The notes: generated by a model from the letters alone, not told the origin. A stretch of 64,000 nucleotides of DNA from an uncultured virus (IMG/VR IMGVR_UViG_640069328_000004) (IMGVR_UViG_640069328_000004), one strand, 5' to 3'. Numbered from the stretch's first letter, positions 1 through 64,000 are shown. Numbers and translations: made by a program.

Positions 1-2028
1 ATGACGCTTCTTCTCGGGGTCGATACCGGAGGCACCTACACCGATGCGGTGATCGTCGATCCCGAGGCTGAGCGCGTGGTGGGCTGGGCCAAGTCCCTGA
101 CCACGCGCGCGGATCTCGCGCTGGGGATCGGCCGGGCCATCGATGCGGCCCTGGCCGAAGCGCAGGTCGCGCCGGAGGACGTGGGGCTGGTCTCGCTCTC
201 GACCACGCTTGCCACCAACGCGCTGGTCGAGGGCCAGGGAGGGCGCGTCGCGCTGATCTTCATAGGCTTCGGTCCGGGCGATCTGGAGCGGGCCGGCCTG
301 CCCGAGGCGCTCGCGGGCGATCCGGTGATCTCTCTGCCCGGCGGGCATCATCATTCGGGGGCGGAGGCAGCGCCCCTCGACCTCGCCCGGCTCGAGGCCG
401 AAGTGGCGGCCGTCGCACCGCAGGTCGCGGCCTTCGCCGTGGCCGCGAGCTTCGCCACCCGCAACCCCGCCCACGAGCTTGCCGCCCGGGCCGTCGTCCA
501 CCGCGTCGCAGGCTGCCCCGTCACCTGCTCGCACGAGCTGTCGGCGCGCCTCGGCGGCCCGAAGCGCGCGGTGACGGCCGTGCTCAACGCGCGGCTGATC
601 GGCATGATCGGCCGTCTCATCGCCGCCTGCGAGCAGCATCTGACCGAGCGCCGGATGACGGCGCCCCTGATGGTGGTGCGGGGCGACGGGGCGCTGATTT
701 CGGCCCGCCTTGCGCGCGAGCGCCCGATCGAGACCATCCTCTCCGGCCCCGCCGCGAGCCTCGTCGGCGCACGCTGGCTGACCGGCGTGCGGGATGCGCT
801 CGTCTCCGACATCGGCGGCACCACGACCGATGTGGCGGTGCTGCGCGACGGCCAGCCCGAGATCGACCCCGAGGGCGCGCTCGTCGGCGGCTTCCGCACC
901 ATGGTCGAGGCCGTCGCGATGCGCACGACCGGCCTCGGCGGCGACAGCGAGGTGCATCCGCCCGAAGGGCTCGAGGGGCTCTTCCGCCTCGGGCCGCGCC
1001 GGCTGATCCCCGTGTCGCTTCTGGCGGCCGATCATCCCGGGCCGGTCCATGCCGCGCTCGACCGCGCCCTTCTCTCCGCGGCACCGGGCGAGCACGAGGG
1101 CCGCTTCCTGCTGCCGACGGGCCTGCCCGCCGCGGGCCTCACCGGACGCGAGGCGCAGTTGATGGAGCGTCTGCGCCCGGCCATGCCGCTCGCCGAGGCG
1201 CTGCGCAGCCGGATGGATCTGGCGACGCTCGAGCGGCTGATCGCGCGCGGGCTGGTGATGGTGGCGGGCGTGACGCCATCTGACGCGAACCATGTGCTGG
1301 GAAGGCTGGCCAGCTGGGATGCCGCGGCGGCCGAGAAGGCCCTCACCCTCATGGCGCGGCGACGCACGGCGCGGGGCGAGCGTCTCGCGCCCGATGCCCG
1401 CACGCTGGCCGCGGCGATCCTCGACCGGCTGACCGAGCGGACGGCCGAGTGCCTCCTCGAGGTGGCTCTGGCTGAGGACGGCTATCCCGATCCCGCCCTC
1501 CTCGTGAACCATCCGCTCCTCCGCGCGGGCCTCGCCCGTCGGCCCGGGGCGCTCGCGCTCTCGGCGAGCCTCGCCCTGCCGGTGGTGGGCCTCGGCGCCT
1601 CGGCCCGCTCCTTCTACGCCGGGGTGGGCGAACGGCTGGGCTGCACCACGATCCTGCCCGAACAGGGCGGCGTCGCCAATGCGATCGGCGCCGTGGCGGG
1701 CCTCGTCTCGCAGCGGCTGAGCCTGCAGGTCACGAGCCCCGGCGAAGGCCGCTACATCGTCCACTTCCCCGACGGCCCTGAGAGCCTGCCCGACCCGGAA
1801 GCCGCGCTCGCCGCCGCCGAGGCGCATCTTGCCACCCGGGTGGCGCGCCTTGCGGCCGAGGCCGGCGCGGCGGATCCCCGCGTCGCCCTCACCCGCGCCG
1901 TCCGCGAGGCGACGGTGGAGGGCCGGCCCCTCTTCGTCGAGGCCACCGTGACCGCAACCGCCACCGGCCGCCCCCGGATCGCCCGCGACCCGGTTTTTGC
2001 GCTTGACGCTTCCCGGCACATCCCATAG
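1..2028 (+). CDS. Hydantoinase/oxoprolinase family protein (host gene)
   Basis: 675 aa with motifs GVDTGGTYTD, STTLATNALVE, TILSGPAAS, DIGGTTTD, GLGGDS, VANAIGA. Confidence 0.9.
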   Translation: MTLLLGVDTGGTYTDAVIVDPEAERVVGWAKSLTTRADLALGIGRAIDAALAEAQVAPEDVGLVSLSTTLATNALVEGQGGRVALIFIGFGPGDLERAGLPEALAGDPVISLPGGHHHSGAEAAPLDLARLEAEVAAVAPQVAAFAVAASFATRNPAHELAARAVVHRVAGCPVTCSHELSARLGGPKRAVTAVLNARLIGMIGRLIAACEQHLTERRMTAPLMVVRGDGALISARLARERPIETILSGPAASLVGARWLTGVRDALVSDIGGTTTDVAVLRDGQPEIDPEGALVGGFRTMVEAVAMRTTGLGGDSEVHPPEGLEGLFRLGPRRLIPVSLLAADHPGPVHAALDRALLSAAPGEHEGRFLLPTGLPAAGLTGREAQLMERLRPAMPLAEALRSRMDLATLERLIARGLVMVAGVTPSDANHVLGRLASWDAAAAEKALTLMARRRTARGERLAPDARTLAAAILDRLTERTAECLLEVALAEDGYPDPALLVNHPLLRAGLARRPGALALSASLALPVVGLGASARSFYAGVGERLGCTTILPEQGGVANAIGAVAGLVSQRLSLQVTSPGEGRYIVHFPDGPESLPDPEAALAAAEAHLATRVARLAAEAGAADPRVALTRAVREATVEGRPLFVEATVTATATGRPRIARDPVFALDASRHIP

Positions 2029-2044
2029 TGCAGCGTCCACCGAC

Positions 2045-2121
2045 GGCGAGGTAGCTCAGCTGGTTAGAGCACACGACTCATAATCGTGGGGTCGGGGGTT
2101 CAAGTCCCCCCCTCGCCACCA
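2045..2121 (+). tRNA. tRNA-Met (CAT), elongator-like, encoded CCA; prophage attB target
   Basis: 77 nt; acceptor stem GGCGAGG/CCTCGCC, anticodon arm CACGA-CTCATAA-TCGTG (CAT at 2079-2081), T-loop GGTTCAAGTCC; TTGACG -35-like hexamer at 2003-2008. Confidence 0.95.
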
Positions 2122-2125
2122 TCGG
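2075..2125 (+). repeat. attL core (tRNA 3' part plus TCGG)
   Basis: Identical to 39751-39801. Confidence 0.95.
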
Positions 2126-2136
2126 AAATCAGGACC

Positions 2137-3231
2137 TTAGCCCGAATCGCCAGCCTTGATCGCGGAACCGTTTACAGGACCGTTTACAGGTTTCGTTCCC
2201 AGTCCGTGCCTCTCGAGCTTCGCCACGGCCGATTCCCCGAGCCTCCGATCGCGCCCGAGATAGTGCTTCGACAGGATCGCCTCGGCGTCTTTCAGGCTGT
2301 GGCCGGTGAGGGCGGCGATCTCCGGAACACTGCATCCGGCAAGCGCGAGGAAGGTGACGGCCGTGCCGCGCAGGTCGTGGAAGGTCACGCCCTCGATGCC
2401 GGCCGCGGCCTGCGCCTTGCCGAAGCTCGTCTTGAAACCGTCACTCGTCCAGGGCTGGCCGCGCGAGGTCTCGCAAATCGTCAGGGTCTTACGCCGCGCC
2501 TTCGCCGCGTCCAGCGCCTCGCGCAGTTGCCGCGCCACCGGGATCACCATGTGCCGCCCGGTCTTCGACTGCTTGAGCCGGATCACCTGCCCGTCGTAGG
2601 CGCTCCAGGTGAGCTTCAGGATGTCGGCCTGGCGCTGTCCGGTCCAGATTGCCAGCAGGAACGGTAGGCGGACCGGCTTCGGCGCCTTGTCGAGGAAGGC
2701 CGCGATCTGCGACTCGGTCCAGATGTCGTCTGCGCGCGACCCGGCATAGAGGCGGCCCGGCTTCTCGCAGGGGTTCGACGGAATCTTCCGCCGGTCGTAG
2801 GCCCACGCGAGAATCAGCGCGAGGACGCTGAAGGCATAGTCCGCGCTGCGCTTGCTCTTCTGCCCGAGCCGGTCGCGCCAGTCGAGGAACTCGCCCCGCA
2901 CCCGAGGATCAGCCAGCGCCTTAAGCGGCATGTCTCCGAATTCGGCCTCGATTTGCCGGATGTGGCGGATGTAGCCAGCCTTCGTTGTGGGCGCGAGGAC
3001 GGTGAATGCTGGTGTCTGCTGGTAGGCGGTAATCAGCGCCTGCAACGTGCCATCATGATGCACGGGCTTCTGGCGCGCCGCGTGCGCGGCGTCATAGGCA
3101 GCACGGAACTCCGGGCTGTCCGGCTCGGCCTCGATCTTCGGGCCGCCACGCCACGCGTAGTAGTGCACGGCGACCTTGCCGCTCACGAGCCGGCGCTTGA
3201 CCTTATGAACGCCCTTCAACTCGACCCTCAC
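2137..3231 (-). CDS. int: Tyrosine recombinase (integrase), P1
   Basis: TGQRQADI, FHDLRGT, LTGHS and HY catalytic motifs; GTG start chosen by alignment with the 364-aa P2 paralogue. Confidence 0.93.
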   Translation of the reverse strand: MRVELKGVHKVKRRLVSGKVAVHYYAWRGGPKIEAEPDSPEFRAAYDAAHAARQKPVHHDGTLQALITAYQQTPAFTVLAPTTKAGYIRHIRQIEAEFGDMPLKALADPRVRGEFLDWRDRLGQKSKRSADYAFSVLALILAWAYDRRKIPSNPCEKPGRLYAGSRADDIWTESQIAAFLDKAPKPVRLPFLLAIWTGQRQADILKLTWSAYDGQVIRLKQSKTGRHMVIPVARQLREALDAAKARRKTLTICETSRGQPWTSDGFKTSFGKAQAAAGIEGVTFHDLRGTAVTFLALAGCSVPEIAALTGHSLKDAEAILSKHYLGRDRRLGESAVAKLERHGLGTKPVNGPVNGSAIKAGDSG

Positions 3232-3403
3232 GCTTCGCCTTCCATGCTCCGAATGCATCCTCGACCGGCGTCGCGCTCGTCCTCTCCCGGATCACGATTC
3301 GCCCGTCCGGCATGATCTCGCAGGCCCCCACCTCCATGCCAGCATTCTTCGCGGCGCGGATCGCGCGGGTCAGGTCGACCTGGCGGAATGCGGCCCTTGT
3401 CAT
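3203..3403 (-). CDS. Putative excisionase / recombination directionality factor
   Basis: 66-aa basic ORF overlapping the int start; near-identical paralogue at 40879-41079. Confidence 0.6.
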   Translation of the reverse strand: MTRAAFRQVDLTRAIRAAKNAGMEVGACEIMPDGRIVIRERTSATPVEDAFGAWKAKREGRVEGRS

Positions 3404-3654
3404 ATCCCCTGCCCCTCCGCTGCCGCCCACGCCGCGGCCACCGCATCGGCCAACTGCCGCAGTTGGCCGGCCGTCTCCGAGTCGCAGAACTCGTTGAAGA
3501 AGGTGGTGAACGACCCGGTATCGCCCTCTCGCGCGACCACGAGCTGCACCGTGCCCTCGGCCTCGAGGACCGTCATGCGCAGCTCCGCCACGCGGACGTG
3601 GGTGAGACCGGACACGCGGGCTTGCTGCGCGGGCTGGCGGTGCTGGGCGGTCAT
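3400..3654 (-). CDS. Hypothetical early protein
   Basis: ATGA-coupled to both neighbours. Confidence 0.6.
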   Translation of the reverse strand: MTAQHRQPAQQARVSGLTHVRVAELRMTVLEAEGTVQLVVAREGDTGSFTTFFNEFCDSETAGQLRQLADAVAAAWAAAEGQGI

Positions 3655-4412
3655 TCGGCCGCCCTCGCGAATAGGTCGGCCGTCGCGCTGACGATGCCGC
3701 TGATCCGGCGCTCCATCGCCGACAGGTAATCCGGATTGCCCTCGCAGAGGATTGCCCGGCGTCCGAGGCGCGCAGCTACGCCACCAGTGGTCCCACTGCC
3801 TGCGAACGGGTCGAGCACCACGCCGCCCGGTGGGCAGGCGTTCAAGATCAGCGGCTCGATGATGGCGGCTGGCTTCTGCGTAGGGTGGACTGCGTGGCCA
3901 TGCTCCGACCGGGCATAAATCACACTGCGCATAAGGCGCGGGCCGCCGTCCTCGGAGACATAAGAGCCGCGCTCAATCTGCCCCATGTGGACAGGCCGCG
4001 TCTTGCGCCGAGCGGTCTTGGCGGTCGCGTCCATCGTGACCACCTTGCCCTTGTAGACGCTGGCCCAGTCTCCCCGGTAGAAGTGCGCCGCCTGCTCATG
4101 CACCCGCCGGAAGCGGTCCGCGTGGAAGCTCGAGCCGTTGTGCTTCTCCCACACGATGTCCTGGGCGAGGGTCCAGCCGTCGAACTCGCGCCAGTGCTGG
4201 GTGAACATGCGCAGCGTGCCGAAGACCCACACCGAACCGGTCGGTTTCAGGATGCGGGCGATCTCCGGCATCCAGCCATAGACGAACCGATCCCACGGCA
4301 GGCTGGTCTGGCCATAGGGCGGATCGGTGACCACGGCATCCACGCTGCAATCCGGCAGCGTGCGCATGGAGGCGAGGCAGTCGCCGGGTAGGATAGTGAT
4401 GCCGGGGATCAC
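3651..4412 (-). CDS. Orphan N6-adenine/N4-cytosine DNA methyltransferase (beta class)
   Basis: TDPPY near the N-terminus, HPTQKP, VLDPFAGSGTT near the C-terminus; GTG start overlaps the upstream TGA. Confidence 0.9.
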   Translation of the reverse strand: MIPGITILPGDCLASMRTLPDCSVDAVVTDPPYGQTSLPWDRFVYGWMPEIARILKPTGSVWVFGTLRMFTQHWREFDGWTLAQDIVWEKHNGSSFHADRFRRVHEQAAHFYRGDWASVYKGKVVTMDATAKTARRKTRPVHMGQIERGSYVSEDGGPRLMRSVIYARSEHGHAVHPTQKPAAIIEPLILNACPPGGVVLDPFAGSGTTGGVAARLGRRAILCEGNPDYLSAMERRISGIVSATADLFARAAE

Positions 4413-5068
4413 GCCACGGCCTCCTCTATCGGCCAGCCGCCCCATTGATCGGCGCAGGCCTCGGCCACGCCCTCGAAGGTGCGGCTGCGGAATCTCCAGC
4501 GGTCTGGCCCCGGCGGCGCGCGGTGGACTGCCGACCAGCGCTTGTGCTCGGGCGTGCCCGGCCGGGGCGGCGTCAGCCGGTTGGTCGCCGTCAGCTGCGG
4601 CAGGCCACGCAGATAGAACCCGGTGGCCTTGAACGCCTGTTCGCCGAACCACCACGGTTGCACGATCTGGGGGCGCGGCAGATCGGCCGGGAGCCGCTCC
4701 CGCGCGTGCCGGTGCATCACCGGGTTCTCGACCGCGATCCGCGGCACCGGCGCCTGCCAACATGCGGCGAAGAGCGCGGCGCCCTCGTCCAGCTCGGACC
4801 ACATCTCGTCGCGGGTGCGGCCCGGCGGAGGCTCATGCAGCCACCGGACGCCGCTGTTGCAGAGGCGCGTGCAGGGCGGGTGCGCCACGATCAGCAGATC
4901 CCAGCCATCCGCTAGATGGTCCCGCACGTCGCCCACGATGTGGCGGTTCGAGCGGTCCTCCGCCGGCAGGAGGTCGCAGGACCAGACGTCGTGTCCGCGG
5001 GCGGCGAAGGCCCGGCGCATCACGCCCGAGGTCTCGCAGCCGATCAGGATGCGGAGGGTGTCAGCCAT
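4409..5068 (-). CDS. Short phage C5-cytosine methyltransferase-like protein
   Basis: ILIGCETSG, WSCDL, AHPPC (motif IV-like), ENPV (motif VI-like), C-terminal RSRTF..A..DQWG. Confidence 0.7.
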   Translation of the reverse strand: MADTLRILIGCETSGVMRRAFAARGHDVWSCDLLPAEDRSNRHIVGDVRDHLADGWDLLIVAHPPCTRLCNSGVRWLHEPPPGRTRDEMWSELDEGAALFAACWQAPVPRIAVENPVMHRHARERLPADLPRPQIVQPWWFGEQAFKATGFYLRGLPQLTATNRLTPPRPGTPEHKRWSAVHRAPPGPDRWRFRSRTFEGVAEACADQWGGWPIEEAVA

Positions 5069-5243
5069 CGAGCAGAGCCCCCACCAGACGATCATCGGCC
5101 ACCGCCCCGAGGAGCTGGCGGCACAGGGCGTTGACGGTGATGCCGCGCGCGTCAGCCTCGGGCTGCAGCGTGGCGAGGACGTCGCGGGGGACCACGATGG
5201 TCCGGCTCATGGCCTCGACAGGCCGCTTCGCGCGCTTAGCCAT
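5061..5243 (-). CDS. Small putative DNA-binding (RHH-like) protein
   Basis: 60 aa, LQPEADARGITVNALCRQLL; coupled to neighbours. Confidence 0.5.
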   Translation of the reverse strand: MAKRAKRPVEAMSRTIVVPRDVLATLQPEADARGITVNALCRQLLGAVADDRLVGALLDG

Positions 5244-5497
5244 CAGGACGGCCTCCGCTCTGCCTGGGCGCCGTAGCGCATGGTGGGGGCGAGCGTGGCC
5301 GCCGGCTTCTGGAGGCGCACGAGATCGGCCGCCGCCTTCTCCAGCGAGAGGCCGCCCACATGCGCCGTCAACGCGGCTGCGAAGAGCAGGACCCCCAGCG
5401 CCGTCTCGAAATCGGGGCAGGTGTCGATCGTCTCCTCGGCGATGGCACGGGAGCCCCGGCAGGGCTGCGGCTCCATGTCGTCCATGGGATCAGCCAT
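5243..5497 (-). CDS. Hypothetical early protein
   Basis: Overlapping start/stop chain in the left operon. Confidence 0.5.
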   Translation of the reverse strand: MADPMDDMEPQPCRGSRAIAEETIDTCPDFETALGVLLFAAALTAHVGGLSLEKAAADLVRLQKPAATLAPTMRYGAQAERRPS

Positions 5498-5750
5498 CGG
5501 CCTTCCCCTCGATGACCTTGGGCTCCTTGGGGCTCCGCGGCTCCGCTGGAGCCTCGAGCGTCTTCACGGCCGTCAGATAGAGGCGGACCCCGTTGAAGAT
5601 CTGCTTCGCCACGGCGGCGCGGGCGAGCCCATCGGCCGGGCTGATCTTGCCCGCACGCATGTTGCGCAGATCCTCGGCGAGGCCGGAGATCATGCCATGC
5701 AGCCCGAGGCTGTCGGCTACGGGGGTCGAGGCGTAATCACGCGGTTCCAT
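5490..5750 (-). CDS. Hypothetical early protein (MEPRDYAST...)
   Basis: AGGAG upstream of ATG at 5750. Confidence 0.6.
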   Translation of the reverse strand: MEPRDYASTPVADSLGLHGMISGLAEDLRNMRAGKISPADGLARAAVAKQIFNGVRLYLTAVKTLEAPAEPRSPKEPKVIEGKADG

Positions 5751-5997
5751 AGTGTCTCCTGTAGTGCTGGTGGGCCGCCTCGGTGTGCAGGGCCTCCGCG
5801 AGCGCGGAGAACACGGAGAGCAGCCGCCGGTCCCGGAAAGCCCCGGGCGCGGGAACCACGGTCCCGAAGGTCTGCTCGCACCAGCGGCAGACCGGTTCGA
5901 CCGACCAGCACTGCACCGGTCCTGGCCAGCGGCAGTCGCGGTGCTCTCCGCAGATGGCGCAGGTGAAGGGGCGCGGCCGGTCAGGACAGATGGGCAT
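5737..5997 (-). CDS. Cys-rich (CxxC) hypothetical protein
   Basis: CAIC and CRWC pairs; RBS and coupling. Confidence 0.55.
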   Translation of the reverse strand: MPICPDRPRPFTCAICGEHRDCRWPGPVQCWSVEPVCRWCEQTFGTVVPAPGAFRDRRLLSVFSALAEALHTEAAHQHYRRHYGTA

Positions 5998-6244
5998 GCG
6001 CCACCTCGGCGGGTTGCGGGTTGCAGATCGGGCATGCGACGCCAGCCCGGATCTCGACCTCGGTCATGTCAAAGAGCCATCCCGCATCGTGGCCGCAGCG
6101 GGGGCAGACGAAGTGCCCGCCCCGCGTTGTGTGCCAACCCGGCATGAGACCAGGCGCCTGGCCGACATCTGCGGCGCGCATCATCACGCGCCGCGGCGGG
6201 CGCGGCTTGCGGAAGCCGAAGAGATCGAGGACTGGCTCAGCCAT
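5981..6244 (-). CDS. Zinc-ribbon hypothetical protein
   Basis: CPRC and CPIC pairs. Confidence 0.6.
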   Translation of the reverse strand: MAEPVLDLFGFRKPRPPRRVMMRAADVGQAPGLMPGWHTTRGGHFVCPRCGHDAGWLFDMTEVEIRAGVACPICNPQPAEVAHAHLS

Positions 6245-6515
6245 GGGCCACCTGCGCGGGGAAGTCCTCAGGGTCCAGCCGCTCGCCCCGCTTCAGAGCG
6301 GCAGTGGCCCCCTTGGGTGTGAGAATGAAGACAGGGTCTCCACCCGAAAGCGCGCTGGCACGGTGTTTCTTGGCAAGGCCATCCGCGACCATAGCCTCCC
6401 ACTCATCGTAATCAGCAGCGCCGGGCCCGGTGACGAAGTGATTGCGGTAGCTCTGCCCGCGTCTGTTCGGTAGACCGAGGGCGTGACGGGCAAGCTCAAT
6501 CTGACGCGGGTTCAT
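6237..6515 (-). CDS. Hypothetical phage protein (ARHALGL...YRNHF type)
   Basis: 92 aa, ATGA-coupled. Confidence 0.65.
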   Translation of the reverse strand: MNPRQIELARHALGLPNRRGQSYRNHFVTGPGAADYDEWEAMVADGLAKKHRASALSGGDPVFILTPKGATAALKRGERLDPEDFPAQVAHG

Positions 6516-6775
6516 GCCTTCCCCGCCCGCTCATGCTCGGGGGCGGCCTGCGCCCCATTCCAGTTAGGCCGCTGGCCGGACGCGTGCTCGATGATGTCCG
6601 CGACCGCCTCCTGCATCAGGCCCATGAAGGTGGCCTTTCGTTCGGGGTGGTTGGCCACGACAGCCATTGCCACGCCACCGAGGAAGACGGCCCCCTCCAT
6701 GGTGTCAGGAAGGGCGAAGTAGGCATTCCAATGGTGGCCCTCGACGCGGAGGGCAAGGCGCCCGACTTGGCTCAC
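6512..6775 (-). CDS. Hypothetical early protein (MSQVGRLALRVEG...)
   Basis: GTG start with GGAGGAG upstream; it is the C-terminal part of track ORF 6512-7123. Confidence 0.6.
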   Translation of the reverse strand: MSQVGRLALRVEGHHWNAYFALPDTMEGAVFLGGVAMAVVANHPERKATFMGLMQEAVADIIEHASGQRPNWNGAQAAPEHERAGKA

Positions 6776-6915
6776 GACTGCTCCTCCGGCCGCGCGCCCT
6801 GACAGGCGCAGTAATCGTCGGCGCCGAGGCAGCGGCAGCGCGCGCGGCGGGCTTGGCGGAGGAACTCCTGGTGCAGCTGGTGCAGGAGGAGATCGGTGGC
6901 GGGGATGAGGGTCAT
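6772..6915 (-). CDS. 47-aa Cys-containing micro-ORF (not in ORF track)
   Basis: AGGAG RBS; MTLIPATDLLLHQLHQEF...; GTGA-coupled to the next gene. Confidence 0.5.
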   Translation of the reverse strand: MTLIPATDLLLHQLHQEFLRQARRARCRCLGADDYCACQGARPEEQS

Positions 6916-7014
6916 GGGGGGCTCCTGTATCCTCGGAGGAAGAGGCCCCGGCCCGGAGGCCGGGGAGTTGCAACAGGGAGGTTGCGCGGATTGCCCGCCG
7001 CGCGCGGGGTAGCG

Positions 7015-7866
7015 TCAGGCCGCCTTCGTGCGGCCCATGAACACGGGCAGGCCCGTCTCTTCCGCCGCTGCCGTGGCGATCTCGACGAAGTAGGCGCGGC
7101 GCTGGTGCTCGACCCGGCGCCACTCGAAGCCGAGGAAGAGGCCATTGGCATTCGGCCGGAACCGGAACGCGGCCATCAGCTCGACCGGCCGCTCGCCGTT
7201 GAAGAGCGGGATGTTGAGCATGAACTGCCGCGGCACGACCACGTTGTTCTCCACCCGCGTCTCGGTCTCGAAGCGGAAGGCTCGGTCGCCCGTCTCGAGG
7301 CGCGTCGACGACTTGAAGTTGAGCCCTTGGGTCGCCTCCAGATCGCGCGAGATCTCGATCATCGTCGCGGCCTCCGGGTGCGCGATGTCCGGCGCGTTCT
7401 CCTCGAGGAAGGCCGCGAACTCGGCCTGCGAGTGCAGCTCGCCTTCCATCTTGTCCCAGCGGGCGAACTCCTCGCTCGGCCGCAGCTTCAGCGTGACGGC
7501 GTGCTTGAGGCTGCCCGAGCCGCCCCGGCCCTCCGCTTCGTTGTGGGGGTGCCAGTCGAGCTGCGCGGTCACAGTCAGGGCGTCGTAATCGGCCACGATG
7601 ATCGAGCGATGGTCCCGGAACCGGTTGGCATAGGCAGACAGCGAGGCGCGGTCGTCGACCGTCACCTGCGCGTGGGCATAGGGCGGCAGACGGAAGCGGT
7701 CGCTGATGTCCTGCGCGTTGTAGCCTTGCGGCACGAGCAGGTGGACACGCCCGTCGGGCGCCTCGACCATCGGGCTGGCGAGCCGGGCGGCGTCGATTGC
7801 CGCGTCCAGCACGGCTCGGGGGTCCGGCCCGAGCACGGTCTGTTCTGAGGTGGGTTTGGGCATCAT
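7015..7866 (-). CDS. DUF2303-family phage protein
   Basis: SQAEFAAFLEEN, SRDLEAT, FKSSTRL, IPLFNG pattern. Confidence 0.8.
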   Translation of the reverse strand: MMPKPTSEQTVLGPDPRAVLDAAIDAARLASPMVEAPDGRVHLLVPQGYNAQDISDRFRLPPYAHAQVTVDDRASLSAYANRFRDHRSIIVADYDALTVTAQLDWHPHNEAEGRGGSGSLKHAVTLKLRPSEEFARWDKMEGELHSQAEFAAFLEENAPDIAHPEAATMIEISRDLEATQGLNFKSSTRLETGDRAFRFETETRVENNVVVPRQFMLNIPLFNGERPVELMAAFRFRPNANGLFLGFEWRRVEHQRRAYFVEIATAAAEETGLPVFMGRTKAA

Positions 7867-7885
7867 GGTCTCCTGGTAAAAAACT

Positions 7886-8260
7886 TCACTCGCCGCGATC
7901 GCGACGGCCGCCGAGCTCGTCGAACATCTCGGACTGGTTGGGGTCGCGACGGGTCAGGCGACCGTCGTCGGTCGCGTAGTAGATGCCGGAGCCCATCGCG
8001 CGCCGCGGCTTCTTCACGTCCACCTTGGGCGTGCATTCGATCTGCCCGGCCTTGTTCATGGACAGCGGCAGCGTGATGGTAAGGGACCCCTTGCCACCGG
8101 TGAGCTGCACCGCGTCCACCAGCTCGTTCAGCATCTGATCCCCCTGCTCGAGCAGCTCGCCCCGCCGGAAGGTCTGGATGAATTCGAGGAAATTCAGTTC
8201 GCCGGTGGCCATCGGGCTCCTCCTGGTTGCGGCGGGTTTCGGGTTCGGTAAGGCGTTCAT
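7886..8260 (-). CDS. Conserved hypothetical partner of DUF2303
   Basis: LVDAVQLTGGKGSLTITL...YATDDGRLTRRDPNQ; GAGGAG RBS. Confidence 0.7.
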   Translation of the reverse strand: MNALPNPKPAATRRSPMATGELNFLEFIQTFRRGELLEQGDQMLNELVDAVQLTGGKGSLTITLPLSMNKAGQIECTPKVDVKKPRRAMGSGIYYATDDGRLTRRDPNQSEMFDELGGRRDRGE

Positions 8261-8324
8261 CTGCTCCTCGTCGGTTGCACCTTGAGCCGTCCCGCGCGCG
8301 GGGCGGCTCAAGGTGCAGCCGCGG

Positions 8325-8657
8325 TCACATGCCCCGCATGGCAGCGGCCTGCTCGCGCATCGTCGAGGCCACGTCATTGGCGTGCGCCCAGAGGACGGTG
8401 GCGACGAAGAGGAAGCCGAAGAGCGCCAGTGTCCCCACGAGGAAGGCGGTCAGGTTCGGCCCGAGCGGGCTCGGCTTGCTCGTCCGGAAGGTCGGCCGCG
8501 GCACAGCGCGGTGCAGCTGGCGGCCCATCGCGACGGCAAGCTCATGATCCGACAGGAGACGGCTGGCGGTATCGCGGCCCTCGGCCGTGGGCGCGTGCTC
8601 GGCACGATGGCGGGCCATGTTGAGGGCGCGGGGCGAGAGAGGAAGATCCTGTTTCAT
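8325..8657 (-). CDS. Small membrane protein
   Basis: One TM segment; paralogue at 43781-44113. Confidence 0.7.
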   Translation of the reverse strand: MKQDLPLSPRALNMARHRAEHAPTAEGRDTASRLLSDHELAVAMGRQLHRAVPRPTFRTSKPSPLGPNLTAFLVGTLALFGFLFVATVLWAHANDVASTMREQAAAMRGM

Positions 8658-8812
8658 TGCCCGAGCGCCTCCCGATACTTGCGGTGGATGGCGGCACGCT
8701 CCGCGGCAACATCAGGGTTTGCGTCGGCGCCGATGAGCCACGCGCGCGCGCACGCCAGCGCCATGGCGACGATGAGAAGGAGGCCGGTCAGGGCGAAGGT
8801 CAGGAGGGTCAC
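8654..8812 (-). CDS. 52-aa membrane micro-ORF, first gene of the left operon (not in track)
   Basis: GTG start after GGGAG; MTLLTFALTGLLLIVAMALACARAW...REALGQ; ATGA-coupled. Confidence 0.6.
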   Translation of the reverse strand: MTLLTFALTGLLLIVAMALACARAWLIGADANPDVAAERAAIHRKYREALGQ

Positions 8813-8845
8813 GGGTGGTCTCCCATCTGGAGTTGATGGGAGCAG

Positions 8846-8896
8846 AGGATATGGAGAAAAACTCCACTGTCAATCAAAGAGTGGAGAAATAATCCA
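8846..8896 (-). promoter_or_regulatory. P1 PL promoter with two CI operators
   Basis: Minus strand TTGACA(8873-8868)-N16-TATCCT; TGGAG-N5-CTCCA at 8852-8866 and a variant at 8882-8896. Confidence 0.75.
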
Positions 8897-8925
8897 TTGC
8901 TAGAACGGATTGAGAACGAGAGAAT
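8897..8925 (+). promoter_or_regulatory. Putative SOS promoter with alphaproteobacterial LexA box
   Basis: TTGCTA-N17-GAGAAT with GAAC-GGATTGA-GAAC (8903-8917) in the spacer. Confidence 0.65.
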
Positions 8926-8954
8926 GAGTCGAAAAAGGACGGGGGGGTGATCGT

Positions 8955-9071
8955 TTGAGGTATTCGTTGCGGGATTTCATAGTGCTGCTGGTCGCCACCC
9001 TGACAGGGTGGTCTATCAGCGCCATAAGTAGGTTTGTGCCTGGGGGCCGGAAGCGCGGCGCCAAACGCTAG
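8955..9071 (+). CDS. 38-aa micro-ORF convergent on cI (candidate antirepressor; not in track)
   Basis: TTG start after GGGGGTG; MRYSLRDFIVLLVATLTGWSISAISRFVPGGRKRGAKR; stop overlaps the cI stop. Confidence 0.4.
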   Translation: MRYSLRDFIVLLVATLTGWSISAISRFVPGGRKRGAKR

Positions 9072-9400
9072 CTTTCGTTCTCGCCGGGTGGGAGCGAGCG
9101 CAGCTTGTGAAGCTCGGCCAGCAGCTGGTGCCTCAAGCTCGAAGGCGTGTCTTGTACGTTCGCCCGATAGAGATAATTCAGTCCGAAGTCATATAGATCC
9201 GCGATGAGCGCGGCTTTTGTGATCGACAGCCCCTCCTCGCCCTTCTCAATTCTGGTGAGCGCGCTGCGGTCTAGGCCCACAGAGTCTGCTAGCTGAGCCT
9301 TGCTGAGACCGAGCGTCTCCCGCATCGCCGTAAGACGTAGTCCGACCCGCACGGGGTTCATTTCGGGAGAGAGAAGCGCTTCAAGACGTGGCTTTTTCAT
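9068..9400 (-). CDS. CI-like XRE repressor, no S24 peptidase domain
   Basis: RETLGLSKAQLADSVGLDRSALTRIEKG HTH; divergent from cro; start uncertain. Confidence 0.85.
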   Translation of the reverse strand: MKKPRLEALLSPEMNPVRVGLRLTAMRETLGLSKAQLADSVGLDRSALTRIEKGEEGLSITKAALIADLYDFGLNYLYRANVQDTPSSLRHQLLAELHKLRSLPPGENES

Positions 9401-9420
9401 AGACGCAGCATCATGCGCTG

Positions 9421-9482
9421 CGGAGAAAACCTCCATGGTTTCATTCTCCATCTTGACTGGTGGAGAAAATCTCCATTATGCA
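9421..9482. promoter_or_regulatory. P1 OR: three operators and PR
   Basis: CGGAGAAAACCTCCA 9421-9435, TGGTTTCATTCTCCA 9436-9450, TGGAGAAAATCTCCA 9461-9475; TTGACT 9453-9458. Confidence 0.8.
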
Positions 9483-9488
9483 TACCCC

Positions 9489-9737
9489 ATGTCAGATCTA
9501 TGCACTGTCCGTGACGTCATCGCGCTCTGGCCTAGCAGGTCAGAGATGGCTCGAGATCTTACTGCTGTGTCGGCGAGGCCGGTGAGCCTTGGACGCATCC
9601 ACAAGTGGGCGCTGAGCGGAGTTATTCCGGCAGGATACCATGGCAGCATTCTAAGGGCCGCTCAGGCGCGGGGGCTGCACGTCACCGCGGAGGATCTCGT
9701 GCGGGTTCATGATGCCCATGAAAGGGGGGCAGCATGA
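9489..9737 (+). CDS. Cro-like HTH protein
   Basis: 82 aa, VIALWPSRSEMARDL..IHKW...GVIP; first gene of the right operon. Confidence 0.75.
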   Translation: MSDLCTVRDVIALWPSRSEMARDLTAVSARPVSLGRIHKWALSGVIPAGYHGSILRAAQARGLHVTAEDLVRVHDAHERGAA

Positions 9738-9795
9738 CCACCCGCCATAGCCACCATTCCAGTTGGGCGATACTTCGGCCCAAAATGGGGGCAGC

Positions 9796-10140
9796 GTGAT
9801 GACCTACGCTGCCCCGTTCGATCGTCATGAAATCGCTTCGTCATCGAAACCCCGTGCCAAGGGACAAGATGGAGCGAACATGCGGAAAAATCCTGCCAAT
9901 TCTGACGAGCACGCCAGAACGAGCCGTCGGTGGTTCTCGAACCTGCTGCGCCGGGCCTTCCCGGCCAGCTCTGAGGCCGAACTGGCCGAACGCGCGGCGC
10001 CTGTGCTGGGGGTGAGCACCCGGCAGGTGCGAAACTGGCTGCGCGAGGATCACGATGCGTCCCTCCGCTACGTCACAGCGGTGATGATGATCGCAGGCGC
10101 GGAGGTGGTCTTCTCGCGGATGGAAGGCCGCAAGCCATGA
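9796..10140 (+). CDS. CII-position HTH protein (alternative start 9880)
   Basis: AAPVLGVSTRQVRNWL; paralogue at 45321-45662. Confidence 0.7.
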   Translation: MMTYAAPFDRHEIASSSKPRAKGQDGANMRKNPANSDEHARTSRRWFSNLLRRAFPASSEAELAERAAPVLGVSTRQVRNWLREDHDASLRYVTAVMMIAGAEVVFSRMEGRKP

Positions 10141-10388
10141 TCCGGGTCTGCTGGCACATCACCAGGCGCTTCTACGAGGTGCGGGCCTGCCGCGCCTCGT
10201 CCAAGGGCCTGATGGATAAGCATCGGCGTCTGCAAGGAAAAGCCATGAAATATTCTTCCCTGATCGAGCACTACGAGGCGCATCACCAGAGCCCGGAGCC
10301 GGAATTTGATCGCCTGCCGAGCGGCTGGTACCTCGTCCCGCTGTTCGCGGTTCTGGCCGGCGTGGCTGCCATCGTGACGCTCGTATGA
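10137..10388 (+). CDS. Small protein with C-terminal TM segment
   Basis: ATGA-coupled; paralogue at 45659-45907. Confidence 0.65.
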   Translation: MIRVCWHITRRFYEVRACRASSKGLMDKHRRLQGKAMKYSSLIEHYEAHHQSPEPEFDRLPSGWYLVPLFAVLAGVAAIVTLV

Positions 10389-10431
10389 GTTTCGCCGCCG
10401 CGCCCGTGCCTGCCTTGGTCGCGGCCACTCA

Positions 10432-10467
10432 GCCGGGGGCGCTCGCTCCTTCTGCCCCCGGCCTTTT
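10432..10467 (+). terminator. Putative tR1-like terminator
   Basis: GCCGGGGGCG...TGCCCCCGGC-CTTTT; related hairpin plus TTTT at about 45948-45975 in P2. Confidence 0.5.
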
Positions 10468-10530
10468 CCCTTCGGTGCCGCCCTCTTCCCCGGGCTGGAT
10501 AGCCGTGGAGCAGCCGGAGGCCGCATCCAA

Positions 10531-11049
10531 ATGACCGCGCCCCTGCGCCCCTTGCCGCTATCCCACGTCCCGGACTGGACCGCGCTCCGCGCTCATCCCG
10601 CCCGCGATGCGGGGCTGCTGCATTTCGGCGCCGGCCCGGCGCTGGTGGCGCGCCGCGCGAAGCTCGGCCGGCCGGTCTATCTCGCCACGCCCTACAGCTT
10701 GCGAGCCGTGGATCCGGAGGGCCGATGGTCGGCAGACATGTCGGCTGCGGCCATGGGCGATGCCGGGCGCGAGATCGTGCGGCTGCAGCAGGTGGGCGTG
10801 ACGGCGATCTCGCCCGTCGCCCTCTCGGGCGTGGCGGTGCATGCCACGCTCTATCCACGGCCCGTGCTCGATCCGCTGGATGCGGCGCTCTGGGCCGACT
10901 GGTGTCGCCCGATCCTCGATACCTGCTCCGCCGTCGTGGTGCCCGACATCCGCGGCTGGTCGCGCTCTCTCGGCATCTGGCACGAGGTACGCGCCGCGCT
11001 CGCGCGCCAGACCTCGGTCTTCATCTATGCGGAGGGGCCGGAGCAATGA
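10531..11049 (+). CDS. DUF1937-like protein (nucleoside deoxyribosyltransferase-like fold)
   Basis: VYLATPYS...ISPV...W...GWSRSLGIWHE. Confidence 0.75.
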   Translation: MTAPLRPLPLSHVPDWTALRAHPARDAGLLHFGAGPALVARRAKLGRPVYLATPYSLRAVDPEGRWSADMSAAAMGDAGREIVRLQQVGVTAISPVALSGVAVHATLYPRPVLDPLDAALWADWCRPILDTCSAVVVPDIRGWSRSLGIWHEVRAALARQTSVFIYAEGPEQ

Positions 11050-11513
11050 TCCACCGCGGAAAGATCACGAGCGAGGCGGAACTGCGCCGGCTGTGGGCGG
11101 ACCCGAGCCTCAGCATCTCTGAGATCGGGCGCCGGCTCGGCATCAGCTATCAGGCGGTCCAGCAGCGGGCTGCGCTGCGCGGGCTCGGCCCCCGGCCGGT
11201 GGCGCCCAACGAATGGGCGCGCTGGGTGCCGCCCGAGGACTTTGCCGAAATGTGGCGCGCGGGAGTGAGCCTGCGCGACATGGAGGCGGCCTTCGGCGTC
11301 GCGCACAACACCATCACGAAGGCAGCCCGGCAGATGAAGCTCGAGCGCCGGCGGATCTGCCGCTGGACCGCGCTGCCGCTGGCCGAATTCCGCCTCCACC
11401 AACGCCTCGCCGCAGCCGCCGCCGAAACACGGGCGGCGATGGATATGCGCGAGATGGTGGACCGCCCCTATCACGGCAAAAGGCGCTCTCGCGTCGAAGC
11501 GAGGGCCGTATGA
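11046..11513 (+). CDS. Tandem-HTH hypothetical protein
   Basis: ELRRLWADPSLSISEIGRRLGIS and MWRAGVSLRDMEAAFGV; ATGA-coupled. Confidence 0.7.
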   Translation: MIHRGKITSEAELRRLWADPSLSISEIGRRLGISYQAVQQRAALRGLGPRPVAPNEWARWVPPEDFAEMWRAGVSLRDMEAAFGVAHNTITKAARQMKLERRRICRWTALPLAEFRLHQRLAAAAAETRAAMDMREMVDRPYHGKRRSRVEARAV

Positions 11514-11803
11514 CGCCCGAAGACGCCGCCCGCGCTGCCGAGATCCGCGCCCGGGGCTATCCCGCGCGGATCACCGAAATCATCGCCGAGGTCGCAGAGG
11601 CGACGGGCTGGGAGCCGCAGGAGATCACCGGCGCGCGCGTGTTCCCGGGCCTCGTCCAGGCCCGCGACCTCGCCTGTTTCATCGCGCGCCGCGAGGGCTT
11701 CTCGCTGACTCAGATCGGCAACGTCCTGCGGCGTGACCATTCCAGCATCAAGACGGCGCTGCAGCGCGAGCAGCGGCGCCGGGGAGGGGCCAATGCCACA
11801 TGA
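11510..11803 (+). CDS. Stand-alone DnaA C-terminal (domain IV)-like HTH protein
   Basis: LVQARDLACFIARREGFSLTQIGNVLRRDHSSI resembles the DnaA RDHTTV motif. Confidence 0.8.
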   Translation: MTPEDAARAAEIRARGYPARITEIIAEVAEATGWEPQEITGARVFPGLVQARDLACFIARREGFSLTQIGNVLRRDHSSIKTALQREQRRRGGANAT

Positions 11804-12437
11804 TCACCCGCTGGAGACGGAAGTCATCGGAGAATTCTGGGAATACCCGCTCGCCTTCGGCGAGACGCTCTCGAGCCACGACTGGGTGCCGCTCTACACC
11901 AATCGGCTGCTCACGTCGCGCTTCGTCGCCCGCGCACTGGCTGAGGGACGGCGGGCCGACATCGGCACCGCGCTCATCCTGTGGGCGGAGGCGTTCCGGC
12001 AGGACCCCGCAGGCACCTTGCCCGATGACGATCTCGAACTCGCCCGGTTGGCCGGATTCGGAGCGGATCTCGACGGCTGGCGCGCGGCACGGGCGGGAGC
12101 TCTCTATGGCTGGCGCGAGACCCATATCGCGAACCAGGAGGATGCCCGAGACAATCCCCGCCTCGGCCATCCGATGATCGCGGGCATCGCGCGCGACATG
12201 TATCGCCGGAAGCGGGGCCGGGATCAGGCGCGAACCGAGGGAGCTAAGGCCATGGCCCGCACGCGGGTCAGAAGGAAGCTCATCGAGATCAACTGCACCC
12301 GCGCGGCTGACAGTGCGGACGTGGTCGCGCTCATCGCTGAATGGCTGATACAGCGCGATCTCTACATCACCTCCGACAACGTGCGCGCCGCCTTCGAGGC
12401 CACCCGAGGGGGACCCAAGGTCGTGACGTTTCAATGA
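11793..12437 (+). CDS. Putative replication initiator (DUF1376/YdaU-like N-terminus)
   Basis: WVPLYTNRLLTS...LILW...QDPAGTLPDDDLELARLAG; followed by an iteron array. Confidence 0.65.
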   Translation: MPHDHPLETEVIGEFWEYPLAFGETLSSHDWVPLYTNRLLTSRFVARALAEGRRADIGTALILWAEAFRQDPAGTLPDDDLELARLAGFGADLDGWRAARAGALYGWRETHIANQEDARDNPRLGHPMIAGIARDMYRRKRGRDQARTEGAKAMARTRVRRKLIEINCTRAADSADVVALIAEWLIQRDLYITSDNVRAAFEATRGGPKVVTFQ

Positions 12438-12570
12438 CTTAACAGTGTTATAACTGTTATTAACTGTTAGCCTAACAGTTAATAACTGTGATCTAACAGG
12501 CCCGGAAGTGTTATTGCCCTACAGGACAAGACAGGACCGGACCCAACAAAACAGAACCTGACAAAACACT
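12438..12570. repeat. Putative P1 replication origin (iterons)
   Basis: AT-rich; TAAC(A/T)G at 12440, 12451, 12461, 12473, 12483, 12494; then a roughly 5-bp periodic GACAG/GACAA-like tract. Confidence 0.65.
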
Positions 12571-12645
12571 CCTTCTGGTGGGGTGAGATGATCGGGCGGC
12601 AGCGAGCGCGGCAGGCGTGGCAATGCTGAGAAAGGGAACGGGGCC

Positions 12646-13230
12646 ATGAGTGGAGCGAAGGCGGAAGACCGGGCGCGCGTGAAGGCGCTGGTGGTGGATC
12701 GGCTCGATCAAGCTGGGATGGCGCGCAAGCGCGGCGTGTCCGCAGCAGTGCATGAGGCGACGATGGGGCGGATCTGCGAGCGCCTCGCCTACATGAGCGA
12801 CGACAACCTCATGACGCTGGCCGAGACCCTGATCGACAACGCCCCGGATAGCATCTGGCCGTCCGAGCTGGTGATCCGGGAGTTCGCGCGGGGGCTCCAG
12901 GAGCCGCCCGCGGCCGAGCGGCGGATCGTGACCAGCTGGCTCGCGTCGATCGAGGGGCCGAAGGCGGAGGCGGGCGGACATCTGGTCGAGCTCTATCGCT
13001 GGCTCCTGAAACATCCTCGCCCGCCCATGGCGATGGACATGCGCGGGATCCGGGAGCAGGCGGCGGAGAACGCCCGGCGCTGCGAGCTGACCCGCGACCG
13101 GATCGACCGGGAGACGGCGAGCCCGGAGGATCGGGGCTGGCTTGAGCAATACCTGCGGGACCGGGATGCGGCCCGCGCGCTGGTCGATGCCGGGCGGGGG
13201 CAGAAGGGCGATGAGGGGACGGCGGCATGA
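12646..13230 (+). CDS. Conserved hypothetical protein, replication block
   Basis: 194 aa; close paralogue at 47350-47928. Confidence 0.75.
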   Translation: MSGAKAEDRARVKALVVDRLDQAGMARKRGVSAAVHEATMGRICERLAYMSDDNLMTLAETLIDNAPDSIWPSELVIREFARGLQEPPAAERRIVTSWLASIEGPKAEAGGHLVELYRWLLKHPRPPMAMDMRGIREQAAENARRCELTRDRIDRETASPEDRGWLEQYLRDRDAARALVDAGRGQKGDEGTAA

Positions 13231-13889
13231 TCGGGCGGGCGGTGGATATGCGGCAGGCACGGATGGTGGCGCCGGCGCGGCGAGAGATGTCGATCGAACG
13301 CGCGCTCGTCTGGGCGTTCCAGACCGAGTGCGCCAGCGTCGACTTCGCGGAAGAAGCCGCGCCGGATAGCTATCGCCGGGCCGTCTCGTCGGCATGGCTG
13401 GTGGCGCAGCGGGGCGCCATCGGGTGCCGCATCGACGGCGGCGGGCATTCCCTTCCGGCTGACGATGCCGAGATGATCGCCTCGGCCGTGGCGGCGCTTC
13501 CACCCGAGCATGGCGGGCGCGGCATGGCGGTGAAGATCGCCGCCCTCGCGCGCGCCGGCATGCGGCCCGACTGGATGCCCGACGCGCGCCCGCGTTGCGT
13601 TCCGCGGGAGTGGCATATGAACCCCCACGGGAGGCACGCACGCAAGGAGGTGGTGGGAGAGTTCACCATCGAGCATCGCGGGCGGAAGCTCGTGCGGAAG
13701 ATAGAGGCCTGCCCCGTCACCTATGTGCCGAGTCAGGCTCAGATTGCGGCGGCTCGCCGCGAATGGCTCAGCTGGTGGGGCGCGCTGCTCCATCTCGGCC
13801 ACGAAATCGGCTCGATGGGCCTTCTGGAAACCATCGCGTTGACCAGGGACATGCCGCCCATGACGCCGTGGCGCGCACAAGAGGGTTGA
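13227..13889 (+). CDS. Conserved hypothetical protein in the late-regulator (Q) position
   Basis: 220 aa; paralogue at 47925-48587; directly precedes the late promoter/terminator. Confidence 0.7.
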   Translation: MIGRAVDMRQARMVAPARREMSIERALVWAFQTECASVDFAEEAAPDSYRRAVSSAWLVAQRGAIGCRIDGGGHSLPADDAEMIASAVAALPPEHGGRGMAVKIAALARAGMRPDWMPDARPRCVPREWHMNPHGRHARKEVVGEFTIEHRGRKLVRKIEACPVTYVPSQAQIAAARREWLSWWGALLHLGHEIGSMGLLETIALTRDMPPMTPWRAQEG

Positions 13890-13968
13890 CAGAAGTTAGC
13901 CCCGTTGACATTTTGCAGGCGGACCGAATGGCGCCCGGAGAGCAGATGCTCCCCGGGCGCTTCTCGTT
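13886..13968 (+). promoter_or_regulatory. Putative late promoter and leader terminator (pR'/tR'-like)
   Basis: TTGACA-N17-CATTTT, hairpin 13931-13960, then TTCTCGTT; conserved at 48584-48666. Confidence 0.65.
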
Positions 13969-13995
13969 CTGGCACCCTCACATCGGCAGGCAGAC

Positions 13996-14895
13996 ATGGC
14001 GCGGCTCAGGAAGATCCCGCAGCGGCTTGCCTCTGCGCCCGCACGTCTGGCACCGCTCTCAGGCGGTGACGGTCGCAGCAGAACCAAGGCTCGCCTGACG
14101 TTCTCGCCGTGGCGCGCGTGGTATAACACCGCCCGCTGGCGCGCTCTTCGGTGGGAGATCCTGACCAAGGCGGCCTTCACCTGCCGCCTGTGCGGCCGGA
14201 TCGAGGGGAACACATCGCAGCTCGTGGCTGACCACAAGGAGCCGCACCGGGGCGACGAGGCGCTGTTCTGGGATCGCGACAACCTGCAGTGTCTGTGCAA
14301 GCCCTGCCATGACAGCGTGAAGCAGAGTGAGGAGCGCGCGCAGCCGCAGGCGGCATCGCCTGCTCCGATGGCACGGCCGGATTGGTTCCGGCCCGTGCAT
14401 GTGCCGCTCACCATCGTCGTGGGCCCGCCGGGCGCGGGCAAGTCGACGTGGGTGAGAGCAGCGGCCGCACCCGACGATCTGGTCATCTGCTTCGAGCAGA
14501 TCACGCGCCGGGTGCTGGGGATTGACCGTCTCAATGCGGAGGATGGCGACCGGCGCATCGGTGATGTGCTGCGCCAGCGGAACGCCATGCTCGGCGACCT
14601 GATGCGGGTCAGCGCCCGGGACCGGTGGCCGCGCGCATGGCTGATCCTGACGGAGCCGCGGGCCGATCACCGGCAGTGGTGGGCGGATCGCCTGCGCCCC
14701 GAGCGGATCGTGGTGCTGGCCACGCCGGAGGCAGAGTGCGTGCGCCGGTGCCAGGCCGATGCAGCCGCAGGAGACCGGCGAAAGGCGGGCATTGCCGCCG
14801 TCGTCGCGAGGTGGTGGGCCGACTACAGCCCCCGGCCCGGCGAGATCGTCATCGCGCCCCCTCCCCCGGGGGTGGGTGCAAAGTCCGGGGAGTGA
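13996..14895 (+). CDS. HNH endonuclease fused to a P-loop kinase/AAA-like domain
   Basis: CRLC...ADHKEPHRGD...NLQCLCKPCH, then VVGPPGAGKST. Confidence 0.85.
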   Translation: MARLRKIPQRLASAPARLAPLSGGDGRSRTKARLTFSPWRAWYNTARWRALRWEILTKAAFTCRLCGRIEGNTSQLVADHKEPHRGDEALFWDRDNLQCLCKPCHDSVKQSEERAQPQAASPAPMARPDWFRPVHVPLTIVVGPPGAGKSTWVRAAAAPDDLVICFEQITRRVLGIDRLNAEDGDRRIGDVLRQRNAMLGDLMRVSARDRWPRAWLILTEPRADHRQWWADRLRPERIVVLATPEAECVRRCQADAAAGDRRKAGIAAVVARWWADYSPRPGEIVIAPPPPGVGAKSGE

Positions 14896-14937
14896 CGGAA
14901 GGAAGACCCGCGCTCCCCTCACGCGGAGATTTTTTTC

Positions 14938-15414
14938 TTGGACAGCGGAAAAACGACAATCGACCTCTTCGGCGACTGCGTCACGCTGCCCTCGGGGCGC
15001 CGTGGACGGCCGTCCCATCAGTGGTCCAAATCGAACGCCGACAAGGTGATCATGGGCCTGGCGCTCGGCTACAAGGCCGAGGAGATCGCGCAGGGGCTGC
15101 ACATCTCCCTGCCCACCTTGCGGAAGTATTATTTTTCCGAGCTGCGCGCCGCGTCGATGCAGCGGATCCGGTTCGAGCTGTGGCGGGCGAAGATCCTCGC
15201 GGACGAGGCCAACAAGGGCAATGTCGGCGCGTTCAAGGAACTCGGGAAGATCATGGAGAAGCGGGACCGTCTGGCGGCCGAGCAGGCCCTGAAGGATCAG
15301 CCGGCCGATGCGGCCGCTGAGCCGATCGGCAAGAAGGAGGCCGCACGCCGCGCCGCGGCCGAGGCGGCGAACTCGGACCCGGACCTGACGCCGGGCGTCT
15401 ACCGGACGCACTGA
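14938..15414 (+). CDS. Putative terminase small subunit
   Basis: Precedes TerL; GRP...HTH (IAQGLHISLPTLRKYY)...GKKE. Confidence 0.7.
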   Translation: MDSGKTTIDLFGDCVTLPSGRRGRPSHQWSKSNADKVIMGLALGYKAEEIAQGLHISLPTLRKYYFSELRAASMQRIRFELWRAKILADEANKGNVGAFKELGKIMEKRDRLAAEQALKDQPADAAAEPIGKKEAARRAAAEAANSDPDLTPGVYRTH

Positions 15415-15415
15415 C

Positions 15416-17125
15416 ATGATCCACGCCAACGACTGGTCGACCGCCTGCCCGGACTGGGCGGAGCGGCTCGCGGCAGGCCGTCCGCTGATCCCCGACCTGC
15501 CGCTCTTCCGGCCGGTTGCGGACAAGGCGCTGCGGATCTTCAAGAGCCTGCGCGTCCCGGACATGATCGGGACGCCGACGCTGGGCGAGGTCTGCGAGGA
15601 ATGGATCTTCGATCTCGTGCGCGCCATCTTCGGCGCCTACGACCCGGAGACCCGCCGCCGGATGATCCGGCAGTTCTTCGTGATGATCCCGAAGAAGAAC
15701 GGGAAGTCCTCGATCGCAGCCGCGATCATCGTGACGGCGGTGATCCTCAACGAGCGCCCGCTGGCAGAGGCGATCCTGATCGCCGAGACGCAGAAGATCG
15801 CGGACATCGCCTTCCGCCAGGCGGCCGGGATCATCCGGCTCGACGCGCGGCTCGACAAGGAAAAGGGCGGCATCTTCGACGTCAAGGATCACTCCAAGAC
15901 GATCGTGCACATGAACACGGGCGCGGTGATCCGCATCCTCTCGGCCGATGGCGATGTCATCACCGGGTCGAAGGCGGCCTACATCCTCGTGGATGAGACG
16001 CATGTGCTCGGCCACAAGTCGAAGGCGGATGCGATCTACCTTGAGCTGGAAGGCGGGCTCGCCGCCCGGCCCGAGGGCTTCCTGCTGGAGATCACGACCC
16101 AGTCGAAGGTCCAGCCGCATGGCGAGTTCAAGCGGCGGCTGAAGCTGGCCCGCGACGTGCGCGATGGCAAGGTGAGCCTGCCGATCCTGCCGGTGCTCTA
16201 CGAGCTGCCGGCAAAGATGCAGGCCGCCAAGGCATGGATGGACGACAGCACCTGGGGGCTGGTGAACCCGAACCTCGAGCGGTCGGTCTCGATCGACTTC
16301 CTGCGCGAGAAGTTCGTGGAGGCGCAGCAGGGCGGGGACGACAAGCTCGCGCTCTTCGCCTCGCAGCATCTCAACGTGGAGATGGGCATCGGCCTGCATT
16401 CCGACCGTTGGGTCGGGGCGGACTACTGGCTGAAGAATGCAGAGCCGGGGCTGACCTATGCGCAGCTGCTCGACCAGTGCGAGGTTGTCATCTTCGGCGG
16501 CGATGTCGGCGGCGCGGACGATCTCTTCGGCCTCACGGCCATCGGCCGGCACCGCCAGACCAAGATCTGGCTGACCTGCAGCTGGGCGTGGTGCGTCAGA
16601 GACGTGCTGAAGAACCGCAAGGAGATCGCGCCCCGGCTCGAGGAGCTGGAGAGGGCCGGAGATCTTCGGATCACCGATGGCGCGGCCGAGCATGTCGAGG
16701 AGGCGGTCGCGATCATCTGCGAGGCGCGGGACGCGGGCAGGCTTCCGGACGGCGTCTGCATCGGCCTCGATCCCTATGGCGTGGCGGCTCTCGTCGATGC
16801 GCTGGAGGCCGAGGGCTTCGATCCGTCCACGCGGATCGCGCCCATCGGGCAGGGCTACAAGCTGAACGGCGCGGTGAAGGGACTGGAGCGGCGGCTGCTC
16901 GACGGCCGCATCCGGCATGCCGGCCAGCCGATGATGACGTGGTGCGTCGGCAACGCGAAGGCCGAGCAGCGCGGAAACAATGTCTACATCACGAAGGAGG
17001 CTGCAGGTGTGGCTAAGATCGATCCCCTGATCGCCCTCTTCACGGGGGCGGTGCTGATGGACACCAATCCTCAGGCCCCGGCAAGCCTCGACGACTTCCT
17101 GTCCGACCCGGTGATGGTGATCTGA
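15416..17125 (+). CDS. terL: Terminase large subunit (HK97/cos type)
   Basis: IPKKNGKS Walker A, ILVDETH Walker B, KIDPLIA nuclease motif. Confidence 0.93.
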   Translation: MIHANDWSTACPDWAERLAAGRPLIPDLPLFRPVADKALRIFKSLRVPDMIGTPTLGEVCEEWIFDLVRAIFGAYDPETRRRMIRQFFVMIPKKNGKSSIAAAIIVTAVILNERPLAEAILIAETQKIADIAFRQAAGIIRLDARLDKEKGGIFDVKDHSKTIVHMNTGAVIRILSADGDVITGSKAAYILVDETHVLGHKSKADAIYLELEGGLAARPEGFLLEITTQSKVQPHGEFKRRLKLARDVRDGKVSLPILPVLYELPAKMQAAKAWMDDSTWGLVNPNLERSVSIDFLREKFVEAQQGGDDKLALFASQHLNVEMGIGLHSDRWVGADYWLKNAEPGLTYAQLLDQCEVVIFGGDVGGADDLFGLTAIGRHRQTKIWLTCSWAWCVRDVLKNRKEIAPRLEELERAGDLRITDGAAEHVEEAVAIICEARDAGRLPDGVCIGLDPYGVAALVDALEAEGFDPSTRIAPIGQGYKLNGAVKGLERRLLDGRIRHAGQPMMTWCVGNAKAEQRGNNVYITKEAAGVAKIDPLIALFTGAVLMDTNPQAPASLDDFLSDPVMVI

Positions 17126-18375
17126 TGTCCCTCATCACCCGCCTCGCCGCGCGCCTGCCGGCGCAGGTCCGCAGCGCCGCCTACGACATCGAGAAGGAAC
17201 GGCGGCTGTCGCTGTCGGACGGCTCGGCATGGTCGCGGCTCTTCGGCCGGACATCCGCGGCCGGCAAGCCGGTCACACTCGACAAGGCCATGCAGCTCTC
17301 GGCCGTCTGGGCCTGCGTCCGTCAGACCGCCATGGCCATCTCGGCCCTGCCGCTCGCCGTCTACCGCAAGGAAGGCGACGGCTCCCGCAGCTCAGTGGAT
17401 GACCGACTGGCCGAGGTCCTCTCGGTCTCGCCGAACCTCGATCAGACCGCGCTCGAGCACTGGGAGGGGCAAGTGGCGTGGCTGATGGTCAACGGCAATT
17501 GCTATTCCGAGCGGACCGACATCGGCGGGCGGCTGTCGTCGCTGCAGCCGCTGCCGGCCAACATGACCCGCCCGATCCGCAACAGCGACGGCGAGCTCTT
17601 CTACCAGATCCTCGATCGGGGGAAGAGCGAGGTGCTGCCCCGCGACAAGGTCTTCCATGTGAAGGGATTCGGCTTCGGCGGGGACATGGGGCTGTCGGCC
17701 ATCAACTTCGGCGTCCAGACCATGGGCACGGCGCTGGCGGCCGACGAGAGCGCGGGCAAGCTCTTCTCGAACGGGATGCAGATCTCGGGGGTGCTGAAGG
17801 CAGGGCAGACGCTGACCGCCGAGCAGCGTCAGCAGATGCGGACGATGCTGGAGGCCTACCGCAGCTCGGACAACGCCTGGAAGGTGATGGTGCTCGAAGC
17901 CGGAATGAGCTTCGAGGCGCTGACGCTGAACCCCGAGGATGCCCAGATGCTGGAGACCCGGCGCTTCCAGGTCGAGGACATCTGCCGCTGGTTCGGGGTG
18001 CCGCCGATCGTGATCGGCCACGCGGGCGAGGGCCAGACGATGTGGGGCTCGGGCGTCGAGCAGATCCTGATCGCCTGGATGGAGCTCGGGCTGAACCCGG
18101 TGCTGCGGCGCATCGAGAAGCGGATCCAGAAGGATCTGATGCCCCGGGGTGAGCGGCTCTCGCGCTACGCCGAGTTCAACCGCGAGGGCATCCTCCAGAT
18201 GGACAGCAAGGCCAAGTCCGAGTTCCTGACCAAGCTCGTCTCCAACGGGATCATGTCCCGCAACGAGGCCCGCGAGAAACTGAACCTTTCCCGGCGCGAC
18301 GGCGGCGACGAGCTGACGGCTCAGACCGCGATGGCGCCGCTATCCGATCTCGGCCAGAAGGAGAATCAGGCATGA
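17125..18375 (+). CDS. Portal protein, HK97 family
   Basis: AVWACV, GNCY, VLEAGM, DAQMLETRRF, ICRWFGVPP, NEAR. Confidence 0.95.
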   Translation: MSLITRLAARLPAQVRSAAYDIEKERRLSLSDGSAWSRLFGRTSAAGKPVTLDKAMQLSAVWACVRQTAMAISALPLAVYRKEGDGSRSSVDDRLAEVLSVSPNLDQTALEHWEGQVAWLMVNGNCYSERTDIGGRLSSLQPLPANMTRPIRNSDGELFYQILDRGKSEVLPRDKVFHVKGFGFGGDMGLSAINFGVQTMGTALAADESAGKLFSNGMQISGVLKAGQTLTAEQRQQMRTMLEAYRSSDNAWKVMVLEAGMSFEALTLNPEDAQMLETRRFQVEDICRWFGVPPIVIGHAGEGQTMWGSGVEQILIAWMELGLNPVLRRIEKRIQKDLMPRGERLSRYAEFNREGILQMDSKAKSEFLTKLVSNGIMSRNEAREKLNLSRRDGGDELTAQTAMAPLSDLGQKENQA

Positions 18376-19211
18376 GCATGCGCGACCTGCCGAAGGCCGA
18401 AGTCTCGGCCAAGCCCGGTATCCGGAGCGATGTGAACGTGAAGGCGCTGCAGCGCTGGAACCCCGATGTTCGATCGGCCGCCGAAGAGGGCGATGCCAGC
18501 ATCTCGATCCTCGAGGTGATCGGGCAGGACTTCTGGGGCGACGGCGTGACGGCCAAGCGGATCAGCGGGGCGCTGCGCGCAATCGGCGACCGGGATGTGG
18601 TGGTCAACATCAACAGCCCGGGCGGGGACTTCTTCGAGGGCCTCGCGATCTACAACGCGCTGCGCGAGCATCCCGCGAAGGTGACGGTGCGGGTGCTGGG
18701 TGTCGCCGCCTCGGCCGCCAGCGTCATCGCCATGGCGGGCGACGAGATCCGCATCGCCCGGGCGGGCTTCCTGATGATCCACAACACCTGGGTGCTCGCG
18801 GCCGGTGACCGCCATGCGCTGACGGAGGTGGCGCAGTGGCTCGAGCCCTTCGATGCCGTCTCGGCCGACATCTATGCGGCGCGCAGCGGGATCGACGCAA
18901 AGAAGATCGCGGCCATGCTCGACCGGGAGACGTGGATCTCGGGCGGCCAGGCGGTGGAGCAGGGCTTCGCGGACGGGCTGCTGTCGGCGGACGAGCTGGA
19001 CCTGTCCGATGCCGACGAGGGGCGGGCCTCCGCCCGCGCCGAAAGGAAATTCGACGTCCTCGCCAGCAAGGCGGGGGTCTCACGCTCTGAGGCGCGCGAG
19101 CTGCTCGCCGCCCTGAAGGGGAGCAAGCCGGGCGCTGCTCCTGCCAGCATGCATGACGCTGCGGTCGCTGCGGAGGTGCGGAACCTCCTGAACTTCGCGA
19201 AAACCATCTGA
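18372..19211 (+). CDS. ClpP-type (S14) prohead protease
   Basis: INSPGGD, AASAASVIAMAG, MIHN, ETW, GFAD. Confidence 0.92.
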   Translation: MSMRDLPKAEVSAKPGIRSDVNVKALQRWNPDVRSAAEEGDASISILEVIGQDFWGDGVTAKRISGALRAIGDRDVVVNINSPGGDFFEGLAIYNALREHPAKVTVRVLGVAASAASVIAMAGDEIRIARAGFLMIHNTWVLAAGDRHALTEVAQWLEPFDAVSADIYAARSGIDAKKIAAMLDRETWISGGQAVEQGFADGLLSADELDLSDADEGRASARAERKFDVLASKAGVSRSEARELLAALKGSKPGAAPASMHDAAVAAEVRNLLNFAKTI

Positions 19212-19223
19212 TCGGAGATCACC

Positions 19224-20525
19224 ATGAAACATCTGAACATGCCGCTGGTGGCGTCCGCGCTCCTCGCGGCGACCCAGCCCCATGCCGTGCTCTGTGCCCC
19301 CCGGGCAGAGGGTGGCGCGGGCAACCTCGAAGCCCTGCTGAAGGAGGTCAAGCAGGAGCTCGACCGCATCGGCAATGACGTCCGCAAGACGGCCGACACC
19401 GCCTTCCAGGAGGCGAAGAACGCGGGCAAGCTCTCGGACGAGACGAAGGCCAAGGCCGACAGTCTGCTGACGGCGCAGAACGCCCTGCAGGATTCGGTCG
19501 CCAAGCTGCAGCAGCGGCTGGAGGACATGGACGCGCGCAACCTCGACATCGAGCAGCGCATGTCCGGTCGCCGGGGCGGGGGCACCGCGCGCCAGACCCT
19601 CGGGCAGGCGATCTCGATGGACGCCCAGGTGAAGGCCTTCAACGGCAAGGGCACCATCACTCTCATCGTGCAGAACGCGATCACCTCGGGTTCGGCCTCG
19701 GCCGGCCCGCTGATCGCGCCCCAGCGCGAAACCGAGATCGTGGGTCTCCCGCGCCGGCAGGTGTTCGTCCGTGACCTTCTGAGCCGGTCCACCACCAACT
19801 CGAACCTCGTGCAGTATGCCCGCATGAAGGCCCGCACCAATGCCGCCGGCGTCGTGGCGGAAGGCGCGCTGAAGCCCGAGAGCGGGCTGGAGTATGAGGC
19901 CGCTGATGCTCCGGTGCGCACCATCGCGCACTGGATCCCGGTCTCGCGGCAGGCGCTGGAAGATGCCGACCAGCTGCAGGGCGAGATCGACGGCGAGCTT
20001 CGCTACGGTCTCGACCTGACCGAGGAGGCGGAGATCCTCTCGGGCGACGGCGAGGGTCAGCACCTGTCGGGCCTGATCACCAACGCCAGCGCCTATTCCG
20101 GCGCCTACGAGCCTGCCGGTGCCACGGCGATCGACAAGCTGCGCTTCGCGCTGCTGGAGGCGAGCCTTGCTCTCTATCCGGCGGATGGGATGGTGCTCAA
20201 CGAGATCGACTGGGCGCTGATCGAGACGGCCAAGGATTCCGAGAACCGCTACATCTTCGCGAACCCCCTGCAGCTGGCCGGCCCCGTGCTCTGGGGCCGC
20301 CCCGTCGTGCCGACGACCGAGATCGACGAGGACAAGTTCCTGGTGGGCGCATTCCGTGCGGCCGCCACGATCTACGACCGCATGGACACCGAGGTGCTGA
20401 TCTCGTCCGAGGACCGGGACAACTTCGTGAAGAACATGCTGACCGTGCGGGCCGAGAAGCGGCTGGCGCTGGCCATCAAGCGCGCGGCCGCGCTGATCTA
20501 CGGCGACTTCGGCCGCGTCGCCTGA
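19224..20525 (+). CDS. Major capsid protein, HK97 family
   Basis: Coiled-coil delta domain, VAEGALKPES, LWGRPVV, FVKNMLTVRAEKR. Confidence 0.95.
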   Translation: MKHLNMPLVASALLAATQPHAVLCAPRAEGGAGNLEALLKEVKQELDRIGNDVRKTADTAFQEAKNAGKLSDETKAKADSLLTAQNALQDSVAKLQQRLEDMDARNLDIEQRMSGRRGGGTARQTLGQAISMDAQVKAFNGKGTITLIVQNAITSGSASAGPLIAPQRETEIVGLPRRQVFVRDLLSRSTTNSNLVQYARMKARTNAAGVVAEGALKPESGLEYEAADAPVRTIAHWIPVSRQALEDADQLQGEIDGELRYGLDLTEEAEILSGDGEGQHLSGLITNASAYSGAYEPAGATAIDKLRFALLEASLALYPADGMVLNEIDWALIETAKDSENRYIFANPLQLAGPVLWGRPVVPTTEIDEDKFLVGAFRAAATIYDRMDTEVLISSEDRDNFVKNMLTVRAEKRLALAIKRAAALIYGDFGRVA

Positions 20526-20542
20526 TCGCGACGCAGGTGACC

Positions 20543-20566
20543 GGGGCGGGCCTTCGGGCCCGCCTC
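20543..20566 (+). terminator. UUCG hairpin after the capsid gene
   Basis: GGGGCGGGCC-TTCG-GGCCCGCCTC; weak U tract. Confidence 0.5.
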
Positions 20567-20595
20567 TCAGTTCCGATCCCCTTTGGAGAGAGACC

Positions 20596-21006
20596 ATGTC
20601 GAAGATGACGGTCACGCCGCTGCGCATGCAGGTCGGCGACTACGGGCGTGCGCGTGCGCATGTGCCGATCAAGGTGGATGCCGACCTCGGCGCCCGCCTC
20701 GTGAAAGGCGGCAACTTCGTGGAGGGCTTGTCCGATGTCGCGAAGAAACGCGCCGCCGGCATCAAGGCCCGGCTCGATGCCGAGACCGCAGCGGCGCGTG
20801 CGGCCGAGGCCGCGCGCCAGAAGGCCGAGAAGGAGGCCGAGCGCGAGGCGGAAGCCGCCCGCAAGAAGGCCGAGGCCGCGCGGAAGGAGGCCGAGAAGGA
20901 GGCGGCAGCTGCTCGTGAGCGGGCGGATCAGGAGGCGAAGGCCGAGCAGCAGCGCCAAGCCGATGCAGCGAAGGCGGCCGGCGGTGAGGGGGGCGGCTCC
21001 GAATGA
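20596..21006 (+). CDS. Ala/Lys/Glu-rich hypothetical head-region protein
   Basis: GGAGAG RBS; EAARKKAE repeats. Confidence 0.7.
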   Translation: MSKMTVTPLRMQVGDYGRARAHVPIKVDADLGARLVKGGNFVEGLSDVAKKRAAGIKARLDAETAAARAAEAARQKAEKEAEREAEAARKKAEAARKEAEKEAAAARERADQEAKAEQQRQADAAKAAGGEGGGSE

Positions 21007-21344
21007 TCACCGATCTGGCCATTCTGAAGGAGCATCTTCGGGCCAGTGCCGAGATCCAGAATGGCCTGATCGTTCTCTATGCCGAGGCGGTGGAGGAGCG
21101 GCTGACGGCATTCCTCGATCGCCCCGTCTACGCCGACGCCGCGCTGATCCCGGCGCCCGGCGACCCCGACCATGATCCGCTTGCCATTGTTGCGCCGCGC
21201 GCCTTCCACGTCGCGGTGATGCTGCTGGTCGGCATGATCTATGACGGCGAGTGGACGCAGGCCGCCCCCGACCTGCCCGGACCGGTGCGGAGCCTGATGG
21301 AGCCCTATCGCGCGTGGCGGGATCTGCCGGAGGAGCGGCCATGA
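21003..21344 (+). CDS. Head-tail connector (HK97 gp6-like)
   Basis: LKEHLR...AVMLLVG..Y...VRSLMEPYR. Confidence 0.85.
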   Translation: MITDLAILKEHLRASAEIQNGLIVLYAEAVEERLTAFLDRPVYADAALIPAPGDPDHDPLAIVAPRAFHVAVMLLVGMIYDGEWTQAAPDLPGPVRSLMEPYRAWRDLPEERP

Positions 21345-21676
21345 AGGCCGAGAAGCTCGACCGCAGGATCCAGTTCCGCCGGGCTGCCCCGGTGGACGAT
21401 GGCTTCGCCGAGGTCGAGACCTGGTCCGATCATGGATCGCCGGTCTGGGCCGCCCGCGCGGATCTCAGCGACGGCGAGCGCTGGCGCGCGGCCGAGGTCG
21501 CGGCCGGCGTCACGACCCGCTTCACGGTGCGGTGGTCGGCCTTCGCGGCCGCCATCACGCCGAAGGACCGTCTCGTCTGCGAAGGTCGGGAGTTCGACAT
21601 CACCGGCATCAAGGAACCGCCGGAGACCCGGCGGCAGTGGATCGAGATCACGGCAGCGGCGAGGACGGACCAATGA
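21341..21676 (+). CDS. Head closure protein (SPP1 gp16-like)
   Basis: KLDRRIQF...VWA...RFTVRW...GREFDITGI. Confidence 0.85.
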   Translation: MKAEKLDRRIQFRRAAPVDDGFAEVETWSDHGSPVWAARADLSDGERWRAAEVAAGVTTRFTVRWSAFAAAITPKDRLVCEGREFDITGIKEPPETRRQWIEITAAARTDQ

Positions 21677-21790
21677 ACATCATGCACCCGCGCCACTGGC
21701 GCATTTGCAGGGTGCCGCGCGGCCTGGCCTTTGCCTTCACGCACCAGCGTGGCTTTGTCGTCTGGTGGCCCGTCATCCGGTGGCGCTGAG

Positions 21791-22351
21791 ATGCGGGTCA
21801 AGGTCGAGGGGCTGAAGGAGCTCGAGGCGCAGCTGGCGCGCCTGAGCAAGGGGGCCGCTCGGGGCGCCCTGCGCCGTGCCGGCGTGAAGTCCCTGCAGCC
21901 GATGGCGGAGATAGCCCGCGGTCTCGCCCCGAAAGACACCGAGGAGCTGGCGAACAGCATCACCGTGGCGGCCAAGGCCGTGGGCGGTGGCGCCGAGATT
22001 GGGAAGGCGGAGTTCGGAGCCGTGATGCGCGCTGGCGGCTCTAAGGGAGAGGCCCGGGCTGCCCTGCGCGATGCGCGCCGGGCGGCAACCGACGCGGGCA
22101 ACCTCAGCGCGGTCGAGCTCTACATGGGCCCCGCCAAGGCGAAGTCGAAGCAAGCTGCCATCAAGGCGGTGGTGCAGGAGTTCGGCTCCGTCAAGCAGGC
22201 GCCCCAGCCCTACATGCGGCCCGCATGGGATCAGGATCGAGAGGCCCTGCTCGGGCGGCTCAAGGTCGAGATCTGGGCCGAAATCCGGAAGGCCATCGTC
22301 CGCGCCGAGAAGCGCGCGGCCCGGGCCGCAGCGAAAGGAACCGCGAAGTGA
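21791..22351 (+). CDS. HK97 gp10-like neck protein
   Basis: KVEGLKEL...APKDTEELANSI...QEFG...PQPYMRPAWD. Confidence 0.88.
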   Translation: MRVKVEGLKELEAQLARLSKGAARGALRRAGVKSLQPMAEIARGLAPKDTEELANSITVAAKAVGGGAEIGKAEFGAVMRAGGSKGEARAALRDARRAATDAGNLSAVELYMGPAKAKSKQAAIKAVVQEFGSVKQAPQPYMRPAWDQDREALLGRLKVEIWAEIRKAIVRAEKRAARAAAKGTAK

Positions 22352-22682
22352 CCGACGAGAAGAAACACCCCGACGAGGTTGTGAAGATGCTCTCCGACCT
22401 GGCGGCGCAGCACGGCTATGCGCTGATGGCGGCCGAGCTGACTGGCTCTCAGCCGGTCGGCCTGAGCCTGCCGCGCTACACTTACAACATGGAGTGACGG
22501 GCATGGCGACGGTCACCTTGAAGATGCCGAAGTGGCGCGTTCGCGTATTCATCGCAGCGGCGTGGCTGCTGGCGCCGTTTATTCGCTCGGAGGCCATGGG
22601 CGAGCGGATCGTTGCCGCGATGGGTGAGTGGGTCCTTCGCGGCGTCCGTTGCTACGACGGCGACCGGCGGATCGGCTGATCC

Positions 22683-23063
22683 ATGGAACAAGCCCTCCGC
22701 GCGCTCCTGCTGGCCTCCAGCGGGGTTACGGCGCTTACCGAAAAGAGGGTCAACTTCGGCTCGCATCCGCAGGGTGCCGGCTTCCCCTATGTGGTGCTGA
22801 ACACCATCAGCGACCGTGAGGGGCTGACCGTCAACGGACCGGACGGGCTGCAGCAGGCCCGCGTCCAGATCGACTGCTTTGCCGAGACATACATGGCAGC
22901 GAAACAGCTTTCCCGCGCCGTGCGCGCCGTGCTCCACGGCCACAGCGGCGGCGGGTTCCAGGGTGTCTTCCTCGACGGCGCGCGCGACCTCCGCGAGCCG
23001 GGCGATGACACGGGGCGGCCCTATCGGGTCTCGCTCGACTTCCTCACCATCTACTCAGCATAG
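22683..23063 (+). CDS. Tail terminator (DUF3168-like)
   Basis: PYVVL...RVQIDCFA...YRVSLDF. Confidence 0.85.
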   Translation: MEQALRALLLASSGVTALTEKRVNFGSHPQGAGFPYVVLNTISDREGLTVNGPDGLQQARVQIDCFAETYMAAKQLSRAVRAVLHGHSGGGFQGVFLDGARDLREPGDDTGRPYRVSLDFLTIYSA

Positions 23064-23072
23064 GAGGGCCAC

Positions 23073-23516
23073 ATGGCCTCGAAACAGATCATCGCCTATG
23101 GGGCCTTGGTGGAGCGCTCCACCGATGGGACCACCGGCTGGACCGTGATCCCGGAAGCCAAGGGCATCGCCGTGCCTGTCGTCGAGCAGGACTATCAGGA
23201 TGTGACCTCGCTCGACAGCGAGGGCGGCTACCGCGATTATATCAAGGGGCTGAAGGACATCGGCCAGATCACCATCCCGATGGGCTACACCTCGGCCGGC
23301 TACGCCGCCATGATCGCCGATCAGGAGGCCCCGAACCCCATCCACTATCGCGTGACGATGAAGGCGGCGCCCGATCAGGCCACGGGCGACGTGTTCGAGT
23401 TCCGCGGCTTCCCGGTGCCGCAGCTGGAGGCGGGCGATCTGGGCGCCCCGGTCGGCATCAACCTCAACATTCGCGGGACCGGCGCCCCGACCTGGACTGC
23501 GGGGACGGCAGCATGA
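23073..23516 (+). CDS. Major tail tube protein
   Basis: DVTSLDSEGGYRDYIKGLKDIG; position. Confidence 0.88.
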   Translation: MASKQIIAYGALVERSTDGTTGWTVIPEAKGIAVPVVEQDYQDVTSLDSEGGYRDYIKGLKDIGQITIPMGYTSAGYAAMIADQEAPNPIHYRVTMKAAPDQATGDVFEFRGFPVPQLEAGDLGAPVGINLNIRGTGAPTWTAGTAA

Positions 23517-23893
23517 ACCTGATGCGCGGTGCGGTTGCCTTCGAGGCGGAGGGGCGCGAGCGCTTCATCCGCCTGACCACCAATGCCCAGGTCCGCTATC
23601 AGGAGCGGGCCGGAGAGACCCTCGTCGATGCCATCGTGGCCATGCAGGGCGAGGCGTCGCATGGCGACATGCTGCGGCTCCGGCGGCTGATCTGGGCCGG
23701 CATGGGCCATGAGGGGCTGAGCGAAGATGCGGCAGGCGACCTGATCGACGAGATCGGGCTGGCCGAGGCCTCGCGGCTGCTGGGCGAGGCGATCCGCGCC
23801 GCCTTCCCCGAGGCGGCGAAGGCCGAGACCGAGGACGCTGGGGGAAACGCCCCGGCGCCGGCCAAGCCCAGGGCGAAGCCGGCCGCGGCCTGA
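23513..23893 (+). CDS. Tail assembly chaperone G
   Basis: Follows the tail tube gene; slippery G GGA AAC at 23842-23848. Confidence 0.82.
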   Translation: MNLMRGAVAFEAEGRERFIRLTTNAQVRYQERAGETLVDAIVAMQGEASHGDMLRLRRLIWAGMGHEGLSEDAAGDLIDEIGLAEASRLLGEAIRAAFPEAAKAETEDAGGNAPAPAKPRAKPAAA

Positions 23894-24213
23894 TCGAGGA
23901 CCTTCTTGCCCGGTGGCTCGCCGCCGGGCAGGAATACGAGCTGTTCTGGCGGCTCACGCCTCGCGAGTTGATCTCGATCCTGGAGGGCGACTACAAGCGG
24001 CGCCGGCGCGAGATCGAGGACAGGCGCGTGCTGCAGCACGAGCTCGCCACGCTCGTGGGCTTCGCCTTCCACCAGCCAAGCAAGATGCCGGACTACAAGC
24101 CGCCGGCAGAGGCAAGCGCGCCGCCGCCTCGGAAGGCGGAGGCCGGCTGGGATGTGGATCACGAGCGGGTGCGCGGGTTGCTCATGGGGATGGCACTGAG
24201 GGGGCGCGGTTAG
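23842..24213 (+). CDS. -1 frameshift extension giving chaperone G-T
   Basis: -1 frame open from the slippery site through LFWRLTPRELISILEG to the stop at 24213. Confidence 0.75.
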   Translation, partial: GKRPGAGQAQGEAGRGLIEDLLARWLAAGQEYELFWRLTPRELISILEGDYKRRRREIEDRRVLQHELATLVGFAFHQPSKMPDYKPPAEASAPPPRKAEAGWDVDHERVRGLLMGMALRGRG

Positions 24214-24521
24214 CGGCAGTCCATCTGCGCTGCCGGCTCAAGGAAAACATCCTCGCCAATCACGTTGAAGACCTGCCAATCCGACAGCATCCCAATCGCA
24301 TTTTTGCCGCGGACCTCGCCGCACCAGACGTTCGGGATGGTTGGGTGCGCGGCAACTTCGCGAAACTCCGCGGTGTCCGGGATCATCAGTCGCTCGCGCA
24401 CGAGAGACAGGTGCCGCGGTTCTGGCCAACTTGGCAGGCTAATGCTTCGCCCGCTGGCAAAGATCACCGCCGCTGCAACGATTGCTCCGGCCGCGAGGAT
24501 GGACATGGCGATCCTGTTCAT
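24210..24521 (-). CDS. Moron: exported/membrane-anchored protein, antisense to the late operon
   Basis: GAGGTG RBS; N-terminal hydrophobic segment; L.IPDTAEFREV...WCGEVRGKNAIG. Confidence 0.7.
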   Translation of the reverse strand: MNRIAMSILAAGAIVAAAVIFASGRSISLPSWPEPRHLSLVRERLMIPDTAEFREVAAHPTIPNVWCGEVRGKNAIGMLSDWQVFNVIGEDVFLEPAAQMDCR

Positions 24522-24574
24522 TCGCACCTCTCTCAACTCGCTCTAGCAGAGCACTCTATTAAGGGCGGAACTTC

Positions 24575-27500
24575 ATGTCAGCAGTCATTGGCAGCCTGCG
24601 CGTTAACCTGGGCCTTGACAGCGCGCAATTCCAGCAGGGGCTGAAGACGGCTCAATCGTCGCTTGGCCTCGCCGGCAAATCCTTTGCCGCCCTTTCCGCC
24701 GTTGGGGCCACGGTCGGGGCCGCCATGACCGCCATCGTGGCGCCCACCGCACGCGCGGCCAACGAGATCAGCCGTCTGTCGCAAGTGGCCAGCACCACGC
24801 CCGGGACGCTGCAGCGCTGGTCCGCAGGGGCGAAGACGGTCGGGATCGAGCAGGAGAAGCTGGCCGACATCCTGAAGGATGTGAACGACAAGGTGGGCGA
24901 CTTCCTGTCCACCGGCGGCGGGCCGATGAAGGACTTCTTCGAGCAGATTGCGCCGCGCGTCGGGGTGACGGCCGAGCAGTTCCGCAAGCTCTCCGGGCCG
25001 GATGCGCTGCAACTCTACGTCACCAGCCTCCAGAAGGCGGGCCTCGCGCAGTCAGAGATGACCTTCTACATGGAGGCCATTGCAAGCGACAGCACGCTCC
25101 TTCTGCCGCTTTTGCGCGACAACGGTGCCGAGATGGAGCGGCTCGGCGCGGCGGCCTCCAGTCTCGGCGCTGTTCTTGGGGATGATGCTGTCGAGGCGTT
25201 GCGCCGGGCGCACCTTGCGCTTGGCGACGTGTCCACCGCCCTGCAGGGCGCGCGTGACCGGATGGCTGCCGAGCTTGCCCCCGCGGTCGAGGCGATGGCC
25301 GTTGCCTTCACCAATTCGATGCGCGAGGGCGGCGCGCTGCGGACGGTGCTGGATGGACTCGGCGGTGTCGCGGCTTCGGCGGTGCAGGGCGTCGCTTCCC
25401 TTGCGGACCACGCGGACATTCTGGCCTCTGCGCTCGTCGGTATAGCGGCCACTGCTATCCCCAGCATGATGACTGCGGTCGCAGGCATGACGACCGGATT
25501 GGGTTTGGCTACGATTGCGACCAACACCCTGGCCGGTGCGCTTGGCTATCTTCGAGCGGCCATCGCTGTGGCGGGCGGTCCCTGGGGCATTCTCGCTGGG
25601 GCCGTGGCATCGGCAGCGGCCTACTTCCTCGTTTTCAGAGACAACGCAGGCCACGCAGAAGACGCAGCCTATAACATGGCAGCGGCAGAGGCAGCGCTCC
25701 GGGGAGAGATGGAGGCCTTCGCCACGTCGTCGAGCCCGGCGGCTCGCGAGGAAAGCCGAAAGCGGGTGATCTCACTTAAGGAGCAGGCGACAGCGGCATT
25801 GCAAACCGCTCAGGCGGAACTCGCGCTTGCCGAGGCGATGGGCGAGGATATCAAGCCCGGCTCGCTTATGGATACGGCTGGCCCGGAGGAGGGGGCGCGG
25901 AGCCTCGACGCGCGGCGCCAGAAGATCGCCGACCTGACCGCGCAGCTCCGCGACATGACCGCGGCCCTGAAAGACATGGACGCAAGTGCCGGCGGCGGCG
26001 CAACGGTGATCCCTCAGCCGTCTGCAATCACACCCACTACGAAGGCGGTCAAGGATCTTGGATCGGCTGGGCGCTCAGCGGGCAAGCAGATCAAGGACGG
26101 GATGAATGGCGCCAAGGACAGCGCCAACGAGTTTGCCGATGCGCTGCGCGACAACGTGGTGCGGTCGATCTCGTCCGCCGTCGGCAGCGCCGTCGACTGG
26201 ATGCTCGACGGCTTCGAGGGCGGCTTCAAGGGCCTCCTAGATATCGCGAAGAACACGCTGAAGCAGATCATCGGCATGTTCATGACGAACCGGATCACGC
26301 TCTCGCTCGGCCTCGGGGTCTCGGGCGGGGCCGCCGGCGTGGCCAGCGCCGCGGCGGCGGGCGTGCCGGGCATGGGCGGGGGCGGCCTCGGGATGCTGGG
26401 GAGCCTCTTCGGCGGCGGTGGCGGTGGCGGGTTCCTGGGCGGGATCGGCAATGCCTTCAGCGCCTTCGGCAGTGGGGCTCTGGGCTCGCTCGGCAACTTC
26501 TTCTCGGGCGGCCTCTCCGGGGGCTTTGCCTACATCGGCCAGTCGCTCAGCATGGCGACCAGCGGTCTCGTGGGACTGGCGCAGGCCGCGGGCGCGATCC
26601 TCGGCCCGGTCGCCGCCGTGGCGGCTGCCGTCTCCTTCTTCGGCACAAAGACGAAGCTCCTCGATGCCGGCCTCCGCGTCACGGTGCGCGAGTTGAACGC
26701 GATGGTCGAAACCTACAAGAAGGTGGAGAAGTCCCGGTTCGGCGGGCTGTCTAAGTCGCGGCGCACGAGCTATGGCCTCGCGGATGGCGAGGTGGCCAGC
26801 CCCATCGTCAAGGCCGTGAGCCAGATGCAGGCTTCCGTCCTGGATGTCGCGGACACGCTCGGCATCGGGGCCGAGGCCTTCAAGGGCTTTGCCGCCTCCG
26901 TGAAGTTCTCGACCAAGGGGCTCTCCGACGAGGAGATCGGCGCGAAGCTGCAGGAGAAGCTCACGGAGCTCGGCGACAACTTCGCGGCGCGTGCCTTCGG
27001 CTATGTCGGGAAGAACGACCAGGCGATCCGGGATCTCGAGAAGCGGATCGCGGAGGGCACGTCCGAGGCGGTGGTGACCGGCCTCAAGGGATCCATCGGC
27101 GACAAGATTCTCTCCGCCTTCTTCGGCCGCAAGCAGCAGGGCGATCTGGCCGACCTGATCGCGGGCAACAGCCTCGTCTCGACCCGCCCCGAGCTCGCCG
27201 CTCTGGTCAAGGAGGGCGAGAGCTTCGTCGAGGCCCTGCAGCGGCTGAGTGCGGCCATGACCGGGGTCAACGGCGTGATGGACACGCTGGGCATGAGCTT
27301 CCGGGCGGTGGACATGGTGACCGCCGGCATGGCCTCGGATCTGGCCGCGCTCTTCGGCGGGCTCGAGGGAATGGTCTCCGCCACCACCACCTACTATCAG
27401 GCCTTCTACAGCGAAGCCGAGCGGATGGAGACGGCGACCCGGCAGGCGACCGAGGCGCTGGCCAAGATGGGTGTGGCTCTGCCCGAGACCCGCGCGGAGT

Positions 27501-29473
27501 ATCGCCGGCTGGTCGAGGCGCAGGATCTCACCACCGAGCGGGGGCGCGAGCTTTACGCGGCCCTCGTCGGCATGGCCGGCGTCATGGATCAGATCCTGCC
27601 GAGCGTGGCCAGTCTCTCGGCCGAACTAGCGGGCCTCGTCGGCACGATCACCACCGATCTCGACGGCATGATCTCCGGCGCGGCCGAAGCGCAGCGGGCG
27701 GCGGCCGCGGCGGCGAAGGGCTGGTATCAGGTCACGCTGTCTCTGCGCGACTATATCGGCGATCTGCGCTCGGCGGCCTCCGAGCTGATCAGCCCGGCGG
27801 TGGCGGCGGCGCAGTCGCAGGCGCGCTACCAGACGATGCTGGCAGGCGCGATGGCAGGCGATCAGGAGGCGGCCAAGGCCGTCTCCGGCGCGGCCTCGGC
27901 CTATATCGACGCCGTGCGCGGGCAGGCCCGGTCGGCGGTAGATGTAGCCCGCGCGCAGGCGCGGGTGCTCTCGGACCTCCAGCTCCTGCAGGGCGTGACC
28001 GGCCTCGAGGGCGCGAAGGAGGATGTGCTGGCTAGCCTCTATCAGGAGCAGGTCGATCTCCTGACCGAGGTGCGGGACTATCTGACCGGCGGCGAGGCGC
28101 TGAAGCCCGAGCAGATTACGGCGCTGAACGCGCAGCTCGGATCGCTCGAAGGCGCCATCGCGGCGGCGAAGGAGATCTCCTACGCCGCCCTCCGCGAGCG
28201 GATCGACGTGACCGTGGGGCTGACGGCGACGGCCGAGATCCCGGCCGATCTGCGGCGCATCCTGAAGACTGCCACGAGCGGCGTCGAAGTCTCGCTCGAC
28301 ATGGTGTTGCGGCGGATGGACCTCTCGCCGGATCTGGTCTGGATCGCGGCGAAGGCCTCCTCCGACCACCTCGCGCGGATCACTTATCTGGCGAAGGCCG
28401 ACGCGCTGCCGGACGATCTGCGCACGCTGGCGGCCGTCCGCGTGGCGCAGTCGGTGCGCCGGCTCGCGCTGGTGATGGACAAGCCCGCCTCCGACCTCGG
28501 CATGGCGGAACTGCTGAAGGCCATCGGCGCCAAGGGCGGCCGGATCACCCTCGGCGGCAGCTTCGCCTTCGACCCCTCGACCGGCTTCTCGACCTGGTTC
28601 GAGAGCACCACCCGCACCACGCTCACCGGCCCCATGGGCGCCCTACGCACCGCGCTCGACGATCTGCGGGACGCGATCCTCGCCCAAGAGCGGGCGGCCG
28701 GGCAGCGCCAGCGCGGCGCGGCGCTGTCGGCCTATGCCGGGGGCCTCGCGACCAATGCCGCAGGGGACATTCTAGCCACGGATGCGCAGATCAGCGCGAT
28801 GGCCAAGACGGCGGGCATCGACACGACCGGGAAAACCACGGCCCAGATCATGCGGGCCATCGAGGGCTTCTCCTCGCTCGACGGGATCGAGACCATCAAG
28901 CGGCTGCCGGGATCGCTGACGGACTATCTGCGGAGCGTCTATGTCGCCCGCAAGGGCAACGTCCCCCTCGACGAGGCGGATTATCTGCGGCTCTATCCGG
29001 ACGTGGCCGCGGACGAATATGGCTATGATCCCAAGATCCACTACCGCAACCACGGCCGCGAGGCGATCCTTGCGGGCCTGCGACCCTTCAAGCCGGAGGT
29101 GTTCGACTGGTCGGCCATCGGCCTCGATATCCCCGGCTTCGCCGCGGGCGGGCTCCATGCGGGCGGCCTGCGCCTCGTGGGCGAACTCGGGCCTGAGCTC
29201 GAGGCCACCGGCCCGAGCCGCATCCACAGCGCGGGGCAGACCGCCGACATCCTCGGCGGCGCCGCCATGGGCGCCTCCGAGGTGGCCGGTGCCGTGCGCG
29301 ACCTGCAGGCCGAACTGGTGGCGCTGCGGGCCGAGAATGCCCAGATCGCACGCGAGCTCGCAGAGATGAAGGTCTGGGCCCGCAAGGGGGCCGAGGCCTC
29401 CACCGCCACCGCCAAGGACCTGCGCCGGATCGGAACGGTGGGCGTGCGGATCGACCCGACGGAGGCCCTCTGA
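24575..29473 (+). CDS. Tape measure protein, P1
   Basis: 1632 aa, IGSLRVNLGLDSAQF start, Ala/Gly-rich helical, C-terminal PGFAAGG...GELGPE. Confidence 0.93.
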   Translation: MSAVIGSLRVNLGLDSAQFQQGLKTAQSSLGLAGKSFAALSAVGATVGAAMTAIVAPTARAANEISRLSQVASTTPGTLQRWSAGAKTVGIEQEKLADILKDVNDKVGDFLSTGGGPMKDFFEQIAPRVGVTAEQFRKLSGPDALQLYVTSLQKAGLAQSEMTFYMEAIASDSTLLLPLLRDNGAEMERLGAAASSLGAVLGDDAVEALRRAHLALGDVSTALQGARDRMAAELAPAVEAMAVAFTNSMREGGALRTVLDGLGGVAASAVQGVASLADHADILASALVGIAATAIPSMMTAVAGMTTGLGLATIATNTLAGALGYLRAAIAVAGGPWGILAGAVASAAAYFLVFRDNAGHAEDAAYNMAAAEAALRGEMEAFATSSSPAAREESRKRVISLKEQATAALQTAQAELALAEAMGEDIKPGSLMDTAGPEEGARSLDARRQKIADLTAQLRDMTAALKDMDASAGGGATVIPQPSAITPTTKAVKDLGSAGRSAGKQIKDGMNGAKDSANEFADALRDNVVRSISSAVGSAVDWMLDGFEGGFKGLLDIAKNTLKQIIGMFMTNRITLSLGLGVSGGAAGVASAAAAGVPGMGGGGLGMLGSLFGGGGGGGFLGGIGNAFSAFGSGALGSLGNFFSGGLSGGFAYIGQSLSMATSGLVGLAQAAGAILGPVAAVAAAVSFFGTKTKLLDAGLRVTVRELNAMVETYKKVEKSRFGGLSKSRRTSYGLADGEVASPIVKAVSQMQASVLDVADTLGIGAEAFKGFAASVKFSTKGLSDEEIGAKLQEKLTELGDNFAARAFGYVGKNDQAIRDLEKRIAEGTSEAVVTGLKGSIGDKILSAFFGRKQQGDLADLIAGNSLVSTRPELAALVKEGESFVEALQRLSAAMTGVNGVMDTLGMSFRAVDMVTAGMASDLAALFGGLEGMVSATTTYYQAFYSEAERMETATRQATEALAKMGVALPETRAEYRRLVEAQDLTTERGRELYAALVGMAGVMDQILPSVASLSAELAGLVGTITTDLDGMISGAAEAQRAAAAAAKGWYQVTLSLRDYIGDLRSAASELISPAVAAAQSQARYQTMLAGAMAGDQEAAKAVSGAASAYIDAVRGQARSAVDVARAQARVLSDLQLLQGVTGLEGAKEDVLASLYQEQVDLLTEVRDYLTGGEALKPEQITALNAQLGSLEGAIAAAKEISYAALRERIDVTVGLTATAEIPADLRRILKTATSGVEVSLDMVLRRMDLSPDLVWIAAKASSDHLARITYLAKADALPDDLRTLAAVRVAQSVRRLALVMDKPASDLGMAELLKAIGAKGGRITLGGSFAFDPSTGFSTWFESTTRTTLTGPMGALRTALDDLRDAILAQERAAGQRQRGAALSAYAGGLATNAAGDILATDAQISAMAKTAGIDTTGKTTAQIMRAIEGFSSLDGIETIKRLPGSLTDYLRSVYVARKGNVPLDEADYLRLYPDVAADEYGYDPKIHYRNHGREAILAGLRPFKPEVFDWSAIGLDIPGFAAGGLHAGGLRLVGELGPELEATGPSRIHSAGQTADILGGAAMGASEVAGAVRDLQAELVALRAENAQIARELAEMKVWARKGAEASTATAKDLRRIGTVGVRIDPTEAL

Positions 29474-30363
29474 TGCGGATCATCCTGCCGACCCCGGTCA
29501 CGCCGGCGGCGCTCCTCGCGAGCAACATCCCCGAGGACGATCATCCCGCCTGGGGCGCGGGCGTGACCTATGCCCGGGGTGCCCGCGTGGTGGCGGATCA
29601 CGGCGTCTGGGAGAGCGTGGCCGACGGCAATACGGGCCACGATCCGGCGGCGGACGTGCTCGGCAGCTGGTGGCTCCGGATCGGGGCCACCAACCGCTGG
29701 CGCGCCTTCGACGAGCGGATCGGGGGGCAGACGGTCGGCGGCCCCACGATCACCTACTCGATCCGGCTGCCGCGCACGCTGAACCGCATCGCCTTCTTCA
29801 ACCTCGATGCTTCCTCCGTCCGCGTGAAGGTCACCACCCCCGCAGCCGTGACGATTCATGACCAGACGGTCGATCTCGTGGCCCGCGACCCGGTGGGCAC
29901 CTTCTGGGAATATGTCTTCACCGAGTTCGCCTTCACCCCGAACGTGATCGTGGCCGCCCCGCTTCCCGCAGGTGCCACGCTCGACATCACGGTGACGGGC
30001 GGCGCCGTCACCCGCGTGGGCGAGATCGTCATGGGCCGCGACACGCCGGTCGGCACCACGGTGGCCGGCACCGGCCTCGGCCTCGTCGACTATTCCGTGA
30101 AGCAGCGCGACGAATGGGGCGGGCTCTATATCGTGCCGCGCCCCGTCACCCGCACCGTCTCGCTCGCCTTCCAGGTCCCGCTCGAGGGCGCGGCGCGCGT
30201 CCAGTCGATCATGGAGCGGGTCTCGAGCCGGCTCGCCGTCTTCTATGCCGGCGAGGGGGTCGATGTCTGGGGCACCACCGTCGCCGGCATCCTCCGCGAT
30301 TACGACCTGACCCTCGGCCATGTCATCTGCGACGGCCGCGCCGAGGTCGAGAGCCTCGCCTGA
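29473..30363 (+). CDS. Minor/distal tail protein
   Basis: 296 aa after the tape measure; W..GATNRWRAFD, DYSVKQRDEWG. Confidence 0.7.
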   Translation: MRIILPTPVTPAALLASNIPEDDHPAWGAGVTYARGARVVADHGVWESVADGNTGHDPAADVLGSWWLRIGATNRWRAFDERIGGQTVGGPTITYSIRLPRTLNRIAFFNLDASSVRVKVTTPAAVTIHDQTVDLVARDPVGTFWEYVFTEFAFTPNVIVAAPLPAGATLDITVTGGAVTRVGEIVMGRDTPVGTTVAGTGLGLVDYSVKQRDEWGGLYIVPRPVTRTVSLAFQVPLEGAARVQSIMERVSSRLAVFYAGEGVDVWGTTVAGILRDYDLTLGHVICDGRAEVESLA

Positions 30364-30379
30364 CGCAAGGGAGCACCCC

Positions 30380-31864
30380 ATGGACTTCTTCTCTCCTCCG
30401 CCGACGCCGCCGAACAGCGGCAACCCCGGCACCTTCAACGACGATGCCGATGCCTTCCTCGGCTGGTTCCCGGCCTTCGTGGCCGAGCTGAACGCGCTTC
30501 TGCCCTATCTGACCGGAGCGGGCTTCGGCGACGGCACCGCCGCAGCGCCCGGCCTCTTCTGGCGCGACGATCCCGACACCGGGCTCTTCCGGTCGGGGAG
30601 CAATGCGGTGGGGGTGACGGCCGGCGGCATCCTCCGGCTCACGGTCTCCGCCCTTGCGCTCACCTCGACTGTGCCGCTCCGGGCGCCGCTCGGCACGGCG
30701 GCGGCCCCGGGGATCTCGTTCGAGACCGATCCGAACACCGGGATCCGCAGCGACGGGGCGGACGTCCTGCACTTCATCACCGGCGGGGTGACCCGCGGCT
30801 TCTTCTCCACCACCCACTTCCAGTCCACCCTCCCGGCCGTGGTGCCCGTCGGGGCGGCTGCAACCCCGAGCCTCACCTTCGCGGGCGATCTCGACACCGG
30901 GATCTTCCGGGCGGCGGCAGACCTCCTCGGGATCGCGGCCGGCGGGGAAGAGCGGTTCCGCGTCGGCTCCGGCCGCGCGGCGGCGCTGGTTCCCTTCAGC
31001 GTTCCGGACGGGACGCAGGCCTTCCCGGGCCTCACCTTCAACGGCGAGGTGGGTTCGAACACCGGCTTCTTCCTCGCGGCCGAGAACGAGATCGGCGTCA
31101 CCTGTCAGGGGACGGAACGGGCGCGGTTCACGCCGTCGGGCATGCAGCTGCAGGGGCTCCTCTCCGGCACGGCCGTGACCCAGACCGATCAAGACACCAC
31201 GCCCGGCCGCCTCCTGAAGGTCGGAGACTATGGCCTCGGCGGGACCGCGCGCCCGATCCCGGGCAACGATGCGGACCAGATCTCCGTCACCGGCTTCTAT
31301 CAGGTCACGGGCGCCACGCTGAACCGTCCGGCCGGCATGTCCATCGGCACCCTGCAGCACATCCAGCACGGGGCCACACGCGCCATCCAGATCGCCTATC
31401 CGCAGACGGCCAGCGATACCGGGCGCTGGTGCCGTTACAAGGATACCAGCTGGGGCGACTGGTTCCTGACCTACGACCAGCGCAACATCGTGGGAGCGGT
31501 CAGCTGGGCCTCCGGCTTTCCGCGCGGCGGCATCATCGAAAAGGGCGAGACCGCTGGCGCCGAATATGTCCGATTTGCGGATGGGACGCAGCTTTGCCGC
31601 CTGGTCCAGACCGGGGTGCCGGGTCCGACCACGCCGCAGGGCTCGCTCTATCGCACCGAATGGCAGACGGTGACGCTGCCGGTCGAGTTCGTGAGCGCGG
31701 CCCTGAACGGCCATTGCGTGACCGGCGGCTGCCGGGGCGGCTCGGTGATCTCGCTGCTCGGGCGGCCGGGGGCCTCGAACGTCGCCGCTTACATGCTGCT
31801 GGCTCCGACGTCCTACGGAGGCACGCAGACCGTCGATCTTCTCGTAACTGGCCGCTGGAGGTAA
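30380..31864 (+). CDS. Tail fibre / receptor-binding protein
   Basis: Four GTAAAPG..F..D.DTG-type repeats, GRLLKVGDYGLGG, YVRFADGTQ.C...GRW terminus. Confidence 0.88.
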   Translation: MDFFSPPPTPPNSGNPGTFNDDADAFLGWFPAFVAELNALLPYLTGAGFGDGTAAAPGLFWRDDPDTGLFRSGSNAVGVTAGGILRLTVSALALTSTVPLRAPLGTAAAPGISFETDPNTGIRSDGADVLHFITGGVTRGFFSTTHFQSTLPAVVPVGAAATPSLTFAGDLDTGIFRAAADLLGIAAGGEERFRVGSGRAAALVPFSVPDGTQAFPGLTFNGEVGSNTGFFLAAENEIGVTCQGTERARFTPSGMQLQGLLSGTAVTQTDQDTTPGRLLKVGDYGLGGTARPIPGNDADQISVTGFYQVTGATLNRPAGMSIGTLQHIQHGATRAIQIAYPQTASDTGRWCRYKDTSWGDWFLTYDQRNIVGAVSWASGFPRGGIIEKGETAGAEYVRFADGTQLCRLVQTGVPGPTTPQGSLYRTEWQTVTLPVEFVSAALNGHCVTGGCRGGSVISLLGRPGASNVAAYMLLAPTSYGGTQTVDLLVTGRWR

Positions 31865-31870
31865 CCCGCC

Positions 31871-32188
31871 ATGATGCGCATTCGCATGGCCCCGCTTCGG
31901 CGGATGTATGAGCTGACCGTCTTCCGCGTGCAGGGGGACACCCTCACCTGCAACGACATGGTCTATGACTTCAGCGGCGTCGAGGAGGGCGACGTGCTCC
32001 CCTGGGACGCCATGGACAACACCTGGGTCACGAGCAACGTCACCCGGGTCAACGGCGTCCTAGAGTTCGAGGTGGTCTTCCCCCACGGCTACTACGGGGA
32101 CAGTCCGCTGCCGAACCCCGGCACCCTCGAGGTCGAGGATCAGGATATCCCGATCCCGCCCTATCTCCCGCCGTCCACGGAGGGCTGA
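31871..32188 (+). CDS. Tail fibre-associated hypothetical protein
   Basis: GAGGT RBS; GDTLTCNDMVYDFS.V.EGDVLP. Confidence 0.7.
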   Translation: MMRIRMAPLRRMYELTVFRVQGDTLTCNDMVYDFSGVEEGDVLPWDAMDNTWVTSNVTRVNGVLEFEVVFPHGYYGDSPLPNPGTLEVEDQDIPIPPYLPPSTEG

Positions 32189-32191
32189 TCC

Positions 32192-32530
32192 ATGGCAAGG
32201 AAGAAAGCAGCAATGAAGACGACCGCGACCATCGATTACAGCAGGCTCGTGAAGGCCGCGGACATCAAGGCGCAGGCCGAGGCCCGCGCGCGGGGGCCGG
32301 CCGAGGTCTCTGTCCTGCAGGCCATGATCGTGGTCGGCGAGGAGAAGTGGGGCCAAGCCATGGCGATCGCGGAGGATGTCTCCTACCCCTGGGCGATGCG
32401 GGCCGCGATCCGCGGCGCGACGGTGCTCGTCCGGGATTCGGAGACGATGGACACGCTGGCCTTCCTCCTCGGCTTTTCCCCGGAGGAAACCGATCGGCTG
32501 TTCGTTGAGGCCGCGAAGGTGACACTGTGA
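32192..32530 (+). CDS. Tail fibre-associated hypothetical protein
   Basis: IDYSRLV...LGFSPEETDRLFVEA. Confidence 0.7.
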   Translation: MARKKAAMKTTATIDYSRLVKAADIKAQAEARARGPAEVSVLQAMIVVGEEKWGQAMAIAEDVSYPWAMRAAIRGATVLVRDSETMDTLAFLLGFSPEETDRLFVEAAKVTL

Positions 32531-32895
32531 ACCTGCTCGAGCCCGACGCGCAGCCCCATCAGCCATACGCGTGGCTGACGAACCAGGCCGCACACTCCGC
32601 TGTCGTCGGTCTTCCGCTGGGACTTCTGGCGCTCGGTTTGAGCCTCCCTCCAGAGGCCGTGCCCCCCGCCGTCGCGCTGATCTATCTGATCGTCTGGGAG
32701 CGGCTGATCCAGCGCGGGCCCGACCTGCGCGACAGCCTGACCGACACGGCCCACGTCGCGGCGGGCGCGACCCTCATAACCGCCGCCCTCTGCTGGGGCT
32801 ACTGGCCGACCGTGGGCACGCTCGCGGTCTGGGCGGCCATGCTCGCTGCCGGGATCTGGCGGCGCATTGGACCGAAACCCTTCAGGGAGGACTGA
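32527..32895 (+). CDS. Multi-TM membrane protein
   Basis: GTGA-coupled; several hydrophobic segments. Confidence 0.65.
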   Translation: MNLLEPDAQPHQPYAWLTNQAAHSAVVGLPLGLLALGLSLPPEAVPPAVALIYLIVWERLIQRGPDLRDSLTDTAHVAAGATLITAALCWGYWPTVGTLAVWAAMLAAGIWRRIGPKPFRED

Positions 32896-32897
32896 CC

Positions 32898-33350
32898 TTG
32901 ATCGTCGTCCGAAGAATCTGGGAGGGCACGCGCAGCCATTTCCCGATCCGCGCCACCGAGTGGATCATGGCCGTGCCGCTGCTCGGCATAGGCTATGCGC
33001 TCTATCTCGACGATGAGCTGTTCTCGCGCACACCGTCCTTCTCGACGCTGGCGGAATATGGCGACGAGACGAGCTGGTGCATCGTCATCATGGCCTGCGC
33101 GATTTGCCGCCTGCTCGCGCTGCTGATCAACGGGACATTCCACGGCTTCACCCACTCGCCGCTGATCCGTCTGGCGGCGGCGCTGACCGCCATGTCCTTC
33201 TGGAGCCTCTTCACCATAGGGATTGCGGCGGCCTACCTCACCCATCAGGGCGCTCCCACGGGCATCATCGCCTACGGGACCTTCATGGTCATGGAGTTGC
33301 GGAACATATACCTGAGCCGGCAGGACATGGTCCTCTCGAAGGGCCGGTGA
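32898..33350 (+). CDS. Four-TM membrane protein (holin-like)
   Basis: TTG start after GGGAGG; RATEWIMA... Confidence 0.6.
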   Translation: MIVVRRIWEGTRSHFPIRATEWIMAVPLLGIGYALYLDDELFSRTPSFSTLAEYGDETSWCIVIMACAICRLLALLINGTFHGFTHSPLIRLAAALTAMSFWSLFTIGIAAAYLTHQGAPTGIIAYGTFMVMELRNIYLSRQDMVLSKGR

Positions 33351-33353
33351 AGC

Positions 33354-33707
33354 ATGCTCGGTCTGGGGGCTGAGGAGATCGCCACGGTCATCGTGGGGAT
33401 CGCGACAGCGTTGACCGTGCTGCTCGGCGGGCGGAAGGCGAAGCAGGCGCGGCAGAGAGTGGAAACCAGCGACGACATGGTCGAGGTGGCGGGTGCGCTG
33501 ATCAACGGCGAGGACGCCCGGGCGCTGTCGAAGGAGTTTCGCGCCAATATCGAGGAGAAGGTGCTTCTGCGCGGCGAGATCGTGAAGCTGCGGAAGGCGG
33601 TCGATGCGAACACCGAGGTTTGCGAGGATGTGCGCAAGGCCGCTGGCGAGGTGACCGACCAGATGAAGGAGCTATGGGCCGAGATGGTCCGGTCGGGGCG
33701 AAAGTAA
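33354..33707 (+). CDS. TM plus coiled-coil protein (holin/anti-holin-like)
   Basis: N-terminal TM, basic patch, helical tail. Confidence 0.6.
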   Translation: MLGLGAEEIATVIVGIATALTVLLGGRKAKQARQRVETSDDMVEVAGALINGEDARALSKEFRANIEEKVLLRGEIVKLRKAVDANTEVCEDVRKAAGEVTDQMKELWAEMVRSGRK

Positions 33708-33732
33708 GCCCTCATGATGAAGATCTGACACC

Positions 33733-33756
33733 GCCCCGCCTCGTGCGGGGCTTTTT
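33733..33756 (+). terminator. Intrinsic terminator before the endolysin
   Basis: GCCCCGC-CTCGT-GCGGGGC-TTTTT. Confidence 0.75.
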
Positions 33757-33767
33757 CATTTCAGGAG

Positions 33768-34574
33768 ATGCACATGGATGTTCGTGACATCCAGCGGCTG
33801 CTCGCAGCCGTCGGGCTCTACAGGGGTGCCATCGACGGCGATGCAGGCCCGCAGACCATGGCCGCGGTGGCCGTGATCCTCGGCCGCCACGATGCCGTGC
33901 CGTGGAAGGCATGGCCGCGCGACCGCCGCCTGATCGCCGCCGGGCAGGCGGTGCTGGCGCAGCTCGGGCATGAGCCGGGCAGGATCGACGGGCTCCTCGG
34001 GCCGAACACCCGAGAGGCGCTGACCGCCTGGGCCTCGGGCCGCGCGAAAGCGGCGGTGGAGCGGGTGCCCCTGCCGGGCCATGCCGTGGCCGATGCGCAG
34101 GGGGCCTATCCCCGCCAAGAGTCGGTGGCGAGCTTCTACGGCGTTGCTGGGGGGCCCGACTGCACCGCCGGCGTGGTGGAGCTGCCGGTTCCGTTCCGGC
34201 TGGCGTGGGACCTTGGGACCGTTGTCTCCAGCTTCCGCTGCCACAAGCTGCTGGTGGCGCCCATGACGCGGATCTTCCGCGATGCGGTCGCCCACTACGG
34301 CTCGGCCGAGTTCGAGCGGCTGCGGCTCAACCTCTTCGGCGGTTGCTTCAATCACCGCACCATGCGCGGCGGCTCGAGCCTCTCGATGCACGCCTGGGGG
34401 ATCGCCGTCGATCTCGATCCCGAACGGAACCAGCTGCGCTGGGGCAGCGACCGGGCGACCTTCGCCGCGCCAGCCTACGAGCCCTTCTGGAACATCGTCG
34501 AAGCCGCCGGGGCCACCAGCCTCGGCCGCGCCTGTAACCGCGACTGGATGCACTTTCAGTTCGCCCGCCTCTGA
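33768..34574 (+). CDS. Endolysin: two peptidoglycan-binding repeats plus M15 peptidase
   Basis: IDGDAGPQT and IDGLLGPNT; SMHAWGIAVD; DWMHFQ. Confidence 0.9.
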   Translation: MHMDVRDIQRLLAAVGLYRGAIDGDAGPQTMAAVAVILGRHDAVPWKAWPRDRRLIAAGQAVLAQLGHEPGRIDGLLGPNTREALTAWASGRAKAAVERVPLPGHAVADAQGAYPRQESVASFYGVAGGPDCTAGVVELPVPFRLAWDLGTVVSSFRCHKLLVAPMTRIFRDAVAHYGSAEFERLRLNLFGGCFNHRTMRGGSSLSMHAWGIAVDLDPERNQLRWGSDRATFAAPAYEPFWNIVEAAGATSLGRACNRDWMHFQFARL

Positions 34575-34586
34575 AGGAGAGAACCC

Positions 34587-35084
34587 TTGTCCCCGATCAT
34601 CGTCCTCGCGCCCCCGGCGCCCCTCGTGCTCATGCTCGCCCTTTGCGCGCTGGCCTTCATCCTGCTGGTCGGCTGGCCGCTTGTCGCTGCTCTGGCGCGC
34701 ATCGTGGTCTCGGCCGTGATCATCGCCATGATCGCCCTGCCTGCCGCCGCCGCGACCGGCAGCGATCTCCTGACCGCCGTGACGCCCGGCCTCATCGATC
34801 TCGCGAGCGTGGCGCTGACCGCGCTTATCGGCCTCGCAGCCGTGCGCTTCCAGCGCTGGACCGGGATCCAGATCGAAGCGCGGCACCGCGAGGCGCTGCA
34901 CTCCGCCATCATGACCGCTGCGCGGGTTGCCGTGGACCGGGGCCTGACCCGCGACGTCGCCACCGAGTTCGTCGCCGCCTACGCCCGCGCCTCCGTGCCG
35001 GATGCCCTGAAGCGCCTGTCGCCCTCGGCCGAGACGATGGATGCGCTTATCCGGTCGAAGCTGCTCGAGGTCGGCGGACGCTGA
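34587..35084 (+). CDS. Holin-like membrane protein
   Basis: Three hydrophobic segments, then IEARHREALHSA...SVPDALKRL. Confidence 0.6.
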   Translation: MSPIIVLAPPAPLVLMLALCALAFILLVGWPLVAALARIVVSAVIIAMIALPAAAATGSDLLTAVTPGLIDLASVALTALIGLAAVRFQRWTGIQIEARHREALHSAIMTAARVAVDRGLTRDVATEFVAAYARASVPDALKRLSPSAETMDALIRSKLLEVGGR

Positions 35085-35228
35085 TGGCTGCTCCCCCCAT
35101 GCCCCGCCCTCGGCCGCGCCGCTGGGGGCGGTCCAGATCATGACCGACCGGGACCAATGGGCCGCCCTGATCCTCTGGGCGGCCTGCATCACAGATCTGG
35201 CGCGCCGCGCTGAGCACACGAGGGCGAC

Positions 35229-35573
35229 ATGACGACGACATGGGAGAGCGACGGCTTCTCTAGGGCGCTCGCGGCCGGCGAAGGGACGGCAGCCGAAGCG
35301 GTCGCGAGGAAGCTCTTCGAGGGCGATGTCGTGATCGGCGAAGCCTCCATCGAGGGCGGCCAAGTCAACGTCAGGTTCGAGCCGTGGGCTCTCTCACACG
35401 GACATTGGCGCGTGCAGGTCCGCGTCGGGCCCGAGACGGCCACGATCTACGACGAGACGATCACTGTCCTGGTCAGCGTCCGGTCGCCCGGGTCCGCACC
35501 CATCCCTTACCTCCTCGACGACAACGGCGAGCAGGTCACCGACGACAACGACATACCTGTGGAGGCCGCCTGA
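35229..35573 (+). CDS. Beta-rich hypothetical protein (possible fibre anchor)
   Basis: GAGGG RBS; acidic C-terminal [14 protein letters not shown]. Confidence 0.65.
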
Positions 35574-35574
35574 A

Positions 35575-36051
35575 ATGGCTCGACTTTCTGACAGCGGCGC
35601 GCTGGTCGTGTCCGCTCTTGCCAAGCTGAGCGGGACGGAGCGCCTGAGCGCGAACGTCCTGCGCGACCTTCCTGCTGGCACCGCGGGGCCGCAGGGCGAG
35701 CCTGGCCCGACTGGCGCCGAAGGACGTTCCGCCTACGAGGTGGCTCTCGATGCTGGCTTCGTAGGCACAGAGGCGCAATGGATTGCCTCGTTGCGCGGGC
35801 CGAAGGGCGATATGGGCGATCCGGGTCCGGCCGGGCCGAAGGGCGACACCGGGGACGCAGGGCCGCAGGGTGAGCCCGGCGCTGCGGGGCCACAGGGGGA
35901 CGAGGGGCCGGCTGGGCCGCAGGGCGATCCGGGTCCGCAGGGTCCGGCGGGTCAGGACGGCGCATCCGCGGTTATCACGGTGGTCGCGGATCAGGCGGCG
36001 TTCGATGCGGCGGTGCCGGGGCCGGGCGAATTGGTGATCCTCTATGCCTAA
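35575..36051 (+). CDS. Collagen-like (Gly-X-Y) fibre protein
   Basis: GPQGEPG repeats, [23 protein letters not shown]-terminal VADQAAFDA. Confidence 0.85.
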
Positions 36052-37954
36052 GCTGGATCTCTCGCGGGCCATCGCGATCAAGTCAGCCGGCGGCGAGGTG
36101 GCCGCCCTGCGGGGGCCGGGGTTCTCCTGGCGCCCGTTCGACCCCGCGGCGCGGCTGGCGGTGCATGTCGACGCGGATATCGACACGGTGGGCGAGCGGG
36201 ACGACATTCCGGCCGTCGCCCTCTGGCTGGCGACTCAGGACCGGTTCCGCATCGTCGGCCTGACCGCCTCGGCGCCCGACAGCAACGCGCAGGAGTTCCG
36301 CAACTGCATTGCTGCCTATGCCGCGGATCGGGACGTGATCCTCGGCAAGGGAAAGGATCCGGCCGACTTCCTGACGCAGGCCGAGCTCGAGGCGCTGGTC
36401 CTGCAGGGGGCCAAGGTGGACGCGCCGGCGCGTGGCTACTGGATCGCTGGCGAGGCGGGATATGCCGCGGCGCATGCCTGCGCCCAGCTGCTGATCTCGA
36501 ATGCGCAGGAGTTCGGATCGACGGGCGCCGGGCCGTGGCAGAAGCTCTGGGTGGTCATTCAGGGCGGCTACACGACGCTGGCGCAGGCCGCCTATGAGGC
36601 GGTGGAGCTGGGGCAATGCCCGGATTTCTTCGACAGGATCCGTGTGGTGGGCCAGCCCAACTGGAATTCCTCCTGGGCACCGAACGCGTGGGGCTACCTG
36701 TTCTCGCGCATGTGGCCGGCGCCGGATGATCCGGGGCTTTTCGGCAACGCGTGGATGCTCTCAGGCTACCTGCAGTGGCATGCCTTCAACCGCGATAATG
36801 GCGGTTCGGACCGAACCTTCTGGACGGCGGTCACGGCCGATTCCGCGATGGGCGCTCATCTCCGCTCGCTGCTGACGCGGCCGGGCGGGGCCTTCACCTC
36901 GCCGCACTTCCGCGCAGGGGACGCAGGGGCGTGGTTCTGGCTCATGTCGGCGCTCGAGCGCGGCAACTTCGATCCGGAAAACCCGGACAACTGGTGTGGC
37001 GCCTACCGCACCTATGTCGGCCGAGATCCGTGGCCGTCCCAGACTGTCGGCTATGGCGCGGGCTCCGGGCTCGGCTCGGTGCCGAATCCCGAGGGCGTGA
37101 CATGGTCGCCTCGCCATTGGGCGCCGCACCTGTCGGTGAACAGCTTTGCGGCGGCCGAGGCCGCGGTGGACCTTGGCCGATGGTATGCGCTCGTCGCGGA
37201 TGTGATGGCCCTCTATCAGGCTGATCCTGTCGTGGAGGAGCCCGAGGAGCCCGGTGACCATCTGGCCGGTCTGGTCGGCGAGTGGCTGCTGGACGAGGGC
37301 TCCGGCATGTCGATTGCGGATGCCGGGCCGAACGGCTTGGCCGGCCGCCTGGGGCTTTACGAGCCGGATCCGGGAACCTCCGCGCCGGCATGGGTGGCCG
37401 AGGGGCTCTCCTTCACGCCGCAGCAGGTCGCCGTGGTGCCCTACTCGCCGCTCCTCGATCATGGCGATCTGACCGTGGTGGCAGTGGTGCGCCCGGACAC
37501 CACCGGCGGCAATCAAATGTTCGCCTCCCGCAGCGAGGTGCCCTATCCGCCCGGGTCGCCGGCTCGCAATGTGTTCCAGCTGCGCAACAGCAACGGGGCG
37601 CTTCAATTCCTCGGCTTCTCTGGCGGCACCGTCATCATTGCCGCGGCGGGCGCCGTGGCAGTGGGCCAGTGGATGCTGGTTGCCGCGCAGAACGTGGGCA
37701 CTGCCGCCGTGCTCCGGAAGAATGGCGCTCAGGTCGCGGCTGGCTCGCTCAATGCGCCGATGGCGCTCGGGGTGGAGACCGATCTGCGCTTCGGCGGTCG
37801 CTTCAACTCGACTGCCTCCGTCACCGATCCTGTCGACGGGCTCGATGGGACGATTGCCTATGTGGCCATCTACGAGGGCCTCTCCTCTGCCGATCTGCCC
37901 GCGGTCGAGGAACGTGCGCGACAAGCCGTCGCATCCAAGGGCATTTCCCTCTGA
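36044..37954 (+). CDS. Nucleoside-hydrolase-like (DUF1593-like) domain plus C-terminal LamG/ConA-like jelly roll
   Basis: [47 protein letters not shown]...GQWMLVA...[11 protein letters not shown]. Confidence 0.65.
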
Positions 37955-37967
37955 ACAGGAGACCCAC

Positions 37968-38858
37968 ATGGGCAACATCGATCCCGACATGCAGCCGATT
38001 CTCGATGGCATCGCAGGGCGCCTAGCAGCGCTCGAAGAGGCCGCGCGGCCCACACGCGAGGCGGTGGATCTCGGCCCGCTGACCACGCGCGTGGCGAAGC
38101 TCGAGGCTGCGTTCGCGGCCATGGCCGCGGCGCTGGCCGACTCGGTGCAGCCGGAGACGGAGGCGCCCGCCGACGCGCTGCCCGAAGGCTACCGGGTCAT
38201 GTCGGCGCTCGCGCGGAAGCGGGGCGACGAGGCGGGCGCATGGGGCGCCAGCAACAACATCGTCATGACCACCTGGAAGGGTGGCGCGGGCACGACGGGC
38301 GACCCGAGCCTTTGCGACTGGCGCATGGATGGCTCGGTCGCGCTCTCCTATCGCAATGATGGCCGGCGCTCCGGCGTGCTCCAGGTGGCCAACCCGAAAT
38401 TCTCATCCGGTCGGATCGGCGCAATGATCGAGGTGCTGGGCGCCAACGCCGTCTGCGCCTTCTTCACCTACCGCGACGACACCGAGAAAACCGGGGGCAA
38501 GGGCAAGGAATTCGACTTCGAGCTCATCAAGCGGAATGGCGAGGTGGTGTGGGCCATCGGCATCCATATGCCGAAGCCTGGCGGCGGCGTCGTATCGTCC
38601 GAGAAGGTTTACGCGCCGCTCAAGGCGGGCGTTCACCAGTATGAGATCGAGCACGGAGACGGGTTCGTGGCGTTCTACATCGACGGCGAGAGGGTTGCGC
38701 GGTTCACCCCCGTCGACGTTCCCGGCGCGACATGGGATCTTGGCCACGAGATGCAGTCGCTGTTCTCGGTTGAGTGGCATCAGGGCTGGGCTGGATGGAG
38801 TGAGGCGGACTACGCCACGAACCAAGGCAAGATGCGTGTCCTCGGCTACAAGGGCTGA
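37968..38858 (+). CDS. GH16-like glycoside hydrolase with N-terminal coiled coil
   Basis: AGGAG RBS; CAFFTY, EFDFE (ExDxE), HQYEIE, FYIDG. Confidence 0.7.
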   Translation: MGNIDPDMQPILDGIAGRLAALEEAARPTREAVDLGPLTTRVAKLEAAFAAMAAALADSVQPETEAPADALPEGYRVMSALARKRGDEAGAWGASNNIVMTTWKGGAGTTGDPSLCDWRMDGSVALSYRNDGRRSGVLQVANPKFSSGRIGAMIEVLGANAVCAFFTYRDDTEKTGGKGKEFDFELIKRNGEVVWAIGIHMPKPGGGVVSSEKVYAPLKAGVHQYEIEHGDGFVAFYIDGERVARFTPVDVPGATWDLGHEMQSLFSVEWHQGWAGWSEADYATNQGKMRVLGYKG

Positions 38859-38919
38859 GCAGTCAGCTGATGGGCCGATCTGCCGCCGCCGCCATCTCAG
38901 CTGCGGCGGCGGCAGAAAG

Positions 38920-39315
38920 TCAGAAGCCGGCGATCTCGCGCCGAGCAACCGCGGCGAGGAAGGCCGACCTGGTCATCCCCCGGGCCGACGCCGTGGCATC
39001 GATGGCACGCAGAAGGCCCCGGTCCATGGAGACGTTGACCCGCTCGAGCTTCCCGTCCGCGGGCACATAGGCGAAGGTCATCAGAGAAGCGCCCTCGGCC
39101 AGCGCCTTCCGAACGTCCTCACGAGACTGGATCGCGTCGATGGAGGCGGGCTCGACGGCCGGCTCATCCTCGAACCAGAGGTCGAGCGCCTCCGCCGCTT
39201 TAGCGGGGATCTCCGACCAGTCGTCAGCGGCGGCAAAGCAACCGGGAAGATCCGGGAAGGTGAGGCCATAAGCTGAGTTCGGGTCTTTGTGAACGATTGC
39301 GGTAAAGTAGTGCAT
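38920..39315 (-). CDS. hicB: HicB antitoxin
   Basis: YGLTFPDLPGCFAA...AAEALDLW; RHH RVNVSM...MTRSAFL. Confidence 0.92.
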   Translation of the reverse strand: MHYFTAIVHKDPNSAYGLTFPDLPGCFAAADDWSEIPAKAAEALDLWFEDEPAVEPASIDAIQSREDVRKALAEGASLMTFAYVPADGKLERVNVSMDRGLLRAIDATASARGMTRSAFLAAVARREIAGF

Positions 39316-39366
39316 GGCAAGCGGCTCCAAATGGGCAGGCAGTAGGGGGCGAGAGTAGTGCCGGGC

Positions 39367-39555
39367 TCAGATGAGCCCGGCTTGCCGATAGATGCTTCGA
39401 GCGGTTCCTAGCGAAAGGTCCTTCTTCGGGTGTGGAACGATCACCGTTCTGCCCTCCTTCCGCAATTTGAGGTGTGACCCTCTTTTCGAAACCTCCTCAA
39501 ATCCGGCTGCTTTCAAGATCGTCAGGATCTTCCGGCTGTCTGTTTCTATCTTCAC
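39367..39555 (-). CDS. hicA: HicA toxin
   Basis: GF...RGSHLKL...VIVPHPKKDLSLGTARSIYRQAG. Confidence 0.93.
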   Translation of the reverse strand: MKIETDSRKILTILKAAGFEEVSKRGSHLKLRKEGRTVIVPHPKKDLSLGTARSIYRQAGLI

Positions 39556-39570
39556 TTTCGCCCCCTTTCA

Positions 39571-39607
39571 TGTGTATATATATACACAACACCGGTGGAG
39601 CCGTCAA
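39571..39607 (-). promoter_or_regulatory. hicAB promoter and operator
   Basis: Minus strand TTGACG-N17-TATATA; perfect palindrome TGTGTATATATATACACA 39571-39588. Confidence 0.7.
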
Positions 39608-39750
39608 GTGTTTTTTGCGCAAGAAAGTGTGTTTTCCTATGGCTGGCCGCCCGCCGAGGTTTACAGTCACCTCGAAACCCATTGATCCTGAATGGCCTGA
39701 TTTCGCGTCGGTTTACCGCTCGTCGGCGGTATTTTCAGGCACTTGGCCCT

Positions 39751-39801
39751 GACTCATAATCGTGGGGTCGGGGGTTCAAGTCCCCCCCTCGCCACCATCG
39801 G
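39751..39801 (+). repeat. attR of P1 / attL of P2 (partial tRNA copy)
   Basis: 51-bp identity to 2075-2125; lacks the tRNA 5' half. Confidence 0.95.
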
Positions 39802-39812
39802 TTTCCAAGCAC

Positions 39813-40907
39813 TTAGGCAGAATCGCCGCCCTCGGTTCCGCGCCGTTTTACAGCGCGTTTTACAGCGGGCGTTCCGACTCCGTGCCTTTCGAGCTTCGCC
39901 ACGGCGGATTCTCCCAAGCGGCGATCCCGCCCGAGATAGTGCTTCGACAGGATCCCCTCGGCATCCTTGAGGCTGTGCCCGGTGAGCGCAGCGATCTCCG
40001 GCACGCTGCAGCCGGCGAGCGCCAGAAAGGTAACGGCCGTCCCCCGGAGATCGTGAAACGTCACGCCCTCGATGCGGGCCGCGGCCTGCGCCTTGCCGAA
40101 GCTCGTCTTGAAGCCGTCGCTGGTCCAGGCCTGGCCGCGTGAGGTCTCGCAGATGGTCAGGGTCCTGCGCCGCGCCCTCGCCTCCTCCATCGCCTCGCGC
40201 AAGGGCTGAGCCACCGGGATCAGCATGTGCCGGCCGGTCTTGCTCTGGCGCAGCCGAATCGCCTTCCCGTCATAGGCGGTCCAGGTGAGCTGGAGGATGT
40301 CGGCCTGACGCTGGCCGGTCCAGATCGCCAGCAGGAACGGCAGGCGCACCGGCCTCGGCGCGGCGGCGAGGAAGGCCGCGATCTGCGCCTCGGTCCAGAT
40401 CGAGTCGGCGCGCGAGCCCGTATAGAGCCGGCCGGGCTTCTCGCAGGGGTTCACCGGGATCTTCCGCCGGTCGTGCGCCCAGGACAGGATCCGGGCGAGG
40501 ACGCTGAAGGCATAGTCGGCGCTGCGCTTGCTCTTCTGCGCCAGCCGGTCGCGCCAGTCGAGAAACTCGCCCCGGACGCGCGGATCGGCCAGCGCCTGCA
40601 CCGGCATGTCGCCGAAGTCGGCCTCGATCTGGCGGATATGACGGATGTAGCCCTTCCGCGTCGCCTCGGCGAGATCGGTGAAGGCGGGCGTCTTCTGGTA
40701 AGCCGTGATCAGCGCCTGCAGCGTGCCATCGTGATGCGCGGGCCGGTCCCGCGCCGCGTGAGCGGCGTTGTAGGCCGCCACGAACTCGGGGCTTCCGGGG
40801 GCCGCGTCGATCCTCGGGCCGCCGCGCCACGCATAGTGGTAGACGGCGATCTTGCCGCTCGCCAGCCTGCGGCGAACCCTATGAACGCCCTTCAACTCGA
40901 CCTTCAC
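39813..40907 (-). CDS. int: Tyrosine integrase, P2
   Basis: Same catalytic motifs as and closely similar to P1 Int. Confidence 0.93.
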   Translation of the reverse strand: MKVELKGVHRVRRRLASGKIAVYHYAWRGGPRIDAAPGSPEFVAAYNAAHAARDRPAHHDGTLQALITAYQKTPAFTDLAEATRKGYIRHIRQIEADFGDMPVQALADPRVRGEFLDWRDRLAQKSKRSADYAFSVLARILSWAHDRRKIPVNPCEKPGRLYTGSRADSIWTEAQIAAFLAAAPRPVRLPFLLAIWTGQRQADILQLTWTAYDGKAIRLRQSKTGRHMLIPVAQPLREAMEEARARRRTLTICETSRGQAWTSDGFKTSFGKAQAAARIEGVTFHDLRGTAVTFLALAGCSVPEIAALTGHSLKDAEGILSKHYLGRDRRLGESAVAKLERHGVGTPAVKRAVKRRGTEGGDSA

Positions 40908-41079
40908 GTTTTGCCTTCCATGCTCCGAATGCGTCGTCGACCGGCGGTGCCTTCGTGCTCTCGCGGATCACGATGCGCCCGTCCGGCATGATCTCGCAGG
41001 CCCCGACATCCATGCCGGCATTCTTCGCCGCGCGGATCGCACGGGTCAGGTCAACCTGACGGAACGAGGCCCGCCTCAT
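40879..41079 (-). CDS. Putative excisionase, P2
   Basis: Paralogue of 3203-3403. Confidence 0.6.
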   Translation of the reverse strand: MRRASFRQVDLTRAIRAAKNAGMDVGACEIMPDGRIVIRESTKAPPVDDAFGAWKAKREGRVEGRS

Positions 41080-41453
41080 GGCGCGTCCCCCGATCCGGGC
41101 ACCGCCGCATGAGGCTCATCCCGGCTAAGCTCGCCCTCGTCCTCCACAGCGAGCGCGCTCCAGTCGGTCGGATCCCAGACCGCCCCGAGCCCCCCGCATT
41201 CCCGGCAGCCCGTCCCCAGAGCGCAACTGAACACCGGATCGGTGCCGGCTGTCGGGTAGCCTTCATCGGTCGCGTAGCAGCCGGTGCAGGACACCCATGC
41301 CCCGCATTCCTCGCTCAGGACGCGCGCAACATCGTCCGCGATGGCCTGCCATGTCGGCGGCCCAGCCTCCCCCAAGCATCCCCGGTGTGCCCGCTCCCGG
41401 GAAAGCTCGGCCCGCAGCCGCGTGATCTCCGCCAGATCCAGAGCATCCGTCAT
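41076..41453 (-). CDS. Cys-rich hypothetical protein (CTGC...CRECGGLG)
   Basis: ATGA-coupled on both sides; GGAGG RBS. Confidence 0.6.
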   Translation of the reverse strand: MTDALDLAEITRLRAELSRERAHRGCLGEAGPPTWQAIADDVARVLSEECGAWVSCTGCYATDEGYPTAGTDPVFSCALGTGCRECGGLGAVWDPTDWSALAVEDEGELSRDEPHAAVPGSGDAP

Positions 41454-43261
41454 TCTGTCACCTCCGGAAAGCCGAGCTCGGCCGGCACCCACGCGTCGAT
41501 CTTCGCGCAGTCCTCGCGGTTGAGGCCGAGGGCCTCGCGGGTGGCGGGGTCGGCGAAGAGCGCCTCGAGGCGCTTCGCCTTCTCCCCCTTCTTCAGCTTC
41601 TGGAAACTCTGATCCGCCTCGGCCGCCGGCACGAGCTCGCTCCAGAGCCGGTCGAGATAGCCCGCGCTGCAGCGCCCGAGGAAGCCCTGGGCGGTCGGCG
41701 TCCAGATCCGGCGCACCTCCACCCCGAGCTGGCGCGCGAGCGCCGCCGAGAGGCCGGAGCTGCCGGTGCAGAAGGTTCGCGCCAGCGCCTCGGTCAGGAT
41801 CTGGTTGCGGTGCTTCTTCCCCAGCGCCCGGAAGGCCTCGAACTCGGCCGGGGTGCCGTCCGGGCCGAGGCTCGTATTCGGTTCGAGCCGTGCCGCCAGC
41901 CGCGGCGGGTAACGCGTGCCGTCGGCCTTCTCCGGCGCGATGGGCTGGTCGGTCGGCGAGACCGCGAGCGGGCGCGCCCAGGGGCGGAGGCCGCCGCCGA
42001 GCGAGAAGGCCAGCAGGTCGAGCATGAGCTCGGACTGATCCATCAGCCGCGCCTGCAGCGCCCCGAGCCGGATCCGGTGCAGGTCCTCGATCAGCGATTG
42101 CGGCAGGTCGGGCGCGGCCTCGGCCGCGCCGCGCGGGACCGCCCGCGGCTGCTGATAGGCGCGCTCGACCGAGAGCCCGTCCCGGCTGCTGCAATAGACG
42201 AAGATCCCGGCCGAAGCGCGCTGCGCGTCGGTGAAGCCGCCCTCTCTGCGAGCCTCGAGCTCCGTGAGGCGCGCGCGGCCGGCCTCGTCGAGGGCGTCCT
42301 CGGTCTCGCGCTCCTCGAGCGCCGCGAGCTCCGCTTCCTCTCCTTCCGAGAGCTTCCCCGGCCGCGCGTAGAGCCGCACCAGCTTCTGCGTGACGGTCCA
42401 GGAGACATATTCTTCCGGCACCCATGTCGCCCATTCCCAGCCCTCTTCCGCGCGGATCCGCTCCGCCTCGGCCGCCCCCTTCTCGGCGAAGAGCCGGTCG
42501 AGGAGCGCCTCGTCCTCCAGCAGCGTCCGGTCGGCGAAGAGATCGCGCTGAGAGGTTCCGCCGGCCGCCTGATAGGCCTCGATCCCCACGAAGACCGCCC
42601 GTCGGTCGGTCGAGGGCACGGTGCCGGGCGTGAGCTCGCGCCGCACCTGCTCGGGCCGCACGTCGCGGCCCCGCACCGAGGTGAGAACTTCGAGGCAGCG
42701 CGCGCCGCTCGGCGCCAGCGTCAGCGCCTTCGCCATCTCGAGCGAGATCTCGTTCGCGCGGAGTGCCGCCAGCGCCTCGGCCGGCAGATCCGCGAGCTTG
42801 AGGCGCCGCTCGACATGGGCCTCGGAGCGCGCGAAGCTGCGCGCAATCCGCGACAGGCTCGCACCGCGCTCGCGCATCGCGGCATAGGCGCGGACCTCGT
42901 CGGCCGGGTGCAGCGCCGAGCGGGCGCTGTTCTCGGTGCCCGCCCAGGCCACCGCCTCCTGCAGGTCGGCCGTCACCTTCACCGGCACCGGATCTATCGG
43001 AATGAGATCCGGGTGCCGGCTCCAGCCCTCGGCCGCGAGGCGCTGCAGCGCGCGGAGCCGGGTGCCGCCGCCCACGATCTCGACGCCGGAAGGCGTCAGA
43101 TGGCCGATCAGGTTCTGGAGAAGCCCCGCCACGGCGAGGCTCTCGGCCATGGCCTCGACCTCCTCGGCCGCGATCTCCTGACGGCTGTTCAGGGTCGAGA
43201 GCCGGAGCTCGGCGAGCGGGATGAGGCGCAGATCGCCTCGGGAGATGAAGTCCTTAGCCAT
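41450..43261 (-). CDS. Large ParB/Spo0J-like protein
   Basis: GLLQNL, GGGTRLRAL, ENSARSALHPADE, HTH, RRLKLADL; 603 aa. Confidence 0.85.
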   Translation of the reverse strand: MAKDFISRGDLRLIPLAELRLSTLNSRQEIAAEEVEAMAESLAVAGLLQNLIGHLTPSGVEIVGGGTRLRALQRLAAEGWSRHPDLIPIDPVPVKVTADLQEAVAWAGTENSARSALHPADEVRAYAAMRERGASLSRIARSFARSEAHVERRLKLADLPAEALAALRANEISLEMAKALTLAPSGARCLEVLTSVRGRDVRPEQVRRELTPGTVPSTDRRAVFVGIEAYQAAGGTSQRDLFADRTLLEDEALLDRLFAEKGAAEAERIRAEEGWEWATWVPEEYVSWTVTQKLVRLYARPGKLSEGEEAELAALEERETEDALDEAGRARLTELEARREGGFTDAQRASAGIFVYCSSRDGLSVERAYQQPRAVPRGAAEAAPDLPQSLIEDLHRIRLGALQARLMDQSELMLDLLAFSLGGGLRPWARPLAVSPTDQPIAPEKADGTRYPPRLAARLEPNTSLGPDGTPAEFEAFRALGKKHRNQILTEALARTFCTGSSGLSAALARQLGVEVRRIWTPTAQGFLGRCSAGYLDRLWSELVPAAEADQSFQKLKKGEKAKRLEALFADPATREALGLNREDCAKIDAWVPAELGFPEVTE

Positions 43262-43385
43262 GCGGGATGCCCTTCATGCAATTCTTCTCCGGCGCGCCGG
43301 AGCGCGGGACAGGGCCCTGCGCGCGCGAGGCGCCGGGCAGGTTGAACGGAAGCTGCGCGGACGGACCCGCCGCGCCGGGGGTGGG

Positions 43386-43784
43386 TCAGGCCATGCCGAG
43401 CGCGGCCTTGTAGAGCTCGAGGAGCGTCTCCTCCTCGGCGATGTCGTCGGGGGTCCGCTTGCGGAGCGCCACGATCATCCTGAGGATCTTCGGCGCATAG
43501 CCCCTGCCCTTCGCCTCGGCCATCAGCTCCTTCTGCTGGCCGCCGATCTCTTTCTTCTCGGCCTCGAGCTGCTCGTAGCGCTCGATGAACTGCCGCAGCT
43601 CGTCGGCCGCGACCTGATAGGCGGCCTCGGCCACGGCGCGGTCGGCGGGCGTCTCCTTCATCGGCGGCTTGCGGATCCGGCCGCTGTCGATGGCCGCAGC
43701 CATCCGGTCGAGATCGGCGGCATTGAGGCTCTCGACCGGCACGGGACGCGGGCGCGGCGCGGGATGCGGGGCGGCCTCCATCAC
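43386..43784 (-). CDS. gapR: GapR/DUF2312-family nucleoid-associated protein
   Basis: AADELRQFIERYEQLEAEKKEI...AEAKGRGY...LELYKAALGM. Confidence 0.88.
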   Translation of the reverse strand: MMEAAPHPAPRPRPVPVESLNAADLDRMAAAIDSGRIRKPPMKETPADRAVAEAAYQVAADELRQFIERYEQLEAEKKEIGGQQKELMAEAKGRGYAPKILRMIVALRKRTPDDIAEEETLLELYKAALGMA

Positions 43785-44113
43785 ATGCCTCGCATCGCGC
43801 TGGCCTGCTGGCGCATGGTCTCGGCCACGTCGGTGACATGGGCCCAGAGCACGGTGGCCACGAACAGGAAGCCCAGGAGCGCGAGCGCGCCCACGACGAA
43901 GCCGGTCAGGTTCGACCCGAGCGGGCTGGGTCTGCTCGTCCGGAAGGCGGGCCGCGGCCGGGCGCGGTATAGCGGACGGCCCATGGCGACGGCCAGCTCG
44001 TGATCCGTCAGGAGCCGGCTGGCGGCCGCGCGGATCTCGGGCGTTGGCGCGTGCTCGGCACGATGGCGCGCGGCATTCAGATCGCGGGGCGTGAGGGGCA
44101 GGATCCGACTCAT
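43781..44113 (-). CDS. Small membrane protein
   Basis: Paralogue of 8325-8657. Confidence 0.7.
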   Translation of the reverse strand: MSRILPLTPRDLNAARHRAEHAPTPEIRAAASRLLTDHELAVAMGRPLYRARPRPAFRTSRPSPLGSNLTGFVVGALALLGFLFVATVLWAHVTDVAETMRQQASAMRGM

Positions 44114-44307
44114 GCTCCGAGCGCCTCCCGCGCCTGGCCGAGGATCGCGGCGAGCTCGGCCCCGGTCTCGTCGTCGGCGGCGTCGAGCTGCGGGAGCCCC
44201 GCCTCGGCCGCCGCGAGAAGCCGGCGCAGCTGGGGCTCGGTCAGATCGAGAAGGGCGAAGCGGGCAACTGGCGCAGAGGCCGGATAGCGAATGGCGGTGG
44301 CGGGCAT
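44110..44307 (-). CDS. 65-aa first gene of the P2 left operon
   Basis: GGGAG RBS; ATGA-coupled; ends REALGA. Confidence 0.6.
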   Translation of the reverse strand: MPATAIRYPASAPVARFALLDLTEPQLRRLLAAAEAGLPQLDAADDETGAELAAILGQAREALGA

Positions 44308-44340
44308 CGTAAACTCCCATGTGAGTGCGATGCGCCATAG

Positions 44341-44389
44341 TTCGCATGTGGCGAACTTTCTTTCAAGCAATATATTCGCTATTAGCGAA
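44341..44389. promoter_or_regulatory. P2 OL: two operators
   Basis: TTCGC-ATGTG-GCGAA 44341-44355; TTCGC-TATTA-GCGAA 44375-44389. Confidence 0.8.
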
Positions 44390-44570
44390 CTCTCGGGTGA
44401 CTGACGATTCGTGACCGCCCGACCCTATCAGTCGGAGGGCGCTGAAGAGGATGTTCCTGATCGGGTAACGCTTCGAAGCTGCATGTGGGATGTCCGCCGC
44501 TCGCCGGAAATGGCGAGGACGCGGCGCGGCGCGCCAGCGACTGATCTGTCCCGGAAGCTGCGCCTACAGT

Positions 44571-44585
44571 GAACTTAGTAAGAAC
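44571..44585 (+). promoter_or_regulatory. Putative LexA (SOS) box
   Basis: GAAC-TTAGTAA-GAAC, 8 bp upstream of an ATG. Confidence 0.65.
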
Positions 44586-44593
44586 GATAGGAT

Positions 44594-44770
44594 ATGGAAA
44601 TGACCCGGAAATCAGGCGATGACGTTCTCGCGAAGCTCATCGCGATCATGTTGCGCCTCGATTCCGCTTCGCGGGCCGAGGTTCTGGCGGAGATAGCTGC
44701 GCGTGCTCAAGAAGACCAATCGCATGCCGAATTACAGCCTTCTGATCGTGCTCCGGCAGATCTCTCATGA
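44594..44770 (+). CDS. 58-aa micro-ORF convergent on and overlapping cI (candidate antirepressor; not in track)
   Basis: MEMTRKSGDDVLAKLIAIMLRLDSASRAEVLAEIAARAQEDQSHAELQPSDRAPADLS; AGGA upstream; alternative ATG at 44600. Confidence 0.5.
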   Translation: MEMTRKSGDDVLAKLIAIMLRLDSASRAEVLAEIAARAQEDQSHAELQPSDRAPADLS

Positions 44771-44993
44771 CCTCGAGATGAGCCATCAGATCGGTGCCGG
44801 CCTGATCGTCCTCGATGAGCGCCTGAACGGGAACTTCCATCGTATGAGCAAAGGCTTTCAGAAGCCGACCGCTGGGGAACTTCTTCCCGCTCTCGATCTC
44901 CGAAATGTAGCTCTTACTAGAGCCAACCATCTCGGCGAGCTGCTCCTGGGTAAGGTTCTTTGCTTTCCGTAGTTCTTTGAGGCGTACACGCAT
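44646..44993 (-). CDS. CI-like XRE repressor of P2, no S24 domain
   Basis: RLKELRKAKNLTQEQLAEMVGSSKSYISEIESGKKFPS; 115 aa. Confidence 0.88.
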   Translation of the reverse strand: MRVRLKELRKAKNLTQEQLAEMVGSSKSYISEIESGKKFPSGRLLKAFAHTMEVPVQALIEDDQAGTDLMAHLEVMRDLPEHDQKAVIRHAIGLLEHAQLSPPEPRPAKRNRGAT

Positions 44994-45007
44994 TGGCCAT
45001 TCTTGGC

Positions 45008-45077
45008 ATCGCTGAGAGCGAAACGCTAATCGCACATAGCGAACTTCCGCCTTGCGTGCTTGTTCGCTATGTGCGAA
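45008..45077. promoter_or_regulatory. P2 OR: three operators
   Basis: ATCGCTGAGAGCGAA 45008-45022, ATCGCACATAGCGAA 45029-45043, TTCGCTATGTGCGAA 45063-45077. Confidence 0.8.
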
Positions 45078-45087
45078 CTTGCGGCGC

Positions 45088-45324
45088 ATGGCTAAGCTCT
45101 CCCAGTACCTGACTGACAACCGCACGACGCAGCGCGAGTTCGCTGCCCGTCTCGGGACGTCGGCTAGCTACCTCAGCGAAATCGCTGGTGGTCGAAAGAC
45201 ACCTAGTCTCGAACTCGCGTTCGCCATCGAGCGCCTGACAGCCGGGGCGGTTCCCGCGGCCAGCTGGTTGGCGGGTTTCGATGGAGCGAACGCCGCTCAA
45301 GAAGATAAAAAGGGGGCGGCGTGA
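45088..45324 (+). CDS. Cro-like XRE protein of P2
   Basis: TQREFAARLGTSASYLSEIAGGRKTPSLELAFAIERLT. Confidence 0.85.
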   Translation: MAKLSQYLTDNRTTQREFAARLGTSASYLSEIAGGRKTPSLELAFAIERLTAGAVPAASWLAGFDGANAAQEDKKGAA

Positions 45325-45662
45325 TGCTCTACGCCGCCCCGCTCTCCGGTCGTGAAATCGCTTCGTCATCACAAACCCTGCCCAAGGGAGAAGATGGAGT
45401 GAACATGCGGAAAAATCTTGCCCAAAGTGACGTTCATGCCCGAGCGAGCCGAAAAAGGTTCGCGGGGCTTCTGTGGCGGGCCTTCCCGGCCTCGTCGGAG
45501 CGGGATCTGGCGGCGAAGGCCGCGCCGGTGCTCGGCGTGAGCGAGCGGCAGGTCCGGAACTGGCTGCAATGCGAGAACGACGCGGCGCTGCGCCATGTCT
45601 TCGCAGTCATGACCATCGCCTGCGGCGAGGAAATCTTCAGCATCATCGAGGGACGGGGATGA
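45321..45662 (+). CDS. CII-position HTH protein (alternative start 45405)
   Basis: Paralogue of 9796-10140. Confidence 0.7.
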   Translation: MMLYAAPLSGREIASSSQTLPKGEDGVNMRKNLAQSDVHARASRKRFAGLLWRAFPASSERDLAAKAAPVLGVSERQVRNWLQCENDAALRHVFAVMTIACGEEIFSIIEGRG

Positions 45663-45907
45663 GGCGGGTCTATTGGTATCTCATGCAGCGGTTCTACGAG
45701 GCGCGGTCCTTCCGCGCCTTCTGCAACCATCTGCACTTCAAGAAACAGTCGCGGAAATATTCTTCCCGGCTGGCCGAGACATGGCTGCACCGTGAGGACG
45801 GGAGCGAGGAGCATTCGCCTTGCCGCCTGCCCTCCTGCTGGTGGCTCGTGCCGTCCGTGGTGACCGGCACCCTGATCCTCGCCACGGCTTTCGGAAGCCT
45901 ACTGTGA
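45659..45907 (+). CDS. Small protein with C-terminal TM segment
   Basis: Paralogue of 10137-10388. Confidence 0.65.
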   Translation: MRRVYWYLMQRFYEARSFRAFCNHLHFKKQSRKYSSRLAETWLHREDGSEEHSPCRLPSCWWLVPSVVTGTLILATAFGSLL

Positions 45908-46455
45908 CCGCCGCCGCGCCCTTGCCTGTACAGGACGCGGCCACTTCGCCGGGGGCTGCGGCCTCCGGCGCTTTTCGATCGAGCGGGTGGGCCGCGCTGC
46001 GGCGTCATCCTGCAGGGCGCGCGGATCTCCTGCGCTGGCATGCCGACCCGGCACTCGTCGCGCGGCATGCGCGCTGGGGCCGGCCGGTCTATCTGGCGAG
46101 CCCTTACACGCTCCGCGCGGTCGGCCCGGACGGGCGCTGGTCGCGGGATCAGTCCGAGGCCGCGATGGCCGACGCCGCGCGCGAGGTGGCCCGGCTCCTC
46201 GAGGTCGGCGTCACGGCGATCTCGCCGGTGGTGCTCTCGGCCGCCGCGCTGCATGCCACCATGTACCCCCGGCTCCGGATCGACCCGTTCGCTCCGGTCC
46301 TCTGGGAGGATTGGTGCCGCCCCATCCTGTCCGTCTGCGCCGCCGTCGTGGTCCCCAAGATCCGCGGCTGGACGCAATCCACCGGCATCCGGCACGAGGT
46401 CGCATCCGCCCTCGCCGCCCAGGTGCCCGTCTTCATCTATGGAGGCCTGCCATGA
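45904..46455 (+). CDS. DUF1937-like protein
   Basis: VYLASPYT...GWTQSTGIRHE; paralogue of 10531-11049. Confidence 0.75.
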   Translation: MTAAAPLPVQDAATSPGAAASGAFRSSGWAALRRHPAGRADLLRWHADPALVARHARWGRPVYLASPYTLRAVGPDGRWSRDQSEAAMADAAREVARLLEVGVTAISPVVLSAAALHATMYPRLRIDPFAPVLWEDWCRPILSVCAAVVVPKIRGWTQSTGIRHEVASALAAQVPVFIYGGLP

Positions 46456-46494
46456 CGAAGCCTGACCGCTTCCGACGCGCCGCGGGAGGTGCCC

Positions 46495-47151
46495 GTGCCG
46501 CATGACCGACTGACCGAGACCGAGCCCGCGACCGAGATCCTCGGCGACTTCTGGGAATATCCGCTGGCCTTCGGCGACACGCTCTCGAGCCATGAATGGG
46601 TGCCCCTGCACATCAACCGTCTCCTCACTTCCCGCTTCGTCGCCCGGGCGCTCGCCGAGAACCGGCGCGCTGACATCGGCACCGCCCTCCTCCTCTGGTG
46701 CGAGGCCTTCCGGCAGGACCCGGCCGGGACGCTGCCCGACGACGATCTCGAGCTCGCCCGGCTTGCGGGCTACGGCGCCGACCTCGAGAGCTGGCGGGCG
46801 GCCCGCGAGGGCGCGCTCTATGGCTGGCGCGAGACCCATATCTCGAACCAGGAGGAGGCGCCGGGCAACCGCCGGCTCGGCCATGTGATGATCGCAGGCA
46901 TCGCCCGCGACATGCACCGCCGGAAGCGCGGGCGCGATCAGGCGCGGACGGAAGGCTCGAAGGCCGTGGCGCGGACGCGGGTGAAGAAGAAGCTCATCGA
47001 GATCAAATGCTCCCGCGCGGCCGAGAGCCCGGACGTGGTGATTGCCATCGCGGACTGGCTCGGCGAGCGCGATCTCTACATCACGACGGACAATGTGCGG
47101 GCCGCCTTCGAGGCCACGCGCGGCGGGCCCAAGCTCGTGCAGGTCCAATGA
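46495..47151 (+). CDS. Putative replication initiator, P2
   Basis: Paralogue of 11793-12437; GGAGG before GTG. Confidence 0.65.
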   Translation: MPHDRLTETEPATEILGDFWEYPLAFGDTLSSHEWVPLHINRLLTSRFVARALAENRRADIGTALLLWCEAFRQDPAGTLPDDDLELARLAGYGADLESWRAAREGALYGWRETHISNQEEAPGNRRLGHVMIAGIARDMHRRKRGRDQARTEGSKAVARTRVKKKLIEIKCSRAAESPDVVIAIADWLGERDLYITTDNVRAAFEATRGGPKLVQVQ

Positions 47152-47280
47152 GTTACAGCTGTAATCGGCTGTAATCGACTGCAATCCTTACAGTCATTTA
47201 CAGCAATTTTCAGGGCCGGAACTGTAATTGCCCCACAGGACAGGACCGGACCCGACAAAACAGAACCTGACAAAACACCC
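47152..47280. repeat. Putative P2 origin (iterons)
   Basis: CTGTAA/TTACAG-type hexamers at 47153, 47159, 47169, 47179, 47188, 47198, 47208, 47222. Confidence 0.65.
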
Positions 47281-47349
47281 CTTCTGCAGGGGTGAGAAGA
47301 TCGGGCGGTGGCGAGACGGCAGGCGTGGCTGGCTGAGAAAGGGATGGCC

Positions 47350-47928
47350 ATGACGAAGGCAGAGGAGCGGGCGCGGGTGAAGGCGCTGGTGGTGGACCGG
47401 CTGGAGCAGGCCGGGATGGTGAGACGGCGCGGCATGGCCGCCGCGGCGCATGAGGCGGCGATGGCCAGGCTCTGCGAGCAGCTGGGCTACATGGGGGCGG
47501 AGAACCTGATGACGCTCGCCGAGGTGCTGATCGACAGCGCGGCGGATGGCGTCTGGCCGTCCGAGGTGCTGATCCGGCAGTTCGCGCGCGCCATCGAGGA
47601 GCCGCCGCCGGCCGAGCGGCGGCTGGTCTCCAGCTGGCTCGCCTCGGTCGAGGGGCCGAAGGCGGAAGCGGGCGGGCATCTGGTCGAACTCTACCGCTGG
47701 CTCCTGAAGCACCCCCGCCCGCCGCTTGCGATGGACCTGCGCGAGATCCGCGACCAGGCGGCGGAGAACGCGCGGCGCTGCGAGCTGACCCGCGACCGGA
47801 TCGACCGGGAGACGGCGAGCCCGGAGGATCGGGGCTGGCTCGAGCAATATCTGCGGGATCGGGAGGCGGCCCGCGCGCTGGTCGATGCCGGCCGCGGACG
47901 GACGGACGAGGAAGGAACGGCGGCATGA
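47350..47928 (+). CDS. Conserved hypothetical protein, replication block
   Basis: Paralogue of 12646-13230. Confidence 0.75.
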   Translation: MTKAEERARVKALVVDRLEQAGMVRRRGMAAAAHEAAMARLCEQLGYMGAENLMTLAEVLIDSAADGVWPSEVLIRQFARAIEEPPPAERRLVSSWLASVEGPKAEAGGHLVELYRWLLKHPRPPLAMDLREIRDQAAENARRCELTRDRIDRETASPEDRGWLEQYLRDREAARALVDAGRGRTDEEGTAA

Positions 47929-48587
47929 TCGGACGGGCGGTGGATATGCGGCAGGCACGGAGGGTGGCGCCGGCGCGGCGGGAGATGTCGATCGAGCGCG
48001 CGCTCGTCTGGGCGTTCCAGACCGAATGCGCCAGCATCGACTTTGCCGAAGAGGCTGCGCCGGACAGCTATCGCCGGGCCATCTCGTCGGCCTGGCTGGT
48101 CGCGCAGCGGGGCGCCATCGGGTGCCGCATCGACGGCGGCGGGCACTCCCTTCCGGCTGACGATGCCGAGATGATCGCCTCGGCCGTGGCGGCGCTGCCG
48201 CCCGAGCATGGCGGGCGCGGCATGGCGGTGAAGATCGCCACCCTCGCGCGCGCCGGCATGCGGCCCGACTGGATGCCCGGCGCCCGCCCGCGTTGCGTGC
48301 CGCGGGAGTGGCGCCGATCCAAGCACGGGATGTTCGCGCGGATCGAGGTGGTGGATGAGATCGTGACGGTGCATCGCGGGCGTCGGGTGGTCCGCCCGGT
48401 CGAGGCCTGTCCTGTGACCTATGCCCCGAGCCACGCCCAGATTGCCGCCGCGCGGCGGGAGTGGCTCACATGGTGGGGGGCTTTGCTCCATCTCGGCCAC
48501 GAGCTGCGCACGCTCGATATTCTATCGACGGTCAAACTGACCGCAGACATGCCGCCCATGTCGCCATGGCGCGAAGAAGGCCGTTGA
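47925..48587 (+). CDS. Conserved hypothetical protein in the late-regulator position
   Basis: Paralogue of 13227-13889. Confidence 0.7.
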   Translation: MIGRAVDMRQARRVAPARREMSIERALVWAFQTECASIDFAEEAAPDSYRRAISSAWLVAQRGAIGCRIDGGGHSLPADDAEMIASAVAALPPEHGGRGMAVKIATLARAGMRPDWMPGARPRCVPREWRRSKHGMFARIEVVDEIVTVHRGRRVVRPVEACPVTYAPSHAQIAAARREWLTWWGALLHLGHELRTLDILSTVKLTADMPPMSPWREEGR

Positions 48588-48666
48588 CAGAACCTCACTG
48601 CATTGACATTTTGCAGGTGGACCGAATGGCGCCCGGAGAGCAGACGCTCCCCGGGCGCTTTGCATT
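48584..48666 (+). promoter_or_regulatory. Putative late promoter and leader terminator, P2
   Basis: TTGACA-N17-CATTTT; hairpin 48629-48658 plus TTT. Confidence 0.65.
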
Positions 48667-48678
48667 CCGGGGGCGCCG

Positions 48679-49395
48679 ATGGACCTGTCTCTTCGCATGG
48701 AGGATGGCGGGATCGGCCGGGCGCTGGCGCGGCTCGGCGGCCCGGATCTGCGGCGCGCGGTGAGCTGGGCGCTGAACGACACGGCGCAGGATGTGCTCGG
48801 CCATGTGCAGGAGCGGATGGGGCAGGTTTTCGACCGGCCGACGCCCTTCACGAAGAACGCCTTCATGGTCTGGCGGTCGACGCCGCAGTCGCTCGAGGCG
48901 GCGGTGCAGGAGCGCCCGAGCGTGGGCGCCCGGCATTACCTGAAGGTGCAGGAGCGGGGCGGGCCGCGCGGCCGCACCGGGTTCGAGACGCTGCTCGACC
49001 GCAGGCTCTCGTTCGCGGGCGATATCCGCTCGGTGATCCCGGCGGACAATGCCCGGCTCGATGCCTACGGCAACTGGTCGCGCGGGGAGCGCAATCAGGT
49101 GCTCTCGGCGCTGCAGGCGCAGGGCGATGCCCGGGCGAACACGACGGCAGGCTCGAAGAAGCGCAACCGGCGCCGGGCCAGCTACTTCGTGCCGAAGGCG
49201 GGCCTCACGCCGGGGGTCTACAAGCGGACGGCCGGCGGCCAGCTGGGGATCGTGGCGGTGCTCTCGCCGAAGGTGCCGGTCTATCAGCAGCGTCTCGGCT
49301 TCTACGAAGGCGCCGAGGATGTGGCGCGGGTGAAGCTGCCCCAGCACCTCGGCCGGACCCTCGGTCGGGCGTTCGGCAAGCGGTTCGGGGGCTGA
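48679..49395 (+). CDS. Neck/tail-completion-like protein located upstream of terS
   Basis: AVSWALNDTAQ...FDRPTPFTKNAF...YLKVQERGGPR. Confidence 0.6.
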   Translation: MDLSLRMEDGGIGRALARLGGPDLRRAVSWALNDTAQDVLGHVQERMGQVFDRPTPFTKNAFMVWRSTPQSLEAAVQERPSVGARHYLKVQERGGPRGRTGFETLLDRRLSFAGDIRSVIPADNARLDAYGNWSRGERNQVLSALQAQGDARANTTAGSKKRNRRRASYFVPKAGLTPGVYKRTAGGQLGIVAVLSPKVPVYQQRLGFYEGAEDVARVKLPQHLGRTLGRAFGKRFGG

Positions 49396-49450
49396 CCCCC
49401 CTTCGGGTCCTCCCCCCGAGGGGTCCGCACGCGGGTAATTCGCACCCCGT
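49395..49450 (+). other. Candidate lambda-type cos region
   Basis: GGGTCCT (identical to lambda cosQ) at 49405-49411, then GCGGGTAATTCG, just upstream of terS. Confidence 0.45.
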
Positions 49451-49523
49451 CACAGATCGGACCGCCCAATCCCGCCGGGGTGCAGGTTGCGGTTCTTGTT
49501 GTTGTTTCTACAGGAGTAAGCCC

Positions 49524-50180
49524 GTGCTGACCACCGTCACCCTCGTCGATGGGAGCGTGCTCGACCTCGCGGCCTGGCCGCTTCCCGAGGGGATGGAGGA
49601 CGGCACGCTCAACCGCGCGCAGCTCGCCCGCGCCTTCTCGGTCTCCGAGAACACGATCACGAAGTGGATCTCGCAAGGCATGCCGGTCATGTCCGACGGG
49701 CAGAACGGCGTGGCCTACGAGTTCCGCCTCCGGCACTGCTACGCCTGGCGCATGGAACGCGATGCCCGTGCGCGCGCGGCCAAGGCCCAGGGCGACAGGC
49801 TCGCAGCCCAGGCCGCACTGGCCTTCCGCAACCTCGACGAGGATCAGGCCGAGGAGGAGGCGGAGCTCACCGCGGACGATCTGAAGAAATGGTCCGAGGC
49901 CGAGTATCACCGCAACCGGGTGGCCGAGCAGCGGGGCGATCTGGTGCGCGCAGGCCGGATGCGCGAGCTCCTCGAGGAGCTCATGGTCTCCTTCGGCAAT
50001 GCGCTCGATACGCTGCCGGACTTCTGCGAGCTGAACTTCAGCCTCTCGGCCGAGCAGGTGGCGAAGCTGCAGGAGCGCTGCGATGCGGCCCGGATCGACG
50101 CGCGGGCGCGGATCGAGGGCGCGCTCCTGCGGCCCGGCGAGGTCGTGGCCATGGGCGCGCAGAAGGCGCTGGATCTCTGA
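49524..50180 (+). CDS. Terminase small subunit (Nu1/DUF1441-like)
   Basis: AGGAG RBS; LNRAQLARAFSVSENTITKWISQGMP wHTH. Confidence 0.85.
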   Translation: MLTTVTLVDGSVLDLAAWPLPEGMEDGTLNRAQLARAFSVSENTITKWISQGMPVMSDGQNGVAYEFRLRHCYAWRMERDARARAAKAQGDRLAAQAALAFRNLDEDQAEEEAELTADDLKKWSEAEYHRNRVAEQRGDLVRAGRMRELLEELMVSFGNALDTLPDFCELNFSLSAEQVAKLQERCDAARIDARARIEGALLRPGEVVAMGAQKALDL

Positions 50181-52342
50181 TGGTCGAGATGCTCGACCGC
50201 GGCATCGGGCGGCTCACCCGCATTCCGCCCCTGCCGCCCTTCACCGCCCCCGAGGAGATCCTGGCCGACGCCCTGCCGCTCCTCGATCCGCCGAGCCGGG
50301 TCACGGTGACCGAGGCGGCCCAGCGGCACATGCGCGTGCCGGTGCAGGGCAACTGGGTGCCCTTCGACCGGGCGGTGACGCCCTATACCGTCGAGCCCGC
50401 GGACATGACCCAGTCGCGCCGCTTCAAGGCCGTGGTCTTTCTCGGGCCGTCGCAGAGCGGCAAGAGCCAGATGATGCAGTCGGTCTCGGCCCATGCCGTC
50501 ACCTGCGCGCCGGGCCCGGTGCAGGTCATCCACATGACCAAGACCGATGCCGATGCGTGGGTGGAGGAGAAGCTCGACCCCACGATCCTGAACAGCCCGG
50601 CGCTCCGCGAGCGGCTGGGGACCGGGCGCGACGACAGCACCTTCAGCCGCAAGCGCTTCAAGGGCATGCGGCTCACCATCGGCTATCCGGTGCCGAACCA
50701 GCTCTCGAGCCGGTCGCAGCGCCTCGTGATGCTGACCGATTACGATCACATGCCCCAGAAGCTGGGGCCGAAGGACAGCCCGGAAGGTTCGCCCTTCGGC
50801 ATGGCGCTGCAGCGGATCCGCACCTTCATGAGCCGGGGCTGCGTCCTGGCGGAATCCTCGCCCGCCTTCCCGGTGGACCCGAATGCGGACTGGGCGCCGC
50901 ATGCGGGCCATCCGCACATGCTGCCGCCGGCCACGGCCGGGCTCGTGCCGATCTACAACGAGGGCACGCGCGGGCGCTGGTACTGGGAATGTCCGGACTG
51001 CGGCGATCTCTTCGAGCCGCGCTTCGACCGGCTGCATTACGACGCGGAGCTCGATCCGGGCGCCGCCGGCGAGCAGGCGATGATGGAATGCCCGCACTGC
51101 GGAACGCTCATCGCCCACCGTCACAAGGTCGGCCTCAACCGCGCCGCGCTCGAGGGTCGTGGCGGCTGGCTGCACGAGGGCCGCCACATCGAGGCGAACG
51201 GGCGCCGGGCGCTGGTCCGGATCGACGATCCCGACATCCGGCGCACGCCCATCGCGAGCTACAGTCTGAACGGGGCCGCCGCGGCCTTCGCCTCGTGGGA
51301 AGAGCTGGTCCAGCGCTACGAGACCGAGCGGCGGCGGTTCGAGGCGCTCGGCGACGACACCGACTTCGCCCGGGTGCATTACACCGACATCGGCGTGCCC
51401 TACCGGCGCCCGGAGGCCGAAGAGGAGGGCGCCCTCACCGCGGCGCAGATCCGTGAGCACATGCGCGAGCAGGAGAGGCGCCTCGCCCCGGCCTGGACGC
51501 GCTTCGTCACGGTCTCGATCGACGTGCAGGGCAACCGCTTCGAGGTGCTGGTCATGGCCTGGGGCGCGCAGGGCGAGCGGATGCCGATCGACCGGTTCGC
51601 CGTGGCGCAGCCTCCCGACCATGCCCCGCGCGCGAAGGGCTGTGACGACCGCTACCGGGCGCTCGACCCCGGGCGCTATGTCGAGGATGCCGATGCGCTC
51701 CTCGATCTGCCCGAGCGTCTCTACCCGGTGGAGGGGGCGAGCTGGAGCCTGAAGCCCTGCGCGCTGGTGATCGACTTCAATGGCCCTGCCGGCTGGTCGG
51801 ACAATGCCGAGAAGTTCTGGCGCGCGCGCAGGCGCGACGGTCAGGGCGGGCTCTGGTGGCTCTCGATCGGCCGCGGCGGCTTCCAGCAGCGCGACCGGGT
51901 CTGGCACGAGGCGCCGGAGCGGGGCTCGAAGGGCAGGCGGGCGCGCGGCATCAAGCTGCTGAACATGGCGACCGACCGGATGAAGGAGAGCGTCCTCGCG
52001 GCCGTCGGCCGGTTCGAGGGCGGTCAGGGCGCCCAGCATGTGCCCTCTTGGCTCGAGGCGGAGCATCTCGACGAGCTCCTCGCCGAGCGCCGGGGCGCCA
52101 AAGGCTACGAGAAGCGCACGCCCGCCGCCCGCAACGAGACGCTCGACCTCTCGGTGCAGGCGTTGGCCGTGGCGGAGTTCAAGGGGCTGAACCGGATCGA
52201 CTGGGAGGCGCCGCCCGCCTGGGCCGAGGCGGGGCCCGCCAACCCGTTCGCCGTGGCCGTGTCCGCGGCTGCGGCAGAGGCCGCACCGGCCCCGCGCCGG
52301 CGCGCGCGGACCTCGCGCTCGCGATACATGGAGGGATCATGA
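50180..52342 (+). CDS. terL: Terminase large subunit, lambda GpA family
   Basis: GPSQSGKS, TDYD, CPDC...CPHC, IDVQ, RNETLDL. Confidence 0.92.
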   Translation: MVEMLDRGIGRLTRIPPLPPFTAPEEILADALPLLDPPSRVTVTEAAQRHMRVPVQGNWVPFDRAVTPYTVEPADMTQSRRFKAVVFLGPSQSGKSQMMQSVSAHAVTCAPGPVQVIHMTKTDADAWVEEKLDPTILNSPALRERLGTGRDDSTFSRKRFKGMRLTIGYPVPNQLSSRSQRLVMLTDYDHMPQKLGPKDSPEGSPFGMALQRIRTFMSRGCVLAESSPAFPVDPNADWAPHAGHPHMLPPATAGLVPIYNEGTRGRWYWECPDCGDLFEPRFDRLHYDAELDPGAAGEQAMMECPHCGTLIAHRHKVGLNRAALEGRGGWLHEGRHIEANGRRALVRIDDPDIRRTPIASYSLNGAAAAFASWEELVQRYETERRRFEALGDDTDFARVHYTDIGVPYRRPEAEEEGALTAAQIREHMREQERRLAPAWTRFVTVSIDVQGNRFEVLVMAWGAQGERMPIDRFAVAQPPDHAPRAKGCDDRYRALDPGRYVEDADALLDLPERLYPVEGASWSLKPCALVIDFNGPAGWSDNAEKFWRARRRDGQGGLWWLSIGRGGFQQRDRVWHEAPERGSKGRRARGIKLLNMATDRMKESVLAAVGRFEGGQGAQHVPSWLEAEHLDELLAERRGAKGYEKRTPAARNETLDLSVQALAVAEFKGLNRIDWEAPPAWAEAGPANPFAVAVSAAAAEAAPAPRRRARTSRSRYMEGS

Positions 52343-52548
52343 CGCTCGACGATATGGAGCGGCGGCTCACGGGGCTGCTCGACATCCGCCACCGGGGCGT
52401 GCGGTCGGGCTCGGTCGGGTCCGAACGGGTGGAGTATCAGAGCGATGCCGATCTCGCGCGGGCCATTGCCGATCTCGAACGGCGCATCGCGAAGGCGCGG
52501 AAGACGGCGCGCCGGGTGATCCGGCCCTATGCGGTGAAGGATCTGTGA
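52339..52548 (+). CDS. gpW-like head-tail joining protein
   Basis: GVRS...VEYQSDADLARAIADLE. Confidence 0.8.
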   Translation: MTLDDMERRLTGLLDIRHRGVRSGSVGSERVEYQSDADLARAIADLERRIAKARKTARRVIRPYAVKDL

Positions 52549-54038
52549 TGGCGGGGACCTTCCTGCGCCGGCTCGGCGCCTGGGTCGGCGGGTTCGATGC
52601 GGGCCTCGCCAACCGGCGCCTGCGCGGCTTCCGCCCCGCACGCGCCCATGTGAATGCGCTTCTCGCCGCGGCCGGCCCCGACATGAACGCCCGCGCGCGC
52701 TACCTCGTGCGCAACAACGGCTATGCCCAGGGCGCGCTCGACAGCTGGGCCGCGAACACGGTCGGCACCGGGGTGAAGCCCTCCTCGCTCATCGCGGCGC
52801 CGGCGCGGAAGGCAGCCCTCCAGCGGCTCTGGCAGGACTGGACCGACGAGGCGGATGCCGAGGGCGTGACCGACTTCTACGGCCTGCAGCGCCGCATCGC
52901 GCGCGAGTTCTTCCTCACGGGCGAATGCTTCGTGCGCCTGCGCGCGCGGAGGCCCGGCGACGGGCTCACGGTGCCGCTCCAGCTCCAGTGCCTGCCCTCC
53001 GAGATGCTGCCGATCGGCCGGACCGAGGTGCTGGGCGGCGGGCGCGCGATCCGGCAGGGGATCGAGTTCGACGCGGTGGGCCGGCGGGTGGCCTATCACT
53101 TCCATCGCCGCCATCCGGGCGATCCGACCGAGCCGGGGCTTGCGGGCGAGACGGTGCGCGTGCCGGCCGAGGATGTGCTCCACATCGTCGATCCGGTCGA
53201 GAGCGGCCAGCTCCGCGGCGTCTCGCGCTTCGCGCCCGCCATCGTGAAGCTCTTCCTGCTCGATCAGTACGACGATGCCGAACTCGACCGGAAGAAGGTC
53301 GCGGCCATGTATGCGATGTTCATCACCTCGAACGATCCGGATGCGGCGCCGCTCGAGGGCGAGCTGGGCGATCAGGTGGCGCCGGGGCAGATCGTGCGTC
53401 TCGACCCGGGCGAGGACATGAAGGTGGCCGATCCCGCGGACTCGGGCGCGACCTACGAGCCGTTCCAGTACCGCACGCTCCTGCAGGTCTCGGCCGCGCT
53501 CGGGATCCCCTACGCCCATCTCTCGCAGGACATGGTGAAGGCGAACTATTCCAATGCCCGCACCGCGCTCATGGAATTCCGCCGCCGGGTCGAGGCCTTC
53601 CAGCATTCGGTCCTCGTCTATCAGCTCTGCCGTCCGGTCTGGGCGCGCTTCACCGATCTCGCGGTGCTGACCGGAGCGGTGCGGCTGCCGGGCTATGAGC
53701 GCCGGAGGCGGGACTATCTCGCCTGCGAGTGGCTGCCGCCGAAGTGGCAATGGGTCGATCCGCTGAAGGACATCCGCGCCGAGATCGAGGAGATCGGCGC
53801 GGGCCTCAAAAGCCGGTCGCAGGCGATCGGGGAGCGCGGCTACGACGCCGAGGAGGTCGATCGCCAGATCGCCGCCGACCGCAAGCGCGAGGGGCGGCTC
53901 GGGCTCGACTTCCGCCGCAGCGCGCAGGGCTCCTCCGCACCTGCGGCGCAGGACGGGGCGCGCGCCGACGAGGAGGACGACGAGGATGACGACGGCCGCG
54001 CGGCGGACCGCGACGCCGGCAGGAGGGCAGAGCCATGA
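52545..54038 (+). CDS. Portal protein, lambda family
   Basis: RARYLVRNNGY, GQLRGVS, NYSNAR, WVDPLKD. Confidence 0.95.
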   Translation: MMAGTFLRRLGAWVGGFDAGLANRRLRGFRPARAHVNALLAAAGPDMNARARYLVRNNGYAQGALDSWAANTVGTGVKPSSLIAAPARKAALQRLWQDWTDEADAEGVTDFYGLQRRIAREFFLTGECFVRLRARRPGDGLTVPLQLQCLPSEMLPIGRTEVLGGGRAIRQGIEFDAVGRRVAYHFHRRHPGDPTEPGLAGETVRVPAEDVLHIVDPVESGQLRGVSRFAPAIVKLFLLDQYDDAELDRKKVAAMYAMFITSNDPDAAPLEGELGDQVAPGQIVRLDPGEDMKVADPADSGATYEPFQYRTLLQVSAALGIPYAHLSQDMVKANYSNARTALMEFRRRVEAFQHSVLVYQLCRPVWARFTDLAVLTGAVRLPGYERRRRDYLACEWLPPKWQWVDPLKDIRAEIEEIGAGLKSRSQAIGERGYDAEEVDRQIAADRKREGRLGLDFRRSAQGSSAPAAQDGARADEEDDEDDDGRAADRDAGRRAEP

Positions 54039-55390
54039 ACTATCCGATGATCGCGGGCCGGGTGTTCGGCACGCCGCTGCTGGTCGATCCCGTGAAGGGC
54101 GCGGCCTTTCTGGCAGGCCTCGGCCCCCGGCTCGTGAACGGGGCGCTCGAACTGCGCGGGCTCGAGGAGCTCGCGCCCGACCGCGTGGCCGAGGCCGGGC
54201 GGATCGCGCCGCGCGCCTCGGTGCTCCTCGACGATGCGGGCGACGCCCGCCGGGAGGCGGGCCGGCCGCTCTACCGTGTGGAGGGCGGCGTCGCGGTGAT
54301 CGAGGTCACCGGCACGCTCGTTCACCGTGGCGGCTGGATCGGCCAGTCCTCGGGGACGACCTCCTACGAGGGGCTGATGGCGCAGATCACCGCGGCCGTG
54401 GCCGATACGTCCGTGCGCGGCATCGCGCTCGAGATCGACAGCTACGGCGGCGAGGTGGCGGGCCTCTTCGATCTGGCCGACGCGATTCGGGCCGCGCGGG
54501 CGGTGAAGCCGGTGCGCGCCTTCGTGGCCGAGGCGGCGCTCTCGGCGGCCTATGCGATTGCGAGCCAGGCCGAGCGGATCGTGCTGCCGCGCACCGGCGC
54601 CGTGGGCAGCATCGGCGTGCTTCTCGTTCATGCCGACTTCTCGCAGGCCATGGCCGACCGCGGTGTCGCGGTCACGCTGATCCATGCCGGGCGGCACAAG
54701 GTCGACGGCAATCCCTACGAGGCCCTGCCCGAGGGGGTGCGCGCAGACCTGCAGGCCCGCGTCGAGGCCTCGCGCGCGCTCTTCGCCGAGACGGTCGCGG
54801 CCGGCCGCGGCGCGCGGCTCAGCCGACAGCAGGCGCTCGCCACCGAGGCGCAGGTCCTCGACGGCGCCGCCGCGGTGGCCGCGGGGCTGGCCGACGAGGT
54901 CTCCGATCTCCGCAGCGCCTTCGCCGCCTTCCGCGCCGAACTGTCCCATCCGCACCTTACATCCCCCCGGGCCGGCGCGCCGGCCGCAGCCAAGGAGACC
55001 CCGACCATGACCGACGAGACCACCGACCAGACCACGACCGGCGCCGCGCGAGGTACGGCCGCAGAGGGCAGCGCGCCCCCGGTGGATGCCGCGGAAGGAT
55101 CCGGCACAGCACCGGTCGCGAATGTCGCCGTGGCCGAGGCCGCCGAACTGATCGAGATCGGCCAGCAGGCGGCCCGGCTCGGCCTCACCGTCGATGTGGC
55201 CGACGCGATGCGTCGCGGTCTCTCGGCCGCAGCCCTCCGCCGCACCGTGCTCGACGGGCTGGCGGCCCGGGGCGACGGGGCCGACCTCGTGGCCCATGCC
55301 CCGACTGCGGCCGCCGGGCCGAAGGAAAGCCCGCTCCTCGCCGCCGCGCGCCGCACCGCCGAAGCGCAGGCCGCCAGCCGCCGGGCCTGA
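54035..55390 (+). CDS. S49 prohead protease / scaffold (gpC-Nu3-like)
   Basis: IDSYGGEV, SAAYAIAS, GSIGV; possible internal start at about 55007 after AAGGAG. Confidence 0.9.
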   Translation: MNYPMIAGRVFGTPLLVDPVKGAAFLAGLGPRLVNGALELRGLEELAPDRVAEAGRIAPRASVLLDDAGDARREAGRPLYRVEGGVAVIEVTGTLVHRGGWIGQSSGTTSYEGLMAQITAAVADTSVRGIALEIDSYGGEVAGLFDLADAIRAARAVKPVRAFVAEAALSAAYAIASQAERIVLPRTGAVGSIGVLLVHADFSQAMADRGVAVTLIHAGRHKVDGNPYEALPEGVRADLQARVEASRALFAETVAAGRGARLSRQQALATEAQVLDGAAAVAAGLADEVSDLRSAFAAFRAELSHPHLTSPRAGAPAAAKETPTMTDETTDQTTTGAARGTAAEGSAPPVDAAEGSGTAPVANVAVAEAAELIEIGQQAARLGLTVDVADAMRRGLSAAALRRTVLDGLAARGDGADLVAHAPTAAAGPKESPLLAAARRTAEAQAASRRA

Positions 55391-55522
55391 TCCGGCGGCG
55401 GGGCGCCCGAACCGCGCCCCACGCGCGCGCACCCTCTTCCTCCCGCACCGCTCCGAAGCCCCCGCATCCCCATGGACCGCGGGCGCTTCTGCACGCCCTC
55501 ATCCCCGAAAGGACCCCCGACC

Positions 55523-55912
55523 ATGGCACCCCTGATCAAGCCGCCCAGCCTCGGCGATCTCGTGAAGTACGAGCTCGAGCCGAACTTCACCCGCGAGACG
55601 GTCACGCTGCGGGCCGGCACCGCCTATCCGCTGGGCGCCGTCCTGGGCCTCGTCGCCACCGGCCCCGACGCCGGCCGGTTCGCCTTCGCCGCGGACGCGG
55701 CCGAGACCGGCGAGACCGCGGCCGCCGCCGTCCTCCTTGAGCCGGTCGACGCGACGGACGGCGAACGCCGCGGCACCGTCCTGCGCCGCGGCCCCGCGAT
55801 CCTCTCCCGCGCGGAGCTGGTCTTCGACCCGACCCTCGAGGAGGAGAGCCAGCGGGCCGGCCGGATCGCCGAGCTCACCGACCTCGGCCTCGTCGTCCGC
55901 GACACGGCCTGA
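55523..55912 (+). CDS. Head decoration protein (gpD-like)
   Basis: TRETVTL..G...GAVLG; AAGGA RBS. Confidence 0.85.
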   Translation: MAPLIKPPSLGDLVKYELEPNFTRETVTLRAGTAYPLGAVLGLVATGPDAGRFAFAADAAETGETAAAAVLLEPVDATDGERRGTVLRRGPAILSRAELVFDPTLEEESQRAGRIAELTDLGLVVRDTA

Positions 55913-55992
55913 GCCCCGGCCGCCCTCCCGTCCCATCCATTCTCACCGGCAGCCCGCCCGGCGCCGATCCCCGTTCCTGAAGGAGCCCGATC

Positions 55993-57015
55993 ATGACGAT
56001 CACCCGCAATCCGTTCGACGCCGGCGGCTATTCGCTGGCCGAGATGACCCAGGCCATCAACATCCTGCCGAACCTCTACACCCGCCTCGGCCAGATGGGC
56101 CTCTTCCAGTTCGAGGGCGTGACCCAGCGCAGCGTGATCATCGAGCAGGCCGAGGGCGTGCTCTCGCTGCTGCCTTCCCAGCCCTGGGGCGGGCCCGCGA
56201 CCGTTGGCGGCCGCGAGCGCCGCTCGATGCGCTCCTTCGCGCTGCCCCACATTCCGCATGACGACGTGATCACCGCGGCCGATGTGCAGGGCCAGCCCGC
56301 GCTGGGGTCGACCGGGCAGGCCGATCCCCTGGCCGAGGTCATGACGCGTAAGCTCGCGCTCATGCGCCGCAAGCACGCGGCGACGCGGGAATATATGGAG
56401 ATGAACGCGCTCCGCGGCGTGGTGAAGGACGGGGCCGGCCTCACGCTCTACGACTACTTCGCCGAGTTCGGCCTCGTGCAGATCTCGGTGGACTTCCTCC
56501 TCGGCACGGCCGGGACGAACGTCCAGGCCAAGTGCCGTGAGGTGCTGCGGGCGGTCGAGGAGGAGCTCAAGGGCGAGTCCATGACCGGCGTCACCGCCCT
56601 CGTGAGCCCCGAGTTCTTCGACAAGCTGATCGGCCATCCGAAGGTCGAGGAGGCCTACAAATACTATGCCTCGAGCGGGGCGCAGCCGCTGCGGCAGGAC
56701 GTGCGGCGGAGCTTTCCCTTCGCGGGCCTCCTCTTCGAGGAATATGTGGGCTCGGTCACGCTCGCAGGCGGTGCCTCCGAGCGGCTGGTGCCGGCACAGG
56801 AGGGCACGGCCTTCCCGCTCGGCACGATGGACACGTTCCGCACCTACGGCGCCCCGGCCGATCTTCTGGAAGCCGTCAACACCATCGGCCAGCCGATCTA
56901 TGCCCGCCAGCTCCTCGATCCGAAGGGACGCTGGATCGACCTCATGACCGAGGCCAACATCCTGCCGGTCAACAAGCGCCCGCGCCTCGCGGTGCGGATC
57001 CTGACCTCGAACTGA
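55993..57015 (+). CDS. Major capsid protein, lambda gpE family
   Basis: FSL/YSLAEMTQAIN...TREYM...NILPVNKRP. Confidence 0.92.
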   Translation: MTITRNPFDAGGYSLAEMTQAINILPNLYTRLGQMGLFQFEGVTQRSVIIEQAEGVLSLLPSQPWGGPATVGGRERRSMRSFALPHIPHDDVITAADVQGQPALGSTGQADPLAEVMTRKLALMRRKHAATREYMEMNALRGVVKDGAGLTLYDYFAEFGLVQISVDFLLGTAGTNVQAKCREVLRAVEEELKGESMTGVTALVSPEFFDKLIGHPKVEEAYKYYASSGAQPLRQDVRRSFPFAGLLFEEYVGSVTLAGGASERLVPAQEGTAFPLGTMDTFRTYGAPADLLEAVNTIGQPIYARQLLDPKGRWIDLMTEANILPVNKRPRLAVRILTSN

Positions 57016-57025
57016 GCCGGCCGCC

Positions 57026-57352
57026 ATGTCCGGCCTCTTCGAGGGCATGGGCGCGACCCTGACCGCCCTCTTCGGCGCGCCCGCGCGCTACCTGCCGCAG
57101 GGCGGGCCCGCGCGCGACGTGCCCTCGATCTTCCGCGAGGAGCAGGTCGAGGCCGAGGATCCGGAGGGGCGCATCGTGCTCGTCATGGCGCCCACCTGGC
57201 GGGTGCGCCGCGATCTGGTCCCCGAGCTCGCGCGGCGGGACCGGATCCGGCTGGCGGACGGCCGGGTCTATGAGGTGGATGAGATCTGGCCGCCCGCCAC
57301 CCCGGCGGCCGATGCGCTCACGCGTTGCACCCTGCGGAAGGTCGCGCCATGA
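57026..57352 (+). CDS. Head-tail joining protein (gpFII-like)
   Basis: Position; beta-rich 108 aa. Confidence 0.65.
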   Translation: MSGLFEGMGATLTALFGAPARYLPQGGPARDVPSIFREEQVEAEDPEGRIVLVMAPTWRVRRDLVPELARRDRIRLADGRVYEVDEIWPPATPAADALTRCTLRKVAP

Positions 57353-57771
57353 CCGGGCGCATCCGCTTCCGTCAGATCGCCCGCGCGGCGCTCGCCGCCG
57401 ATCCGCGCATGGGCAGCTTCTCGCAGATCTCCGCCTGGGAGGCGCGCCCCGACGCGGGCCGCCTGCCGCTCCTGATGGTGGTGACGCCGGTCGAGCGGGC
57501 GGCGCAAACCACGCTCTCGGCCTTCGAGCGCGCGACCGTCCTTCAGGTGGGCGTGAAGCGGCTCGGCAGCGACGATCTCGAGGATCTCCTCGACGCGGAT
57601 GCGGATGCCGTCGAGGGCGCGATCTGCCGGGCGTTCCAGCAGGCGGCCATCGTCTGCCTGCCCGAGGAGGTGACGGTCACGCTCAACACGGACGGCGAGC
57701 AGGCCGTGGGCACGCTGATCTCGAGCTTCCGCATCGTCTGGCGCAGGCCGATCCCGCGGCCCGCGCCCTGA
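57349..57771 (+). CDS. Tail terminator-like protein (gpU-like)
   Basis: Position; LEDLLDADADAVE. Confidence 0.6.
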   Translation: MTGRIRFRQIARAALAADPRMGSFSQISAWEARPDAGRLPLLMVVTPVERAAQTTLSAFERATVLQVGVKRLGSDDLEDLLDADADAVEGAICRAFQQAAIVCLPEEVTVTLNTDGEQAVGTLISSFRIVWRRPIPRPAP

Positions 57772-57881
57772 CCTTGCCCCGGCCCGCGGGCTGGCCTCGG
57801 CCGAAAAGCGGGCGATCCATTGCAACCGGGCCTCGCGCACCCCGCACCGCGGGCCGCGGCCCCTGCCGAAAGGGCAACACC

Positions 57882-58352
57882 ATGAACGATACCGTCACGC
57901 CGGGCATCGGCACGCTGATCTATGCCTCGACCGCGCTGCCCGCCGCCGCCACCGACACGGCCTATGGGGCGCTCACCTGGACTGCGGTGGGCGAGGTCAC
58001 CGAAGTGCCCGAATACGGCGGCTCGGCCGAGGTGGTGAACCACACGCCGCTCGCGACCGGCATCACCCAGAAATACCACGGCGCGGTGAACTACGGCTCG
58101 ATGCAGATCCCGCTCGCCTTCAACAGCACCGACGCGGGCCAGGCCATCCTCGAGGCCGCGCGGAAGAACCGCAACCGCATCGCCTTCAAGATCGCCTTCC
58201 CGAAGATCGACCCGCTCTCCACCGAGGGGGCGGCCGATTACTTCCAGGGCAAGGTCTTCGGCTTCACCAAGAGCGCGCCCGCCAACGGCGTCGTCTCGGG
58301 ATCGGTGACCGTCGAGATCGAGACCGAGCTCACCTCGGTCGAGGAGGCCTGA
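57882..58352 (+). CDS. Major tail tube protein, P2
   Basis: WTAVGEVTEVPEYGG...HTPL...KYHGAVNYG...YFQGKV. Confidence 0.85.
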   Translation: MNDTVTPGIGTLIYASTALPAAATDTAYGALTWTAVGEVTEVPEYGGSAEVVNHTPLATGITQKYHGAVNYGSMQIPLAFNSTDAGQAILEAARKNRNRIAFKIAFPKIDPLSTEGAADYFQGKVFGFTKSAPANGVVSGSVTVEIETELTSVEEA

Positions 58353-58447
58353 GCCTCCCCCCGGATCCCGCCCGGCGACGGGCGGGACCGGCCGCGGCCG
58401 ACGCGGTTCATCGGCGGCGGTCCCCCTGAACCGGAACCCCAAGGATC

Positions 58448-58894
58448 ATGCACATGGACTTCACCCAGTTCGACAGCCGCACCGCGGCCGAAACCGCCCG
58501 CCCGCTCCATCTCCGCCACCCGGCCACGGGCCGGCTCCTCTTCGCCGACGAGGCCGAAGCGAAGCCCTGCGAGGTGCTGGTGCTCGGCTCCGAGAGCCGT
58601 GCCGCACAGGCCGCGATCCGCGCCGCGCAGAAGGCACGGCTCAAGACCGACCGCGACGACGAGCGCCAGACCATGGAGGAGGTCCATGCGAACCTCGTCG
58701 CCGCTGCAAAGCCCTTGGTCGCGGGCTTCCGCAACGTGAACCGCGGCGAGTCGCCCGCCGGCCCGGCCGACGCCGAATGGTTCCTGAACCTCAACCTGAT
58801 CACCGGCCGCGAGGGCGAGAAGAGCTTCGTCGAGCAGGTCATGGGCTTCGCCACCAGCCGCGCGAACTACCTGGGAAACGGCTCGCCCGACTGA
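58448..58894 (+). CDS. Tail assembly chaperone G, P2
   Basis: LRHPATG...VLGSES; slippery G GGA AAC at 58873-58879. Confidence 0.8.
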   Translation: MHMDFTQFDSRTAAETARPLHLRHPATGRLLFADEAEAKPCEVLVLGSESRAAQAAIRAAQKARLKTDRDDERQTMEEVHANLVAAAKPLVAGFRNVNRGESPAGPADAEWFLNLNLITGREGEKSFVEQVMGFATSRANYLGNGSPD

Positions 58895-59319
58895 CGCTCT
58901 ATGCGCGGCAGACGGGCTTCCTGCAGGCCACGCCGGAGAAAGCGAAGCGGACCCGGATGGAAGATCTGCGGGCGGCCCGGCGGCCGCTCGGCCTGCCCGA
59001 GATCGAGGCCGGGAAGTATCTGATCGCCTGCCTCACCGCCGAGGACGGTCTCGGCTGGTGCGCGACAGACCCGATGGGCGGGCTCGCCCCGCATTCCTGG
59101 GCCGAGATCGAGGCCTACAGCCGCGCGGCCGGCCTCGACCTCGAGCCCTGGGAGGCGCGCCAGATCCGCGCCATGTCGGCCGCCTATGTCGAGGGCCGGA
59201 TCGAGGGCCGGAAGAAGAACGGCGTGGCGCCGACCTTCTCCGGCGGAGAGGCCGCGAGGAAGCGCGAGCTGGCTCAGGCCATCAGGGCGCAGATGCGGCT
59301 GGCGCAGGCGCCAGCGTGA
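58873..59319 (+). CDS. -1 frameshift extension giving chaperone G-T, P2
   Basis: -1 frame open: SWAEIEAY...LEPWEARQIRAMSAAY. Confidence 0.75.
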   Translation, partial: GKRLARLTLYARQTGFLQATPEKAKRTRMEDLRAARRPLGLPEIEAGKYLIACLTAEDGLGWCATDPMGGLAPHSWAEIEAYSRAAGLDLEPWEARQIRAMSAAYVEGRIEGRKKNGVAPTFSGGEAARKRELAQAIRAQMRLAQAPA

Positions 59320-59331
59320 CAGTCCGCAGCT

Positions 59332-59353
59332 GGCCGCCCTTCGGGGCGGCTTT
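59332..59353 (+). terminator. Hairpin terminator before the P2 tape measure gene
   Basis: GGCCGCCC-TTCG-GGGCGGCT-TT. Confidence 0.6.
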
Positions 59354-59367
59354 ATCGTGAGGAACCC

Positions 59368-62300
59368 ATGTCCATGTCCAATGTCGGCGCCATGCGCGCC
59401 ACCCTCGGCCTCGACGTCTCTCAGTTCGAGAACCGGGCCCAGTCCGCCAGCCGGACCGCAAAGCAGATGTCCGACGCCATGGCCCGGGCGTTCCAGGTTG
59501 CGAAGGCCTCTGCCATGGGCGGCGCCCGGAGCTTCGAGGAGTTGCGGGCCTCGATCGATCCGACCTTCGCCGCGACGCAACGCTATGCCGTCATCCAGCG
59601 CGAGCTCGCAGGCATGGTGGAGAGCGGCGCCGCCAGCCAGCGCGCGGCGAACCTCGTCCTCGAGCAGGCGGCGGCGAAGTACATGGGGGTGGAGACGGCG
59701 GCCGAGCGGACGGCACGGGCGCAGCGAGAGACATCTGCCGCGGCGGACGCGGCCGCCCGCGGCTATACCGCGCTCCGGGCGCAGGTCGATCCGCTCTATG
59801 CGGCCTCGAAGCGGTACGAGCAGGCGCTCGAGACGCTGAATGCGGCGCAGGCGGCGGGGGTCATCGGCGATCAGGAACGCGCGCGGACGCTCAAGCTGCT
59901 CGACGCCCAGATGATCTCGGCGGATCGTGCGACGGCGGCGGCCACACAGGGCATCGGCCGGTTCACGCCCGCGATCACCAATGCCTCGTTTCAGGTGCAG
60001 GACTTCGCGGTGCAGGTCGCCTCGGGTCAGTCGGCGATGATCGCCTTCACCCAGCAGGCGCCCCAGCTTCTTGGCGCCTTCGGATTCTCCGGGAAGCTGG
60101 CCCTGATCGGGGCGGGCCTCGGGACGATCCTCGCGATCGGCGCCGCCCTTGTGCCCGTGTTCCAGCGCATGGCCGCCGGGACCGCGGGACTGAAGGAAAA
60201 GATCGACGATCTGACGAAGTCGGTGGACGGCTACAAGAGCGCCTCGGGACGCGCCCACAAGTCGGCCATGGAACTCACCGCCGAGTTCGGCGCCAACGCC
60301 GCGAGCGCGCGGGAGGCCTACACCGCTCTGCAGAGCCTGGCGCAACTCACCGCCGTGCAGGATCTTCGCAAGGCCATGGAGGGCATCGGGGACGCCATTC
60401 CCTCGTCCTTCGGTCGCCTTGTATCGCAGCTGGATGCCACGGGCCGCGTCGGGGCGCAGGCCGCCGCCAACCTCCGCACTCAGTTCGGGCTGACCGCGGA
60501 GGAAGGGAAGCGTCTCGCCGAGGCCATCCACGCCGTGGGAGCCTCCTCCGGCCCCGAGGAGGCGGCAAAGCGCGCGGCCGAGCTTCATCGGACGATGGTC
60601 GACGTGTTCGGAGCGGTGGAATCCATCCCGCCCGAGTTCCAGACTCTCGCGCGCCTCGCGGCCGAGGGCAATGTCGCGGCTCTGCAGTTGCTCGGGACCA
60701 TGAACGGCCTGACCGGCAGCATCTCCTCTGCGGCATCGGAAGCGGCGCGGCTGGCTTCAAACCTCGGCTCCGCGGCCAACAGCGCCGCGGCGGAGGCCTC
60801 GCGCCAGATCTCGATCATCGATGCGCAGATGGCCGCGATCCGCGCCGGTCAGGACGAGGTGATCGCGGGCAAGCGCGCAGCCATCGATCTGGATCGGCAG
60901 GCCTATGTGGCGGCGAAGATGGCGGCGGGCATGGATGCGGATCGCGCCGAGTCTCTCGCGTCGCAGGTCTTCGCCTCGCAGGAGATCCTCGCCGTCCGGG
61001 AAGAGGAGCTGCGGGCGATGCAGAAAGCCCGCTCGGAGGCCGAGAAGGTCGCCAACGGAGGCGCCAAGGCGGCTGCGGCGGAGGCGAAGGCGCTGGACAA
61101 GAGCGCCCGGAAATACCTCGAGATGATCGACCCGATGGAGAAGTATCGCCGGAAACAGGCCGAGCTGAAGAAGCTCCTCGATGCCGGCAGGATCTCGGCG
61201 GACCAGTATCGGCGGGCACTGGCAGAGATCGCGGCCGAGATGGGCGAGAATAACCCCGTGTTCGAGGAGTTCCGCAGCGCCGTCGGGAGCGCGGTCGACT
61301 GGATGCTCGACGGCTTCCGCGGCGGCTTCGACGGCCTCCTCGACATCGCGAAGACCACGCTGAAGCAGATCATCGGCATGTTCATGACGAACCGGATCAC
61401 GCTCTCGCTCGGCCTCGGGGTCTCGGGCGCGGCCGCAGGCGCTGCCGGGGCAGCCGTTGCGGGCGCGGGCGGCATGGGCACTCTCGGCGCGCTCGGCGGC
61501 ATCGCGAGCGGGATCAATGCGGTGCTCGGCGGCATCGGCGGCGCGCTTTCCGCCTTCGGCACCGGCGCCTGGGGCGCGCTCTCGAACTTTGCAACGGGCG
61601 GCCTGTCCGGCGGCCTGGCCTATATCGGCAGCTCCCTGAACTTTGCCACGAGCGGTCTGGTCGGGTTCGCGCAGGCGGCGGGCGCGATCCTCGGCCCCAT
61701 TGCCGCCGTGGCGGCGGCCTTCTCCTTCTTCGGCTCGAAGACGAAGCTCCTCGATGCAGGCCTGCGCGTCACGGTGCGCGAGCTGAATGCGATGGTGGAG
61801 AGCTACCGGAAGGTCGAGAAGTCCCGGTTCGGCGGGCTCTCGAAGTCGCGGCGCACGAGCTACGGCCTCGCGGACGGTGCGGTGGCCGGCCCCATCGTCA
61901 AGGCCGTGAGCCAGATGCAGGCCTCGGTCATGGATGTGGCGGACACGCTCGGCATCGGGGCCGAGGCCTTCAAGGGCTTTGCGGCCTCCGTGAAGTTCTC
62001 GACCAAGGGGCTCTCCGACGAGGAGATCGGGGCGAAGCTGCAGGAGAAGCTCACCGAGCTCGGCGACAACTTCGCCGCCCGCGCCTTCGGCTATGTCGGA
62101 AAGAACGACCAGGCGATCCGGGACCTCGAGAAGCGGATCGCGGAGGGGACGTCCGATGCGGTGGTGAGCGGGCTCAAGGGATCCCTCGGCGACAAGATTC
62201 TCTCCGCCTTCCTCGGCCGAAAGATGCAGGGCGACCTGGCCGACCTGATCGCGGGCAACACGCTCGTCTCGACCCGCCCCGAGCTCGCCGCTCTGGTCAA

Positions 62301-64000
62301 GGAGGGCGAGAGCTTCGTCGAGGCCCTGCAGCGGCTGAGCGCGGCCATGTCCGGGGTCAACGGCGTGATGGACACGCTCGGCCACAGCTTCCGGGCGGTG
62401 GACATGGTGACAGCCGGCATGGCCTCGGATCTGGCGGCGCTCTTCGGCGGGCTGGAGGGATTGGTCTCCGCCACCACCGGCTATTATCAGGCCTTCTATA
62501 ACGAGGCCGAGCGGATGGAGACCGCGACCCGGCAGGCGACCGAGGCGCTGGCGAAGCTGGGTGTGGCCCTTCCCGAGACCCGGGCGGAGTATCGCCGGCT
62601 GGTCGAGGCGCAGGATCTCACCACCGAGCGGGGTCGAGAGCTCTACGCCGCCCTCGTCGGCATGGCGGGCGTCATGGATCAGATCCTGCCGAGCGTGGCC
62701 GGCCTCTCGGCCGGGCTGGCGGGGCTCGTGGGCACGATCACCACCGATCTCGACGGGATGATCTCTGGGGCGGCCGAAGCGCAGCGGGCGGCGGCCGCGG
62801 CAGCGAAGGGCTGGTATCAGGTCACGCTGTCTCTGCGCGATTATATCGGCGACCTGCGCTCTGCCGCCTCCGAGCTGATCGGCCCCGCGGTGGCGGCGGC
62901 GCAGTCGCAGGCGCGCTACCAGACGATGCTGGCGAGCGCGATGGCAGGCGATCAGGAGGCGGCCAAGGCCGTCTCCGGCGCGGCCTCGGCCTATATCGAC
63001 GCCGTGCGCGGGCAGGCCCGGTCGGCGGTGGATGTGGCCCGCGCGCAGGCGCAGGTGCTCTCGGACCTGCAGCTCCTGCAGGGCGTGACCGGCCTCGAGG
63101 GGGCGAAGGAGGATGTGCTGGCCAGCCTCTATCGGGAGCAGGTCGATCTCCTGACCGAGGTGCGGGACTATCTGGGCCAGGGCGGCCTCCTCGACCCCGC
63201 CCGGATCGACGCGCTCAACGGCCAGCTCGGATCGCTCGAAGGCGCCATCGCCGCGGCGAAGGAGATCTCCTACGCCGCGCTCCGCGAGCGGATCGACGTG
63301 ACCTTGGGGCTGACGGGGACGGCCCAGATCCCGGCCGATCTGCGCCGCATCCTGAAGAATGCCACGAGCGGCGTCGAGGTCTCGCTCGACATGGTGCTGC
63401 GGCGGATGGATCTGACGCCCGATCTGGTCTGGATCGCGGCGAAGGCCTCCTCCGACCACCTCGCGCGGATCCGCTATCTGGCGAAGACCGACGCGCTGCC
63501 GGACGATCTGCGCGCCATCGCCGCCGTCCGCGTGGCGCAGTCGGTGCGCCGGCTCGCGCTGGTGATGGACCGGCCCAGCTCCGATCTCGGCATGGCGGAG
63601 CTCCTGAAGGCCCTTGGCGCCCAGGGCGGCCGGATCACCCTCGGCGGCAGCTTCGCCTTCGATCCCTCGACCGGCTTCTCGAGCTGGTTCGAGACCACGA
63701 CGCGGGGGGCGATCACGGCGCCGATGACGGCGCTGCGCACCGCGCTCGGCGATCTGGCGGCCGCCGTGCGGGCAGAAACGGCCGCCGCGACGAAGAGGGG
63801 ACAGGGGGCGGCGCTCTCGGCCTTCGCTGGGGGCCTCGCGACCAATGCGGCCGGCGACATCCTCGCCACGGACAAGCAGATCATGGCGATGGCCGCCAAG
63901 GCCGGGATCTCGACCGACGGCAAGACCATCGGGCAGGTGATGCGGGCCATCGAGGGCTTCTCGCCGCTCGACGGGATCGAGACGATCCGCCGGCTGCCGG
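59368..64000 (+). CDS. Tape measure protein of P2 (3'-truncated by the window; absent from the ORF track)
   Basis: GAGG RBS; MSMSNVGAMRATLGLDVSQF...FQVQDFAVQVASGQ; distal part aligns with the P1 tape measure. Confidence 0.9.
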   Translation, partial: MSMSNVGAMRATLGLDVSQFENRAQSASRTAKQMSDAMARAFQVAKASAMGGARSFEELRASIDPTFAATQRYAVIQRELAGMVESGAASQRAANLVLEQAAAKYMGVETAAERTARAQRETSAAADAAARGYTALRAQVDPLYAASKRYEQALETLNAAQAAGVIGDQERARTLKLLDAQMISADRATAAATQGIGRFTPAITNASFQVQDFAVQVASGQSAMIAFTQQAPQLLGAFGFSGKLALIGAGLGTILAIGAALVPVFQRMAAGTAGLKEKIDDLTKSVDGYKSASGRAHKSAMELTAEFGANAASAREAYTALQSLAQLTAVQDLRKAMEGIGDAIPSSFGRLVSQLDATGRVGAQAAANLRTQFGLTAEEGKRLAEAIHAVGASSGPEEAAKRAAELHRTMVDVFGAVESIPPEFQTLARLAAEGNVAALQLLGTMNGLTGSISSAASEAARLASNLGSAANSAAAEASRQISIIDAQMAAIRAGQDEVIAGKRAAIDLDRQAYVAAKMAAGMDADRAESLASQVFASQEILAVREEELRAMQKARSEAEKVANGGAKAAAAEAKALDKSARKYLEMIDPMEKYRRKQAELKKLLDAGRISADQYRRALAEIAAEMGENNPVFEEFRSAVGSAVDWMLDGFRGGFDGLLDIAKTTLKQIIGMFMTNRITLSLGLGVSGAAAGAAGAAVAGAGGMGTLGALGGIASGINAVLGGIGGALSAFGTGAWGALSNFATGGLSGGLAYIGSSLNFATSGLVGFAQAAGAILGPIAAVAAAFSFFGSKTKLLDAGLRVTVRELNAMVESYRKVEKSRFGGLSKSRRTSYGLADGAVAGPIVKAVSQMQASVMDVADTLGIGAEAFKGFAASVKFSTKGLSDEEIGAKLQEKLTELGDNFAARAFGYVGKNDQAIRDLEKRIAEGTSDAVVSGLKGSLGDKILSAFLGRKMQGDLADLIAGNTLVSTRPELAALVKEGESFVEALQRLSAAMSGVNGVMDTLGHSFRAVDMVTAGMASDLAALFGGLEGLVSATTGYYQAFYNEAERMETATRQATEALAKLGVALPETRAEYRRLVEAQDLTTERGRELYAALVGMAGVMDQILPSVAGLSAGLAGLVGTITTDLDGMISGAAEAQRAAAAAAKGWYQVTLSLRDYIGDLRSAASELIGPAVAAAQSQARYQTMLASAMAGDQEAAKAVSGAASAYIDAVRGQARSAVDVARAQAQVLSDLQLLQGVTGLEGAKEDVLASLYREQVDLLTEVRDYLGQGGLLDPARIDALNGQLGSLEGAIAAAKEISYAALRERIDVTLGLTGTAQIPADLRRILKNATSGVEVSLDMVLRRMDLTPDLVWIAAKASSDHLARIRYLAKTDALPDDLRAIAAVRVAQSVRRLALVMDRPSSDLGMAELLKALGAQGGRITLGGSFAFDPSTGFSSWFETTTRGAITAPMTALRTALGDLAAAVRAETAAATKRGQGAALSAFAGGLATNAAGDILATDKQIMAMAAKAGISTDGKTIGQVMRAIEGFSPLDGIETIRRLP

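Follow-up and report, generated by a model that had tools for sequence, protein, structure and literature searches.

We describe a 38-aa gene at 8955-9071, in a lambda-like immunity region that comes from a Rhodobacteraceae prophage, which we read as a LexA-gated, repressor-derived small antirepressor serving as the SOS input of a prophage whose repressor does not cleave itself. We give this reading a probability of roughly 55%. Judged from sequence, the small gene is probably how the prophage senses DNA damage and wakes. The observations that carry the argument are the anatomy of the locus, the reality of the gene and the selection acting on it, the recurrence of a LexA motif among its relatives, and the likeness of the small protein to the repressor, cI, in the larger clade of the family. 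Throughout, the window is the whole 64,000-nt stretch of viral DNA that was analysed, which has a G+C content of 69%.

Prophage 1 occupies about 2.1 to 39 kb of the window and has a lambda-like layout. Its integrase is followed by leftward early genes, a DNA methyltransferase and a DUF2303 gene among them, and the order continues through the immunity region to rightward replication-type genes and then to the terminase and structural genes. The immunity region is AT-richer than its flanks, with a G+C content of 0.44-0.52 over 8800-8999 as compared with about 0.7 around it, and it has paired operators at both OL and OR. The features of prophage 1 on which the argument depends are as follows.

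2137-3258, minus strand: integrase of prophage 1.
8846..8873, minus strand: PL-like early-left promoter, TTGACA-16-TATCCT, with 10/12 consensus matches in a promoter scan and OL1 inside its spacer.
8853..8866, no strand assigned: operator OL1, core GGAGAAAAACTCCA, with similar paired inverted repeats in relatives.
8883..8896, no strand assigned: operator OL2, core GGAGAAATAATCCA, adjoining the -35 of the small gene promoter.
8897..8925, plus strand: putative small gene promoter, TTGCTA, 17-nt spacer, GAGAAT, read from the sequence.
8903..8917, plus strand: putative LexA site, the box GAAC-N7-GAAC, forming the first 15 nt of the promoter spacer.
8955..9071, plus strand: small gene, 38 aa, TTG start, belonging to an uncharacterised family of 34-63 aa.
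9068..9400, minus strand: cI repressor, HTH-only, 110 aa from the ATG at 9400, in a frame open to 9451.
9422..9475, no strand assigned: OR region, operators 9422-9435 and 9462-9475, between cI and the cro-like gene.
9489..9737, plus strand: first rightward gene, 82 aa, cro-like by position.

The exact site GGAGAAANNNTCCA occurs four times in the window, twice to the left of cI (8853 and 8883) and twice to its right (9422 and 9462). When one site with a single mismatch is included the count is five, as compared with 0.51 expected, and none of 100 shuffles reached five. The PL-like promoter was graded strong and is the analogue of PL; it drives the leftward genes, the first ORF of which lies at 8654-8812. 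Since the operators at 8853-8896 are part of this promoter, the small gene promoter stands back-to-back with PL. That these operators belong to the leftward PL-like promoter is context that the earlier note, which was made from this sequence, had not stressed. A family search with the 82-aa product of the first rightward gene returned no match, and we call it cro-like from its position. In a separate look at metatranscriptomes, one run gave a single unstranded contig of 379 nt over 8558-8933 at a depth of 3.8, which is neutral on a plus-strand transcript, and two other runs gave nothing.

The cI ORF extends over 9068-9451 and would encode 127 aa from its first ATG; the ATG at 9400, which gives 110 aa, aligns with the starts of its homologues. 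Pfam identifies only HTH_3/HTH_31 in the protein, an XRE-type HTH, and finds no S24 domain. Likewise, the 47 homologues examined (48 with the cI of the window) are all HTH-only proteins of 89-128 aa, indicating that the earlier note was correct in describing a repressor of about 110 aa with an HTH and without S24. At E<=1e-8 cI is absent from a collection of 50,697 isolated-phage records, in which a threshold of 1e-3 brings up generic HTH matches only.

Relatives of the immunity region were sought from several sources. The genome nearest to the window, G001, has no copy of the region and only short matches to its flanks; a virus record, G002, was used as well. A search with the single cI protein found no relative in genome_contigs and near-identical copies only in viral_contigs. 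Distant cI homologues, 24-56% identical, came from a host-family set with one genome per genus (30 of 401 genomes at E<=1e-5) and, by alignment-based scans, from genome_contigs (36 loci) and viral_contigs (34 loci). The genera represented include Rhodobacter, Paracoccus, Roseovarius, Leisingera, Ruegeria and similar.

In the window, the TTG start of the small gene at 8955 is preceded, 7 nt upstream, by a run of seven G residues that would act as a Shine-Dalgarno sequence, and its TAG at 9069-9071 overlaps the minus-strand cI stop at 9068-9070. We built a profile from the N-terminal 30 alignment columns of nine such ORFs and observed a convergent ORF with a start codon beside the cI homologue in 66 of 79 loci, the nine training loci included; 11 loci had no profile match and two had no start codon. 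These 66 collapse to 49 unique sequences. Typical members are 49-52 aa long with the consensus M-x-Y-x3-D-R-x-L-F-x2-A-x2-T-G-x-S-x-D-x2-Y, and G-rich, Shine-Dalgarno-like stretches lie just 5' of the starts in the upstream sequences displayed. Over the first 26 codons of 50 pairs, differences at codon positions 1, 2 and 3 number 434, 283 and 784, which is a coding-type substitution pattern. This pattern and the conservation mark the small ORF as a genuine gene on which selection acts. The relative L008, 95% identical to the window, has zero differences over 8844-9071 and, by our own count, 19 in the next 303 nt of cI; constraint would account for this identity, as would a patch of recombination.

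When 1.84 billion representative proteins were searched with a profile, 85 clusters matched at E<=1e-3, of which 23 also at E<=1e-10, and almost all of them are 40-70 aa long. The family has no match among the families of Pfam, PHROGs or NCBIfam, and 0/49 members match any PHROG at E<=0.01. The ORF, described in the earlier note as unannotated, thus belongs to no named family in these collections, but with 85 clusters among predicted proteins it is better called uncharacterised than wholly uncalled.

The convergence of the two genes raises the alternative that the effector is RNA, with LexA-gated transcription running head-on into cI and lowering cI by interference or antisense pairing, and with the peptide secondary. 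We consider this quite unlikely. The overlap on which it would depend had been described for the window as one of stop codons, which is what we find there; it is larger in the eight relatives examined, in which the small ORF ends 75-88 nt inside cI with its stop opposite the codons of the invariant Y-R motif of cI, and it reaches about 125 nt in the second prophage described below. There is precedent in lambda, where, according to two reports (PMC5869508, PMC2327240), oop/pO includes a LexA site and the OOP RNA is antisense to cII; the small gene promoter resembles pO in being a LexA-site promoter convergent into the 3' end of the gene for a lysogeny regulator. However, the small ORF evolves as a protein and has a conserved N-terminal motif, and in the subclade of the window, whose proteins are shorter (34-45 aa) and end at or before the cI stop, the overlap with cI consists of the stop codons only or is nil. 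A terminator-like hairpin on the plus strand at 9199-9213 is broken by substitutions in L008 and so was taken as chance. Looking in the window for an oop-type non-coding transcript overlapping the cI 3' end, we found a protein-coding region of which only the stop codons overlap. Unlike lambda OOP, a non-coding RNA acting on cII in those reports, the locus encodes a conserved protein, and its target would be cI.

We return to the protein as effector, and to the promoter that would control it. As the earlier note had read it, the plus strand carries TTGCTA (8897-8902), a 17-nt spacer (8903-8919) that holds GAAC-N7-GAAC, and GAGAAT (8920-8925), with the operator TGGAGAAATAATCCA at 8882-8896 directly against the -35 hexamer. 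By our own count this promoter has 8/12 consensus matches and was not listed by the promoter scan, the threshold of which was 9/12. The window contains two matches to the box, as compared with 0.80 expected, and 19 of 100 shuffles had two or more. The box count in the window alone is therefore not significant, and neither box nor promoter is convincing taken alone. The feature rises above chance through its recurrence among relatives, and also through the fact that the only other box in the window occupies the matching architectural position in a second prophage.

That the box is of the host's LexA type, as had been proposed, is borne out by its positions in host genomes. GAAC-N7-GAAC is found on the strand of the gene just upstream of recA and of lexA in both G001 and G390, with two overlapping copies at the G001 lexA gene, and the G001 genome as a whole contains 85 boxes, as compared with 28 for the reversed control. 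Given its presence at recA and lexA and this genome-wide excess, GAAC-N7-GAAC is the SOS operator of the host group. We take it to be the published Rhodobacter LexA site.

Within 140 nt upstream of the small gene and on its strand, an exact box is present at 15 of the 49 unique loci, and five more have one on the opposite strand, three at -26 to -33 and two near -135. Allowing one mismatch adds only one further same-strand site among the 49, and the reversed motif is present in the same upstream regions at 0/49. The flanks of these loci contain four boxes, counting either strand, in 122,031 nt, a density that predicts 0.24 loci with a box. A box is thus found at 20 of 49 loci as compared with about 0.24 expected, an enrichment over flanks of about 80-fold, although the loci are related, so that these are not 20 independent events, and two of them (L136 and L137) are near-copies. 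The N7 spacers differ among the box loci, and these loci are spread over the two major clades of the cI tree and several of its subclades. The suggestion of a LexA box at this promoter therefore stands for the window and for a sizeable part of the family, but an exact box on either strand is missing in 29 of the 49 unique relatives, indicating that LexA control is frequent (about 40%) and not constant.

These counts also bear on the simplest alternative, a chance ORF beside a chance motif in the AT-richer spacer between cI and PL, which we find hardly credible. It would accommodate the non-significant box count in the window alone, a promoter under the scan threshold, and the abundance of spurious ORFs in high-GC genomes, but it does not accommodate 49 unique conserved loci with a coding signature, the enrichment of the box over the flanks, or the replicate in the second prophage.

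AF2 predicts two helices, at residues 5-17 and 21-27, for the protein of the window (pLDDT 68.5) and three, at 5-17, 21-26 and 29-40, for a 49-aa member of the family (pLDDT 66.5). Both models are only moderate in confidence. A Foldseek search of the PDB with the 49-aa model returned nothing at E<=0.001 (best E 3.5), and the best ESM Atlas score, 0.82, is inside the range reached by shuffled proteins. Members of the family are basic (median pI 11). One of the 49, that of the window, has an uncharged stretch of at least 18 residues, and the median for the family is 8. The ORF had been called amphipathic and basic; its length of 38 aa, its stop overlap and the basic character are as described, but the family is predicted to be soluble and helical, not amphipathic in the manner of membrane peptides.

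This composition is relevant to the possibility that the gene encodes an SOS-induced, host-directed peptide, either a membrane toxin of the TisB/SidA type or a division inhibitor, carried as a moron unrelated to immunity. LexA control is typical of TisB/SidA-type peptides, and the version in the window does have an 18-residue uncharged stretch followed by a basic tail. Outside this one member there is no long uncharged stretch, which makes a membrane peptide unlikely, and we rejected the membrane-toxin reading on the composition of the family as a whole. Moreover, the gene keeps to a single repressor family and a single position, its product resembles cI, and a different repressor family has a different small protein at the equivalent place. 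Taken together, these observations make a host-directed peptide very improbable.

We used hhalign to compare the small proteins with cI. Aligning all small proteins with all cI proteins gave 35% (E 4e-4). For clade 2, which comprises 32 loci, positions 10-40 of the small protein aligned with positions 56-86 of 95 in cI at 87.8% (E 3.3e-6); on the cI side the match takes in the final helices and the tail, surrounding the best-conserved block, W-G-V-S-M-D-F-L-Y-R-G. The clade-2 small proteins gave 4.1% (E 0.01) against a non-cognate repressor, that of the second prophage. For the clade of the window the match of small protein to its own cI was not significant (0.5%, E 0.11), and the small proteins of this clade are homologous to those of clade 2 (98%, E 2.7e-13). 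The register of the match is specific, with a mean score of +21.8 as compared with -10 to -32 for shifted registers, although this control is biased because the register was taken from the same sequences. Cognate pairs of small protein and cI were no more alike than non-cognate pairs, and no co-variation was found between them. Most of the similarity falls in the stretch of the small ORF outside the overlap with cI and is thus not an artefact of the overlap. The small protein and cI share the block G-x-S-[IV]-D-x-x-Y. As far as these alignments go, the small proteins of clade 2, the larger clade, are similar to the C-terminal third of their own repressors. Had the 3' third of cI been duplicated in inverted, tail-to-tail orientation, this would account for the likeness as well as for the way the genes are arranged.

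The same data can be set against the idea that the small protein is another kind of regulator, one that binds DNA or assists cI, such as an additional repressor of the Cro or Apl type or a modulator acting on OL. The AF2 models are helix-turn-helix-like and the proteins are strongly basic; ESM Atlas offers HTH families as weak leads (scores 0.77-0.79); and the 29 of 49 loci that have an operator-type site at the promoter and no LexA box fit a cI-controlled early gene. We nevertheless regard such a role as unlikely. The alignment to cI covers helix 4-5 and the tail, not the recognition helices, and no Pfam HTH model matches at threshold, the best being HTH_17 with 1/49 members at E 0.053. In addition, with its 34-63 aa and its two or three helices the protein would make a small independent DNA-binding domain, and the phage already has a gene in the cro position.

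A second instance of the arrangement lies in prophage 2, which starts at about 39.8 kb with an integrase (39813-40907) followed by ParB-like and GapR-like genes. Prophage 2 has homologues of the rightward genes of prophage 1 and is heteroimmune, with four operators of its own, TTCGC-N5-GCGAA as read from the sequence, and a cro-like HTH gene. The features that correspond to those of prophage 1 are as follows.

44565..44593, plus strand: putative promoter TACAGT-[GAAC-N7-GAAC-GA]-TAGGAT, with its box at 44571-44585 and a geometry as at 8897-8925.
44600..44770, plus strand: small ORF 2, 56 aa (58 from the ATG at 44594), convergent with repressor 2.
44646..44993, minus strand: repressor 2, 115 aa, HTH_3 only, from a different family than cI.

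The box at 44571-44585 is the only one in the window besides that of the small gene, and small ORF 2 overlaps the 3' end of the repressor 2 gene by about 125 nt. In three relatives of repressor 2 that are 45-58% identical (L162, L163 and L164) and in a prophage of G001 (L167), a box on the convergent strand is likewise followed by a related small ORF. Further scans for relatives of repressor 2 brought up mostly generic HTH proteins. Among six full-length candidates inspected, the displayed region held a convergent small ORF only in L273, L274 and L294; the box lies upstream of the ORF only in L273, a metagenome relative, and it is absent from L274 and falls inside the ORF in L294. By hhalign, small protein 2 matched the C-terminal helices of its own repressor weakly, at 5.7% (E 0.0067) with five sequences, and its match to the non-cognate cI, at 0.07%, was below this. 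At the level of sequence, prophage 2 is the same design assembled from unrelated proteins and an independent replicate of the arrangement in prophage 1.

The mechanism that we propose has the following steps. In the lysogen, host LexA would occupy GAAC-N7-GAAC in the promoter spacer and keep the small gene silent. Upon DNA damage LexA would be cleaved and the small gene promoter would fire, and a small helical protein, apparently descended from a copy of the C-terminal third of the repressor itself, would accumulate. This protein would bind cI as a decoy subunit and titrate it, cI would be lost from OL and OR, and PL and PR would open. Transcription that runs on into the 3' end of cI may contribute as well, by interference or by an antisense effect. 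We infer LexA binding, induction by damage, contact between cI and the peptide, and an effect on DNA binding from the arrangement and likenesses set out above.

186 Tum and N15 AntC are LexA-controlled antirepressors of phages with non-cleavable repressors, and the locus described here is like theirs in having a repressor without self-cleavage and a separate small gene with a host LexA site. The same is true of GfoA and GfhA of Gifsy-1 and Gifsy-3, small LexA-controlled antirepressors that act on non-cleaved repressors according to the report on them (PMC3121763). By analogy with the Gifsy, 186 and N15 systems, an antirepressor freed from repression would be what passes the SOS signal on to the phage. 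Unlike in those systems, however, the gene sits within the immunity cassette, where it is tail-to-tail with cI and back-to-back with PL; the motif of the host is a direct repeat, the alphaproteobacterial one; and LexA control is present in only about 40% of the family. There is also no sequence relationship to the known antirepressors and, given that the small protein has no family match, its likeness to them is one of mechanism only and not of membership.

A parallel at the protein level is offered by SinI, which mimics the oligomerisation domain of SinR, and AimX, which blocks oligomerisation of AimC (bioRxiv 10.1101/2025.11.23.689978). These too are small helical proteins, of about 50 aa, and they resemble the C-terminal part of a repressor, as the small protein may do; as described there the heterocomplex is thought to block oligomerisation and DNA binding, as it may by analogy for the small protein and cI. 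Unlike SinI and AimX, the small protein resembles the final helices and the tail of an XRE-type repressor that has a single domain, instead of an oligomerisation domain that stands apart; this likeness reaches significance in the larger clade but not in that of the window; and the regulatory input is LexA, not Spo0A or arbitrium. The TF-smORF modules of linear plasmid-like phages, which their description (PMC10432266) presents as SOS-independent and driven by a neighbouring TF, differ in that the small gene here would take its input from LexA and comes without an activator gene of its own.

The principle of a LexA-controlled antirepressor is thus already known. What is new is the protein family, its position in the immunity cassette, its apparent origin from a repressor, the recurrence of the design with two unrelated repressor families, and the host group. 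A literature search, with most subscription journals outside its coverage, found no paper on SOS sensing by alphaproteobacterial phages with non-cleavable repressors. Damage sensing by prophages with such repressors is known only for a few enterobacterial and Bacillus systems, and Rhodobacteraceae populations are shaped by prophages and gene-transfer elements. If the reading of the small gene as a LexA-gated antirepressor is true, it would define a compact induction module in marine and freshwater Rhodobacteraceae that is recognisable from sequence as a LexA box and a gene of ~34-63 aa by an HTH-only repressor. It would also supply a rule for predicting SOS-inducible prophages that are missed by tools based on S24 repressors, and it would present an antirepressor possibly born from its own repressor gene.

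We suggest tentatively, as something possible and not yet probable, that S24-less prophages of Rhodobacteraceae share a previously undescribed design. In it, an inverted, tail-to-tail duplication at the repressor gene's 3' end would have given rise to a LexA-gated decoy of the repressor C-terminus, convergent with that gene and usually overlapping it, so that damage would be turned into a poison of repressor subunits. The two unrelated pairs in the window would then be independent inventions. For the cI family, a further, cI-dependent level of control over the decoy promoter could come from the operator next to the -35, at about -42. From an inferred start near 8932, the centre of OL2 would fall at this position. 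Lambda OR2 has the matching geometry at PRM. If cI at OL2 instead represses the small gene promoter, LexA cleavage alone would not fire it. An operator-type half-site followed directly by the promoter, TCNA|TT[GT]NNN, is present in 39 of 49 relatives as compared with 2.0 in shuffles, although the opposite-strand control is not clean (24). The full layout, with the box directly after a -35-like hexamer that itself abuts the operator, is found in 9 of 17 clade-1 rows, that of the window included.

We found that prophage 2 lies in tandem with prophage 1, within window positions 39813-64000. Its layout includes an immunity region of its own and homologues of prophage 1 early genes, of which the DUF1937 gene is one.

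39813-40907, minus strand, integrase
41450-43261, ParB-like gene
43386-43784, GapR-like gene
44340-45324, immunity region of prophage 2
45820-46455, DUF1937 gene

The strain is therefore a polylysogen of two heteroimmune relatives, with the LexA-box module present in both. Within the prophage 2 immunity region we observed four copies of TTCGC-N5-GCGAA that flank repressor 2, the HTH_3-only repressor of this prophage, as a left and a right pair, and these are probably its operators.

44340-44390, left pair of TTCGC-N5-GCGAA copies
45028-45078, right pair of TTCGC-N5-GCGAA copies

The two prophages differ in that approximately 180 nt separate the LexA-box promoter from the left operator pair in prophage 2 only.

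We also compared loci related to the prophage 1 immunity region. Two of these, L021 and L120, have near-identical immunity regions and yet differ in their LexA boxes: that of L021 is an exact GAAC-N7-GAAC, whereas the first repeat in L120 reads GAGC, and this candidate box has possibly decayed or lost strength. In three other loci (L113, L116 and L146), the boxes are alike and in the inverted orientation, GTTC-N7-GTTC, 26-33 nt upstream of the small gene start, which suggests, as judged from sequence, that LexA control in this subgroup could come from the other face or strand.

When the window is aligned with the related locus L008, positions 8844-9071, which hold PL, operators, the LexA promoter and the small ORF, show 0 differences in 228 nt, while the next 303 nt of cI contain 19 differences. 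A second invariant block, comprising the cI start and OR, runs from 9375 to 9500, where the alignment ends. At the sequence level, these shared blocks indicate either constraint or else recombination patches.

Reading through the small ORF, we observed a perfect 8+1+8 palindrome, CCACCCTG-A-CAGGGTGG, at 8995-9011. It is not an obvious terminator because no T-run follows it on either strand.

The right end of prophage 1 carries a HicB-like antitoxin gene that is probably a moron or part of a toxin-antitoxin pair.

38920-39330, minus strand, HicB-like antitoxin gene

Lastly, an unstranded metatranscriptome contig from a synthetic community (depth 3.8) spans 8558-8933, reaching from the first genes of the leftward set through PL and the LexA promoter to the inferred +1.
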